Assembly (NCBI GenBank): GCA_002104905.1
Contig: MCFE01000426.1
Location: 13,461 to 77,460 of the forward strand
Direction of reading: 5' to 3'
Origin: Basidiobolus meristosporus CBS 931.73
Lineage: Eukaryota > Fungi > Basidiobolomycota
Length of the DNA: 64,000 nt
The notes under the pieces are model-generated. The model saw only the letters and a list, made by a program, of their open reading frames with translations. It had not been told where the DNA came from and did not search any database. The position numbers and the translations under genes are program-made. Every line of letters starts with the position of its first letter. The stretch's first letter is position 1. Of this stretch, positions 1 through 64,000 are shown piece by piece.

Positions 1-121
1 TGTTGTAGCTTTGGCTAGAAAGTGAAGGCTGGTTGAATATTTATTTGCTTGAATTGAGGTCTATGTTCACTATACCAGCCAGCGCTCCAAGCAGCAACGC
101 GTTTAACCATGAAAATCGCAT
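1..121 (-). CDS. 5' part of a probable secreted protein; runs off the left edge of the window
   Basis: ATG at 121 gives MRFSWLNALLLGALA, which looks like a signal peptide. A GT..CTAG intron at 75-15 splices in frame to AKATT. The rest lies outside the window. Confidence 0.45.
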
Positions 122-354
122 ATCGATGATACTGTTCTGAAAGTGGCAAAGGGATAAAGCATGAAGGGCCCGTGGACTTTCCTTTATGCTAGACTTTGCA
201 AGTTGGACATTGTTTGAAGCAAGGTGAAGATTGCCGGCCATGTGTTAGATTCACTGGAGCATGCATGTCATCATACACAGTGATTGGACTCGGCTTATTT
301 GGCATGATATCCATTTATTCTTAAATAAAGAATGAAACAAGCATTTTCCAGTGT

Positions 355-1957
355 CTATTGATCATTGCTAAGTGTGTCGGTACCGATATCCTGGGCAAAG
401 GTCTCTGTGCTGTTATCCTTCTCCCCCAATAGGAGCGCCAACTCCTCATCGGGGATATGGTAGGTGTTCAGGCACTGATACGCTGTGGCTGGTGTTTCCA
501 ATTTCTCCTCCCAAGGGTAGCAGGCAGGTTGCTTTGGATTCTCGGTTTCGGGAAAAGGGGACCTGGCCAACTCATCCCATTCCACCCCTTTGAAAAAGGA
601 ATGCTGCTTGATGGAGGTGAGATTCAGTCTGGCATATGGATCAGATATGACCGTCCGCTTGAGAAGATCCACAAAGTCAGCCTCGAAGTAGGGTGGATAT
701 CGGTCTGGTATGGTGAATGAGGGGCTATCACCTTCTTGTGAGATCTTGAGGGGTACAAATGCATCCAAATAGCTGGAAAGCTTCCCATCCGGATTGTTGG
801 CTATGTGATGCTCAACATAGAGCCAGTACAGGGAAGCCGCCATACTGAACCAATCAGACACGGATCGGTCCTGTGGGTGACTGTCCATGTAAACCTCAGG
901 GGCAGTGGTCATGTCGTTAAACATCATTACATCGGACCATAATGGGCCACGAATCGGCAGCATCCCCCCGTAGTCTATCAACTTGATGTAGTCATTGGTT
1001 TTGTAGTAGGTGAACATCAGGTTGTTCGGCTTAACATCTCCATGGATTCCTCCAGTGATGTGATGGAAATGCTGCAAGCCCAGGATAAATTGCGCAAAGA
1101 TCTTCTTCAATCCCCCAGACGACACCCCAATGAATTGACTCTCCCAACTTAGATCAACACCCGACAGATACTCATACAACACGTACGGAATCCCATCAGG
1201 ATCCTGCCCGTGGCATGAGATCTTTGCTAGATATGGAGAGTGCAGGGCGTTTGTTTGCATTGAATGCATCACCTCCAGCTCCATCTCGAATGAATGGATT
1301 TCATCTTTTTGAGTGACGTTGAACCGCTTCTTTACGAAGCCCAGACCGTTGATTTTGCTCTGCAACACTGCGATAGGTCGTCGGCAATAATTTTGCAAGC
1401 AAATATTCGAACTTACAGACACGAAGTCGTCTGGTCGACAATGTGGCAAAAATCTTCCCAAATACTAGACAGAACAGAATGAGCATGTTGACGATGGCTA
1501 TTGATCCTTGGATATATACCTGTTCAATCTGATCCAAGGTTGCGTGCATATCAAAATCTCTGAATCGATTCTTGGGCGAGTTCTCCGTGTCCTCATCCTC
1601 CAGTTCGTCCTCAATAGATGTCTCTTGCCCATACGACTCTTTGGCTATTTGTGTTTCTTGTTCGTGCGACTCTTGTACTTCTTGCTCATCATCGCTAAAC
1701 AAATCATCACGAAGAATCTCCTCAATGGCCTCTTCCCACCCATCTTCTAACCCTGCCTCATGCTTCAAGGTATCAAAAGCATCCAAGAGGGGAGTTAGGT
1801 AATGGCTCGTGTCATGCAGGTTTTGGAAGTCCATTTCATCCCACAAGTTCCAGGACTCTACCGCAGACAACAGGTGCTCGAATGGTTCAAAGGTTTTTGC
1901 CAAGGCGGAACCTCCAAGGAAGCCCAAACATATCCAGTTTCTCCATAGCATCCTCAA
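355..1957 (-). CDS. Signal-peptide-containing, AGC-derived Ser/Thr protein kinase (~515 aa, 2 exons)
   Basis: Exon 1 (1957-1520, 146 codons: signal peptide plus acidic region) joins exon 2 (1464-355) through a 55-nt GT-AG intron (1519-1465), in frame (EQ|YLGRF). Motifs: FVKK, alphaC E, HGDVKPNN, DYG, APE, SDWFS and the AGC-type tail HSFFKGVEWDEL. Confidence 0.85.
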
Positions 1958-2150
1958 TAAAATCTTAGATTAAACTTCAAGGATATTTTGAATGGAACAC
2001 CAGCAGGCCATAAAAAGGAGATAGTCTATACCACTGTGCTAACTGGACCTTTTAAAGCTACTTTCGGGGATTTATTTTTATTCGTAATTGTAACATTTCG
2101 AAACAACGCATTTGAATAAGTTTTACGTTAATGATTCTGTAACCAGTCAA

Positions 2151-2790
2151 TCAATGGCCCATGGCAATTAAAATCTCCTTGGTTTGAGCAATGGTACAAA
2201 ATTCACCATTCAGATTGGACAGTGTCATTTCATGGATGTCCTCCGCGCGATGTTTCTTACCATTGGGGCCGACTCTATCGAATGTAGCACAGGCATCGTC
2301 TACCAAGAAGGTGTTGAAGCCCAGATTCCCGCTCATTCTGACCGATGTTTCCACACAGTGATTGGTTGTGAGCCCGACAAAGAATACTGTTGTACATTTG
2401 TTCCTACGTAATTCGCTTTCCAGTGGTGTTCCAATAAATGCCGAGTTCACTGTTTTCTTAAACACTGGCTCGTCAGCGTGCGGGACAGCTTCCGCTTTGA
2501 AAGCGTTTCCTGGACGCTCGGGCCTCAACAGAGATCCTGGCTCTGTGGAACAGTGTTGTATATGGAAAATCATCCGCGCGCTAGCTCTCCATGCTTTTAG
2601 CAATCTGGCAATATTCTCTTCACAATCTGGATTGTTTCTATGGCCGCCCCAATAATCAACATCATCAAAGGCTAGTTGTACGGAACCCAGAGTTGGTTAG
2701 CCGCTGAAGGAAATAGCAGCTTACGCAAAACAGATCATTACCTTGTTGGACATCAATAACGACTAGTGCGGCGCTTTGGGGAACATTCAT
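2151..2790 (-). CDS. Isochorismatase-family cysteine hydrolase (189 aa, 2 exons)
   Basis: Exon 1 2790-2742 (MNVPQSAALVVIDVQQ), 70-nt intron 2741-2672, exon 2 2671-2151; total 570 nt, in frame. Catalytic triad motifs IDVQ, KTVNSAF and GLTTNHCVETS. Confidence 0.92.
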
Positions 2791-3192
2791 CTTTGCCGCT
2801 CTGCTACAGGGTACGTTGGCTTTTATCTAAACAAAATGTGTTCTGCATAATTAGTCATCAATCTCGTGGGAACATTCGCATGCACAACGCCCATTAATTG
2901 ACTATAGATAATTAGTCGGGATTAATCATAATTGACTGGTAATTTCATTATTTCCTGCCAGAGTTGAACTAATTTAGGATATATTTCATATCCAATATTA
3001 ACCAGATTGCCGGATCTCTATTGGCCCTCCTAATTTAGTTGCATTGATCAATTGACCTTGTCATTGGTGATATGATAGAAGTGTAAAGAAAGTGTAGATT
3101 TCTATGTTTCTATCAAATGTGGTCAGAGAAATCCAATTCCAATATAAGAACGCCGCTTGTGGTATATGTCGTGTCCACAAACCATCCTAAAC

Positions 3193-4554
3193 ATGAATTC
3201 ATCTACCACCTCCCGGCTATTTTTCGGCAAATTTGTTCACAACGTCGATCTCGAAAATCTCGAATATATCCATGACGGCGTAATTGTAGTCTCGGAAACG
3301 GGAGAAATATTGCATGTGGAGAAAGATGTCACTCAAGAACAACTAGCAAACCTTGCAAGTCAATACAGTTTGACTGCAGACCAAGTGACGATATTGGAGG
3401 AGAATCAGTTCTTCATGCCTGGCTTCATCGACACTCATATACATGCGCCTCAGTACGTTTTCGCAGGCTCTGGCATGAATCTACAGCTTTTAGAGTGGCT
3501 GGAAACTTACACTTTCCCAAGAGAAGCGTTCTTCAAATCGACAGAATATGCAAAGAAGGCATACTCCGATGTGGTCTCTCAATTGATACGCAATGGTACT
3601 ACCACTGCCTGTTATTACGGTACGATCCATGTGGAAGCTTGCAAAATTCTTGCGGACACTGTTGACGAAATGGGACAACGCGCTTACATCGGGAAGGTGA
3701 ATATGGACAGAAACTCACCTGACTACTATATCGAGACTACCGAAGATAGTGTTGAAAAAACCGAGGAATTCATCCAGTTTATGCTGGAGAAGAGCAAGAA
3801 GAATCCCCGTGTCTACCCCGTGATCACCCCTAGATTTGTGCCCTCCTGTACTGGAGACTTGATGAGGAAACTAGGCGAGCTTGCCCGCAAATATGATGTC
3901 CCGGTTCAATCACACCTCTGCGAAAATCGAGGGGAAATTGAATGGGTTCAGCAACTCCACCCTGAACTTCCCAGCTATACCGCTGTGTACGACCATTACG
4001 GACTCCTTACTGACAAGACCATCATGGCGCATTGTGTACATCTCACCGAAGAAGAATGCGCATTAATTAAGAAGCGCAACGCTGGAATCGCCCATTGTGC
4101 AAACTCGAATTTTGCGCTTAGAAGCGGGATTTGTAATGTCCGAAAGCTTTTGGAAGATAAGCAGAAAGTCGGCATGGGGACAGATGTTGCAGGAGGCTAT
4201 ACCACCTCTATGTTGGATGCAATCCGTACAGCTGCTATTGCTTCGGCGGCTGTCAGCTTTACTGAGCAAGATCCTAACGGAAATAACTATTCACAACTTA
4301 AGCTTGCTGAATTGATCTATCTAGCCACAGTTGGTGGAGCCAAGGTTATGGGGCTAGAAGAGCGGATTGGCAACTTCATGGTAGGTAAACAGTTCGATGC
4401 ATTGCTCATCGATCCCAGCAAACCTGAATCCAACTTCCGGCTCTATAGCCATGACGATTTCTATACAACCTTTGAAAAGTTCATTCACATTGGCGATGAT
4501 CGTAATATCAGTAGAGTGTATATTGATGGTCGGTTAGTCAACAGCAAAGACTAG
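3193..4554 (+). CDS. GUD1: Guanine deaminase (amidohydrolase family), intronless
   Basis: DTHIHAPQY, PVITPRF, QSHLCEN, AHCANSN, GTDVAGG and HIGDDRNI motifs. The ATG at 3193 is the likely start. Confidence 0.93.
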   Translation: MNSSTTSRLFFGKFVHNVDLENLEYIHDGVIVVSETGEILHVEKDVTQEQLANLASQYSLTADQVTILEENQFFMPGFIDTHIHAPQYVFAGSGMNLQLLEWLETYTFPREAFFKSTEYAKKAYSDVVSQLIRNGTTTACYYGTIHVEACKILADTVDEMGQRAYIGKVNMDRNSPDYYIETTEDSVEKTEEFIQFMLEKSKKNPRVYPVITPRFVPSCTGDLMRKLGELARKYDVPVQSHLCENRGEIEWVQQLHPELPSYTAVYDHYGLLTDKTIMAHCVHLTEEECALIKKRNAGIAHCANSNFALRSGICNVRKLLEDKQKVGMGTDVAGGYTTSMLDAIRTAAIASAAVSFTEQDPNGNNYSQLKLAELIYLATVGGAKVMGLEERIGNFMVGKQFDALLIDPSKPESNFRLYSHDDFYTTFEKFIHIGDDRNISRVYIDGRLVNSKD

Positions 4555-5153
4555 ACTTGGTGCATTCACCCACCCGTGTATCCAATCCCTTCATCAATAA
4601 ATCATTCAAATGTTTGAGTGTATGTATCTCCGCAAGGTCTGAGGGCTACTAAATTTGTATCATGGCCCCCCAAACCGATCGTGTCTGTCTGGCGACTATT
4701 GGGCTTGCTTTGCTCTGTGTTCTTCCTGGCCAATCTTTCAAACCATGGATGAAACAGTGGATTAAATGTAATTTACGAGCAGTTTACCAGCGGCATCATT
4801 AGCGCTAGCATCACCATTCCATGTGCATAAACAAGATTCATACAAGTTATATTGCAGTGTAGGGACAAGTTCAATAAAGATGGATTCATCAATGCAATCG
4901 GGCATCAACAGATACCACTCACATCCCAGGGGTCGAGTGCCAAATTTGTCTCAAAAGATCACTTACTTGGGAAGTGCCCATTCTTGCTCTAACATATAAA
5001 TTCCCGTTTCTGGTCAATGGGATATCCCCGATCGAAGGTATCTGCAAGTTTGATAAAATTCCCTTTTAAACCCCCTCCATTTGTATACCCCATTGCCTCT
5101 CACCTCCACATTACCTGCTGTAAAGGTATCCACTCTCCATACTATAATCAAAG

Positions 5154-7803
5154 ATGGGGAATCGAAATTCCAAAGTAGCAAACTCTGGGGAAGAAGGTAT
5201 CCAAGGTTTTCATGGCTTTGGTATAATACTTGTTCTAATTCTGACTTCGTACCTAGTGAATTTGGGTCACTTTGTCTTACAGAATAGTGTTGGTAAGGGG
5301 AGCTTTGGAAAGGTATTCCTCTTCACTTCTGCTTTCTCTCTCTCTCTTTGCCTTACTTTGACACGAATATCTCTACATATCTTGTGTATCATCCCCCCGT
5401 ACATTTCGCTTTTTCCAATCGACTTGTATCTCACTTCGCCCAAAAGTTATTTAACTAGTAGCTTGCACCTCAAGCTACCCACACTTGCTTTTTGCGACTC
5501 CATACCCAACCCATTTCACCACTACCCCCCCCTCTCCCGCCATTCCTCTCCAAGCTTCTAACCCCCCTCTCAGGTTCGAATAGTGGAGCACAAGGAGACC
5601 AAAAAGCAGTATGCTCTCAAGTATATCAACAAGGTGGAGTGTATCAGGATGAACGCGTTAAAGAACGTTCTTCGGGAGAGGAACATACTGGAGAAGCTGG
5701 ATCATCCATTCATATGCAACATGCGCTTCGCCTTCCAGGACGAGTGCAATATGTTCATGGCACTGGATTTGATGTTGGGTGGTGACCTGAGGTTTCACCT
5801 GAATCGCCGCCGATTCTCAGAAGAGGCAGTCAGATTCTGGATCACCGAGTTGGCGTGTGGTCTTCGCTATTTGCACAAGCAGTCTATCATTCACAGGTAT
5901 GATGTGGGCCGAGAGATCAGAGGGTGGAGGCTGGATGTCAGTGATTTGGTTCCAAAGCATCAGCAGCAGTGCCAACACTGGCAGAGTCTGAAAGACACCA
6001 GAGCGGAGGGGGCGAGAGTGGGTGGGGATGAAAGAGCCATGTGAGCCCAGAGACTAACCAGCGTTCTATCTTCTACTCCACTCCAGGGATATCAAGCCAG
6101 ACAACATATTGCTGGATCAGGCAGGTACGTGATATCTCCATGAGCCATACTCGAGCGGTTGAGGTGGTGGTGGTAGTAATACTGTTGTTGCCACTGCTGC
6201 CACTGCTGCTGCTGCTGTGTGACGACGAAGCTGAGTAGATCAACGCGACCAACACTAATTGCGTTTCATCAGGGCATGCACATCTCACCGACTTCAACAT
6301 TGCCATTGCGTATACCGACAAACCGTTGTGGTCCCGCTCAGGAACATACAACTACATGGGTAGGTACAATTACGAAGCCTGCGCCTCTCATCAAGACACA
6401 TCCATTGAGGCGAGCAAAGAACGGGGGAGGCAGTGGGGGGGGAGAGAATGGTGCAATGCGATATGGATGCTGAGAGTGGGAGTGGGGTGAGGGCGGGAGT
6501 GAGAGTGAGAGAACCAGCACTCATACGCTTACTTCTTTGTAGCCCCGGAGATCTTTTCCTCACAAGGGTACGGTACATCGGTGGACTGGTGGTCACTTGG
6601 AGTGGTATTCTACGAAGCAATCTACGGCAAGGTAAGAGAGAGTGATAGTTTGAGTGACTGGTGGCTGGTGACTAGTGACTAGTGACTAGTGGCCGGTACA
6701 AGAATGCAGGTATGCAGCCGAGTTCCCAGCCATTGGTCTGGGGTACGAGGGGTGTGAGTGAGAGCGAGGGTGAGGGTGAGGATGAGGATGAGGGTGAGGA
6801 CGAGAGTTGGGAAGTATTGAGTGCTGGCCACCAGAGACAGAGAGTCCAGACCTACTCGCATGGACATTGGTGTACTGACTTTGCTTTGTGTTACTAGCGT
6901 CCATTCATATTTGACCATGCTGACAAGGTGAAAGAAGCTATACAACATGCAGAGATCCAATTTCCAGAGGTCTCCAAGACTGGGCCAGTGAGCGAAGAAT
7001 GCATATCAGCCATGAAAGGGGTAAGTGCTCATGGCCCGTCAGCTCTGAATCCAATCATGATGCGGGCTCCACTACTTTGAGTAGCCGCGTGTGTGTGATG
7101 GATGAGAGAAGGCAGTGCAATGAAGTGAAATGAAGTGAAGCCAAGCGAAGTGAGCCAGGACTGACACATGGTTGCATTCACACAGTTCCTGGAGCGTGAT
7201 GTCACCCAGCGGTTGGGATGTGGGCCAGATGGGTTTCTTCACATCCAGCAGCACCCATTCTTCCGAGACATCGATTGGGATGAACTCGAGCAGAAGCGAA
7301 GCAGACCTCCATTTGCACCCAGTGTAAGTGATATCAGTACACACACACACACACACACAAATATATATATATATATGTATATATATACATGTACATAACT
7401 ATGCATCACTGCAAGGCTCATGCTAACCTCCCCTTCCTTCTAGCAAAAACGGTCAAATTTCGATATCACCTACGATCTTGAGGAACTACTACTTGAACAG
7501 AATCCACTAGAGGCTAAGCCAAGCAAACGTAGCCAAAAACTAAGAGCCACACTTGGTAAAGAGATGGAAAGTATTGAGAAGGAATTCAGGAACTTTGACT
7601 ACCTGTTGTACGAGAGGTATCCTGGATATGTTGACCCACTCAAGATGTGTGTGGGTGACCCACCTGAATGGGTAAAATGTGTGGATTCTAAGCCGATTGC
7701 TAGTGAACTGCGAGAAACCAAGAGTCTTGAAGTTATTGGGACAAATTGTGGCGAAATGCACATTCCGTTGCCAGAAACCCGTCGGCGTACCCTGGATGTA
7801 TAA
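5154..7803 (+). CDS. STK32/YANK-like AGC kinase, copy 1 (9 exons)
   Basis: Exons 5154-5196, 5257-5312, 5574-5896, 6087-6124, 6273-6359, 6543-6631, 6898-7020, 7186-7323 and 7444-7803 splice in frame. Motifs: MGNRNS (myristoylation consensus), [47 protein letters not shown]. Confidence 0.9.
7337..7390 (+). repeat. Compound (AC)n/(AT)n microsatellite in kinase intron 8, also present at ~10815-10868
   Basis: Directly visible in both kinase copies. Confidence 0.9.
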
Positions 7804-8410
7804 ATGGTAGAGAACCATCACTTGCGTAATTTGCAGGAAGCTTTACCAAAATCACCATTTACTTGATATACATTCACATTCATATATTCTTATCCTCAGT
7901 CAGTCAGTCAGTCCCATTTGTACTATACTCCTTGATTACCGCCTCCACCCCATTGAACCCTTATAGACAATCAAGATTGTAGATTTTGTATGCTCGTAAC
8001 GATAAACATATGAAGATTGTAGATATAGTATGTTCTCAACGACAAATATGAACATAACTGTGGTTGTTCTGGTAACAAACAAATGAGTAATCTGGCGAGA
8101 TTACCAAGTAGCCCTGGTTACACATTTCTATGAGCCCAAAATTCCCCACTAAACAAGGGATTCTAATGGCCTAATCTGCGCTACAAAGAAATCCAATCCA
8201 TTACTATATGAAGAAATATTTAACGGAAATTTCAATGGAGAATACCATATAAATGGTCCCCAGGACTTCATTTATATTACGCATCCTTATTACAAGTAAA
8301 CTTTGGTATAATTATATTATCGAATATGGATGGCCGGCATAATAATAATAATTTCTTATTACCACGACTCTACTTGAGTCTTAACTATCCGGAGTGAAGC
8401 GCCAGAAGTA

Positions 8411-11276
8411 ATGGGCAACCTAAAATCAAAACACTTTGAAGATGGGGAAGACGGTAGGAATTCTCCCGCTGTTTTCTATCCCAGTCGAGCTTTCCCAAAG
8501 CCACGCTTGCTAACTTTCCTATTATTCTTTCTAAACTTTAGTGACCCTCAATCACTTTGTTTTACAAAACAGTGTTGGTAGAGGGAGTTTTGGAAAGGTA
8601 TTTCTCTTAACATTTATTTTCCTTATTCATAGTCACTCTCGAATTCCTATTTCGTGTGTACGTGGACTGCTTCCCATTCACAATGGTGGGAAGTTACGCG
8701 ATTGTCGTTTTGTATTCACCCCTTTCACACGTATATATTTATGTTTGCCTGTTTGAATTCGCGCTATTATTACTTCAAGTGTTTGATAGCGAGAAGTACG
8801 CCTAATTTGGCCTTCGCTCTGTCTCAACCTCTGTTTACTAGTAGCTTGCACCTCAAGCTATCCACACTTACTTTTTGCAACTCCACACCCAACCCATTCC
8901 ACCACTACCCCCCCCCTCTCCCGCCATTCCTCTCCAAGCTTCTAACCCCCCTCTCAGGTTCGAATAGTGGAGCACAAGGAGACCAAAAAGCAGTATGCTC
9001 TCAAGTATATCAACAAGGTGGAGTGTATCAGGATGAACGCGTTAAAGAACGTTCTTCGGGAGAGGAACATATTGGAGAAGCTGGATCATCCATTCATATG
9101 CAACATGCGCTTCGCCTTCCAGGACGAGTGCAATATGTTCATGGCACTGGATTTGATGTTGGGTGGTGACCTGAGGTTTCACCTGAATCGCCGCCGATTC
9201 TCAGAAGAGGCAGTCAGATTCTGGATCACCGAGTTGGCGTGTGGTCTTCGCTATTTGCACAAGCAGTCTATCATTCACAGGTATGATGTGGGCCGAGAGA
9301 TCAGAGGGTGGAGGCTGGATGTCAGTGATTTGGTTCCAAAGCATCAGCAGCAGCGCCAACACTGGCAGAGTCTGAAAGACACCAGAGCGGGGGGGTGAGA
9401 GTGGATGGGGATGAAAGAGCCATTTGAGCCCAGAGACTAACCAGCGTTCTATCTTCTACTCCACTCCAGGGATATCAAGCCAGACAACATATTGCTGGAT
9501 CAGGCAGGTACGCGATATCTCCATGAGCCATACTCGAGCGGTTGAGGTGGTGGTGGTAGTAATACTGTTGTTGCCACTGCTGCTGCTGCTGCTGTGTGAC
9601 GATGAAGCTGAATAGATCAACGCGACCAACACTAATTGCGTTTCATCAGGGCATGCGCATCTCACCGACTTCAACATTGCCATTGCGTATACCGACAAAC
9701 CGTTGTGGTCCCGCTCAGGAACATACAACTACATGGGTAGGTACAATTACGAAGCCTGCGCCTCTCATCAAGACACATCCATTGAGGCGAGCAAAGAACG
9801 GGGGAGGCAGTGGGGGGGAGAGAATGGTGCAATGCGATATGGATGCTGAGAGTAGGAGTGGGAGTGGGGTGAGGGTGGGAGTGAGAGTGAGAGAACCAGC
9901 ACTCATACGCTTACTTCTTTGTAGCCCCGGAGATCTTTTCCTCACAAGGGTACGGTACATCGGTGGACTGGTGGTCACTTGGAGTGGTATTCTACGAAGC
10001 AATCTACGGCAAGGTAAGAGAGAGTGATAGTTTGAGTGACTGGTGGCTAGTGACTAGTGACTAGTGACTAGTGACTAGTGGCTGGTACAAGAATGCAGGT
10101 ATGCAGCCGAGTTCCCAGCCATTGGTCTGGGGTACGAGGGGTGTGAGTGAGAGCGAGGGTGAGGATGAGGATGAGGATGAGGATGAGGATGAGGATGAGG
10201 ATGAGGATGAGGATGAGGATGAGGATGAGGATGAGGATGAGGATGAGGATGAGGATGAGGGTGAGGACGAGAGTTGGGAAGCATTGAGTGCTGGCCACCA
10301 GAGATAGAGAGTCCAGACCTACTCACATGGACATTGGTGTACTGACTTTGCTTTGTATTACTAGCGTCCATTCATATTTGACCATGCTGACAAGGTGAAA
10401 GAAGCTATACAACATGCAGAGATCCAATTTCCAGAGGCCTCCAAGACTGGGCCAGTGAGCGAAGAATGCATATCAGCCATGAAAGGGGTAAGTGCTCATG
10501 GCCCGTCAGCTCTGAATCCAATCACGATGCGGGCTCCACTACTTTGAGTAGCCGCGTGTGTGTGATGGATGAGAGAAGGCAGTGCAATGAAATGAAGTGA
10601 AGTGAAGTGAAGTGAAGCCAAGCGAAGTGAGCCAGGACTGACACATGGTTGCATTCACACAGTTCCTGGAGCGTGACGTCACCCAGCGGTTGGGATGTGG
10701 GCCAGATGGGTTTCTTCACATCCAGCAGCACCCATTCTTCCGAGACATCGATTGGGATGAACTCGAGCAGAAGCGAAGCAGACCTCCATTTGCACCCAGC
10801 GTAAGTGATATCAGTACACACACACACACACACACAAATATATATATATATATGTATATATATACATGTACATAACTATGCATCACTGCAAGGCTCATGC
10901 TAACCTCCCTTCCTTCTAGCAAAAGCAGTCAAACTTTGATATCACCTACGATCTTGAGGAACTACTACTTGAACAGAATCCACTAGAAACAAGGCCTCGT
11001 AAGCGCAACCAAAAACTAAGAGCCACGCTTGGTAAGGAATTGGAACGTATTGAGAAGGAATTCAGGAACTTTGACTACCTGTTGTACGAGAGGTATCCTG
11101 GATATGTTGACCCACTCAAGATGTGTGTGGGTGACCCACCTGAATGGGTAAAATGTGTAGATCCTGAACCAGCCCTTTCAGATACTCGTGGCACCAAAAG
11201 TCTGGACGGATTTGATTCGGACAACGAAGACTTTGCACCATTCTACGATATTCGTAGAAGAACTATGGACGTCTAA
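8411..11276 (+). CDS. STK32/YANK-like AGC kinase, copy 2 (tandem paralogue, 9 exons)
   Basis: Same exon structure as copy 1. Starts MGNLKS, contains GRGSFG, and the last exon is 10920-11276. The central region is nearly identical to copy 1. Confidence 0.9.
10161..10260 (+). repeat. (GAGGAT)16 hexanucleotide microsatellite in intron 6 of kinase copy 2
   Basis: Perfect tandem array. The equivalent site in copy 1 (~6778-6790) has only 2 units. Confidence 0.95.
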
Positions 11277-11807
11277 GGCAGCTCAAGCGCTGGTGGTTGT
11301 GACTACTGCCTAACATTTATATTATATGCGGTCTAATGACACTTCTTTGTACAATATCTACATTTTTATGCATACATACTTAATATATGATATATCTAAA
11401 GCTCAGTTGTATCCGATTACATTGTTTAAACCAATGACTCTCCAGCAAATATAAGATTTTTGATGAAACGATGATAAGAAAATTACTAATGTACCACCTA
11501 CTGCTACAGATGTGATTGTGTTGTTGATTGGGGTTACTTGTATGTGATCGATAGATCACCTGTTTTTGGGCCAGAAAAAAAATCACCCAGAGCCAATCAT
11601 GAGCGCCTTAAATACTTTAATATGTAAGCCTACTATAAACTAGGCGGTTCGGAATACGGGTGATTTTGTTGAGCTTTTTTCTTTTCCTCACACAACTAGC
11701 TTTCAGTAACTAGCCAATTTTCGCTGCACCTTTTCTATCTCCTTTTTTTCAATATAGATTCGTTTTAAGTTGTGTTTTCGAAGTTTATATCTTTACGCCA
11801 ACGTATT

Positions 11808-14165
11808 ATGGTCTCCCTTCGTTCCCCTACTCTGAAACCAACCATAGTCACTGAAAATCGCAAAGAAATGTTGTCTCTAAATGACGCCCCTTCTCAATTG
11901 GAAGATACTGAGCTTCCTTCGTTGAATGATATTGATAATGAGCCTGCCGTCAGGAGTACTTCCCCACCTCCTAATCTTTTAGGTGGCGGGCTTGGGAAAA
12001 ACGAGCTAAATGAAAATGCTTTATTTATGATGACTACGTTCATCATGAATGCCCTGAAAGAGAAGGCGGCGGTACGTTTTTACAAAGAACTACTTCAAAT
12101 AAACCATACTCTATGCGATCTCTTGAGCTGTTGCCGTCCTACTCGGGCTGTGAAATCTTCGTTCTCTGCGCCACACAGTATGGCGAGTTCGAAGTATAAT
12201 ACGGCTTTTTTGACCTCTCTATCTTCACCCTGTTCCCCCCAATTACTGCTTCCCCACTATCCTATTTCATGAGGCATGAGTTCTAATCGTTCTCACCTTA
12301 TTTGTAGGGGAATTTTGGGCCTTACGAAGACATCATTCGTCAACTGTCAGCTAAGCCGAGTTCTCTGGATGCTCCAAGCCCTACCAAGCTATTGCAATGG
12401 ATACGTGCATTAACAAAAAGCGTCTCTTCACTCAATCGAGATTGCCACGCCCTGATCGAAGCTGCTCTTTCCGTCGACTGGCCCACTAAGGACGACGTAT
12501 TCGTGCAGTCGTATGTTCATTTCTTGGCCAACCTGGTATCTGCACATGCATTCTACATCCATCCAACTGTTCGTATGCTCGGCAGACATTTTACCTTCAG
12601 TAAGTGATCAACTCTCTCTGAACGTCTGATGTTTTCGGTCTAATTATTTTCACTTCTAGGGGCAGGTTTTGAGTCACCAGTCTGTAACAATGTGAGCGCT
12701 GAGACCTATTACGAGCGAATCCATAACGCTACGAAAACGGTGATGGGTTTAATTCCAACTGGGCCGACCAGTTTGTACCCAATCCTGATCGAAATGTTCC
12801 CGCACAAACGCCAGAGCATTCAGAGCCAGACATACTACCTGAAGAACATTTTCCGCCTCCTCGAGTATGTCCCTATCCTTAGAAATCAGCTCCTAGCAGT
12901 GATTGTGGATCGAATCATTCAAATCGATGTAAGTATGAGCCCAACACCTTTTATGCAATCATGATCGGCTCACATATTGTTTAGGTTGAAATTCAAGTAG
13001 AGTTGGAGGAGATGGACGATTCGGACGATGATGATGAGGTCTTCCAGTTGGACATGGCGAATAACGAGTTTGAGGATTCTGACATAGATGACTCGGACGA
13101 TGAGGATGCTCTACCCACCGTAACCGCCGTAAATGTGAAAGAAATGTCGGCGAAACTAGATTCCATGCTCGAGCTTATCTTCCAATACATCCAGCTCAGT
13201 CACCAGTCCGGGGATTCGGAGCACATCCGGGACCTCTTCTATGTTATGCTTGATATCTTCGACAAAACTATTTTGCAAACCTTCAAGTCACGTTACACCC
13301 AGTTCCTCTTGTTCTACATCAGTTCGCTGGACGAGAGCTTCCCCGATATTTTCCTAGGAACCCTTGCTTCCCGTATCTTTGATACCTCGGCCCCCGTCGT
13401 TAACCGAGTCTCTGCTGCGTCGTACATCTCAAGCTACGTTTCGCGAGCTAAATTCCTGGATCAGACCTCAGTTCGCACAGTTGTTGGACTCATGACCGGA
13501 TTTACCGAAACATTTGCTGATCAATACGAAAGCACCGTTTCCTATCCCGATGCCGAGAGGTTCTCCGTCTTTTATGCGGTTACCCAAGCAATCCTGTATG
13601 TCTTCTGTTTCCGTTGGAAGGATTTGGTAGACGACACTGCTGAGAATGGGATCCGTCAATGGCATGGAGGCCTCGGAAATTTCCAAAGGATCATCATGTC
13701 CAGATTCAACCCTCTCAAGGTAACTTGCTTTACATTGTTTACCATCGAAAACCAACATTAACACCAACCAATTCAAAGGTTTGCTCCCCTAATGTAGTCA
13801 AGCAGTTTGCCCATCTCAGCCACGAGTTGAACCTGATGTACTGTTACACCGTGATCGAGCAAAACAAGCGCCTCTACTTGCCCAAAAAGAGCACCACCGT
13901 CTCCAAATCAGCCAGCTCGAACTTGCCGGCCCAGCATCAGCCCTCGTTCCATGAGTTGGAAACATTCTTCCCATTTGACCCGTACTCCCTGCCCAACTCC
14001 TCCCGATTCGTCGAGGAGATTTATCAGGAGTGGCAAAACGAGGAGATGAGTGACGAAGAGAGCGAGGCAGAGAACGAGGAAGAGGATGAGGAGATGCAAG
14101 CAGGATTCATGGCCATGTCCATTTCCCCATCTCCCAATCTAGTGGAGAAGGCATTCAATTTGTAA
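11808..14165 (+). CDS. RRN3: RNA polymerase I transcription initiation factor RRN3 (multi-exon)
   Basis: LLQWIRALT, FLANLVSAH, MFPHKRQS, IIQIDV, LDSMLELIF, RYTQFLLFY, SYISSYVSRAKF, FYAVTQAILYVFCFRW, RFNPLK and FFPFDPY segments across ORF pieces joined by GT-AG introns. Confidence 0.93.
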
Positions 14166-14906
14166 ATCCGACTTTCTTACTCCAGACAGTATCATCTCTT
14201 TATATAACCTCGACCTGGTGTACTGAACCACTCATCGTAATCACCCCTTTTCACTTGTAATGTACAGTTCCGACATAATTCGTATCCAATACTGAATAAA
14301 TAGCCTGAATAACATATATATCTTGTATGGAGATGAACAAACAAATCCACCGAGAGTACGTTATCGGTATGCATGTATGATTTTGGGGAAATGCACGCGT
14401 CGATGACATCAAAGGGGGGTGAGTACTAGCATCTCGGAGAAATTCCCACTCTTTAAAAGCAGTCGCAAGTAGCTCATCCTCAAACAATGCTCTTTCCCAA
14501 TCTAATCTTTCTGTGGTTTGCCCTGTCACCCGTGATTTGCTCTTGCACAAGCAACAGGAAGAAGGATATCAGAGGTGCGTGTTTCCAGCTTCCAAGGTGT
14601 CAATCCGGGCATCGAACTGCCACATACATGAGGATGAAACGTAGCAAGCGATGCTCTAGAACGATCAGATATTTGATAGAACCAGAAACAGGCACCGTCA
14701 TTCGAGGAGTGTAACGCTATTTTGTCGATATTTATTTGTAGATCATTTTTGATTAAACCACTCCAATTACCTAAATTATGTTTGCCATTAACTGAAGATA
14801 GCCAACATCCATACTTATCTGATCAAGTCATGTGGCCCACTCATACATTGTTGGAAACGATTATCAGTCCGTTTTCTAAAGCTTAATCTGTCTCATCATT
14901 ACTGCA

Positions 14907-15334
14907 ATGACTACACAAGAGCAAACCACTCTGCTTCCCACACATAGCGAGGAAAGCCCAACAACAGGAGAACCTTCACGCAGTAACAATTCCGAGGTGC
15001 TTCATTGGGTCTTGGTTCTCCTTGTGTTTACCCTAGCGGGTTCAACCACTGCCAGGGTCGTGTCACCACTCTTACATGCCTTGGGGATTCAAGGTAGCGT
15101 GAGTAAAGAGACGGAGTTCTTCCAAGCCGAACTAATCTGGTTTTGTTTGTAGGTGGGTTTCTTGCGGGTCCTTGGAGTTTTCGTATCCTCTATATTGTGA
15201 TAATGACCTTATGTTACCCCTTTATCCTGCTGTTCTTTGGGACTGTCTTTGGTAAAAGGCAATATTTCATTGCCGTGGTGAGACGCATGGCCCGCCACTT
15301 GAACTTCAGAAATTTCCAGAACAGCGGTCGCTAG
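14907..15334 (+). CDS. Small two-exon membrane protein resembling the DUF6787 family
   Basis: LVFTLAGSTTA...(intron)...ILYIVIMTLCYPFILLFFGTVFGKRQYF, with two hydrophobic segments. The family resemblance is from memory. Confidence 0.65.
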
Positions 15335-16481
15335 TTGACCAAGCTCTCACTACTTGGCGCGTAGTAATTCTTAATGTTGCCCATTTAAACCACTTGAAAT
15401 GATGACTGGCTAGAGTGAATAAATGATTTGAGGAGGATTGTATTTGCAGAACAATGAAGCTAATTAGTTTGAGGTTATTTCATTGGTATTACCCACCATT
15501 CGATCAAGACAATGCATGGAACGCTCGGATCATACTGCGAGAGAGGTATATTGCCAAGTATCTCTTGACAATCATCTATGACACACGTACGAGTCCATTG
15601 TCTTCAGTAGGGAACGGGTTGAATAAATAGTAGGTGGTGTCCTGTTCAACCGAATCATTCGTACAATCATCGTGAAGATGATACTTCAAGCCCCACCCAT
15701 TCCCAAGCAGGTTGCTTTAAACATCCTGATATGTCTCTTGATTCGTGCCTTTCCATCAGTTTTCTATAGACAGGTGAAATCTGCTGCACGCTTTGCTGCG
15801 CTATTCTTCATATTCCGAATATCCCTCCAACTCAAGGAAAAACTCTGGGTGTCCGGAATACATCCTGACGACCAAAGGATTCACTTAGATACCCAAACAA
15901 GCCTCTTCATCTCGAGCAAGAGTCCCTACTTACATGAGAACTCTTTCATGCTCAACCGACACAAGATCTTGCGTCAAATCAACGGTATTTGTTTTGCTTT
16001 AGTTGGATTAGGCTGAATATTAGCTAACCCTGGTGATGCTATGTTCCTTTCCCACGAGGAAAGATCTAGGGGCTTTACAAGAGCAGTTGCTGGTCTCATT
16101 AGATACACTAATCAGTCAAAACCCCAATGAGGATGGCATAGAAGCCATCCTATGGGATATCGACAAACAGAAAAACTTTCGTCTATTTCCGGCGTCCCCG
16201 AAATGGGACTGAGATGCAGGCCAGAATGCGTAGAGTTTAGAGTTAGAAGTAGATTTTATAGTGTTCCTCTCTGTTTACCATCAAATAAACATTTTTGTTG
16301 TTCTGATAAACCTTCACATTGTTCAACAAATGGGCAGTCAAAGCGGGGCGACGCCACCTAAACACTTGAAGCTAAGGCAATGCCACCTATGTCGGCTATG
16401 GTTGAATAATTAACGTATCTATGATATCTTGTCATAGGAAGAGGGTTGTAGATGTTACATGTAGAAAAGCGGGATTGGTCA

Positions 16482-19307
16482 TTAGATGTAGTCCAGGTTG
16501 ATCACCGGCTCGGTAAAGTTGGAGGGAAAGAGACCACACTGGATATTCTGGTTTTCATCCAGTATCTCACCTTCCCACCACCCATCCAACCGTGTGGCTG
16601 TGACCCGAACGATCTGCCCTTCACGAAGGGATAGCTCTTCCTCGCATTCGGCGTCGTAATCATAGAGAGCACGGACCTCTGACAATTTCAGTTAGTATAT
16701 TTGGATGGCCATTGTGAGGTTCTAGTATGAAATACGCTACCCATATGAGGCTTGGATTTCTTTTTACTTAGTTCGGTCGGTTGTGTAGGCTCTGAGGGAG
16801 ACTCTGGAGCTATGCACATCAATTAGTATGTAGCAGCCATGACTCCAATCGGTGAGCACTCTTACCTTCGTGAACTGACTCAGGAGGCTTTGCTCCGTCC
16901 AATTCTAAATTTGGGACATTTAACAGAGTGAATACCTAGAAGGGAGGTACACAAACGGGGCGCCTCTTACCTGCAGGACTCGTTTTCGTATGAAGCAGCT
17001 CAGTCTTGGTTGGGCTGGATCCTGAAAGCAAAACAGAAATTCAGCAAGTTGAAGATAGGATTCGATAGAGTATTTCGTACTATCTGGAGACGTATTCGTA
17101 GGAGAGTACAACCCGTAATTCTTGAACGATAATCCTCTGCTCCGTCTTTCCTGCTGGACAGGTGATCGAAGTGCATCGTTACCTGCCCCCTGTGGCGAGT
17201 CAGGAGTTGGATAGATCTTTGAATTTGGAGAGATGGCGCGAGACTCACTATCCACCGACTGGAGGGTGGTGGAGGGTGTTGGAGAGACCCTTGTTTCCGC
17301 AGGATGGCCGGAATCAGTACTAGAAGGAGATAGTGTGCGTTGGGGCTCAAGCTTGTTGCCTACTGAAGGGTTATATGGTTGCTCTTCTTTTGGATGGTTG
17401 GCAGGAGTTGTGATGATTGTAGGAGGAGGGGAGATGACTCTTCCTAAGGGATCCGCTGAGGCTTTGATTAACCCTCCCTTTGGTTGGCCCTGAAGCTGTG
17501 CAAAGTTCTGCCAATGCGGCCTACCCTGAACCATTGGGTAGTACATCATCGGGTGTTGAGATGAGTTTGGAGAAACGGCTCGCCCAGGAACTTGAGAATA
17601 ATCCATTGGGCGATTGTGATATCCCATTGGTGGTCGATAGCCCAAGGCAGCAGTGCTTCTTGGGTCCATAGGGTAGTAGCTTCTACTTTGGTGGTAATAT
17701 GCCGCTTGTCGATAGGCCATGGCAGGGTCGGGGGTTCCGGCGTAATAATAATACCTAGGATCATACATTGCGCTCGCAGGACGATCAACCGGTGTCTGCA
17801 TTCGAGTATTGGTGCCGATTTGGCCAGTCGAGCTGCGAAGCTTCGATCTGGCATCCAATTCGACTGCGTCTCTTTGGTTTAGACCGCTCATCTCCTTGGA
17901 TATTACGGAATCTGGTGCAATGAAGTGTCAGTAAGCTGTTGGATAGGTGTGGTTCCAAATATCCCTACCCGGTAGCTCGCTGCCTGTTCCAAACTCTTGA
18001 ATGAACCGGGCTATATCATGGGCTGCAAAGCACTTCTCAAGCGATTGACGAATGTTCTCACATGCCTGGACCATTCCTGAAACTGAGTAATTTGGATCAT
18101 ACTCGAGTAAGCCTATGTACCGCATACCATATCATCTGAGACGCACACAGCGGCAATAATGTTACTAAACTCCCAGCTCGACTTCTTCAGGAAATTTATT
18201 CTCTCCTCCTCCAATTTTTGAAATAGCTACAAAAGAAGTTAGAAGCATATTCCACAAAGCCATAGAAACCCGCTAAAATACCTCACAAGACTCTTTCCAA
18301 TCATTCGTCCACTGACGCTCGACCTCGTTGCATTTGTGAAGGGCTTCTTTAAGCTCCTCATCTAAATTCACTAGTGTCAGTCGCTGACTCACTCATGATC
18401 GGGACTGATGGTTTTACCAATAACTCGGACCGAAGCAATGGCACTTTGCAACTATTAAGATGATAAGTGGATCTTCTTCCGAAATGATTTATTACAAATA
18501 AACCAACCCTTTCTTTATCCCCCAATTGTTCAAGCTCTTGAACTGTACGTTTCTCCACGTCCAGCTTCTCCTTCAACTGTGTTGTTCGTTGGAAGCAAGT
18601 TAGATGCAGCGTATCAAACCCGCCACCGGGGACGCTTACCTTGAGTACATGCATTCGTAGCACAGATTTCTCTTTGGCGCATTTTTCTATTTTGGTCGTT
18701 TGCTAAGGAATCAACTGTCATCAGAGTAGCCCCTTCGAATCTACTTCATGCGTGCCCGCTCACCATTTTACGCTTCTCTCGCTGGCCTTCCATGAAGCCT
18801 GCCAACTCTCCCTCGATTTCTACTTTCATCTTCTTGCCGAGTTCGACTCTCGAATTTCCCATCGATTCCAACTCGCGACGTAAGCATTCCAGAGAATCCT
18901 TCAAAGTGCTAGAGGTGGTTTAGCATACGCTGGCCCAAAACCGTTTCGCAAAGCTAAGCTTCCGTAGTGGTTACCCGAACTCATCTTTTCCTACTGGACT
19001 CTGCGCTAACTTGAGTAATTTCCGACCGTATTCCTCTTCGATAGCCGCCCTGCAAGTATTATTGAGAGCATGCTTAACGAAACACCCAAGCCTGGGATGA
19101 CCAAGCAACTCTATACCTTGCTGTGTATAGGTTCTGAAGTTCCACGCAGGATTGCTTGGAGGTTCGAAGTTTCTTCATTAACACTTCGACCCCTTCTTCA
19201 TTTTTTCCCTATCAAGGTCGATTCAGTCGCGGCGTACTCATAAAACAAAAGGACATCTGTTAGGTTACCCAAAAGGAGTTTACGAAGGTTGGTTGAACAT
19301 ATGCCAT
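16482..19307 (-). CDS. F-BAR + SH3 protein (Cdc15/Hof1/PSTPIP-like), multi-exon
   Basis: N-terminus MAYVQPTFVNSFW, RAAIEEEYGRKL F-BAR segment, Pro/Ser-rich linker, C-terminal SH3 ALYDYDA...ELSLREG...DGWWEG...GLFPSNF. Confidence 0.88.
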
Positions 19308-20043
19308 GACAATAACAGTAAGCGAAGTTTCTTGTTGGCAGCACTAGAGGGAAGAACAGTATATATAGGTGGCTTGAATGGTGGGTTAATGGATTAAGAA
19401 AGAGTTAGTTTAGTAGGTAAAGGAGTATATCAGGGTAGGCTAGTGGCAATAGGTTAGAGAAGGGTTTAAAGAGGATTATGTACGGATTAATGAAAGAGTA
19501 TTCCGGTACTAGATGAGAAACGGTTGCAGCTTTTGGTTGCTATTCTGCGTCAATATCCATTCAATCGCCTACTAAATTAGTGCCCTTTGAAATTCGCTGT
19601 GATATGAATTTCCTTAATTGTTGAATTGCTGCCTTAAACTTGGAATGGGCTCGCTGGCGATTGGCTGGTTGGTTGGAGTTGTAAGGTGTGCAGCAGCTAG
19701 CAATATCGGAGTGTTGTTCCAATCATCCATATTGCACCCGATCCTCACACACGGATCGGAATAAACTGATTTGATGCGTGAGCTTGCATGGAAAGTTAAT
19801 CACTGATCGTGGTGGGCTAACCAGCTACTAATCAACTCTCCGGCCATCTTAGTTAAGGGTAACCGAATTCCATCAAGGGTTGCAACTTATAAAAGAATTT
19901 CCGCTGCTCCCTGATTTTCTTCCTCTTTCATTCAAGTCCTTGATTTAGAGTGACAAATCGTATCCTTCGATTGTAATTGAACATCCATCATAGATTGCAT
20001 TTCATCCGAGCCATCCTTAACTCTTCTTCCTCACTCTTAGACA

Positions 20044-20799
20044 ATGAAGCACAACAATCAGTTGCCCAACAATCACTTCCGTAAGGACTGGCAATTGCGC
20101 GTCAAGACTTGGTTCGACCAAGCCGGCCGCAAGAAGCGCAGAAGACTCAATCGCGTCCAAAAGGCTGCTCGCATTGCCCCTCGCCCCGTTGATGGCCTTC
20201 TTAGACCCGCTGTCAGATGCCCAACTATCAAATACAACACCAAGTTGAGAGCTGGCAAGGGCTTCACATTGGAGGAATTGAAGGTAAACCACATCACAAT
20301 AGATCCTCCAGCCGACTCCATCTAAACTGGCTGCTTTTCAGGAAGCTGGAATCAGACGCAAGGAGGCTCTTACCATCGGTATCTCCGTCGACCACCGTCG
20401 TCGCAACAAGTCCGAGGAGTCCCTTCAATTGAACGTCCAACGCCTCAAGGCTTACAAGGCTAAGCTTATCGTCTTCCCCAAGAAGGCTGGTAAGCCCAAG
20501 AAGGGTGACAGCGAGGTACATAGAACTTGACAAGGAATCCATTGTTGGGAACATTTGTCTAATTGTAACGTGAAACTTAGGCTGCCGAACTTGCTGATGC
20601 CAAGCAAATCGCTGGCCCTGTTATGCCTGTTGCTCAAGTCATCACCAAGGAGAAGGCCCGCAAGGTCACTGAAGAGGAGAAGAGCAAGAGTGCTTATGCT
20701 ACTCTTCGTTTGGTCCGCTCTGAGCAACGCTACCGCGGTATCCGCGAGAAGCGTGCTAAGCTTAAGGCTGAGGAAGAAGCCCAAAAGGTCAAGAAATAA
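20044..20799 (+). CDS. RPL13: 60S ribosomal protein eL13 (3 exons)
   Basis: [26 protein letters not shown]..., [38 protein letters not shown]. Confidence 0.97.
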
Positions 20800-20939
20800 A
20801 CAACCGGCTTCTCGATTGTACAACCATGTTAAAATAATAAATCGGCTAATATTGTGCAAATCCATGGCTTGATTTATTCATACTCGGTGGATAGCATCAT
20901 AATGACGGTAGCATTTGGATTTGGAAATGTTTCGACCGA

Positions 20940-23191
20940 TCAGATGAAACACATGATTTGATCGTTGTACGGCTGATGATTTTTCGTAAACAACCGTGCG
21001 ACGTTTTTCAGGAAAGGTAAATAAACATGTAGCCCAACCTTTGCCTTACCAACCAGTTTGCTCAGTTCAAAGTTCAGAATATCGGACTGCTTCAGATTGA
21101 TGATGGGCGTAGTGGACTCATGGATACCACTCTTGTCTGGATATAGCCAACTGCTCGATTTGATCTTTTCTTTCAAGAAGCCATCGACTATGAATACACC
21201 TTTGGCGTCGAGGCAATCAAGGAATACTTGGGTTTTGGTCAGGCTCGTGAAATACAAATGGGTGATGTTCTCTGGATTGAATTCTCTCTTGAAGTGATTT
21301 GCTACGTGGAGTGTTTGCTTCATAAAATCTGATGAATAAGTTGGTCTCCAATCGCTAGCAGCAAATGGTGGACTCGTAAGCAGCCTGAAATCGATTGGCT
21401 CAAGAACCATTTTGCTGAGTGAGGCAGCATTTTGCATCATTGTTCCGCTTGCTGGAGTCAAAAGTTTGGTCATTTCCAGTGAATATAAGACAGGAAGCGA
21501 ATTTGTAGATGGGTTATCTCCGTGGCCTGTCTCTTCTGTGGATCGATTCTTACTTGGGTGCTGAGATAACATTGGCGTCTTATTTGCTGGACATTGTAGC
21601 CCTATATCATGCTTAAATTTCTACAGTGTAAGTCCCAAATATTCATGTTGAATGCATTGAAGGCCCTAATACCTGACCAGATGGTTGATCCTGTGGATCT
21701 ACTTTGGTTTCGTCTATACAGTTGGATTCCAGGTGCTTCATTGTCAAGTATCCTACGGCAGAGGGGAGTTCGTCGCAATAAACATCATTGGTGGGTGCTT
21801 GTGTAAGCATGGCAACTTCACCGAATTCCCCAAGGATCTCGTGCTTAGACTCAAAGTTTGTGAGCCTTGTACACATCTGACGGCTAAGGAATCCCCTGAT
21901 GTAGCTTTGGAGCTGTAGGGTATAGTCAGTATTGGAGTATCTATAAATAGATCATACTTTCTCTTGGTACCTTAACTACGGTATGTTCAGCCTGTTGCAT
22001 ATCTTCCAGTTTACGGCGGTAGTCCCTTCTGCAAAGCACACCTCGAGCCTTTGCTTGGATTGCAAGCAGGACACTGGCGTTGCGCATGCCGTACGGGTGT
22101 GCTATATGCTCGCTACTGGTTGAACAGAATATGGCATCTTATGGATGATTGATCAAATGAACTAGGTAAAGGCCATTGATCATCCAATTACCTTGACGTT
22201 TCTGAATCTCCTGTGATAGAATCGCTTCGACACACTTGAAAGTAGGGATGGGGGCTCCTATTGCCTCAAGCTCCTTCAGGGCAGCCTGGATTTGCTCCTC
22301 TGTGAATGAGACATTAGAGTGTGAAAAGCAGCTCAAGAGATTCAGATATACCAGAGAAGTGGAGTTTTCCTATCAGATTGTTCATCTTTGGACCACGGCC
22401 TTGTTGAAAGAGATAATGGCTGAAGCATAGTTAGGCAGGGGCTCGATTGATGATAGGATTCATTTTAGTAAGTACCCGAGTGCATGGATACAATAGATCA
22501 CTTTTGGGAGGTTTTTCTTGGCGTATAGGTCTGTAAGCTCAAAATGAAAATTCTATGCACCAAGTTAGAAAGGAGCGCTGAAAGACAGGCCTCCGGGTTA
22601 GGTAGTTACCTCAGGAAGGCCAATCTTTCTAATGGCATCCAAAAAGTAATTGATATTGTCGGAATGTCTATATTGTATTCTAGGATCCTGATCGAACATT
22701 AGTAAGAATTGTAACACTACCAAAATTCTTGATCCATCGCTACTTGAAAGATTTTTTTGACACTGCTCGGTTCATAAATTCGGGCTATCTTGGCGATGAT
22801 CACTCCATCTCGCAAGCTTTGCTCGATCTTATCGATGGGTGCTATTTCCTCTTCTATGCAAGTCTCAAGCCAACTAATATACAGAGCCTGATTAGATTCG
22901 CCTCCCACCAGAAGGATTGTACACCAGTTTTACTCTTTTGCTTCTCCTATGTGACACAGGTACTCGTATACCTGGATGTTACGTCTCTCCATATCGATCC
23001 ATGCAGCATTTCTTCGAGCTTGAAAGGAGCTGCTGTCGATGGTGGAATTCTTCTGTAGCCTCAGCCTTCCTTTCAAGCCTTCACGAAAATTGAATATTGC
23101 GAACTGAAAGCAGAATCCGGCAAGACTCACCTGCAACGCCCTCAGGCTCAGGGGAAGTCAGTGTTCTAGTAGTTATCGTGCGGATCACCAT
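20940..23191 (-). CDS. IQGAP-like protein: N-terminal calponin-homology domain plus 2 IQ motifs and an unrelated C-terminus; no RasGAP domain
   Basis: Spliced reading: ...RRNIQVYEYLCHIGEAKEW...LRDGVIIAKIA...IQYRHSDNINYFL...FELTDLYAKKNLPKVIYCIHAL..., then IQAKARGVLCRRDY and LQSYIRGFLSRQM, continuing in frame into ORF 21572-20940. Confidence 0.8.
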
Positions 23192-23522
23192 AATGCAGCA
23201 TGAAAAGCGCTCGTTTTAAATATCTATCAAGTTAATCTATATTAAGGTGCCAGTGTAGGAAGTCGGAATTCCTGGTTATATATGGAAAATCACTCAATAA
23301 TGTTCATTATTGCTTGGATCAAACGGATAAACTACCCCAGTGAGGGCGGTCGGGAATTTCGAAGTCCCACACACTCGGCACCATGAACACAATGCACTGT
23401 ATCGGGCCTAGTGCTATTCCAAGTGTTCTTTGATACGCTGACTTTATTGATCCCAATTATTACGCAATGCTGAACCAATTGAATGGGGATGTTTAAAATA
23501 TCTGGATCTATATGTATACGGA

Positions 23523-25064
23523 TTAGCTAACTAACAGAGGGAAGGCTATATAATTCAACCTCGAGTTCTCATTCAAATCTTTCAGAGAATTCTCGGTGAT
23601 CACCAAATCAGAGATGTGAAGATACTTTAATCTCCGACAACACCTTATAGCAGTGTGGACAATGAAGTCACCACATAATGGAGTGTTCGCAATGGGCTCC
23701 CCGAGGGCGATGTGCACCAATTGTATTGCTGTTCTCATAAATTCACACATCTCGGCCGCGGGGAAGGTCATCTTTTGAATATCTAGATATCGCAGGTTGC
23801 TGGAGTAACGAATCATGCTCTGTAGAGTTTCCGAATCTATCAGGTCGGTGCCCACCTGGCTGACCACGAGTTTGTGCAAACTGGGTCCAGCTGTCTCAAT
23901 GATCTTACGCACCGTTCCACAACTCACGTATGGAAGCTTGCAAAGGTGCAATTCCTGGAGGTTTTTGCACGCTGGATAGATTTTTCGGAACTCTTTGTCG
24001 CTCATGTTGAAGCAGTCATGGAATTCTATGCATTTGAGGTTGTTAAACTGGCCGATCTTTTCAAGCCCACTTTTACTTGGAATGTAGTCTACTATGCGGA
24101 GTTCTTGAAGGCTGTTACCGTGGTGTGTGAGTAGTGCGTCAATGGTTTCCGTCAATGGTTTGTGGGCGCCCTCCACATGTAACGCCCTTAAATACCCGGG
24201 TTCTTGTGCAGCGATGAGTGCGGCGATATCGCTATCTTCTATTTTGGCGACCCAAGGATCAAGGTGAAGGCTGATCTTACGGAAACTGCGGGCCGATTTG
24301 CAGATGGTATCCAAGTAGATATCCTCTGTACACGGGGAGCTGGTAGGGTCATACCTCCAATGCAATTCCAGCTCCTGTAGGGCTGTCAACTCCGTATCAA
24401 GAAATATATCTTTTAACGGAACCATTCCCCTCCAGACTAGTTTGTGAATGGTATCGTAATTGCCGCCTTTGAAAAGTGACCAGAGCTTTTGCGTAATTTT
24501 TTGATCAATCAGCGCCTCTTCAGTTGTATAGCCGATGCACCATACGGGCTTCGAGGTTCCATTGACAACTCGAAGAGACTCCTGGAATTTGACTAGATTC
24601 ACGGTTCTAGCCAAACTTAAATATGGATACAATGGCTTATAATGGGTATAGAATGTAGGGCTGCTTATTGCAGGTGAGTAGCGAACCATCTCTCCTTCAT
24701 CGGGGGAAGTGCCGATTTGTGTGATGAGACGCTGAAGGAACATTACTATCTTGGTGAGATAGTCCACCGGAGGTACACATATTGAGTCAATCTTCGAGAA
24801 ACGAAGCTTCTCATCACTTCCGAATCCATCAGGATCTGTGCAGCTCAGGTGCGTACGTAAGAGCATCGCAATTCGAATCTTGGCCTCTGCGTCACAAGCT
24901 TCGTTGGGGACAAAACTCCATGGGTCTTTATACAAATGGCACACACCAAGTAAAGACCAATTCCGGGATACTAAGCATATGCTATACAAGGTTGCGAAAT
25001 CCTCACTCACCCAACGAAAAATGGTTGGGAGGCAGTCTAAGGGAAGGCCCAGCTTCTTAATCAT
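23523..25064 (-). CDS. F-box / RNI-like leucine-rich repeat protein, intronless, 513 aa
   Basis: N-terminal LPLDCLPTIF...LYSICLVSRNW...LYKDPW F-box-like motif and C-terminal LxxLxL repeats. Confidence 0.82.
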   Translation of the reverse strand: MIKKLGLPLDCLPTIFRWVSEDFATLYSICLVSRNWSLLGVCHLYKDPWSFVPNEACDAEAKIRIAMLLRTHLSCTDPDGFGSDEKLRFSKIDSICVPPVDYLTKIVMFLQRLITQIGTSPDEGEMVRYSPAISSPTFYTHYKPLYPYLSLARTVNLVKFQESLRVVNGTSKPVWCIGYTTEEALIDQKITQKLWSLFKGGNYDTIHKLVWRGMVPLKDIFLDTELTALQELELHWRYDPTSSPCTEDIYLDTICKSARSFRKISLHLDPWVAKIEDSDIAALIAAQEPGYLRALHVEGAHKPLTETIDALLTHHGNSLQELRIVDYIPSKSGLEKIGQFNNLKCIEFHDCFNMSDKEFRKIYPACKNLQELHLCKLPYVSCGTVRKIIETAGPSLHKLVVSQVGTDLIDSETLQSMIRYSSNLRYLDIQKMTFPAAEMCEFMRTAIQLVHIALGEPIANTPLCGDFIVHTAIRCCRRLKYLHISDLVITENSLKDLNENSRLNYIAFPLLVS

Positions 25065-26398
25065 CGAAATATGGACAAGCGAAATCTATGATGCTAAAAT
25101 ATTGGCAATGCTAGCCAAGAAAGGGATAAAGAAGAGGATCAGGGGAGAGGGCCAGAGATCTTTAGTACAGAGGATGAACAGTCCTGTACCACCCATTAAA
25201 TATGACAAGGGGCGGGTCATCGTGTACACTTCAGACTTCACACATCAGAATGAAAACAGGGATGATCAAATGAGACAGGGTTAGGGTAGGGATTGCCTTG
25301 AATGATAAAGACAGTGTCAGACAGAAACCAATAGAGTAAATCTTTACAAACACAATTGAGATGCACGAGGTGCCTGTAACAATCACAGTTCATGTTTAAT
25401 GTCACTTCTGCCATCATGTTGCTTCACTTTGCCTCTCCTGAAAATGTCTGACTGAGTTAACAAACCTAGGCAAACGGATAGAAAACACCAGTGATCTACA
25501 GACCGTTGTGGCTGCTGCGCTGAAGCTCGCTCATGATGCTTGGACACTTCTTGATGGAGTCTCATGCGTCATTGGCTAGGTTCCAGATCAGCTTGCTGGA
25601 GTGACAACTCTGGTGTATTCATAATGGCATGATTCTTAACAAATGGGATGGGACATCTTTTCTCCATTTGGACATAGGGGTAACGAACTCCTTTTTATGG
25701 TGAATCACATTGCCCGGCATTAGGAAATAAGCCTACTTGGAAGATTGCAGGGACTAATCATGCCATCCTGCCTGGATAATTGTTGACTCATATATGAAGA
25801 TCTCATTTTTGCCGACTACCTTTGCTGTACCAGATGATGCTATATCATGCTATCTACATCCTTCCACTGAGCTGAGGGATGCATTTGCTATGTTCGTGAG
25901 TAAATTAGGTAGGTTTCAGACGAATCTGTTTAACTAGGTTCGGTGTGATGCACTGCTTATTACACCTACTGCCTCAGGGTCTGGAATAATCGGCCATTAG
26001 TGCAAAGCATTCACTTCATCCCTGAATTCCCTACTCAGCATATGGTCATAATAGTTGCTGATCTGAACAGAGAACCTGGTCACCATTTGCGAACTATAAA
26101 TACCTGATTCAACTGCGCTAAAGCATTGAAGATTTGGTCATTATCAGCATTCCACGCATACAGCACTATGTGCATGTCTGATCGTATCAATTTCCCTGAT
26201 ATCGTGCCCGATTTGATTCACACCTGTTGGCTGGTAAATGAATCCTAAAATACCAGAGCGGTCTGTAGGTATCGAGGTCACACCGTAGCAACGATGCGCT
26301 TTGCAGCATATGTACGTCGAATGCTTGAGTTTATTGTACATTATGGTAATTAATGGAAATGACTGATTGGTTCGGTAATTATACACAAATATCACTGA

Positions 26399-26908
26399 TC
26401 ACGAGTAGGTGGTCTCCTTGGAGGCTACATCTTCCTCCTTGAGGAACTTGGACTGTGGTTGAGTGGATCTGGTCAACGTTAGCTCACTGGCCAGCTCGCT
26501 GCCGAACGATGACTGCTTTAATATCAGGCGTCGATTCTCCTGCCTCAGCTTCGTCACCTCGCTATCCTTCCTCACAATGATTTGGCGAAGCGCATGAGCG
26601 GTAAGCTTCGCCTGGGCTAGCTCTTGAGATAACGCACGGTTTTGTTCCAGTAAATAAGTATTGTCAATACGTAATCTACAATCATCCATGGGTGTCGTTG
26701 GTATCTCCATGTCGGGGCCAGCCTCTAGAGAATTGATCGGGGAGTCACCACTTGGGGATATGGTATGGCAGGAGTGATGCGTGGGTGGGTGGGATGTCGG
26801 GTCAATATTGTGGGTCAAGCTTGGTGCAGATGAAGGAGAGCCTTTTCGTGTCAGTGATAGAAAGGGAGCGTATCGCGGGGAGGACTGGACACGTCGACGG
26901 TTTTTCAT
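26399..26908 (-). CDS. Hypothetical Ser/Pro-rich protein with a C-terminal coiled coil
   Basis: Open frame from the ATG at 26908 (the ORF extends upstream from a GTG at 27049). Heptad pattern LEQNRALSQELAQAK...LRQENRRL. Confidence 0.6.
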   Translation of the reverse strand: MKNRRRVQSSPRYAPFLSLTRKGSPSSAPSLTHNIDPTSHPPTHHSCHTISPSGDSPINSLEAGPDMEIPTTPMDDCRLRIDNTYLLEQNRALSQELAQAKLTAHALRQIIVRKDSEVTKLRQENRRLILKQSSFGSELASELTLTRSTQPQSKFLKEEDVASKETTYS

Positions 26909-27686
26909 GGTGTTGGGAAGAGAAAGAGTGGGCAAAAGTGGAAGGATGTGGTGGCTTCTTTTAAGAGCAGGGAGAACAACGCCATCAGAGAGTATAACTG
27001 GGATTACAATTAACTTGGTTTCAAAAAGAGAGCATTTCCCGCAGTACACGGATATGGATATATTTGTTTAAATCAAGTGAGAGTGATTGAAGGCTCGTTT
27101 AGTCATAGCTGATCGAGTGATGTTATGGGTGAGATTGCTCAGATGCCTCCGTCATTGTGCCTAAATAACATCTCCCTCGCTTGGTAAGGATGATGCTAAA
27201 CATACCCAGGCTAGGTCCAGGTCTCAGATTCCTGGCTAATGGAGGTGAAGTGATCCAGGAACACGGATGTATTCTTGAATGTCGCTTAATGTTCGATGTG
27301 GTTCATGTGGCGGCCTCCATTTGATAAGGACTGCCTCCATATGATTAAGGATAAGCTAATACAATCATTAGAACAAAAAAGTTTTAATTCCTACTTAGCA
27401 TAACACGAATGTCAAACACAGTATTAAAACACTCCTCATTTTGCTGAACCCGATGAGAATCGAATTTGCCTCATCATGCCTCCTCTTTCTTTAGACGCAT
27501 GTAAGATCTATACCTCCTCTCTCTTTAGCTTAACTGATGCATCTGTCCCAAGCCACATTAATTATCCGACCCACAAGCCTCCCAACTTAAAGTGCATGAA
27601 ATAGACTTGGCCATTTTATGTTAATATTACAATAGCGGGTTTCCTATTTGGTGGAGCCGTGATGTGGGGTATATGTGGATGTCCCG

Positions 27687-29039
27687 TCAATATCTGGAAT
27701 ACCAAAGATAGCGATCCTGACGAATATGTCCATACATCTCCCCGTCGGGAATAGTCGCTTGAAAACCCTGACTATGGTTGGTGAGCTGGATCTTTGGGGA
27801 CGGTGTACAAATATTCCACATCGGGTTCTCCGTGGATAGTGTGGATATATCAGCTGAATATCTACCATTGTGTCGGTAATAGTTCTTTTGGGCCCAGTAT
27901 ATTTGCATCAAAACATAGCGAGTGTTGTATGAGGCGTCCGGCTTAAAGCAGGCGTCCTTGGTTTGGTTGGAGAAATAGACTGTGCCCCACCATTCGGGGT
28001 TGTGGATGTCTTGACTGTATTGAGGAGACCAGGTGTAATGGTATCTTTGTAGGTGCGCCAGGATGTGGGCTCTCTTTCGACGTCTAGGGCTTTCATCGTC
28101 GTTGCTTTCCACGGACTTCGGGGGCCAGCCAGATCTAAAACGCTTAGTCAGCTCCTTCAGTAAACCAAAGGCATCACAATTAGTTACCTCATAAAATTGA
28201 AGTTTGAATAGCCATCGTCATCGTCTGGTCCTCGCTTGATGACATTCTTCAAGCGATGAATTGGGATGGCCATTTCCACAGACCAGTAGCTATTTAAATT
28301 CGGCCTTCCAGAGGAAATTTCCTCCACAGAATGGACGATGTGAACTTCGTGTGACGTAAAGGTGCGAAGTTTGAAGCCAGAGCCCAAATCCCACGGCCTT
28401 TCGATACCCCCATCGACAGGGGGTTTCGTGAACTCTACTGCACGATAAATTCCCAGCGGATTTACTTGGATTCGCTTGTATTGGTGATTTGTTCTATCTA
28501 CATCCAGGTATACCTCAAAAGTGTTGTCGATGAACTCTATGAAATAATGCGACTAGTTAATGGCCATCCCAGAGGCTCCTTATACTTCCTAACGCTCACC
28601 TCTGGACCCTGAATCGAGCCTGGTAACATTAGCTGCAATGAAAGGATCGAACAACATTGCGCCGATATAAACAAAATGGCTATCCCAGGCCACCTGTGCG
28701 TTGTGAATTTCAATAGTTCAATATTAGCTCGACGGCCTGCTGTCGCATATTTGAGTGAGAGTGAGCACTTACCTTTGTTCGCGTTAGCATGCTGATCGGA
28801 GGTGGTGGACCGTGTGGGCCTTGAATATTCCCAAAGTCCGACGTGTATGCCGCATTTTCCCACACTTCTTCGTCCAGCTTCCCATCGATAACCGGCGCCC
28901 GGAAAGTTTTCGGAGCAGGGTAGTGTTTCACCTCGGTTACTGAACATCGTTGATTCTCGCCATGACGTGTATGCTGAGCCTCCGTGTACAGGCCCAGAAT
29001 CCCAAAAGCAAACAAAAAGGAGTAGATCATCTCCACCAT
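27687..29039 (-). CDS. Secreted carbohydrate-binding family 9-like (CBM9/DOMON-like) protein, multi-exon
   Basis: Signal peptide MVEMIYSFLFAFGILGLYTEA, then PVIDGKLDEEVWENA, FEVYLD, QVNPLG, WSVEMAIP, NFMR, YTWSPQ...HNPEWWG and QIYWAQKNYY. Confidence 0.82.
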
Positions 29040-29579
29040 AGGTCGAAATAAGTAATATAGCTCTATTGAAAGAAAAGGAAGGAGGGAAGAACTGAGCTTC
29101 GAGCAAAATAGCCTGTATCCACACAAATATAATGAAAACCCGAACGGACTTCTATATAAATACAGTTACAAAGAGACAGCGGGAATGGAGATCTGAATGT
29201 CGGAATAGAATGAGCTTTCTCATGTGCTCGACTGGACATATTTAAGCGAGGGCGCCCCTATACTTCTCAACAAGCTATGCAAGTAAGCACACATATGTGG
29301 CTTCGTAAATAAATAGAGAATTCCTCTCCCCAGATACCCTGAATAAATATACATGGATTCCAGCACATATATTATTCAAGTTTATTTGGACTTCGTACTA
29401 TGACAATTCTCCGAACGTCATCAATGGTAATTGGTGCACAACGATCCTCAGCACATTCAAAGAACAAAAGCCATTTTTGACGGTTTTTACAGGCAGTATT
29501 CAAATGGCAAAACTAGACAACCAAAAAACTATGCTCTATTGGACTATTATTACTATAAAACTAACACTACACGAACACT

Positions 29580-30989
29580 CTACGCGCCTTCTATAAGATC
29601 GTCCCAGTGGTAATCACCACGACGATATCTTACTAGAAATCTTGGGTAGGTGTTTCGGAACATAAGCTCCTTGACCTCGGCCTGGACAAGACTATACATT
29701 TCGACCTCCCAGTGGCCGTTTTTTGCTTGAATTCGAATTTGACGGAAAGTATCGTCCGTTAGATTCACTTGGAACCTGGCGTGTGGTGCGATGAAGGTCT
29801 CGTAGATATCCTTGAGATGCTCCTGAACTACTTCGGGGGAAGTAGAGTTGGATAGAGTGGCGATTCTCGCGAATGCCTCGTAGAAAAGCACACACTCCAC
29901 AGTGAAATCGGCCACTGCAAACATCTTGAACTGGTAAAAGATGTTTGGTTTCTGAAGCATTGCCTCGAAGGACTCTCTGGTCCTATCCAAAACAAGAGAC
30001 TTTCCCTTGACGATGGGATGGCTGAGTGGTTTACCCTTCCGCAAATCGATCAGGTAGCTTTCAAACAAAGGCACTACGATGAGTAAAATGTAGACAAGGA
30101 CCAAAGGAATCAGTGTCCATATCAGGCCAGAGACATCAGGATCTATCTCATCTCTTATCTTATCTGTAGAGACAAAAATTAGTTGTAGCGTGTCTCCGAT
30201 GACATTCACAGCTGTGGCACTAGCAAGCTCCCGCCGAATTCCGTATGCATCGTGAGCATTGCGCATCAGTAAGATCAAAATTGGTATGATCACCAGTCCA
30301 TAAACGTAGCAGAGAACTCTACGCGGAACGTACTCCATGCCTGCGTAACAGTCCGTTGTAGGAGCCGGGCTCTGATTCAACCGAATGCTGAAGAGGTGCA
30401 CAAGTGCGTTGATGCCACTATGGATTAACACAAATATGATGAGCCAAGTGGTCATGTAGTTTGGGGTTGCGACGTATCGTCGTTGGTAAAACCAGTTGTT
30501 CTCTAGAATGGTGTCGTGCTTGATAGAACTGAGCTGGCTCGCCTCTACTGAATTCGTCTGGGTTAGGCTACGCAACTCCACGGACTCGTGGCTTTTTCTT
30601 TTGCTGAATGGGAATTTGGCCGGCTTTTTGGAGACCAAACTCGGCTCGCCACCCATCTTCGTCAGCGCATCTTCCAGCTTGGCCTCGCTGATTTGGTAAA
30701 AGAAATACAGCTTGACACACCTACCGATGATTGAAATGTATATCACGGGATACACAATCCCTGACATCCACAACACAACAGCACACGGAATCTTCGCTTG
30801 ATTGTTGGCACGAGCAACCATCAATGCGATCATGGCGCATATCCCTATCGCGGCAGAAAGTGTCAGTCGAGGTGAACGATAACGAATGCATGGGTATCTT
30901 CTTCTATGCCATATCAACGAACAGGCAAAGCATGTTTGCAGCACCCAGAAAGCGCCTATAACATAAAGTACAACTACGTAGGTCTCCAT
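29580..30989 (-). CDS. Multi-TM (7TM-like) protein with a C-terminal RGS domain, intronless, 469 aa
   Basis: About 7 hydrophobic segments in the N-terminal 310 aa. RGS signature FKMFAVADFTVECVLFYE...IYETFI...QVNL...EVKELMFRNTYPRFL. Confidence 0.88.
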   Translation of the reverse strand: METYVVVLYVIGAFWVLQTCFACSLIWHRRRYPCIRYRSPRLTLSAAIGICAMIALMVARANNQAKIPCAVVLWMSGIVYPVIYISIIGRCVKLYFFYQISEAKLEDALTKMGGEPSLVSKKPAKFPFSKRKSHESVELRSLTQTNSVEASQLSSIKHDTILENNWFYQRRYVATPNYMTTWLIIFVLIHSGINALVHLFSIRLNQSPAPTTDCYAGMEYVPRRVLCYVYGLVIIPILILLMRNAHDAYGIRRELASATAVNVIGDTLQLIFVSTDKIRDEIDPDVSGLIWTLIPLVLVYILLIVVPLFESYLIDLRKGKPLSHPIVKGKSLVLDRTRESFEAMLQKPNIFYQFKMFAVADFTVECVLFYEAFARIATLSNSTSPEVVQEHLKDIYETFIAPHARFQVNLTDDTFRQIRIQAKNGHWEVEMYSLVQAEVKELMFRNTYPRFLVRYRRGDYHWDDLIEGA

Positions 30990-31266
30990 TCGTGTAGGGG
31001 ACCTCCACAGGGAATGTGCCTAAACAACAGCTAAGAACCCGCGAGAGTCCAGCTATATATAGGCCCTATGGGAAGTCTCACAAATTATTCATCCCAAATA
31101 GAGTACCATGATGTGAACATAGCACAATATGGCAATACCAGCAATAAGCTGGATGATATTCGGGCACAATTTGAAGCGATGGGGCAAAATCTAACCACTG
31201 AAAATCCTCGATGGTTAGTTGTTGCTGCGTGTTGGTTGAGCTCCACACGCTCATGATCGATGCAAA

Positions 31267-31942
31267 CTAAAGCTCAGGTAACACTCGCGGCAGTGATGTA
31301 TCACAGGTATTCAGGTGGGCTCCAAGTTGCTCAATTGGCTCGGAGCAATAATGTTCTTTTTCCGTTCTAGACGCATCGAGTGTTCTCTTGAACACTACAT
31401 TGCAACAGAAGCCCATGTAGCAGTGATTGATGCTATCTAATCCAGTAACAAGTTCATCAGAACTTATTTCGGTGACGATTTTCTCGCTAACGCTGATTGC
31501 CAGAGGATAGGGGCAATTTTCTTGCCAGCACTGCTTGTCGGAGGGCAGTGCTGGTTTACTTGTTGGAAGGCGATGGTAATCCGGGTGGAAAAAGCTGCCC
31601 ATCGTTGGACAAGCGCCTTGCTGCCAATTGCCTGTTTCAATCGGGTGAGGGTACCTACCATTAATTCGTTTCGAATAGTGTAGTGACTCACTTGATGATA
31701 AGATGTGGTTTTTCTTCGGTCCATGCAGTGTTACATATAGCATCTGTGATTACCGAGCTATATATTCTTGGCCATTTATGAAACAACCCTTTGCCGACCA
31801 CTCCGAGCCTGCGAAAGATACAAATAATTTCAGGTTGCTGCACCAACCCACAAAAGTCTAGTTCGGCGCCTACCCTCAATTTCTGTTTAGCTAGTTCACT
31901 ATTTAAACAAATTGACTCCAATTGTTCATAAGTCATGACCAC
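31267..31942 (-). CDS. Hypothetical Cys-rich protein; possibly two exons joined by a 37-nt intron
   Basis: ORFs 31942-31688 and 31743-31267 join in frame via GTGAGT...TAG (LIIK|YPHP). No recognisable domain. Confidence 0.35.
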
Positions 31943-32064
31943 CCCAAGTGATGGAAAAATTTTCTAGTTGACTTGCCGAATACTCGATGCTGTAAATAAG
32001 TGACCAGCACCATATGCCACAATTTGTTGCCTCTCTGTAGTTATTGTTGGACTATCTTCTCACC

Positions 32065-32325
32065 ATGTTCGGCCGCATACTGAATCTTACTCGAATTACC
32101 ACCATTGCCCCAACCAGTGTTATCCTGGCCAGGTCTACACTTCTCAGACCTGTCGTAACACCAACTCTCCCTTCCTTGGCCAACGGCTCCCTTACATTCT
32201 ACCGTGGGATGAAGGTCCGCTCTTCCATCAAGAAAATGTGTGAAGGTTGCTCCATTGTTCGCCGTCGTGGACGTCGTTATGTTATCTGTAACCGTGACCC
32301 CAAACATAAGCAAAGGCAAGGATAA
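32065..32325 (+). CDS. RTC6: Mitochondrial ribosomal protein bL36m with a presequence
   Basis: C-terminal [38 protein letters not shown], preceded by an Arg/Thr-rich targeting sequence. Confidence 0.93.
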
Positions 32326-33282
32326 ATGGACATTTGTTATTCAGTCGACCAACGCAATAGCCGTATGAGCGGTTAAAAAGTATCTGTCATTCATCATACA
32401 TCATTCATTCTCGAGAAAATAAACTCTCTTCAGCTGTTCAGAAAGCACGCGTAGCGCGGCACTAATTGGCGATTTAGGATAGAGTCATAATATAACATTT
32501 TTGGTTATTTTTGGCCATGTACGTTGACAGGCTCACTCGAAGTTATCGAAGCTACTTCTGGAGCATACGGTCAGCAAACTGTAGCCTGACTTGCGAGTAG
32601 CTTGGACTGGCATATTATATAATACCATGCATCAGACAACTCTGAGTTTCACAGTGTTGTTTACCCTTTTCAAGCAGTTATTATTGGGGGACAATACACG
32701 ATACAACTCCACCAAGTTTCTCAGGCGAATATTTATTTGTGTGACAAATAGCCTGGCTCCTAACAAACCGCGTAGGTTTTCACGATACCTCAATAAAAAG
32801 TCAACACGACCCCAAGATTGAACAGGAGGCGAAACTCACGCTGTCGATTGCCGAAATTGCTGTGGTGATCAGGATGCCTAGCACTGAAACCCCGACAACT
32901 GGGACGTATCTAGCCGAACACATGCAAAGGAGAATGGCATAAAAGAAAAAGATGGCCCATGTTTACCACTTATCCCTCCCAAACATTATGCAAGCCAAAA
33001 TAGGACACATTCGATGGAATCAATTTCAAGGGTCAATGAGAGGAATGATTAGCATGGAACCAAGCGAAAGCCAACGTTTGCGATCATCTACCATGCTGCA
33101 TCTTCCCTTATGTTTTACGAAGAAAAAATTCGAAAATTTCGGTGTGAAAGAAATTTTGCTGAATTTTATTGCCCGGGTACATAGTGAGCGGGGGGTAGAA
33201 TACAAAATTTTCACGACCGTTTGGGTATCTATTTATCCTTCAAGGTTTGGTTTCTCTCCCCTTTCTCCTTACTAACATAATC

Positions 33283-34011
33283 ATGTCCGTTGCCTCTAAG
33301 AACCCATTCGAGCTCTTGATGGACGACGCTCCCGTCGCTGTCACTGCCAAGACCGCCAAGAAGGCTGCCGAGCCTGCCAAGAAGGCCGAAGCCGCCAAGA
33401 CTGAGCAAAAGCCTCAAACCGAGAAGCGTGGTGGTGCTCGTGGTGGACGTGGTGCCCGCCGTGGCGGTCGCGGTGGTCGTGGTCGTGAATTCGACCGCAA
33501 GTCCGGAACCGGTAAGGTTGACTCCGAGAAGAAGGTTCACCAATCTTGGGGTGATGCCAAGACCGATATCAAGGAGGGTGAGAAGCTTGTCAATGGCGAG
33601 ATCAAGGAGGGTGAGAAGTCCGAGGAGGAGAAGGTCGAGACCCCCGCCGAAGAGGACAACTCCAAGACTCTTGAGGAGTACTACGCCGAGAAGGCCCAGA
33701 AGCTTGCCTCCATGGGTATTGCTCTCCCCGAAACCCGTACCGCTAACGAAGGAGCTGATGACTCCAAGTGGAAGGGTGGTGTCGCTCTCGCCAAGGAGGA
33801 TGAGGAATACTTTGCTCCTCTCAACAAGTCCAAGGCCAAGTCCAAGAAGGACAAGAAGGAGAAGGTTGCCCTTAACATTGAACAACGTTTCAACGAGACC
33901 GGCAGACGTGGTGGTTTCGAAGGTCGCGGTCGCGGAAACCGTGCCCCTCGTGGTGCTCGCAGCGCTAAGATCAATGTCAACGATGAATCTGCTTTCCCTT
34001 CCCTTGCCTAA
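33283..34011 (+). CDS. STM1: Stm1/SERBP1-family ribosome-binding protein
   Basis: MSVASKNPFELL, RGG boxes, REFDRKSGTG, SWG, KTLEEY, INVNDESAFPSL; strong codon bias. Confidence 0.92.
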   Translation: MSVASKNPFELLMDDAPVAVTAKTAKKAAEPAKKAEAAKTEQKPQTEKRGGARGGRGARRGGRGGRGREFDRKSGTGKVDSEKKVHQSWGDAKTDIKEGEKLVNGEIKEGEKSEEEKVETPAEEDNSKTLEEYYAEKAQKLASMGIALPETRTANEGADDSKWKGGVALAKEDEEYFAPLNKSKAKSKKDKKEKVALNIEQRFNETGRRGGFEGRGRGNRAPRGARSAKINVNDESAFPSLA

Positions 34012-34239
34012 ATTAAGACCTTTGATATCTTTTCTTAGACTTTTGGTTGTTTATTCATGTTTGATTGATGCACTCTTAGATATAAATAAAAAACCAGCAC
34101 AGAGCATCATTCTAAAATCCCTTTGTGCATGTTATTTATCTTCAAGACTATACGAATCAACTTCAACATGAACATAATCGAAATCACGTTAACGCATATT
34201 TATTATATTGCAACGAAGTGGGCTGAAACAAGAGGCAAT

Positions 34240-35038
34240 TTAATAACCATAAGCAGCAAGGGATTCGTTGATGGTCTTCAAATCTTCGCTCTTGGCAGCA
34301 GCGGCCTTGGCCTTCAAGTTGAGGAGAGCCTTCTTGCGCTCGTAGTAAGCCTTGGACTTGACCTTGCGCTTCTCTTCGAGCTTCTTGACAACATCCTCGT
34401 ACTTCCATCCAACCTCAGAACTCAAACGGCTAATAGTGGTGTACTTACGGCCAGGCTTGAGACGGAGAACACGAAGAGCAGCAGGAACAACCATGCGCTT
34501 CATGGTGTCATATGGAGGGGGAACACCTTCGAAGAGCTTAAGACGCTCCATGGCAGCAGTGCCACGGGCAGTCTTGTGGGGAATCATACCACGAATGGTG
34601 CGCCAGAGGATACGAGAAGGAGCACGGAAGTGATAGGGACCCTTGGAGGGGTTGACAACACAACGCTTGCGGAGGAAAGCGTGGTACTTAACTAAAAAGG
34701 CATTCGTATGAGATACTGTGGACATGGGATTAATCAATGGAATGGCATGTACTCTTGTTACGGAAGAAAGAGCCGGTGACGTTCAACTCCTCGCAACGAA
34801 CAACAACGACCTTTTGACCGTTGAGGATTTGCTTGGAAATGATGGAGGCAAGACGACCAAGAAGATGGCCTCTACCGTCGATGACAATCACCTAAAATGA
34901 GAAGGGTTGAGTATATGCAGGTCCAGTGATGAGTCGTTGTGATGTCATGGTAGCAGCTCTCTTCTGATGGCTGTATAGTGATAATTAATTGATAGTATAG
35001 AATTCTGTAGGCCTACACACCTTTTCGAAAGTGCTCAT
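34240..35038 (-). CDS. RPL16: 60S ribosomal protein uL13 (3 exons)
   Basis: MSTFEK|[16 protein letters not shown]..., [34 protein letters not shown]. Confidence 0.97.
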
Positions 35039-35566
35039 AGTATTTATGAATATATGGCAATTGCCGTTTATCGACCCGACAAGTGAAGAAAGAGGAAGAA
35101 AAAGGAATAGGTCCAAAAAAATATTTTATACCACCTGTTTGCAAGTCTATCAGGTATATTTCACCCGATTCGTCCTAATAAAAAGAAAAAAAACATGCTT
35201 GTTTAATGTTCACTCTGCTGGTAATTATCGTCAATTCCTGCTAATGAGTACATTATCGGTGGCTACTCTTTCGAATCACGTGATACGATGGATCTCTACC
35301 TTTTTTTCGTTGCAATGGAGCGTGAGCCAATCGAATTTCTTTCACAAGGTACTTCGAACAGGCAAAAAAGGCGAACACTTGAGAGATTCCTCCTTCTCTT
35401 TTCCTCTTGGTCACCCTTTGTCGGTAAGACACATTTTTTAATACTGTTGAGATGTGTAGTAGTTACCTCCAACGAACAATCTACACATATTTCAACGCCA
35501 TACATCACAGCGGACGGTTATTAAAGACGATTGGTAATATTTTCTAGAGAAAGCTTTATCACGAAA

Positions 35567-35902
35567 ATGGCCCCTATCAAGAAATCCAAGAAATCTGTTG
35601 AATCCATCAACTCTCGTTTGGCTTTGGTCATGAAGAGTGGAAAGTCCACCCTCGGCTACAAATCTACCTTGAAGGCCATCCGTAACGGCAAGGCTAAGCT
35701 TATCATCCTTTCTGGTAACTGCCCTCCCTTGAGAAAGTCCGAGATCGAATACTACGCCATGCTCTCCAAGACTGGTGTTCATCACTACAATGGTAACAAC
35801 ATTGAGCTCGGTACTGCTTGCGGTAAATACTTCCGCGTTGGTGTTCTTTCCATCACTGATGCTGGTGACTCCGATATCCTCAAGACCCAAGAACAACAAT
35901 AG
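35567..35902 (+). CDS. RPL30: 60S ribosomal protein eL30
   Basis: [14 protein letters not shown]...[17 protein letters not shown]...[16 protein letters not shown]. There is a probable 5'UTR intron (GTAAG ~35424 to TTTCTAG ~35547). Confidence 0.97.
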
Positions 35903-36191
35903 ATTTTTCATCAGTGAAGTTCTATTGGGAGCGATTTGCTTCAGTTCCTTGATAAAATAAACTATAAATATCTTTATATTTAATACTGTATCTCAATGAT
36001 TTCAACTGCCATCTACCCTTGGTTTGTATTTCATCTATGAGCCCATCATATGTTCTTCGCACAGCGCATACAGCTAGATGAGGTCAGTTTAATTGAATGA
36101 CACGAAGCTTGAGGTATTAGATGTCATCTGACAGGTTTGGTGATTAATGTATATAAAGTCCGGCGAAGCTACTCATGTGTAATGGTCTGCA

Positions 36192-37316
36192 ATGGTATAT
36201 AACTCTATTAGAGATTTGGCACTCTCCTTCTTTGTTGTTGGTCTGGCGATTCTTCAGATTCCCGTGATTTTCGCATTAACCTTTTTCGACATCCTACAAA
36301 AAATTGTTCTCAGGAGAGCCCACCCACGCCAAATAGTCATCACTGGTGGAAGGTTGGAAAGTTGTATCCACGCTGCCGCTCCGTTCCCATTTTAACCTAC
36401 TCTTTTTTAGCTCGGATATTGGGGAAGCTTTGGCTTTGGAATATGCGCAACCTGGTGTAATCCTCCATTTGGTTGCCCGTTCACAATCGAGACTGAAAGC
36501 GGTTGAAGAGAAATGCAAGCGACTAGGGTGCACCATTTACGTACATACAATTGATGTAGCTGATAATCGCACACTTCAAAAAACATTGCTGGATATATAC
36601 AAGGACAGACCAATAGATTTATTAATTGCTGGTGCTGGGCAGGTCGACGACTTTCTGGATACAGATGAAGATCATGGCTTAGCTGTACCGCAGCGGGAAG
36701 ATATGTACTCTCGAACATTTGATATGAACGTGATTGGCATCATGAATACAGTCATGCCAATCTTCAACATAATGAAGAACTCAGGATATGGTGGTCAGAT
36801 CGCCAGTATGCCATAGCTTCAAAGTACGAGATTCCCAATTGTATGACTTCTAACGGGCCCTTGCTAGTTATAGGATCTGCGTCGGGGTTCATAGGTTCAT
36901 ATAATATGGTTTTTTATAACGCAACCAAGGTAAGAAGGCACCCTTAGATGATAGCTTCATACCGAGTATCTTGCGAGCGGTTAATTATCTAGGCAGCATT
37001 AAACACTTTTGCCAGAGATCTGCGGTATTTGGGGCAGGAGTGTGGAATTAAAATCAACTTAATCGTGCCTGGGCTCATCAAATCACCACTGAACATTCAA
37101 GATACCTCGTTTCCACGCAATTATCCCATCTTTGGAAGCATTCAAATTCTAGCCCAAGTGATAAAGTCCAGCTTATCGCAGAATGAGCCCATTATTAGCT
37201 ATCCCAATTATCAATTCATCGGTGTGTATGGAGTTGGTGCCTTAGTCCCTACTGTTCAACAATGGATAACTTGGTCTATTGGCTTGTTTAAGCCTCAGGA
37301 TACCAAAATTATCTAG
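36192..37316 (+). CDS. Short-chain dehydrogenase/reductase with an N-terminal TM segment, multi-exon
   Basis: IVITGGS|SDIG, LVARS, IDLLIAGAG, D.NVIG, GSAS, YNATK (YxxxK), INLIVPGLIKSPL. Confidence 0.88.
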
Positions 37317-37642
37317 TTGCATAGTCGCTGCTCCACACCTAGAATTGGTATGAATGATGAATAAATCCCCATGAGGCCCTTCAACAAGGCGGATAGGATC
37401 GATTAGGCTTCCGGGATCTCGGTATTTAAGTATCTCTGCTTACTTAACTAGAATACTGATTGGTAGATCCACTTAAAGTACACAATGTTATGAAATACTC
37501 GGAACTGTATCTGCAGTAATCAGCATGTCATTGGCGATCTTGGCATATAATTACAACCTCTGTATCTTAATATCTAAAGCCAAAAAATTTCTCGAATTTT
37601 GTGAATTACATAAATCTCATTCAATTTACAGTATCATTCATT

Positions 37643-39650
37643 ATGCCACCTAACGCTATTAACACGATATCACCTTCATTAGAGGGCGGCAGGAAGAGGA
37701 TTGCTGTGGTGGGTTCTGGTGAGTATGGTTAACCCCAAAGAGAATGCTCGTGTCTATCAGATTCTAATAACCCTTCAAGGTCTTGCCGGATTAACAACTG
37801 CTCATTTGCTAAGCTTGAATGAGGAGTACGAGGTGCACATATTTGAAAAGAGCTCCGAGTTCGGGGCAGATGCTGCTTCTATAACCTTGCCCATCAAGGA
37901 TGAGAATGGCTGGACCGAAACAAGAGTAGATGTGCCCGCTCGGGCTTTTTCTCGTGACTACTGTACGCTCATCTAAACACGTTCAGTATGGGGAACTGTC
38001 TTGACTAATGTAATATAATTCCTATTGTAGACCCCAGCTTAACTGCCATGTACGAACACTTGGGTATATCTTTTCAACCAGCCGATTATTCGTTATCCTT
38101 CAGCGAGTTCGACCAAAAGCTAGAAAAGCCTTCGCAACCTATATTCTCCTATCGGAATGTTAAATATAAAGGATACAGTATTCCTTTTCCGGATGTCTTC
38201 GAGAAGTATTGCGAAAATATGCCGGAGAGGACGCAGATTCTAGCTGAGTGGATGCGTTTCTCCATGTTTGCCAACGAGGCTGCTCGTACGAATAGTTTGT
38301 TGAGCTTCCCTGGATCTATTGGCTCGTTTCTAAAACTGCACAATTATTCGGAGAAATTTCAGCATGCTATCTTCATCCCATTCCTATCCTCAATTTGTAC
38401 TTGTTCTTATACGACAGTGGCGAACATGCCTGCCAGCGACGTTCTGGATTTCTTTGCCACCAGCATTCTATCTGAGCCAGTACTGAAGGTCCGGGCAGGA
38501 ATCCGTGATGTGTGCAAGAAATTAAGTGAAAACGTCCACTCGATTCGGTTCAACTGCACTGTCAAGTCGATCTACCGTGATGAAGAGCGGAGCGAAGCTA
38601 ATCCCGAGTCCCCATCCCTGGTTGTGCAGACAGGCTCGGGGGAGAAGTTTGAATTTCATCATGTAAGTAGAGGCCTATTCGTTTGTCGGATGCTATTGCT
38701 AACCTTTTTTGATTTAAGGTAATCATGGCTACACAAGGGATCAATGCCTATAAAATCTTTCTCCCCGCTTCACCGCCTAGTGCCCAGCTTAGTGCCACGG
38801 TGGATTTCAAGTACGAATACACGCTGGTCGTTACCCACAAAGACCCCAAGTTAATGCCCGAGAATCGAGATGATTGGAGAGGGATCAATCTGTTTAAGGC
38901 TACCAATTATCCACAGCAACATAAATCTCAAAAACATGTACCTGAGCAGACGATTGGATTTTCCGATCAGGTCATGTCCACCATCTGGATCAACCGTGCA
39001 GAGGACAAAGACTTTGAAGAGAACATTTTCCAGGTTTTTAACTTTCTATCTATCTCTTGCATCATCGGTGGTACTGATCTATTTCCAAGACTGTGAATCC
39101 TTTGGTTGAACCTGATCCCGCCACTGTGATCAACAGAACCTGGTTTCACCGATCGGTTCTGAGCCCTGCCTCCCACCATGCCATTGACCAGCTTCACCAG
39201 ATCCAGGGAAGAGACAATATATGGTTTGTGGGTGCCTACGTGTATCCTGGGATTCCCCTTCTTGAAGGCTGTGTCCAATCCTCAATGGAGGTTTGCGAGG
39301 CATTGGGGGTGACGGCGCCCTGGGGTATCCGTTCCCACAAGTTCTGTGATTCTGGCAAACGTACTCATGGCCTGAGAGATGGCTTCAGTCGCGCTGGCTA
39401 TGTAGATCATTACTTCAATAGACCCAAGGAAAGGTGTTCCACATGGAGCATCAGCAGCCTGGTCATGTGCTTTGTGAATGCCATATTCGCTGCCTTCATG
39501 TGGTCGCTGGAGAACCCGGTTATCCGCAGTGAAAGAATGGCCAACGCAGTTATCAGTGTATGGTACCTGTTGGTGGCTTTTGTCACCCGAATCATTCGTT
39601 TCTTCGTTATGGCGTCGCAGAGTGTGCGCGATAGCAAGAAGCAGATTTAG
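37643..39650 (+). CDS. FAD/NAD(P)-binding oxidoreductase (amine-oxidase-like, COG2907-like), multi-exon
   Basis: RIAVVGSGLAGLTTA dinucleotide-binding motif, VHIFEK, VDVPARAF, QGRDNIWFVGAY...LLEGCVQS. Confidence 0.87.
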
Positions 39651-40110
39651 ATGCATGACATGCCTATATATACATATATACCCGCATTCTCTATCTGCTC
39701 CGCACTGGAAACTTTTGCGCCCATTGCTCGGTGCATTCTAACCTTCAACATAATCCAGCCCGTTTTGTATTTATCCTTCGTAGTTGAGGGTTGATTTCCT
39801 GGTATAATTCAAGCTACATCACAGATTAAACAAATCATCAAAATAAATCCCCAATTTAATCGGAATTATCAAATCGGTTTGAGGGTACAGCTCCATCATC
39901 AATACTGCACGAAGTAGGGTGCCTTTTTAGGGCGATTCGATGATGACGAACTCGAGGTGGCAGATAGAAGCTGGCTATATGGTGAATCCACCCGAATTCT
40001 TTTCCGGGTAGGATACTGATATTTACTTCGAGGCCAATTTATTGCGTCGTTTTCATACACGAACTCTTTTCAATATACCACTCGAATAATTAGTTGTTAC
40101 TTCTCTCAAG

Positions 40111-41797
40111 ATGGTACACTTGCCCGCCGTAGTTATCGATAATGGTACTGGGTAAGTATCGTGTTTTCATTTTGAGTTCCAAAGCTCAAACCCATCTCAT
40201 CTGCCCTCCATTTTCTACCAGGTACACCAAGATGGGGTTCTCTGGCAACACTCAACCCTCCTATGTCATCCCCACCGCCATCGCTACCCGTGATAATGTT
40301 TCGAGAAAAGCTGGAAACATCGCCTCGAAGCGCGGCATTGAAGATCTCGATTTCTTTATCGGAGATGAAGCCATAGCCAACTCGAAAACATACGGAGTCA
40401 GCTATCCTATTCGTCACGGACAAATCGATAACTGGGATTACATGGAAAGATACTGGGAGCAGTGCATCTTCAAGTATCTTCGTTGCCAGCCTGAAGATCA
40501 TTATTTCCTTTTGGTAGAATCAGCCTTCATCTCAGGACTTACTTTTATTCTGACTCGAACCACCTTCACCCTCTAGACTGAGCCTCCTCTGAACGCTCCC
40601 GAGAATCGTGAACAAACTGCCGAAATCATGTTCGAGTCCTTCAACTGCCAAGGCCTTTACATCGCGGTCCAGGCCGTGTTGGCGTTGGCTGCTAGTTGGA
40701 CCTCCGGAAAATCCACCGAAAAGAGTTTGACCGGTACCGTTATCGACAGTGGTGATGGTGTCACCCACGTTATTCCGGTGGTAAAGTTCGATTTCGTAGC
40801 GTTGAGCTCTTTCCCACATTTGACGTTCCCCCGTTGTTTAGGCCGAGGGTTATGTCGTCGGCAGCTCTATCAAGCATATACCCATTGCCGGACGTGATCT
40901 CACTGCATTCGTTCAACAACTGTTACGTGAGCACAACGAAACCCAAATCCCTCCTGAGGACTCTTTGGAGATTGCCAAGCGCATCAAGGAAGAGTATGCA
41001 TACGTCTGCCCAGACATTGTCAAGGAATTTCAGAGATACGATCAGGAAGGCGAGAAGTACTTCAAAACGTTCGATGCTGTCCACAGCGTTACACAAAAGG
41101 TAACCGCAGGGTGTAGGTTCGACGGAATACTGAACATTCTCAAACACTTTGCAGTCTTATAAAGTAGATGTTGGTTATGAGCGTTTCCTTGCTCCTGAGA
41201 TCTTCTTCAACCCAGAGATCGTTAGCTCCGACTTCTTGACTCCTCTGCCCGAAGTCGTCGACAATGTCATTCAATCCAGCCCCATCGATACTCGACGTGG
41301 CTTATACAAGGTAGCGTCTCTATGGTTGACATCAATCCTGGTCCCTGTATTGAAGTGGGCGAATTGGTCCTAGAATATCGTTCTTTCCGGTGGCTCCACC
41401 ATGTTCAAAGATTTCGGAAAGCGTCTTCAACGTGACATCAAGAGAATCGTAGATGGCCGTGTCAAGAGAAGCGAGGAACTTAGCGGAGGAAACCTCAAGG
41501 TTTGTTCGGCCGAACCCCATCCATCTGGTCACGGATGAGTAACATCTTTTCTAGGCCACCCCTCTCGATGTCAACGTCATTGCTCACAAGAAGCAAAGAT
41601 ATGCCGTTTGGTTTGGCGGTAGTTTGATGGCCACCACCGTAAGTACAGCTGCATGAAACCGGGGCCTTGATAACCATTACTAATCGAACGTTCGGCTTCA
41701 GGATCAATTCTACTCGTTCAGTCACACCAAGGCCGAATATGAAGAATATGGACCTTCGATTTGTAGACACAACCGTGTCTTCAACTCGATCGCTTAA
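40111..41797 (+). CDS. ARP3: Actin-related protein 3 (Arp2/3 complex), multi-exon
   Basis: [10 protein letters not shown]|[91 protein letters not shown]. Confidence 0.97.
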
Positions 41798-43089
41798 GTC
41801 ATCACATCTTCATCTAACCACCTTACACTCATTCGTCTTGATCTTGTTATTTCCCGTAAATAAATCATCCTAAATCCCCTCACCATTCGTGCACCATTTG
41901 CCTCTGTTCTGCCTTCGTTCGTTCCACAATAGAGATCATATGCCAGCCTAGTAATTTACACGGATCCAGAGCGGATGCAGGAAAGCGGTGTTGGGTGTCC
42001 GGCAGGCGTTGGTGCTAATTGATGGGTTACTCAATCATTCAGAGAATTCGCATTTGGGAAGGTATGTTTGTTACCGCAAAAGAGACAATGTGTAGAAGGG
42101 CGCCTAGACTTGCATGAGTACTACATTCAGGTAGATAGCTGACAAACTGGCGAATGGCTCACACCCATGTTCAGCAAGTCTCCCTGGCAACATATACTCC
42201 TGAGTCTCCATGAATCAATATCAGAGCCAGTGGTACATTGGAACTCTACTGAAATCCGCTAAAATGAAACCAATTTCAACCAGCATCAGCAGCCCCATAG
42301 CGGATGATGTAATTGGTTTAATTCCTCAAAACAGCAGGTAAGCCACCCTGCTGTGTCCCCGAAAGATCCAACCCAATTGTGCACCTCTCGGCTTACCATT
42401 TCCAAATGCCTTCCATCCGTTTGCTACGCGCCATGCCCAAACTCACAAGGCCGGTGTTGGGCAAATCAAAGCTCTTCGGCCCGCAAATGTTTACCGATCC
42501 TCTGCTCTCCGAGGCCCAGGCAATGAATGTGTTTGACTCTTCATTGCACCAAGAATAACCCGATTTGCTGATCAAGGCTGGGTATCAGAGCATAACCAGT
42601 GTATATTTCCACAATGAATGTAATTTGGAGCTGTATCCTTCACCTGAACCACCTTAACTTTAACCCAATGGTTGTGTGACTCACCTCACCCGGCTCCCTC
42701 CAACGTACTTCGATGATCAATCCGACAAATTGCCGAAACCCCACCCCAGCGGTAACACATCTACAACACCAGGAATTGATCTCTTATCTAGACCCTTCCA
42801 ACATTAAGCTGTCTTTGCCGAAACATTCTAGACAGCGTGTGGCTCTTCCACCAATATTGCGGTGTGAAACTGCCGCCTTAGGAATCTGAGATTCCCGACG
42901 CCTAGGTAATCACTTACTATTACAATGAACCACCAGTGAATCAACTTAATAATTCTCCTTGTTCTTTCCTTTCATCCCTAAACAACCAATTTAGGCGGCA
43001 ATATCCAACAGTCCTAATACGGATGTCACTGAGTATAAAGACCAAAGAGCCCCTCCTGGAGTGGGCATCATCCTCGTTCTTCCGTCGAT

Positions 43090-43422
43090 ATGGTTATGTT
43101 CAACTTGTTCCATCATCTGAAATCCCAAAAAGCCAAGCAACTGCGAAAATCCTCGCGCAAACATTCCTCAGATTATGCCACTGTCTCAACTATGGACTCC
43201 TCTAGTCTGAACAGCAACTCGGTCCAATCGTTCGAGGCGCAGAAGATGCCCGATATTCATGAGCTGGAATACATCTTGGAAAGCACCAATCGCAGCCGTT
43301 ACTCCGAACAAGACGTTCACTTAAGCATGGAGCAAGAGCTCGATCTTGAGTTCGCAAGACTTGCTGGACTCTTGGAAAGAGGCGAGAAGCAACGCTTGAC
43401 CTCGCAAGACTTCACCCCTTGA
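43090..43422 (+). CDS. Orphan small protein, copy A (110 aa)
   Basis: Intronless ORF that aligns without gaps to 43925-44263, with codon-level conservation. Confidence 0.75.
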   Translation: MVMFNLFHHLKSQKAKQLRKSSRKHSSDYATVSTMDSSSLNSNSVQSFEAQKMPDIHELEYILESTNRSRYSEQDVHLSMEQELDLEFARLAGLLERGEKQRLTSQDFTP

Positions 43423-43924
43423 ATAACATGATAGGGCCTGTAATGGTTGAGTGAAAAAATCACCAACCAATAACCAATGTGAATAGAGCAAAGTAATCAC
43501 TGTAAATATTGTCATCACCCCCCCCCCCTCACCGACAGAGGATCTATTGACCTTGATACCTATAATAAATCATACAAGAATGTACAAAAAGTGATTCGAG
43601 AACAACCCAATGCTGATTCCGGACTTGGACACAATCCGAACTAAACCAACTTCGTTTCATCGGGAAAATTGGAATGCTGTAGCACAGTTACTAGGATTCA
43701 TATGTTGCAGGATGTATGTTTCACGGATCTTATCAAGCAAGGCACCAGGTTCAATCTCTCCTTCAAATGAAGTTACACTCTATGTGATACGATATCGCAA
43801 GCCTCTTTTCAAGGATCACATTGATGGATTCTTGTACTACATTGATCATGGTTTTTCATATACTTAAGGGAGACTAGCGGCCAACGACTTACCATCAGCA
43901 CAAGCCACCATTTTATCTTCAACC

Positions 43925-44263
43925 ATGCAAATGACCAAACTCTTCACTCAACTCAAAGCTCGCAAGAGCAACAAGAACCACGACCTCCAATTCCAGGAAT
44001 TTCCTGACTGTGCCTCCCTCTCCTCATCCGACAACAGCAGCTTTAGCACTGCCTCGACCGTTTCAATTTCCCTGCAAGATGATCCTTCTATCGATGAATT
44101 AGATTACATCTTTGAGCTCTCCTCCAAATCCCGCTATCACAAGCAAGATGTCCATTTGAGCTCCAAGAAAGAGCTTGATCTGGAGCTGGCTAGACTCACT
44201 GGGCTTCTCGAAAGGGGCGGAAAACTCCGTTTGTCGTCCCAGGACTACTACTCATTAGCATAA
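43925..44263 (+). CDS. Orphan small protein, copy B (112 aa)
   Basis: Paralogue of 43090-43422. Shared C-terminal motif SRY..QDVHLS...ELDLE.ARL.GLLERG.K.RL.SQD. Confidence 0.75.
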   Translation: MQMTKLFTQLKARKSNKNHDLQFQEFPDCASLSSSDNSSFSTASTVSISLQDDPSIDELDYIFELSSKSRYHKQDVHLSSKKELDLELARLTGLLERGGKLRLSSQDYYSLA

Positions 44264-44710
44264 ACTCTCCCAAGTTGAGAGAAATCAATCCATGTGAATA
44301 CCGTGACAAATAATTGTAAATAATGACCTTATAATGTAAAATAATAACCTGGCTCAAAATAAACCACACTTACGGAATGAAATTGTACTTCATAAACGTT
44401 ACCAATATACTTCAGGAAGGATGAGGCATTGTTTAATCGATGTCTTTACTAATGCAGTCACTTAACTCTTGCATATTTATCGAGCATAAGATTCCGCAGA
44501 ATCATGCTGGAAATTAGATTATCGACCACACTCACGTGACCGGATGGCTCTCAACTGAACCCCATAGTGCTCTTGATTTCCTGGGGCCCCAACGAAATTT
44601 CTCTCGTGGAATATTATAGGTTATAGCAAAAGAGTCTAGCTATACGGTTGTTCAGTTTGACTTACGTTGTGTAGTCGTTCGCCTTGTTGATCCGTTATTC
44701 AAGTAAAAGC

Positions 44711-45361
44711 ATGTCGTCTTTCTGGAAGAAAATAGGTAGACTTCTCTGGGTGGTAGGTTAAACAATTTTTTTGGAGGGCGCCTCATCCTTGCCTGAGAGA
44801 AACGTGTTCATTCTTCAAACATCCGCTTTAGAATCCCGAGTACTCCGAGTCCATGTTGACTCCAGGAAAATATCGTGTCCCCGCCCCTGGGTATAGCTGA
44901 ATATTTCTTACCACTCCGCCCGTTTGAAACTTCAATTAATGGATTCTCTTAGTTCTCAACCCGCTTACTCCAAAGCCCCCACTGAAGTTACCAAAATCCA
45001 TCACAATTACTATTTCAATCGCGATGTCCGCCGTAACTACCCTCGTACCCATACATACACCCAAGAGGATCTTGCTAAATTGCTCGTTGCTCCCAAACAA
45101 GAGAGGTTAGTGGAAGTGCTTTGATTCTGGTATTGAATTATATCTGACTTGTGAATCCTTCACCAACTCAGCATCGCTAGTGGTGAAACTACCCCCGTCG
45201 CCCAAATCACCTCATTGACCGAGGCTGTCAGCCAATCCCCACTCGTCACCTCCCAAAAACTCCCCCCTACTCCACCTGGTGTTCGTTACAGATTCAAGGG
45301 CTCAAGTGACGCACCAACTCCCCCAGAGAACACCTATTTCCCTATGTACTACGTTAACTAA
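44711..45361 (+). CDS. Complex I accessory subunit NDUFA7/B14.5a-like, multi-exon
   Basis: MSSFWKKI..., YRVPAPGSQP, NYYFNRDVRRNYPR, LPPTPP, YFPMYYVN. Confidence 0.85.
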
Positions 45362-45935
45362 ATACACACTGCTTCCCACGCACTTTGGCATAAACATCAA
45401 ATACATATATGTGTGTTCATCGTTTACATCACCCAAAACTGTCAGTTCGTTTTTTCCATCGATATACATTCTCCATCAAGCTCCAAGGCATTTTCTGGTC
45501 CAAGTCAGCTTAGTGATTTGCTTAATTTAAACCCACAAATCACGTGTCTTGGCAGTGAGGATCACATGGACGCTCAACCAAAATAGAATCCCCCTGTGGG
45601 GTAGTGACAAAACTGTTTATCCTACACTGTTATACCATGGCTATAGTCAAATCCCGGTGTGGATGATTTGAAATTGTAACCATTATACCCACTGTCTAGC
45701 ATCTACTGTACATCCACCGCCCACCTGCTAGGTCAGCCACAAGCCATTTTCCAAGCTCGATTTGATCGGGTATCGACCGCCAAAATGGTAAAAGCAATTA
45801 AACCAATTGAAGAAAAGATAAGACGCAGTGCCGGAGGAATTTTTCTCTACAATTCATTAAGAATGCTTTATTGACCCAAGATTAGATTTAGTGCGTATGT
45901 AATTATGTAGGCGGGTTTGGTGTGAAGGAAGAAAT

Positions 45936-46656
45936 TTATACATGAGGGATCTTCATTTGTCCAACTGGCAGGGAGACGTAGGAGGTTTCCTTAGTGATGA
46001 TCACTGTAAACAATGATTCGATTAGCCTCTATGTGCAGCAGGGCGTAAATGTAAATAGCAAGCGACTTACCAGAAGCAGCGTTGTACCAAGCGATTAGAG
46101 CAGTGATTAAGCCGAACCAACCGGCGGCTTTGTTGCAATCGGGCGCATTGGCGAAGGAGCCAATGGTCAAAAGCAGGAAGGTAATGAACAAAAAGAAGAA
46201 CAGCAGGAACATGGTGCGGACCCCCTTGAGAGAGCCAAGCATCATGATCAGGGTGAAGATGGTCCAGCCAAGAAGGTAGTATCCCATAGCCACATTGAAC
46301 TCTTTCTTATACGCGTCCTCAATCTGGAAGGCGGGAGTAAGGATGGCAGCAAACGAGATCCAGAATCCACCGTAAGACGAGAACGCAGTAGCTCCGATTA
46401 CATTTCCGCACTTGAACTCCCACATACCGGCGCAAATCTGAGAGGTGCCGTCAGCAATGATTCGAGTCTCGTTTACCCAAATTCAAGAATTTACCTGTAC
46501 AGCGCCTCCATAAAAGAATGCAAGTCCGCAGACTACGTTGGGCACGTTACCACCGATTCCAGTATTGACCAGGGAGAGTACGAATGTAGTCAGGGCAAAT
46601 CCACAGAGACCCAAAGGACCAGGGTTTGCGATTGGTCGTGGTCGGTATTCAGACAT
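45936..46656 (-). CDS. GPR1/FUN34/YaaH (ATO) acetate transporter, 3 exons
   Basis: IANPGPLGLCGFALTTFVLS, FFYGGAVQ, GMWEFKCGN..GATAFSSYGGFW, AWYNAAS, SLPVG. Confidence 0.93.
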
Positions 46657-47529
46657 GATTCCGAGTAAATATGATTCTTGAGTTGATAGATTCGTTGGGA
46701 TATGGGAAACCCTCGGTGCCCTTATATACCACAACTTCGTCGGACCCTCGCCCAATTTAGACCACTTCACCGTACAGCGAAAATTGCCAAATCCCGATAA
46801 TCAGTATTTGTTAGCGCGACAGTTATATTTGGCCCGCACAGTTGCCATACTCGTTGCCGGGAACCGGTCATTGGCTTGGTGGCGAGTGTGGCACATCCCT
46901 AGCTGCCATCTAGAGCCACCCTCGGCATCTAAAGCACCTATTCTGGTCGAAACCATCCTATTGGGCTTGTTATGTTTAAAGCAAAATCGATATTCGAAGA
47001 GATTTGGCAAGCTCGAAGCCATACTGAGCTTACCGAAAACTTACTCTTCGACCCGCTTAAACTCTGAGGAGCTAGACAGTATCTGAGGGTATGAGTGAGC
47101 AACTGGTATCAGTGGAGTATGGGGGAGCATTGATTGAACAAATCGGAATTCCACTCAAAATAGATATTGGGTTTGTTTTCCATTTCAGGCCCTTCGGACT
47201 TTCCAAAAGAGAAGCCAGCTCACCAATGCCGTATTATTGCCAATGGATCGGTGGTATAGCTAGCATCTCAGATTGGAGGGTTATGGCTTGGACAGAGTGG
47301 TCTAGAGAGGGTGGTTATGGTTAGACATCATGTTTACCATGTATCGGGCTGGAATAAGACGGGCGGCCATTTATTGGCTCCCTGTAGATATATGAGCCAT
47401 TTATTGGTTCCCAGTAGACAAAAGGGTGATGAATTCACTATATTGAGAGGTATGGGGTTGATGATCAACTAAGGGATTGTCTATGTGATGGCTCCACTCT
47501 AGATCGCCGTGTTGGGCGGTGGATGAATA

Positions 47530-48249
47530 TTATGCTGTTTTGGAAATACTAACAATCGGCCTGCTATCAAATAGTGCTTGACCGTCACTTAGCCATGGAT
47601 AATAGAACTCCTCGACAGTCTCGTATCCCGGTAAATTGGCAACCAGGAGCTGGGGTCCGGTGACAACGCCTCCTTTCGTTCCTTTTGTGATGGTGATATC
47701 CACACAATTCATGTAGTATTCTCGGTTTGCCTGTGCATTGATCCAAGACCATGCGAAGATGGCCTCTCCCTCGTCCAGCTCCTCGGGCAGCTTCACTGGG
47801 ATGTGGTTCCCTGTGACCGTCATGCAGTCTCTCATGATGTCCTTGATAACCACAAATGTCTCCCCATTGTAGGATACTGCAAATTGGCAATGCCCACCCA
47901 TATGTGTATTGGGCCCCACGAGTTCTACAGGAATTTCCTCCCCGGCTGCAAAGCTTGCCTGACTGGGTCCTTTCGGCTTTCCTTGACATGGGTAACTCTA
48001 TTGTGGATAAAAGATTTTGATTAGCTAAGGCCATCCTCGGTTGATGCTGTTTGGTAATTCTTAGGCTATATTTACCCTAGTCTCATCCAATGGTGACGGA
48101 ACGTCGAAGTCTGGATTGTTTTTGCTGTAGTATGGACTCCATACAGAGCCACGTGGATATGGGTATTTCAGTTCCATGTGGGCAACTGCCAAGTGGGAGA
48201 AGAGGGATGCACCAAGTAAGTTCGTGAGTACAAATTTGATGGACACCAT
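47530..48249 (-). CDS. Secreted AA11-like lytic polysaccharide monooxygenase, 2 exons
   Basis: The signal peptide ends AVA|HMELKYPYPR, leaving an N-terminal His. Also YPCQG, THMGGHCQFAVSY and FAWSWIN...NREYYMNC (His-brace plus axial Tyr pattern). Confidence 0.85.
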
Positions 48250-48704
48250 GATAATTCTTCAACTTTGTTCCTTGCTGGTTAGCAGGGGCGTTGGGGCACA
48301 GGCTTAAGTAGTTCTCGCCATATCCAGGGATGATTTGTTCGAGAAACAATTCCATATTGTCCCGTGGATGAACAATGCGAATGGCCTCTAGCGAGGGATA
48401 ATGCATAATGTCGTAAAGAATCAACTAAAATTCAAAATGGGATTTGTAACATCCACGAAGCCCTGATATTCTATTATGGTCGGATCCAAACCCAACCTTG
48501 CCAGGAGAGCGATTAAGTTTTAATCAAATTTGATTAAGTTGGCCGCAATTTAGGCAATCTTCCCATGCGACTTACTCGGTTGAATTTAATCAACTATTAA
48601 CCCATACTCTACACATTTTTTTTTCAGTATGGAGGGAAAATCGTGAGTAAATATAGCCAAGCTACACGGTATAGGGTCGATACCAGTTCTCACCCACACG
48701 AAGG

Positions 48705-50663
48705 ATGGATAGCATTTTGGAAAAGCAGCGTAGAACTCACGAGGAAATCGAGCGTTTGGAGCAAGCGATCGTCGATCAATTCCTAACCGAAGCCGTCACG
48801 GTAGCTCTCTCTTCTTTCAAACATCCTCCGTGTGACTCGGTCTCAACTCACTCTTGTTTCATTGCAGCATCGCGCCAAACTAGCGAGAGACCATAAAGTT
48901 AGCGAGTATGTTGACAAAATCACCGCAAAGAACGGGAATCTGCTCAAGTTTTACGAGGATAAAGACGGGTAGGGTACATGCACGTTGTTATGGTAGATGC
49001 TCGCATGATTAACACCGACCCTTCAGGGCAAGAGCCAAAGAGATAGAAAAGATATCTGGAGCTTCAGAGTTTAGTGAGTTCTATCAACGCCTGAAGGACA
49101 TCAAAGATTATCATAGAAGATACCCCAACGAAGTTGTCGAGCCTCTGGAACTTGAGTACATGCAACAGGAGTATGTTGAGGAGAACGATGGTAATTCAGG
49201 AAACTTGTTGCACCCTGATGACTATTAGCATTAAACATCGTGTCCCCCGCAGGTCTCGATAGAATCTTCTCCGGCGAAGAAGGATTTGGAAAATACCTGG
49301 ATCTACACTCACTTCACGACCAATTCATGAATCTTAAAAACGTCAAGAAGCTGAATTACCTGACTTATCTCAGCGAGTTTGATAACTTCGCCAACATTCC
49401 AAAGCACGCCAAAAATCTGGAGTACAGAAAGTAGGTGGCTTCCCTGTTCGTCCAGAGGCCCGAATCCATACTCATCGTGCGGGAATCCACTTTAGATACA
49501 TAGAGTCTTTGCAAAACTACTTGGAAGACTTCGTAGGCCGCGTCAATCCCCTGAAAAATCTCAACCAAATCAAGCAAAAGGCCCTGGAGGAGATGAATGT
49601 GCAGTGGGAAAAGGGCACTTTCCCAGGTTGGGAGCGCCAGCAAAACATGGAGGACGAATCCTCCAAGAAAGCCCTGTTCTGCCCCGCCTGTATGTAGCTA
49701 TACACACACAACTACTTGGACATGGTTTCTCTAACCTTTCCTGTGGGTATCATGTTTAGGTAAGAAGCAATATTCGAAGAATACTGTCTATGAGGCTCAT
49801 TTAAAGAGTCGAAAGCACATGAAGGCAGCAAAGAATCTATTAAACAGCGGCGGCGTAGTGGATCCCCAGGAGATTGAGATGGCTCAGAAACGCGAGGAAA
49901 AGCATAAGGAAGATCGGGAGAAATCAGTCGCTGAAGCCGAGGCGATCATCGTCAAGCTTGCCGAAGTGCTTGGTAAAGAGAGAGAGGACACAAAAGCAAA
50001 CGTGGAGCGAAAGCAAACCTTAACCGACAAAGAAAGAAATGTAAGTCTTGCCCCTAATCCTTGTTTGATCCTCACATCTAGTCTAACCATCGATCATGCA
50101 GCTGGAGCTCGAGGCTGAAGAGGTGGAGGTGGAGGAGTCAGACTCTGAGGATGAAGAGAGAATATACAATCCCCTGAAACTTCCACTTGGCTGGGATGGA
50201 AAGCCAATCCCTTACTGGCTATACAAGTTACATGGTCTTGGAGTAGAATACACATGCGAGATTTGCGGCAATTATGTGTACATGGGCAGAAAAGCATTCG
50301 ATAGACATTTCCAGGTGACTTGGCCATCCATCACGTAATATCACGCGGTCCTTGCACTAACTCGCCTGTATTTTAGGAATGGAGACATGCCCATGGTATG
50401 CGTTGCCTTGGCATCCCTAACACAAGACACTTCCATGACATCACACTTATTGAAGACGCCTATGCTCGTAAGTTTCTTGCTGTACGGTAGCCCAATGACA
50501 TTGGCTAATTCAAACATCCTCTCGTATAGTGTGGGACAGGCTAAAGGCCAGCAATAAAACGGAAGACTTCAAATCCGAAGTGATGGAGGAGTTTGAAGAC
50601 GCAGACGGCAACGTGTTCAACCGCAAGACCTACGAGGATCTTAAGAGACAAGGCCTTATCTGA
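48705..50663 (+). CDS. PRP9: Splicing factor SF3a60 / Prp9, multi-exon
   Basis: [88 protein letters not shown]. Confidence 0.96.
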
Positions 50664-51006
50664 TCAGTCAAACCTATATGCTTCACCCATTCATAATGAC
50701 ATAAAAATCCATGTAAAAACTCGAGTGTATCACTCAATTTCCTGAACAAAATGAACATACGTTGTCCTTTCTTGATGCGAGCGTAGTGACTTTCATTTCA
50801 CCAACAAACGCCAAGAGATTCGGTGCTGCTCCATGATATTAAATCTTGCCCATATGAAACATGCGTAATTTTCGAACGGGATCATTTCATTCGCCCATGG
50901 GGATTCACGTAAGATAATGGTCCAATATGGAATTGCTGCCATGTCAGATATAATCGTGGTCTTCCGCTGGGCCTTGTAATAAACAACTTGCGCTGCCTAA
51001 CCCGTG

Positions 51007-52558
51007 ATGTCTTCACAACCCTCGCTAAACGCTGACGACAAGGCCAGGATCAAAACCGCTTTGTCGTCCCCGCAGAATGTATTTGCTGCACGCTAACGAC
51101 GCCCTGTCAACAGTCATCTCACCTTGCTCTCTGTTTAGAAAATCTGCACCGCCACTGCCGCGAAGCTCTATATAGCCTATCCCAACCCCGACGCCTGGAC
51201 TTTCACTGGCATCGTAGGGGCTTTGGCCCTGGTCAACGAAAAGACGACCTCCGATTCATACTTCTTCCGCATAGTAGATCTTGAAGTAAGTCGTTTCCTC
51301 TCGGTCGCCCCGGGGAATTCGTCGTTAACCGAGTCACCTTAGGGGAATGGCGGGATATTGTGGGAGCAGGAATTATACACGGGCTTTTCGTATTTCGAGG
51401 AGCGCCCATTATTTCATACGTTCGCTTTGGAGGTACGAGCCTAACTTAGATCCAGGCCAGGCCGTGGTGGAGTTCTAACTCACTTAATCTCCCCCCAACC
51501 AGAACTGCTTGGCCGCCTTCTCCTTTGCTAACCAAGACGAGGCCCAGACGTTTTACAAGAAGGTATCCGCCCGAGAACAAGCCTCCCAAGTCAAAAGTAT
51601 GCCTCTCTTCTAGTCACTTGACCATGTTCCACCCGTACTAATGTTGGGTATCCAGAATCAAACACCGTGCGGGAAAGTCCCGCCAAGCCCGCCAAGTCCG
51701 GCTTATTCTTCAGCCAATCCCGAGCCAGTGGCAAGAAACTCCGAGGAAGAGTGGACAAATCCATGATCAGCGGGCCTTCCGATTTCCGACACATCGGGCA
51801 CATTGGCTTTGATCCCGAGACTGGCTTCAGCGTAAGTTTGAGGAGTGAACGGGGGGGGGGAGGAGGAGAGATCCTTGGTGAATGTGTCGACTAATCTTGG
51901 GTTTCGTTTTTAGACCGAGAATATTGACCCCGAGTGGATCAAACTTTTCGACAAACTTGGCCAGCTTGGAGTCTCGAAGGAGCAGCTTCAGGACAAAGAT
52001 ACCCAGAAGTTCATCTATGATTATGTTCAGGCTCGGGGTGGCCCTGAAGCTGGCCAAAAGGCTCCACCACCACCTGCTCCTTCTCGTGGTGCCAAGAGTG
52101 GCCCACCGCCACCACCACCGCCGCCGCCCGTCGCACCATCTGGTGGTGCTCCTCCTCCGCCGCCACCTCCCCCACCACCTACTTCAGCTGGGGCACCACC
52201 CCCACCACCACCACCCCCTGCTGCAAATGGGGCCACCGCCGCAAGCCTTCCTCCTCCTACAGATGGCCGGAATCAACTTTTGGCTAGTATCCGAAATGCC
52301 GGAGGGGTTGGGGCTCTCAAGCATGTCGATCAACCCGAAACAGCCTCCCCCGTTCTCAGTAGTCCGGTAGAGGAGAGCACCTCGGGAGGTGGGGATCTAG
52401 CGACGGCCTTGGCGAGTGCACTCAGCGCGCGAAACAAAGTCTTGGCTCAATCAGGTTAGTGAATTCTCGATTTCTTGGCAGGTAGGGTTGCTGGAACTAA
52501 CCGAATCCATCCCGTTTTTGTAGATTCCGAGGACGACGATAACGACGATTGGGATTAG
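51007..52558 (+). CDS. WASP-family actin nucleation-promoting factor (WH1-CRIB-polyPro-WH2-acidic), multi-exon
   Basis: WH1 (AKLYIAYP...WEQELY...FHTF), CRIB ISGPSDFRHIGHIG, poly-Pro, WH2 RNQLLASIR..LKHV, acidic tail EDDDNDDWD. Confidence 0.93.
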
Positions 52559-52949
52559 TGCGAATAGATGTTCCGATCACCCCCCCCCCCCTTGTATTCA
52601 AACCCCGCACCAAAGTCACCAATAAAGCAGCATGCAGTAGATCTAAGGATAGGTCGCCTTCCAGCATTTACTCGGGTGGACATTTGGGTGACGATTCAAG
52701 CTGGCCGCTCCACGATCTTTGGGCAATTGCTGGTACCAATGATGGCCAAATGGAGGCCCCGGAAGCTAAAGAGGAATGAATGCTAGTGGTACAAACAACG
52801 CATGATGTAATCTCGCTTGGATTCTAAAGAAACAGCTTGTACTCATTGCAGCCGCCACATGTACCTGATTTCTTGGCGTGGAGCCCAGCGGGATGGAGAA
52901 TCGATTTTGGCCAAGGGCAGATTGGTAATGTATCAATAGTTGGATTTGA

Positions 52950-55018
52950 AGCCAATTTTTTGCCGCTTGGTCAATTTTATATGCTATGAAAGCCAATCTT
53001 TGTGGTGCCTTAGTTGGTATATCTACAATCTCATTCAGCACTGGGGGAGTCAGGTACTCGTGTTGTACTGTTTCTCACAGATAGGAATGGTGCTTAACAT
53101 ACCTGGCTTGACTCTTGTGCAGAAAATTGGATTCTTTGTTATCAAACTACAGCTTCCAATCTTCTTTAGCTCTTAGTTTGGTCTTCTGGGGGGATTGGGA
53201 CTGGATCATACTGTCAGAATGCTAGGAGGTTTTTGTATAAACTCTGGCATATTGAGATTCATCCATCATTTAGGAGTGTCTTTTGGTAGAAAATCATATT
53301 ACCCTATGCAAAAGATTTGAAATGATCCTGTCACAAGACTGACAAAAAATTAGGATCTCATGACCTTATTGTAGATTTTGCAATTCCACCTAAATATCTC
53401 ATTAAGTTGGTCACTTATATCATAGTCTGTAGATCCTGGAATATCTTACCTGTATTCTCTGTTGGAATATATCTGCAATATTTGTTGTAAGAGTCTTGGA
53501 GATATTGGAAGTGATTGGGAGAACAAGTAGATTATGTGGTTTTCACTTAATAATTTATTGAATGTAAAAGTAGTATTTATACCTTTACCTGGTCTTGGCA
53601 TTACAAACACGTAGAATAGGTTAAGGAAGGTCCCAAGAACATGTGTGCAAAGTTTGGGCTGTTTGGACAACTTTGAGAATTTTCATGTTCTGGGTACCTG
53701 GCATTTTGGTGAAAATATTCTAAGTAAATCCCGACAAGGAATTTGGTCAGTATTCTCTAGGATTTGAGGGTAATGATCTAAGTGACTAAGTTAGGTGAAT
53801 ATTTAGGTGGAAATTACGAATTTTACAACAATATTTACCCTAAATGTCAAGTACCCAGAACATTAGAATTTGTTAAGTTGTCCAGAGGTCTCCAAACCTT
53901 GCACATATGATCTTGAAGCCTTACTGAACATATTCTATTGGCTTGTAACAATATGAATATAGCTTTGACACTCAATAAATCACCAAGCAAAAGCCACACA
54001 ATCCACCTATACTCCCAATCACCTCCCTCAATGAGAGTTAGTTGTTGATGGTCTGCAATGTCAATCACCTCATCTGCCAGTCTTTGCAATAAATCCTTGC
54101 AATATTCAAGTGTACTTTCCAGAATATGGCCCATGAAGAAGTGGTGCAACCACTTGGTGTGAGTAATATTGTTCCAAGATTCCACTGTATGCATGGTAAT
54201 ATACACTGATTTCTTGATGTTGTTGCATTCCCTATGAAAACTAATTTGGTCCTGCAGGTGGATCCAATCTGGATCAGCCATCAGGATCCCATTTAGAGAT
54301 TGTTGTAATACCAGCAGCTTGGAATTAGTGACCCTCTAAACAATCTTATGACAAGATCATCATGGTGTTTTGCTAATTTTACTGCCAAATAAAGATTTAA
54401 AACTTGATGGGATTTGATTGGTGCTGTGATAATAATTGGATGGCATTGTTGCAGTCTTATCATGCTCTACAACTATTCTAAATGGATCTAACTGGCCAGG
54501 ACATCCAATTGCCTTATATGGCAAAAATCTCAATGGTATTTCAACAGCCTCACAGCAAGATTCTGATGACATTATAATGGCAGTATGGCAGCCTACAGCT
54601 AGTTTGGTATTTGGGTAATAATAATGTGTTGAGTTATGAAGTAAGTCCCCTGGATCTCATGCTTTTGACAGCAATACCATTCATTGTGACCAGAAAAGCT
54701 GGCTATCTTGCTGATGGCTGGGGTACTCCAATGCAGATAATAATATGTGCTTTGACATGAAAGTCATTCACTGATATCCTGCTGGAAATCATACAAAATT
54801 CTTTCAGCAATGGATACAGGTAGCTATCCAGGTTGGACAGTGATTTAGGCCCATATACTAGTGAGCCTACCATCAGATTATTGCTCTGATACTGCAAGAT
54901 ATGTGGCAGATTCAGGTTGATGAGAATCAGCAGCCAGCAGGATTTGCTGGTACAGTACTTGTTTGATGAGAGTCCATAATGTGCCAAGGCAAAGGCATGA
55001 TCATGTTTACCTTCAAAG
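52950..55018 (-). mobile_element. Decayed CACTA/En-Spm-like (Tnp2) DNA transposase relic, interrupted by a solo LTR
   Basis: Fragment WLLILINLNLP...Y...N....LVYGPK...LDSYLYPLLKE...F...AHIIICIG matches the recalled fungal Tnp2 pattern. Multiple stops and frameshifts; boundaries approximate; no TIR found. Confidence 0.6.
53483..53830 (-). mobile_element. Ty1/Copia solo LTR A (348 bp) with 5-bp TSD ATATT
   Basis: TGTTGTAA...TTACAACA termini; ATATT on both flanks. Confidence 0.95.
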
Positions 55019-55543
55019 TGCTGTAAGAGTCTTGGAGATATTGGAAGTGATATGGGAGGACAAGTAGATTATGTGGTTCTCACATAATGATTTATTGAAT
55101 GAAAAGTAGTATTTATACTTTTACATGATCTTGGCATAACAAACACGTAGAATAGGTTAAGGAAGGTCCCAAGAGCATGTGTGCAAAGCTTGGGGCTGTT
55201 TGGACAACTTTGAGAATTCTCATGTTCTAGGTACCTGGTACTTTGGTGAAAATATTCTAAGTAAATCCTAACAAGGAATTTGGTCAGTATTCTGTAGGAT
55301 TTGTAGGTAATGTTCCAAGTGACTAAGTTAGGTGAATACTTAGGTGTATGTACAAATTTTTACAACACTCCCACATAGCTAAATGCTCATACTGACTAGT
55401 CCTAATTTTGACCTAAGATATTCTAACTTGTCTCTAGCTAATGGTTTGGTAAATATGTCTACAATCATTTCATCTGAAGGGCAGTAAACTAGGCAAACTA
55501 AGTTAATTTCTAAAGCTTCACATATGAAATGATGTCTAATATG
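55019..55543 (-). mobile_element. Copia element 1 remnant: 3' LTR B (55019-55367), PPT and the end of RNase H
   Basis: The LTR is followed by CTCCCAC (PPT on the minus strand) and the pol C-terminus, which is cut at 55543 by LTR C. Confidence 0.88.
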
Positions 55544-58222
55544 TGTTGTAAGAGTCTTGGAGAAATTGGAAGCAAATGGGAGGACAAGTAGATTATGTGG
55601 TTTTCATTTAATGATTTATTGAATATAAAAGTAGTATTTATACTTTTACATGATCTTGGCATAACAAACATGTAGAATAGGCTAAAGAAGGTCCCAAGAG
55701 CATGTCTGCAACATTTGGGGCTGTTTGGACAACTTTGAGAATTTTCATGTTCTGGGTACCTGGTATTTTGGTGAAAATATTCTAAGTAAATCCTAACAAG
55801 GAATTTGGTCAGTATTTTCTGGGATTTGAAGGTAATGATCTAAGTTTCTAAGTTAGATGAATATTTAGGTGGAAATACAAACTTTTACAACACTCTCACT
55901 CAGCTAAATGTTCATGCTGACTAGTCCTAATTTTAACCTAAGATATTCAAACTTGTCTCTAGCTAATGGTTTGGTTAATATATCTGCAATCAATTCATCT
56001 GTAGGACAGTAAGCTAAGCTAACTAAGTTATTCTCTATAGCTTCACATATGAAATGATGTCTAATATCTATGTGCTTGGTTCTAGCATGAAAAGTTGGAT
56101 TTCTACCTAATTGTATACATCCTTGATTATCTTGAAATAATGTAATAGGCATTTTTTGACATAGGCCTAAATCTGTAAAAAGCTTTCTTAACCACATTGC
56201 TTCTTTTGTAGCTTCACAGGGTGCCATATACTCTTCCTCTGTGGTAGAAAGTGCCACGGTTGGTTGCTTTCTTGAGTTCCATGAAATTGCTCCTTGACAG
56301 TAAAGAAAGGTGTATCCTGTGGTGGATCTTCTGTCTTCTAAATTTTGTCTCCAATCAGCATCAGAGTATCCCACAAGATCCTGTTCTGAGTCCTTATAAG
56401 TGTATCTTAAGCAAATATCAGCAGTTCCTTTTAGATATCTAAAATCCGCTTAACTGCTGCAATATGATCAGATTCATAGTTCTGATTATGTTGGCTGACA
56501 ACTCCCACTGAATATGAGATATCTGGACATGTTCAAAGCATGACATACATCAGACTGCCAACCATAGATTGATAAGGAAAGTTAGGGCTTTCAGATGGTG
56601 CCAAGCTCTCTTGATTTGGTTGAGTTTTGACCAAGTTAAGGTTTGTTTCCATTGGGGTAGCTGCCAGTTTACAGTCTTCCATTTGGTACTTCTTTAGTAT
56701 ATCTTGATTATACTTGGATTGGCTTAGGGTGATAGTCTGGGTACTACTGTCTATGGAGAACTTAATCCCTAGGTAGTAACTGAGTTCTAGATTGGACATC
56801 TTGAACTCTTTAGATAGGCTGGATTTAGTCTTTTCCAATGTTTCTAGGTTATTGGTGGCTATAATAAGATCATCCACATATAGATCTAATAGAACTGGAT
56901 TTGCTCTATCTGGCTTATAGTATATACTATAGTCAGCATTACTCCTTTTGAAACTCAAAGATTCCAAATAAGTATCTATCTTGCAATACCAGGCTCTTGG
57001 TGATTGTTTAAGACCATATAGAGACTTTTTGAGCTTGCAGACCAAATGGGGGTTATACTGGTCAACAAACCCATCAGGCTGGTCCATATACACATCCTCA
57101 TCAGGTTCTTCATTCAAAAATGCAGTTTTTACATCCATTTAATGAATAAAAACTTATATTTGGCTGCAAAAGCCAATATTAATCTGATGGAATTAAACTT
57201 GGCTACCAGTGCCAAGGTCTCAGTATAGTCAAGTCCTTTTGTGTGAGAGTATTCTTTGGCTACAAGTCTTGCTTTGTCTCTTTCAATTGTACCATCAGCC
57301 TTGTATTTTGTCTTGAAGACCCATCTGCATCCAATTGATTTTTGGTTGATTGGTAATTTGACTAAGTCCCAAGTTTGATTTTCCATCAGGGCTGGATATT
57401 CCTCAGTCATTGCAGATCTCTAAAACTTTGTCTGAGGGCTATTTAGGGCCTCTTTTACAGTCTGGGGTTCACCAATATGGACTAAATAGGCATAGGCTAA
57501 GTTTGTACCCTCATTGATATATTAATTTGGGCTATTTCTTGTCCAATTGGATCTCAGGGCATTTGATACTATAATGATCACTTCTGGGATATTCATGGGC
57601 CCTGATTCTGGCTAAACAATGGTTGTAGAGTCCTCTGGAGTGAAAAAAATTCATTGTTTTGCTCTGATTCAATCCTGACAATTGGTGGACTTGAGATCAG
57701 ATTCTTGTCATCATCTGATGTTATTTTTGTGAAAATTTTGAATTTTTATCAAACAACACATCCCTGGACTTGATTAGCTTCTTTGTTTTGGTATTGTACA
57801 GTCTGTATGCCTTACTCTCATTGCAGTAGCCCGTAAATATGCATTTTACACTTTTTGGCTCAAATTTTGACTGATTTCCAGGCAGTTTTTTGGCATATGC
57901 TGTACACCCAAATATTCTTAGATGTTCTGCACCTGGTCCGTATCCATACCATGCTTCAAATGGAGTAGAACCACAAAGTATTCTGTTATAACTCCTATTT
58001 GAAAGATATACAGCAGTGGCAACTGATACTGCCCAAAAATCATAGGACAATTTTTGGTCATGGATCATAGATCTTGCCGTATCAATTATTGATCTGTTAG
58101 CACACTCTGCTACTCCATTTTGCTGTGGGGAGTATATTACAGTAGTCTCTTGCTTTATCCCATGAATTTTGCAGAAGTGAAGCAAGAGTTTTGAGGTATA
58201 TTCTCCACCATTGTCAGAGCGT

Positions 58223-59372
58223 TGTGGTAGGGTAAACATACCTCCCACAGACAAGTTTATTCATATAGCAATTTTGATATACATATCCATATTTTATCTT
58301 ATCAGTATTATCCCATTCTTCTTTTGTCCATATTATCAGTTTAATCCCCATATGATGTTTACCCTGATTAGTTATTAGCATTAGTTATCCCAGATGTTAT
58401 TCAGCTTTGTGATCAGTATATGTATCCACATAAGGCAAGTACCCATGTCAGCACCTGTGACACATGACCTAGGTCTGTGTTACCATCCTTACCATTGCAA
58501 TGCCATATACGGTATTTCTATGTTGCACAGCTTTCAGACTACTGATCCCTAATTGGTTGGATGTGCTGTGCCTTTTAGAACCTTCCAGGACATTCTTGGC
58601 ATATTTATAGTTCATAGTGATGTCATCAAGAATTCCACTGATGCCTAGAATCTTCTAGAACCTTGTCATTAGTAATCACTTGGCAATCAGGAAAAGTACT
58701 TAAGGGAATGCAATCCCTTGTCAATAAATCATCACTTGTATCAGTAACACTTCTACCATATTGATTAGTGGTTGTGTTGTAAAAATTCGTATTTTCCACC
58801 TAAATATTCACCTAACTTAGTCACTTAGATCATCACCTTCAAATCCTAGAGAATACTGACCAAATTCCTTGTTGGGATTTACTTAGAATATTTTCACCAA
58901 AATACCAGGTACCCAGAACATGAAAATTCTCAAAGTTGTCCAAACAGCCCCAAACTTTGCACACATGTTCTTGGGAACTTCCTTAACCTATTCTACGTGT
59001 TTGTAATGCCAAGACCATGTAAAAGTATAAATACTACTTTTACATTCAATAAATCATTAAGTGAAAACCACATAATCTACTTGTTCTCCAAATCACTTCC
59101 AATATCTCCAAGACTCTTACAACAGGTTGATCACTGCACCTGCCTTCAGCAGCACATCTAGACCTGCCATCAAGGAGCCTTTCAGGGTAGTGCACAAGAC
59201 ACACAGAGGCCTTTGGAGACACTTGGAGCACCTAGGAAGCTAGAGAAGCAGGAGCTTTTACCATAGTGACATAAACACCAGCAGTTTAGACACAGAGGTT
59301 ATTGCACCCATCAGACACATCACACACCTTGAGTTGTGTAGCTTCTCCCAGGAATACCTCTACACCACTGCA
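58223..59372. mobile_element. Second-family noncoding TG...CA element (~795 bp net, probable solo LTR) inserted in the integrase of element 2
   Basis: pol is broken at GAGCGT and resumes at GCAT|ATTCTC (4-bp TSD GCGT/GCAT, one mismatch). The insert starts TGTGGT and ends ACCACTGCA. Confidence 0.7.
58775..59124 (+). mobile_element. Copia solo LTR D in the opposite orientation, TSD GGTTG
   Basis: Reverse complement of LTRs A, C and E; GGTTG on both flanks. Confidence 0.95.
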
Positions 59373-60097
59373 GCATATTCTCTTGACTTTTTCACCAGTT
59401 TCTCTTTCCATCATGGCTTTAAGCTCCCTGAACTGAGATGGAGCTTCTTCCTTTCTCTTTATGAAGTAGACCCATGTGTATCTTGTATAATCATCAATAA
59501 AAGTGATTAAATACTTCATCCTGCCTAATGATAAATTTTGCCTAGGTCCACACAGATCTGAGTGAATTAGATCTAAATTTTCTTAGTTTTGATCAACCCA
59601 GAGCTCTTGAATGGTTGTCTGGCTTGTTTCCCATATATGCAAGCTTCACAGTGCTCCAAGTTAGCTGGAGGATCAATTTTCACTCCAGAAATTAGCTGAT
59701 CATTGATCATTTTGCACAAATAATCAAAATTGAAGTGCCCAAATCTCCTGTGCCAAACCATTGGTGTTTCTTCATTTAAGTTACTTATTTTGGCTTCCAA
59801 ATATGATGGAACATAAGTCAACTTCTATAGATTCTGATCTCTGATACCTAAAGCAATATGGGCACCATTTTGATCAGTGATATTGCATCCAGAATTGTCA
59901 AAGCTGAAACTGAGTCCTTCTGCTGTGGCCTTGCTTACACATAGTAGGTTTTTGGCTATTTCTGGTACCTAGGGTACTTCTTTAAAGGTCAGTGTATGGC
60001 TGCCTTCACTGCTTCTAAGATTTACTTGCATTGTTCCTTCTCCCACTGCTTCAAGTGTTCTATTGTCACCCATGGAAACATTTTTAATTGGAATTCC

Positions 60098-60422
60098 CTA
60101 TGAAAAATAATTTGGTCCCACAGGTGGATCCAATCCAGATCATCCGTCAAGATCCCATTCAGAGACTGTCATAATAACAGCAGCTTGGAATTAGTGACCC
60201 TCCTGATGATCTTATAACAAGATCATGACGGTGTTTTGCAAATTTTTCAGCCAAATAAAGGGATAAAACTTGACAATTTTTGATTGGTGCTGTGAAGATA
60301 TTTGCATGTTATTGTTGCGGTCTTTCAGCACTCTATTACTATTTTAAGTGGATCCAGTTGGCCAGGACTTCCAATTGCCTTATATGGCAAGAAACTTGAC
60401 GGTATTTTGACAGCCTCACAGC
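60098..60422 (-). mobile_element. Second fragment of the CACTA-like transposase (homologous to ~54230-54557)
   Basis: Direct alignment by eye, e.g. CAGCAGCTTGGAATTAGTGACCCTC and CCAATTGCCTTATATGGCAA are shared. Confidence 0.85.
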
Positions 60423-63400
60423 TGTTGCAAGAGTCTTGGAGATATTGGAAGTGATTTGGAGAACAAGTAGATTATGTGGTTTTCACTTAATGATTTATTG
60501 AATGTAAAAGTGGTATTTATACTTTTACCTGGTCTTGGCATTACAAACACGTAGAATAGGTTAAGGAAGGTCCCAAGAACATGTGTGCAAAGTTTGGGGC
60601 TGTTTGGACAACTTTGAGAATTTTCATGTTCTGGGTACCTGGCATTTTGGTGAAAATATTCTAAGTAAATCCCAACAAGGAATTTGGCCAGTATTCTCTA
60701 GGATTTGAGGGTAATGATCTAAGTGACTAAGTTAGGTGAATATTTAGGTGGAATTACAAATTTTTACAACACTCCCACTCAGCTAAATGCTCATACTGAC
60801 TAGTCCTAATTTTGACCTAAGATATTCAAACTTGTCTCTAGCTAATGGTTTGGTTAATATATCTGCAATCAATTCATCTGTAGGACAGTAAACTAAGCTA
60901 ACTAAGTTATTCTCTATAGCTTCACGTATGAAATGATGTCTAATATCTATGTGCTTGGTTCTAGCATGAAAAGTTGGATTTCTACCTAATTGTATACATC
61001 CTTGATTATCTTGAAATAAAGTAATAGGCGTTTTTTGACATAGACCTAAATCTGTAAAGAGCTTTCTTAACCACATTGCTTCTTTTGTAGCTTCACAGGC
61101 TGCCATATACTCTGCCTCTGTGGTAGAAAGTCCTACGGTTGGTTGCTTTCTTGAATTCCATGAAATTGCTCCTTTACAGTAAAGAAAGGTGTATCCTGTG
61201 GTGGATCTTCTGTCTTCTAAATTTCGTCCCCAATATGCATCAGAGTATCCCACAAGATCCTGTTCTGAATCCTTATAAGTGTATCTTAAGCAGATATCAG
61301 CAGTTCCTTTTAGGTATCTAAAAATCCGCTTAACTGCTGCAATATGATCAGATCCATAGCTCTGATTATGTTGGCTGACAACTCCCACTGAATATGAGAT
61401 ATCTGGACGTGTTTCAAGCATGATATACATCAGACTGCCGACCATAGATTGATAAGGAAAGTCAGGGCTTTCAGATGGCACCAAGCTCTCTTGATTTGGT
61501 TGAGTTTTGACCAAGTTAAGGTTTGTCTCCATTGGGGTAGCTGCCGGTTTACAGTCTTCCATTTTGTACTTCTTTAGTATATCTTGAATATACTTGGATT
61601 GGCTTAGGGTAATAGTCTGGGTACTTCTGTCTATGAAGAACTTAATCCCTAAGTAGTAACTAAGTTCTCCTAGATCGGACATCTTGAACTCCTTAGATAG
61701 GCTGGATTTAGTCTCTTCCAATGTTTCTAGGTTATTGGTGGCTATAATAAGATCATCCACATATAGAGCTAATAGAACTGGATTTGCTCTATCTGGCTTA
61801 TAGTATATACTATAGTCAGCATTACTCCTTTTGAAACTCAAAGATTCCAAATAAGAATCTATCTTGCAATTCCAGGCTCTCGGTGATTGTTTGAGACCAT
61901 ATAGTGACTTTTTAAGCTTGCAGACCAAATGGGGGTTATCTTGGTCAACAAACCCATCAGGCTGGTCCATATACACGTCCTCATCAAGTTCTCCATTCAA
62001 AAATGCAGTTTTTACATCCATTTGATGAATAAAAAACTTATATTTGGCTGCAATAGCCAATATTAATCTGATGGAATTAAACTTGGCTACCGGTGCAAAG
62101 GTCTCAGTATAGTCAAGTCCTTTTGTTTGAGAGTATCCTTTGGCTACAAGTCTTGCTTTGTATCTTTCAATTGTACCATCAGCCTTGTATTTTGTCTTAA
62201 AGACCCATCTGCATCCAATTGATTTTTGGTTGATTGGTAATTTGACTAAGTCCCAAGTTTGATTTTCCATCAGGGCCTGATATTCCTCAGTCATTGCAGA
62301 TCTCCAAAACTTTGTCTGAGAGCTATTTAGGGCCTCTTTTACAGTCTGGGGTTCATCAATATGGACTGAATAGGCATAGGCTAAGTTTGTACCCTCATTG
62401 ATATAGTAATTTGGGCTATTTCTTGTCCGGTTGGATCTCCGGGCATTTAATACTGGAATGATCACTTCTGGGATATTCCTGGGCACTGATTCTGGCTGAA
62501 CCATGGTTGTAGAGTCCTCTGGAGTGAAAAAATTTTCATTGTTTTGCTCTAATTCAATCCTGACAATTGGTGGACTTGAGATCAAATTTTCGTCATCATC
62601 TGATGTCATTTTTTGTGAAAATTTTGAATTTTCATCAAACAACACATCCCTGGACTTGATCAGCTTCTTTGCTTTGGTATTGTAGAGTCTGTATGCCTTA
62701 CTCTCATTGCAGTAGCCCAAAAATATGCATTTTACACTTTTTGGCTCAAATTTTGACTGATTTCTGGCCAGTTTTTTGGCATATGCTGTACACCCAAATA
62801 TTCTTAGATGTTCTGCACTTGGGCTGTATCCATACCATGCTTCAAATGGAGTAGCATCACAAAGTATTCTGTTATAACTCCTATTTTTAAGATATACAGC
62901 AGTGGCAACTGATTCCGCCCAAAAATCATAGGATAATTTTTGATCATGGATCATAGATCTTGCCATATCAATTATTGATCTGTTAGCTTGTTCTGCTACT
63001 CCATCTTGCTGTGGGGAGTATGGTACAGTAGTCTCTTGCTTTATCCCATGAATTTTGCAGAAGTGGATGAAGAGTTTTGAGGTATATTCTCCACCATTGT
63101 CAGAGCGTATTTTCTTGATTTTTTCACCAGTTTCTCTCTCCACCATGGCTTTAAACTCCCTGAGCTTAGACAGAGCTTCTTCCTTTCTCTCCATGAAGTA
63201 GACCCATGTGTATCTTGTATAATCATCAATAAAAGTGATTAAATACTTCATCCCGCCTAAGGATAAATTTCGCATAGGTCCACACAGATCTGAGTGAATT
63301 AGATCTAATTTTTTCTTAGTTTTGATTAACCCAGAGCTCTTGAACGGTTGTCTGGCTTGTTTCCCATATATGCAGGCTTCACAGTGCTCCAAATTAGCTG

Positions 63401-64000
63401 GGGGATCAATTTTCACTCCAGAAATTAGCTGATCTTTGATCATTTTGCGCAAATAATCAAAATTGATGTGTCCAAATCTCCTGTGCCAAAGCATTGGTGT
63501 TTCTTCATTTAAGTTACTTATATTGGCTTCCAAATATGATGGAATATAAGTCAACTTGTATAGATTCTGATCTCTGATGCCCAAAGCAATATGAGCACCA
63601 TTTTGATCAGTGATCCTGCATCCAGAATTGTCAAAACTGAAACTGAGTCCTTCTGCTGTGGCCTTGCTTACAGAGAGTAGGTTCTTGGCTATTTCTGGTA
63701 CATAGAGTACTTCTTTAAAGGTCAGTGTATGGCTTCCTTCACTGCTTCTAAGGTTTACTTGGATAGTTCCTTCTCCCACTGCATCAAGTGTTCTATTGTC
63801 ACCCATGAAAACCTTCTTAATTGGAATTTCTTGATATTGGGTAAAAAGTTCTTTTTGGTGTGTAAAGTGTTGAGAAGCTCCAGAGTCAATATACCACGTC
63901 TGAGAATCCTTGTTTGTGGTCATATTTAGTGCAGATATGAATAGTCTATCTCAGTTGTTGCAGCATTTCCATATTCAGGCTTCTTTTGCTGATAATCTCT
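60423..64000 (-). mobile_element. Copia element 3: 3' LTR E (60423-60771), PPT and an intact pol ORF; the 5' part is outside the window
   Basis: LTR TG...CA of 349 bp and PPT GAGTGGGAG. Domain order PR-INT-RT-RH is diagnostic of Ty1/Copia. Confidence 0.96.
60783..63923 (-). CDS. Ty1/Copia pol polyprotein (1046 aa)
   Basis: WYIDSGAS (protease), LWHRRFGH...CEAC (integrase HHCC region), HSDLCGP / RSDNGGEY (DDE), YVDDL (RT), YSDA...RRSTTG (RNase H). Confidence 0.96.
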   Translation of the reverse strand: MTTNKDSQTWYIDSGASQHFTHQKELFTQYQEIPIKKVFMGDNRTLDAVGEGTIQVNLRSSEGSHTLTFKEVLYVPEIAKNLLSVSKATAEGLSFSFDNSGCRITDQNGAHIALGIRDQNLYKLTYIPSYLEANISNLNEETPMLWHRRFGHINFDYLRKMIKDQLISGVKIDPPANLEHCEACIYGKQARQPFKSSGLIKTKKKLDLIHSDLCGPMRNLSLGGMKYLITFIDDYTRYTWVYFMERKEEALSKLREFKAMVERETGEKIKKIRSDNGGEYTSKLFIHFCKIHGIKQETTVPYSPQQDGVAEQANRSIIDMARSMIHDQKLSYDFWAESVATAVYLKNRSYNRILCDATPFEAWYGYSPSAEHLRIFGCTAYAKKLARNQSKFEPKSVKCIFLGYCNESKAYRLYNTKAKKLIKSRDVLFDENSKFSQKMTSDDDENLISSPPIVRIELEQNNENFFTPEDSTTMVQPESVPRNIPEVIIPVLNARRSNRTRNSPNYYINEGTNLAYAYSVHIDEPQTVKEALNSSQTKFWRSAMTEEYQALMENQTWDLVKLPINQKSIGCRWVFKTKYKADGTIERYKARLVAKGYSQTKGLDYTETFAPVAKFNSIRLILAIAAKYKFFIHQMDVKTAFLNGELDEDVYMDQPDGFVDQDNPHLVCKLKKSLYGLKQSPRAWNCKIDSYLESLSFKRSNADYSIYYKPDRANPVLLALYVDDLIIATNNLETLEETKSSLSKEFKMSDLGELSYYLGIKFFIDRSTQTITLSQSKYIQDILKKYKMEDCKPAATPMETNLNLVKTQPNQESLVPSESPDFPYQSMVGSLMYIMLETRPDISYSVGVVSQHNQSYGSDHIAAVKRIFRYLKGTADICLRYTYKDSEQDLVGYSDAYWGRNLEDRRSTTGYTFLYCKGAISWNSRKQPTVGLSTTEAEYMAACEATKEAMWLRKLFTDLGLCQKTPITLFQDNQGCIQLGRNPTFHARTKHIDIRHHFIREAIENNLVSLVYCPTDELIADILTKPLARDKFEYLRSKLGLVSMSI

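What the first reader, a model, noticed from the sequence alone, without database searches (positions are those of the whole stretch)
355..1957. Apparently secreted AGC-derived kinase whose Gly-rich loop is replaced by a CxxxxC staple
Seen: after removing a 55-nt intron, an N-terminal signal peptide (MRMLWRNWICLGFLGGSALA) and an acidic region precede a kinase that keeps the beta3 Lys, alphaC Glu, HGDVKPNN, DYG, APE and an AGC-type HxFFxGxxW tail. Aligning DDFVSVSSNICLQNYCR with canonical DDFxxxxxLGKGSFGK puts CLQNYC (1401-1384) exactly on GxGxFG, with Cys at the first and last Gly positions. Established: fungal kinases are essentially cytosolic; secreted kinases lacking a Gly loop are known from Toxoplasma (WNG family), and secretory-pathway kinases from animals (Fam20). 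Inference: an extracellular or host-delivered non-RD kinase or pseudokinase with a disulfide-locked P-loop, possibly a lineage-specific effector family. This is my top candidate for an undescribed system.
Basis: partly seen in the sequence, partly recalled or inferred. Interest (0 to 1): 0.82.

Follow-up and report, generated by a model that had tools for sequence, protein, structure and literature searches.

The report
Signal-peptide kinase lacking the glycine loop
A Basidiobolus fungus gene encodes a PKA/PKC-like protein kinase that carries a secretion signal and conserved cysteine pairs and has a cysteine-bracketed loop where the ATP-binding glycine loop normally sits, so it probably works outside the cytosol; this kind of fungal kinase was not found described in the papers searched.

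Summary
The gene lies on the minus strand: ATG 1951, a 55-nt phase-0 intron at 1519-1465, stop 357-355, 144 + 369 codons. Three related Basidiobolus genes have an intron at the same site. Codon changes across the CxxxxC stretch are mostly synonymous. The public B. meristosporus model is mis-spliced and hides the motif.

All four Basidiobolus proteins (two paralogues in two species) share:
- an N-terminal signal-like peptide and an acidic linker;
- a full set of catalytic residues;
- NIC-x-Q-x-YCRR in the beta1-beta2 loop instead of GxGxxG;
- six invariant cysteines and two invariant N-x-T sequons.

A search of 1.84 billion cluster representatives found no other close relative. It did reveal a wider clade in unidentified, possibly fungal, eukaryotes (UFBoot 100). 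Its members have signal peptides, no Gly loop, a non-RD catalytic loop and two invariant Cys, and often sit in four-gene tandem arrays.

Best reading (about 0.55): an active AGC-derived kinase of the secretory pathway, stabilised by disulfides.

Not shown: expression, secretion, the disulfides, activity, or any effector role. Two corrections: the start is ATG 1951, not TTG 1957, and the Cys pair brackets the Gly positions rather than replacing them exactly.

The scan had already noted this same stretch in another window (s1-209817).

The parts
355..1951 (-). Whole gene: ATG 1951 to stop 357-355, two exons, 513 codons
   Evidence: Identical to the exon parts of B. meristosporus P0001. In-frame stop at 1972-1970 just upstream of the ATG.
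1898..1951 (-). Signal-like peptide of 18 residues: R4, an uncharged stretch N5-A18, and A-L-A before K19
   Evidence: Maximum Kyte-Doolittle(9) value 1.71, the weakest of 23 family members, all of which have such a peptide. SignalP was not available.
1520..1897 (-). Acidic linker or pro-region of 126 residues (16 D, 23 E, 7 K/R). Its last residues, together with the start of exon 2, look like an alphaA-type helix.
   Evidence: 28% identity to B. ranarum over an open frame (E = 5e-13). No significant Pfam domain.
1465..1519 (-). Intron: 55 nt, GTATAT..CTAG, phase 0
   Evidence: Same position and phase in L001 (60 nt), L002 (67 nt) and L003 (65 nt). Retention gives stops in those three genes. 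No RNA run was listed.
355..1464 (-). Exon 2: 369 codons plus stop, holding the whole kinase domain and the C-terminal tail
   Evidence: Pfam Pkinase 2e-18, matched from profile position 28. AF2 model pLDDT 81.5. Best Foldseek matches are PKA.
1438..1440 (-). Cys9, five residues before the DDF that starts beta1
   Evidence: Invariant in all Basidiobolus and wider-clade members.
1375..1407 (-). Beta1-beta2 loop N20-P30 (N-I-C-L-Q-N-Y-C-R-R-P) in place of the Gly-rich loop; C22 at 1401-1399, C27 at 1386-1384, R28-R29 at 1383-1378
   Evidence: AF2 strands 14-19 and 31-36. N20, I21, C22, Q24, Y26, C27, R28 and R29 are invariant in four proteins. Register to PKA.
1327..1329 (-). Beta3 lysine K46
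   Evidence: Invariant in 9 of 9. Maps to PKA K72 through the HMMER offset.
1312..1320 (-). N-x-T sequon N49-V-T
   Evidence: N49 and T51 are invariant in four proteins.
1279..1281 (-). AlphaC glutamate E62
   Evidence: Invariant in 9 of 9.
1213..1215 (-). Cys84 in beta4, within the motif SPYLAKISCHG
   Evidence: Invariant in all Basidiobolus and wider-clade members.
1021..1044 (-). Catalytic loop HGDVKPNN (non-RD)
895..975 (-). Activation segment from DYG to APE, with no TFCGT-type PDK1 site
616..624 (-). N-x-T sequon N281-L-T
   Evidence: N281 and T283 are invariant in four proteins.
577..603 (-). AGC-type end of the domain, HSFFKGVEW
472..528 (-). Conserved tail: PACYPWEEKL (C315 at 522-520) through C331 (474-472) and the LNTY motif
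   Evidence: P313, A314, C315, Y316, W318, E319, K321, C331, T334 and Y335 are invariant. MAFFT places this stretch opposite the AGC active-site tether and hydrophobic-motif regions. AF2 confidence is below 50 here.

Best explanation
The gene encodes an active Ser/Thr kinase of AGC ancestry that works in the secretory pathway (ER or Golgi lumen) and/or outside the cell.

Proposed course of events:
1. The N-terminal peptide directs co-translational ER import and is probably cleaved after A18.
2. An acidic region of about 125 residues follows. It may be a linker or a pro-region.
3. The kinase domain folds oxidatively with three disulfides, inferred from which cysteines occur together:
   - C9-C84, the hallmark of the wider clade, tying the pre-beta1 linker to strand beta4;
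   - C22-C27, closing a six-residue ring in the 11-residue loop that replaces the Gly-rich loop;
   - C315-C331, within the AGC-type C-terminal tail.
4. Two invariant N-x-T sequons are probably glycosylated.

ATP phosphates would be held partly by the invariant R28 and R29 at the loop tip rather than by Gly backbone amides. This parallels R312/R313 of Toxoplasma WNG1.

The non-RD catalytic loop, the missing PDK1 site and the missing hydrophobic motif fit a constitutively active enzyme cut off from cytosolic regulators.

Shown here: the gene structure, conservation of the motifs, the AGC-like fold, family membership and taxonomic restriction.
Inferred: secretion, the disulfide pairing, glycosylation, the role of the Arg pair and activity.
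Substrates are unknown. The most likely candidates are the fungus's own secreted or cell-wall proteins.
For: - Splice model: intron at the same site and phase in the three related genes; purifying selection in this frame.
- Signal-like peptide in 4 of 4 Basidiobolus genes and in 23 of 23 clade members with complete N-termini, against 14% of 133 generic kinases (median maximum KD9 2.70 versus 0.92, P = 9e-13).
- No second hydrophobic segment and no KDEL- or HDEL-type ending.
- Six of six Cys invariant (P = 0.0035). C9 and C84 are invariant down to about 25% identity, while C22/C27 and C315/C331 occur only together.
- Two invariant sequons.
- Catalytic residues K46, E62, D143, K145, N148, D164 and P189-E190 of the APE motif (A188 varies: SPE in P0109) are invariant across the wider alignment.
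- AF2 model with pLDDT 81.5 keeps beta1 (14-19) and beta2 (31-36) with the Cys pair in the loop between them. Best structural matches are PKA; best sequence matches are PKC theta, MRCK, GRK, ROCK, S6K and PKA.
- Precedent for an Arg pair replacing Gly-loop function in a secreted kinase: PMC6442604.
Against: - No RNA run was listed, so neither expression nor the intron is confirmed by reads.
- No SignalP or DeepTMHMM run was possible, and this copy has the weakest N-terminal hydrophobic peak of the family (1.71).
- The tail holding C315 and C331 is modelled at pLDDT below 50.
- The B paralogues have a seventh Cys in the mature protein.
- Four N-lobe cysteines could instead bind a metal in a cytosolic protein.
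- ATP is scarce outside cells, so a purely extracellular role would be hard to sustain.
- Activity without a Gly loop is known for only a few kinases.
Confidence: 0.55

Rival explanations
1. A secreted or lumenal pseudokinase or binding protein. It enters the secretory pathway and is disulfide-stabilised as above. Without a Gly loop it does not transfer phosphate and instead acts as a scaffold, a ligand, or a nucleotide or other small-molecule binder.
For: GxGxxG is absent from all four proteins, and Pfam matches only from profile position 28. DYG replaces DFG, and the catalytic loop is non-RD.
Against: The beta3 Lys, alphaC Glu, catalytic Asp, Lys and Asn, and the Mg-binding Asp are invariant down to about 25% identity. 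That is not expected once catalysis is lost. WNG1 shows that a kinase without a Gly loop can be active (PMC6442604).
Confidence: 0.13
2. A cytosolic or membrane-tethered kinase. The N-terminal hydrophobic stretch is not a working signal peptide; it could be an uncleaved anchor or an annotation accident. The N-lobe cysteines would form a metal site or a redox switch rather than structural disulfides.
For: The hydrophobic peak of this copy is weak (1.71). No signal-peptide predictor or localisation data were available. Four Cys (C9, C22, C27, C84) lie in one lobe.
Against: The N-terminal peptide is kept in 23 of 23 clade members even though its sequence is not conserved. The cysteines co-occur in pairs, not as a set of four: C9/C84 occur without C22/C27 in the wider clade. 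Two N-x-T sequons are invariant. PDK1 and hydrophobic-motif regulation are both lost. With R4 at the N-terminus, even an uncleaved anchor would place the kinase in the lumen.
Confidence: 0.17
3. A host-delivered effector: the secreted kinase acts on or inside animal gut or tissue cells.
For: It has a signal peptide and belongs to a lineage-restricted family in an animal-associated fungus.
Against: There is no translocation motif, no expansion (two copies per genome) and conserved synteny. The sequence is under purifying rather than diversifying change. Relatives occur in environmental eukaryotes of unknown lifestyle.
Confidence: 0.08
4. A receptor-like transmembrane kinase, as in the public JGI model P0001: signal peptide, acidic ectodomain, a membrane helix read from the retained 55 nt, and a cytosolic kinase lacking beta1 and the loop.
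For: P0001 reads through 1519-1465 and gives a hydrophobic 19-mer with Kyte-Doolittle value up to 2.44.
Against: That reading needs a frameshifted stretch and a second splice at GTAAGT 1416. It deletes residues that are conserved in the three other genes. Retaining the intron gives stops in L001, L002 and L003.
Confidence: 0.02

Closest known systems
AGC protein kinases (PKA, PKC theta, GRK2, ROCK, S6K)
   Same: They give the best sequence and structure matches. The bilobal fold and all catalytic residues are shared. The domain ends with the AGC-type H-x-F-F-x-x-x-x-W, followed by a conserved C-terminal tail.
   Different: This protein has a signal peptide and an acidic N-terminal region, and no GxGxxG. 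Its catalytic loop is non-RD (HGD) and it has DYG. It lacks the TFCGT activation-loop site and the F-x-x-F-S/T-F/Y hydrophobic motif. It has six invariant Cys and two invariant sequons.
[quoted passage not shown]
   Same: Both carry a signal peptide, are secreted, lack the Gly-rich loop and keep the catalytic residues. A conserved Arg pair sits where the loop would lie (R312/R313 there, R28/R29 here).
   Different: There is no specific sequence kinship; the PDB hits are AGC kinases. In WNG, beta1 and the loop are replaced by a helical lid and the strand order changes. Here AF2 keeps the beta1-loop-beta2 hairpin. The paper's main text does not contain the word 'disulfide'.
Animal secretory-pathway kinases (Fam20C, VLK/PKDCC, POMK, FAM69/DIPK)
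   Same: They share the topology of a signal peptide or anchor with a lumenal kinase domain. From general knowledge, they also have conserved disulfides, glycans and an atypical nucleotide loop. FAM69 is described as a Cys-rich predicted kinase family in PMC3696010.
   Different: The families are unrelated. Only Pfam Pkinase is hit here, and this protein comes from the AGC branch of canonical kinases.
Newly seen wider clade of signal-peptide kinases in unidentified eukaryotes (P0056, P0109, P0172-P0182; arrays on L004, L006, L008)
   Same: All have a signal-like peptide, no GxGxxG, a non-RD catalytic loop (HAD, HTD, HHD), invariant Cys at the C9 and C84 positions, an L-Q motif in the loop, the P-Y-F/L-A-x-x-x-C beta4 motif and an H-x-x-F-x-x-x-x-W ending. 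They form one clade with Basidiobolus at UFBoot 100 / SH-aLRT 99.
   Different: Identity is only about 25%. They have no conserved CxxxxC, no C-terminal tail with C315/C331 and no acidic linker. They sit in four-gene tandem arrays. P0109 still has Gly residues in the loop.

Membership tests
AGC kinase group | Catalytic domain most similar to AGC members | tested here: met
   PDB phmmer and profile hits are led by PKC theta, MRCK, GRK2, ROCK2, S6K and PKA. The top Foldseek matches are PKA.
AGC kinase group | C-terminal extension starting with H-x-F-F-x-x-x-x-W | tested here: met
   HSFFKGVEW at 603-577, aligned to the HPFF..IDW consensus.
AGC kinase group | Hydrophobic motif F-x-x-F-S/T-F/Y in the tail | tested here: not met
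   The tail has Q-C-L-N-T-Y at the aligned place and no F-x-x-F.
AGC kinase group | Activation-loop Thr in a T-F-C-G-T context (PDK1 site) | tested here: not met
   The activation segment runs from DYG to APE with M-F-N-D-M-T-T-A-P-E in place of that motif.
AGC kinase group | Gly-rich loop GxGxxG | tested here: not met
   The loop is N-I-C-L-Q-N-Y-C-R-R-P. Pfam matches only from profile position 28.
WNG kinases (Toxoplasma) | Signal peptide and no Gly loop | tested here: met
   (signal peptide judged by hydrophobicity and conservation only).
WNG kinases (Toxoplasma) | Beta1 and loop replaced by a helical lid, with changed strand order (PMC6442604) | tested here: not met
   AF2 predicts strands 14-19 and 31-36 flanking the loop, at pLDDT 91/75/93.
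WNG kinases (Toxoplasma) | Sequence kinship with the WNG/ROPK clade | tested here: not met
   The top 60 PDB sequence hits are AGC or CAMK kinases, with no BPK1 or ROP chain among them.
Fam20 / four-jointed secretory kinases | Fam20-type kinase domain | tested here: not met
   The Pfam scan reports only Pkinase plus two sub-threshold hits.
Wider signal-peptide kinase clade (defined here) | N-terminal signal-like peptide | tested here: met
   Present in 23 of 23 members with complete N-termini.
Wider signal-peptide kinase clade (defined here) | Invariant Cys before beta1 and in beta4; non-RD loop; no GxGxxG | tested here: met
   Alignment A3 and the array genes. P0109 is the exception for the loop (GGQSNG).
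Wider signal-peptide kinase clade (defined here) | Monophyly against other kinases | tested here: met
   IQ-TREE with LG+C20 PMSF on 47 rows gives UFBoot 100 / SH-aLRT 99. The branches are long, so artefact is not fully excluded.
Disulfide-bonded secretory protein | Cys pairs within bonding distance, oxidised in the native protein | not testable with these tools
   Model coordinates are not exposed and the tail is modelled at pLDDT below 50. Only the co-occurrence of Cys pairs supports this.

The most novel reading that the evidence does not exclude
Basidiobolus, and a wider and so far unnamed eukaryotic clade, carry a family of canonical-kinase (AGC) descendants re-targeted to the secretory pathway. 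These would be fungal counterparts of Fam20C, VLK or WNG. The Gly-rich loop has been lost, and in Basidiobolus it is replaced by a disulfide-closed loop with an Arg pair that holds ATP. This would be an independent origin of lumenal or extracellular protein phosphorylation and a new structural solution for nucleotide binding.
Probability: 0.45. Interest if true: 0.78.

Novelty: new variant of a known kind. Interest (0 to 1): 0.66.

Why it matters
The secretory-pathway and secreted kinases considered here come from animals (Fam20, VLK) and apicomplexan parasites (ROPK, WNG). In my full-text searches I found no description of a fungal one.

If this family is lumenal or secreted and active, three things follow:
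- It would be an independent recruitment of an AGC kinase to the secretory pathway.
- It could explain how fungal secreted or wall proteins become phosphorylated.
- It would provide a second natural example, after WNG, of catalysis without a Gly-rich loop, here with the hairpin kept and apparently stapled.

There is also a practical point. No public model of the A paralogue shows both features. P0001 (B. meristosporus) splices out the CxxxxC, and P0002 (B. ranarum) starts after the signal peptide. Automated secretome or kinome surveys would therefore have missed both features in the A paralogue (the B models show them).

Tried and rejected
- RNA evidence: the look-up of sequencing runs listed no run.
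- AF2 on the four-sequence alignment gave an unusable model (pLDDT 39). A 62-sequence alignment was needed.
- Cys-Cys distances could not be measured because no coordinate files are exposed.
- The GTAAGT at 1416 as a second intron was rejected. Removing 57 nt keeps the frame but deletes the conserved NIC-x-Q-x-YCRR, which is under purifying selection.
- The JGI retained-intron, transmembrane reading was rejected.
- The CxxxxC of P0056 as an independent second occurrence was rejected, because its orthologue L006_k2 lacks it.
- A giant-virus origin was rejected. It was suggested only by feature similarity in the Atlas, and the viral contig scan gave only weak generic kinase hits.
- A microsporidian origin of the tandem-array organism was rejected, because its contig encodes a mitochondrial-type uL14.
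- Naming that organism failed. The SWD2 search returned only unnamed relatives, the Atlas was uninformative, and accession searches in papers found nothing.
- The PAS hit in exon 1 (E = 0.046) was ignored as insignificant.
Full report
**Organism and gene model**

The window matches Basidiobolus meristosporus CBS 931.73. The public protein P0001 ('kinase-like protein', 515 aa) is identical to the window translation wherever the two models overlap. The gene is on the minus strand. The first in-frame ATG after the stop at 1972-1970 is at 1951. The TTG at 1957 is only the bacterial-code ORF start.

- exon 1, 1951-1520, 144 codons;
- a 55-nt GT..AG intron, 1519-1465;
- exon 2, 1464-355, 369 codons plus stop.

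No RNA run was listed, so the model was tested by comparison instead.
- The B. ranarum orthologue P0002 lies in a syntenic locus with the same isochorismatase neighbour.
- P0002 and the two paralogues, P0003 (B. ranarum) and P0004 (B. meristosporus), each have one phase-0 intron at exactly the same codon boundary. Their lengths are 60, 65 and 67 nt.
- Retaining the intron introduces stop codons in all three.
- Over the first 45 codons of exon 2, which include the Cys motif, window and B. ranarum differ at codon positions 1/2/3 by 8/5/22. There are 21 synonymous and 8 non-synonymous codon changes.

The JGI model P0001 reads through the intron, shifts frame and re-enters at a GTAAGT. That creates a spurious transmembrane-like segment and deletes the motif. 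It is wrong. The NCBI model P0002 starts too far downstream. An in-frame upstream ATG at L001 3839 adds a signal-like peptide, MRISWIFLSSLSATSWA.

**What the protein contains**

Exon 1 gives an 18-residue signal-like peptide with R4, an uncharged stretch N5-A18, and A-L-A before K19. It is followed by 126 residues of which 39 are D or E.

Exon 2 is a protein kinase domain.
- Pfam Pkinase scores 2e-18, but matches only from profile position 28, after the Gly loop.
- The best solved relatives are AGC kinases: PKC theta, MRCK, GRK2/3, ROCK2, S6K and PKA.
- An AF2 model built on a 62-sequence alignment is confident over the core (mean pLDDT 81.5). It matches PKA best.

In the model, beta1 is residues 14-19 and beta2 is 31-36. 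N20 to P30 (N-I-C-L-Q-N-Y-C-R-R-P) is therefore the hairpin loop that replaces the Gly-rich loop. It is three residues longer than in PKA.

The HMMER offset to PKA (query 33 = PKA 59, so K46 = K72) puts Q24, Y26 and R29 on G50, G52 and G55, and C27 on S53. MAFFT gives the same register. The Cys pair therefore brackets the Gly positions rather than replacing the first and last Gly exactly.

**Conservation**

The four Basidiobolus proteins share N20, I21, C22, Q24, Y26, C27, R28 and R29. All six Cys of exon 2 (C9, C22, C27, C84, C315, C331) are invariant, while only 145 of 369 columns are (hypergeometric P = 0.0035). Two N-x-T sequons (N49, N281) are invariant.

The tail after the AGC-type H-x-F-F-x-x-x-x-W is strongly conserved: P-A-C-Y-P-W-E-E-K, then C-L-x-T-Y. 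MAFFT places it opposite the active-site-tether and hydrophobic-motif regions of AGC tails. It has no F-x-x-F-S/T-F/Y motif, and AF2 does not place it confidently. There is no second hydrophobic segment and no KDEL-type ending.

**Distribution**

A profile of the four proteins was scored against 1.84 billion cluster representatives. Only the two Basidiobolus clusters scored highly (731 and 720 bits). The next hit scored 95 bits and was a generic kinase. The close family is therefore confined to Basidiobolus, with two unlinked paralogues per genome.

Two of the weaker hits, P0056 and P0109, aligned from the very N-terminus of the profile and carried signal peptides. Following them up gave these results:
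- P0056 is one of four tandem kinase genes on a compact eukaryotic contig (L004).
- The same four-gene array, next to SWD2, PTH2, NTE and PDH-E1 genes, recurs in an ENA metagenome scaffold (L006) and in three NCBI assemblies (L008-L010).
- About a dozen orthologues occur in other samples.

Every member has a hydrophobic N-terminal peptide: 23 of 23 with complete N-termini, with a median maximum Kyte-Doolittle(9) of 2.70. Among 133 generic kinase hits the median is 0.92 and 14% reach the family minimum (P = 9e-13). All have Cys at the C9 and C84 positions. All have a non-RD catalytic loop (HAD, HTD, HHD, HGD; HCD in two array genes, L006_k2 and L008_k4). All but P0109 lack GxGxxG.

A careful IQ-TREE analysis (LG+C20 PMSF, 47 rows) joins the four Basidiobolus proteins and 13 of these into one clade. 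Support against 30 generic, mostly AGC, kinases is UFBoot 100 / SH-aLRT 99 (quick trees gave 94 and 96). The branches are long, so some caution remains.

The array organism has a mitochondrial-type uL14. Its best eukaryotic match in the PDB is the Neurospora mitoribosome. It is therefore not a microsporidian and may be a fungus. I could not name it. Giant-virus contigs hold only weak generic kinase matches.

**Cysteine logic**

- C9 and C84 occur in every member of the wider clade.
- C22 and C27 occur only in Basidiobolus, and always together.
- C315 and C331 occur only where the Basidiobolus tail exists, and always together.

P0056 has its own CxxxxC in the loop, but the orthologue L006_k2 lacks it, so that one is not conserved. 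This pairwise co-occurrence is what disulfides C9-C84, C22-C27 and C315-C331 would produce. It fits a four-Cys metal site less well. The isolated beta-bridge at residue 8 in the model is compatible with the pre-beta1 linker lying on an edge strand, but this proves nothing.

**Mechanism proposed**

The N-terminal peptide brings the protein into the ER, where it folds oxidatively and is glycosylated. The kinase then acts in the lumen and/or after secretion.

The catalytic machinery is intact down to about 25% identity, which argues for activity rather than a pseudokinase. The invariant R28-R29 at the loop tip aligns with PKA F54-G55, next to S53. From general knowledge, backbone amides at those PKA positions hold the ATP phosphates. 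R28-R29 could take over that role. In Toxoplasma WNG1, mutating R312/R313 near the missing Gly loop lowers activity (PMC6442604).

The non-RD loop, the absent PDK1 site and the absent hydrophobic motif fit an enzyme that cytosolic regulators cannot reach. Substrates, and any role toward animal hosts, are unknown. Nothing here supports host delivery.

**Comparison with known systems**

- By descent it is an aberrant AGC kinase.
- By lifestyle it resembles WNG/ROPK, which are secreted. WNG also lacks a Gly loop, but in WNG beta1 is replaced by a helical lid and there is no sequence kinship.
- It also resembles animal Fam20C, VLK and FAM69, which are lumenal, disulfide-rich and unrelated in sequence.
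- Full-text searches found no description of a fungal secreted kinase of this kind or of the wider clade.

I class it as a new variant of a known kind.

**Limits**

- There is no expression evidence, no signal-peptide predictor run, no Cys distances and no biochemistry.
- The joined full-length sequence was never searched or folded.

Noticed in passing
window 355-1951; P0001, P0002: Both public models of this paralogue are flawed. P0001 (JGI) retains the 55-nt intron and splices out the Cys loop. P0002 (NCBI, B. ranarum) starts at a downstream Met and loses the signal-like peptide encoded from L001 3839.
   Followed up: yes
L004 2365-8140; L006 10001-15919; L008 2615-9441: A syntenic tandem array of four signal-peptide, Gly-loop-less kinase genes lies next to SWD2, PTH2, NTE and PDH-E1 genes. 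It comes from an unidentified compact-genome eukaryote found in a Logan run, an ENA metagenome and three NCBI assemblies (GCA_048222815, GCA_048222835, GCA_048222875).
   Followed up: partly
L005 5001-6074 (P0109): A single-copy member of the wider clade. It has a signal peptide and both hallmark Cys but still carries Gly residues in the loop (GGQSNG), so it may be an intermediate state. The neighbouring gene at L005 3526-4773 also starts with a signal-like peptide and has no Pfam match.
   Followed up: no
window 5250-7700 and 8540-11170: A tandem duplication of about 3.4 kb at 91-100% identity. Each copy carries a multi-exon canonical kinase gene with an ordinary GKGSFGKV Gly loop.
   Followed up: partly
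window 54001-64000: GC content falls to 37-38.5%, against 42-48% in the rest of the window. The cause was not examined.
   Followed up: no
window 2151-2603 (minus strand): An isochorismatase-family gene lies immediately upstream of the kinase. The same neighbour is present in B. ranarum (L001 2816-3457), which confirms orthology.
   Followed up: partly
L004 3576-4904 (P0056): This protein has its own C-E-D-N-N-C in the beta1-beta2 loop. The pair is absent from the orthologue on L006, so it is not a conserved feature.
   Followed up: yes
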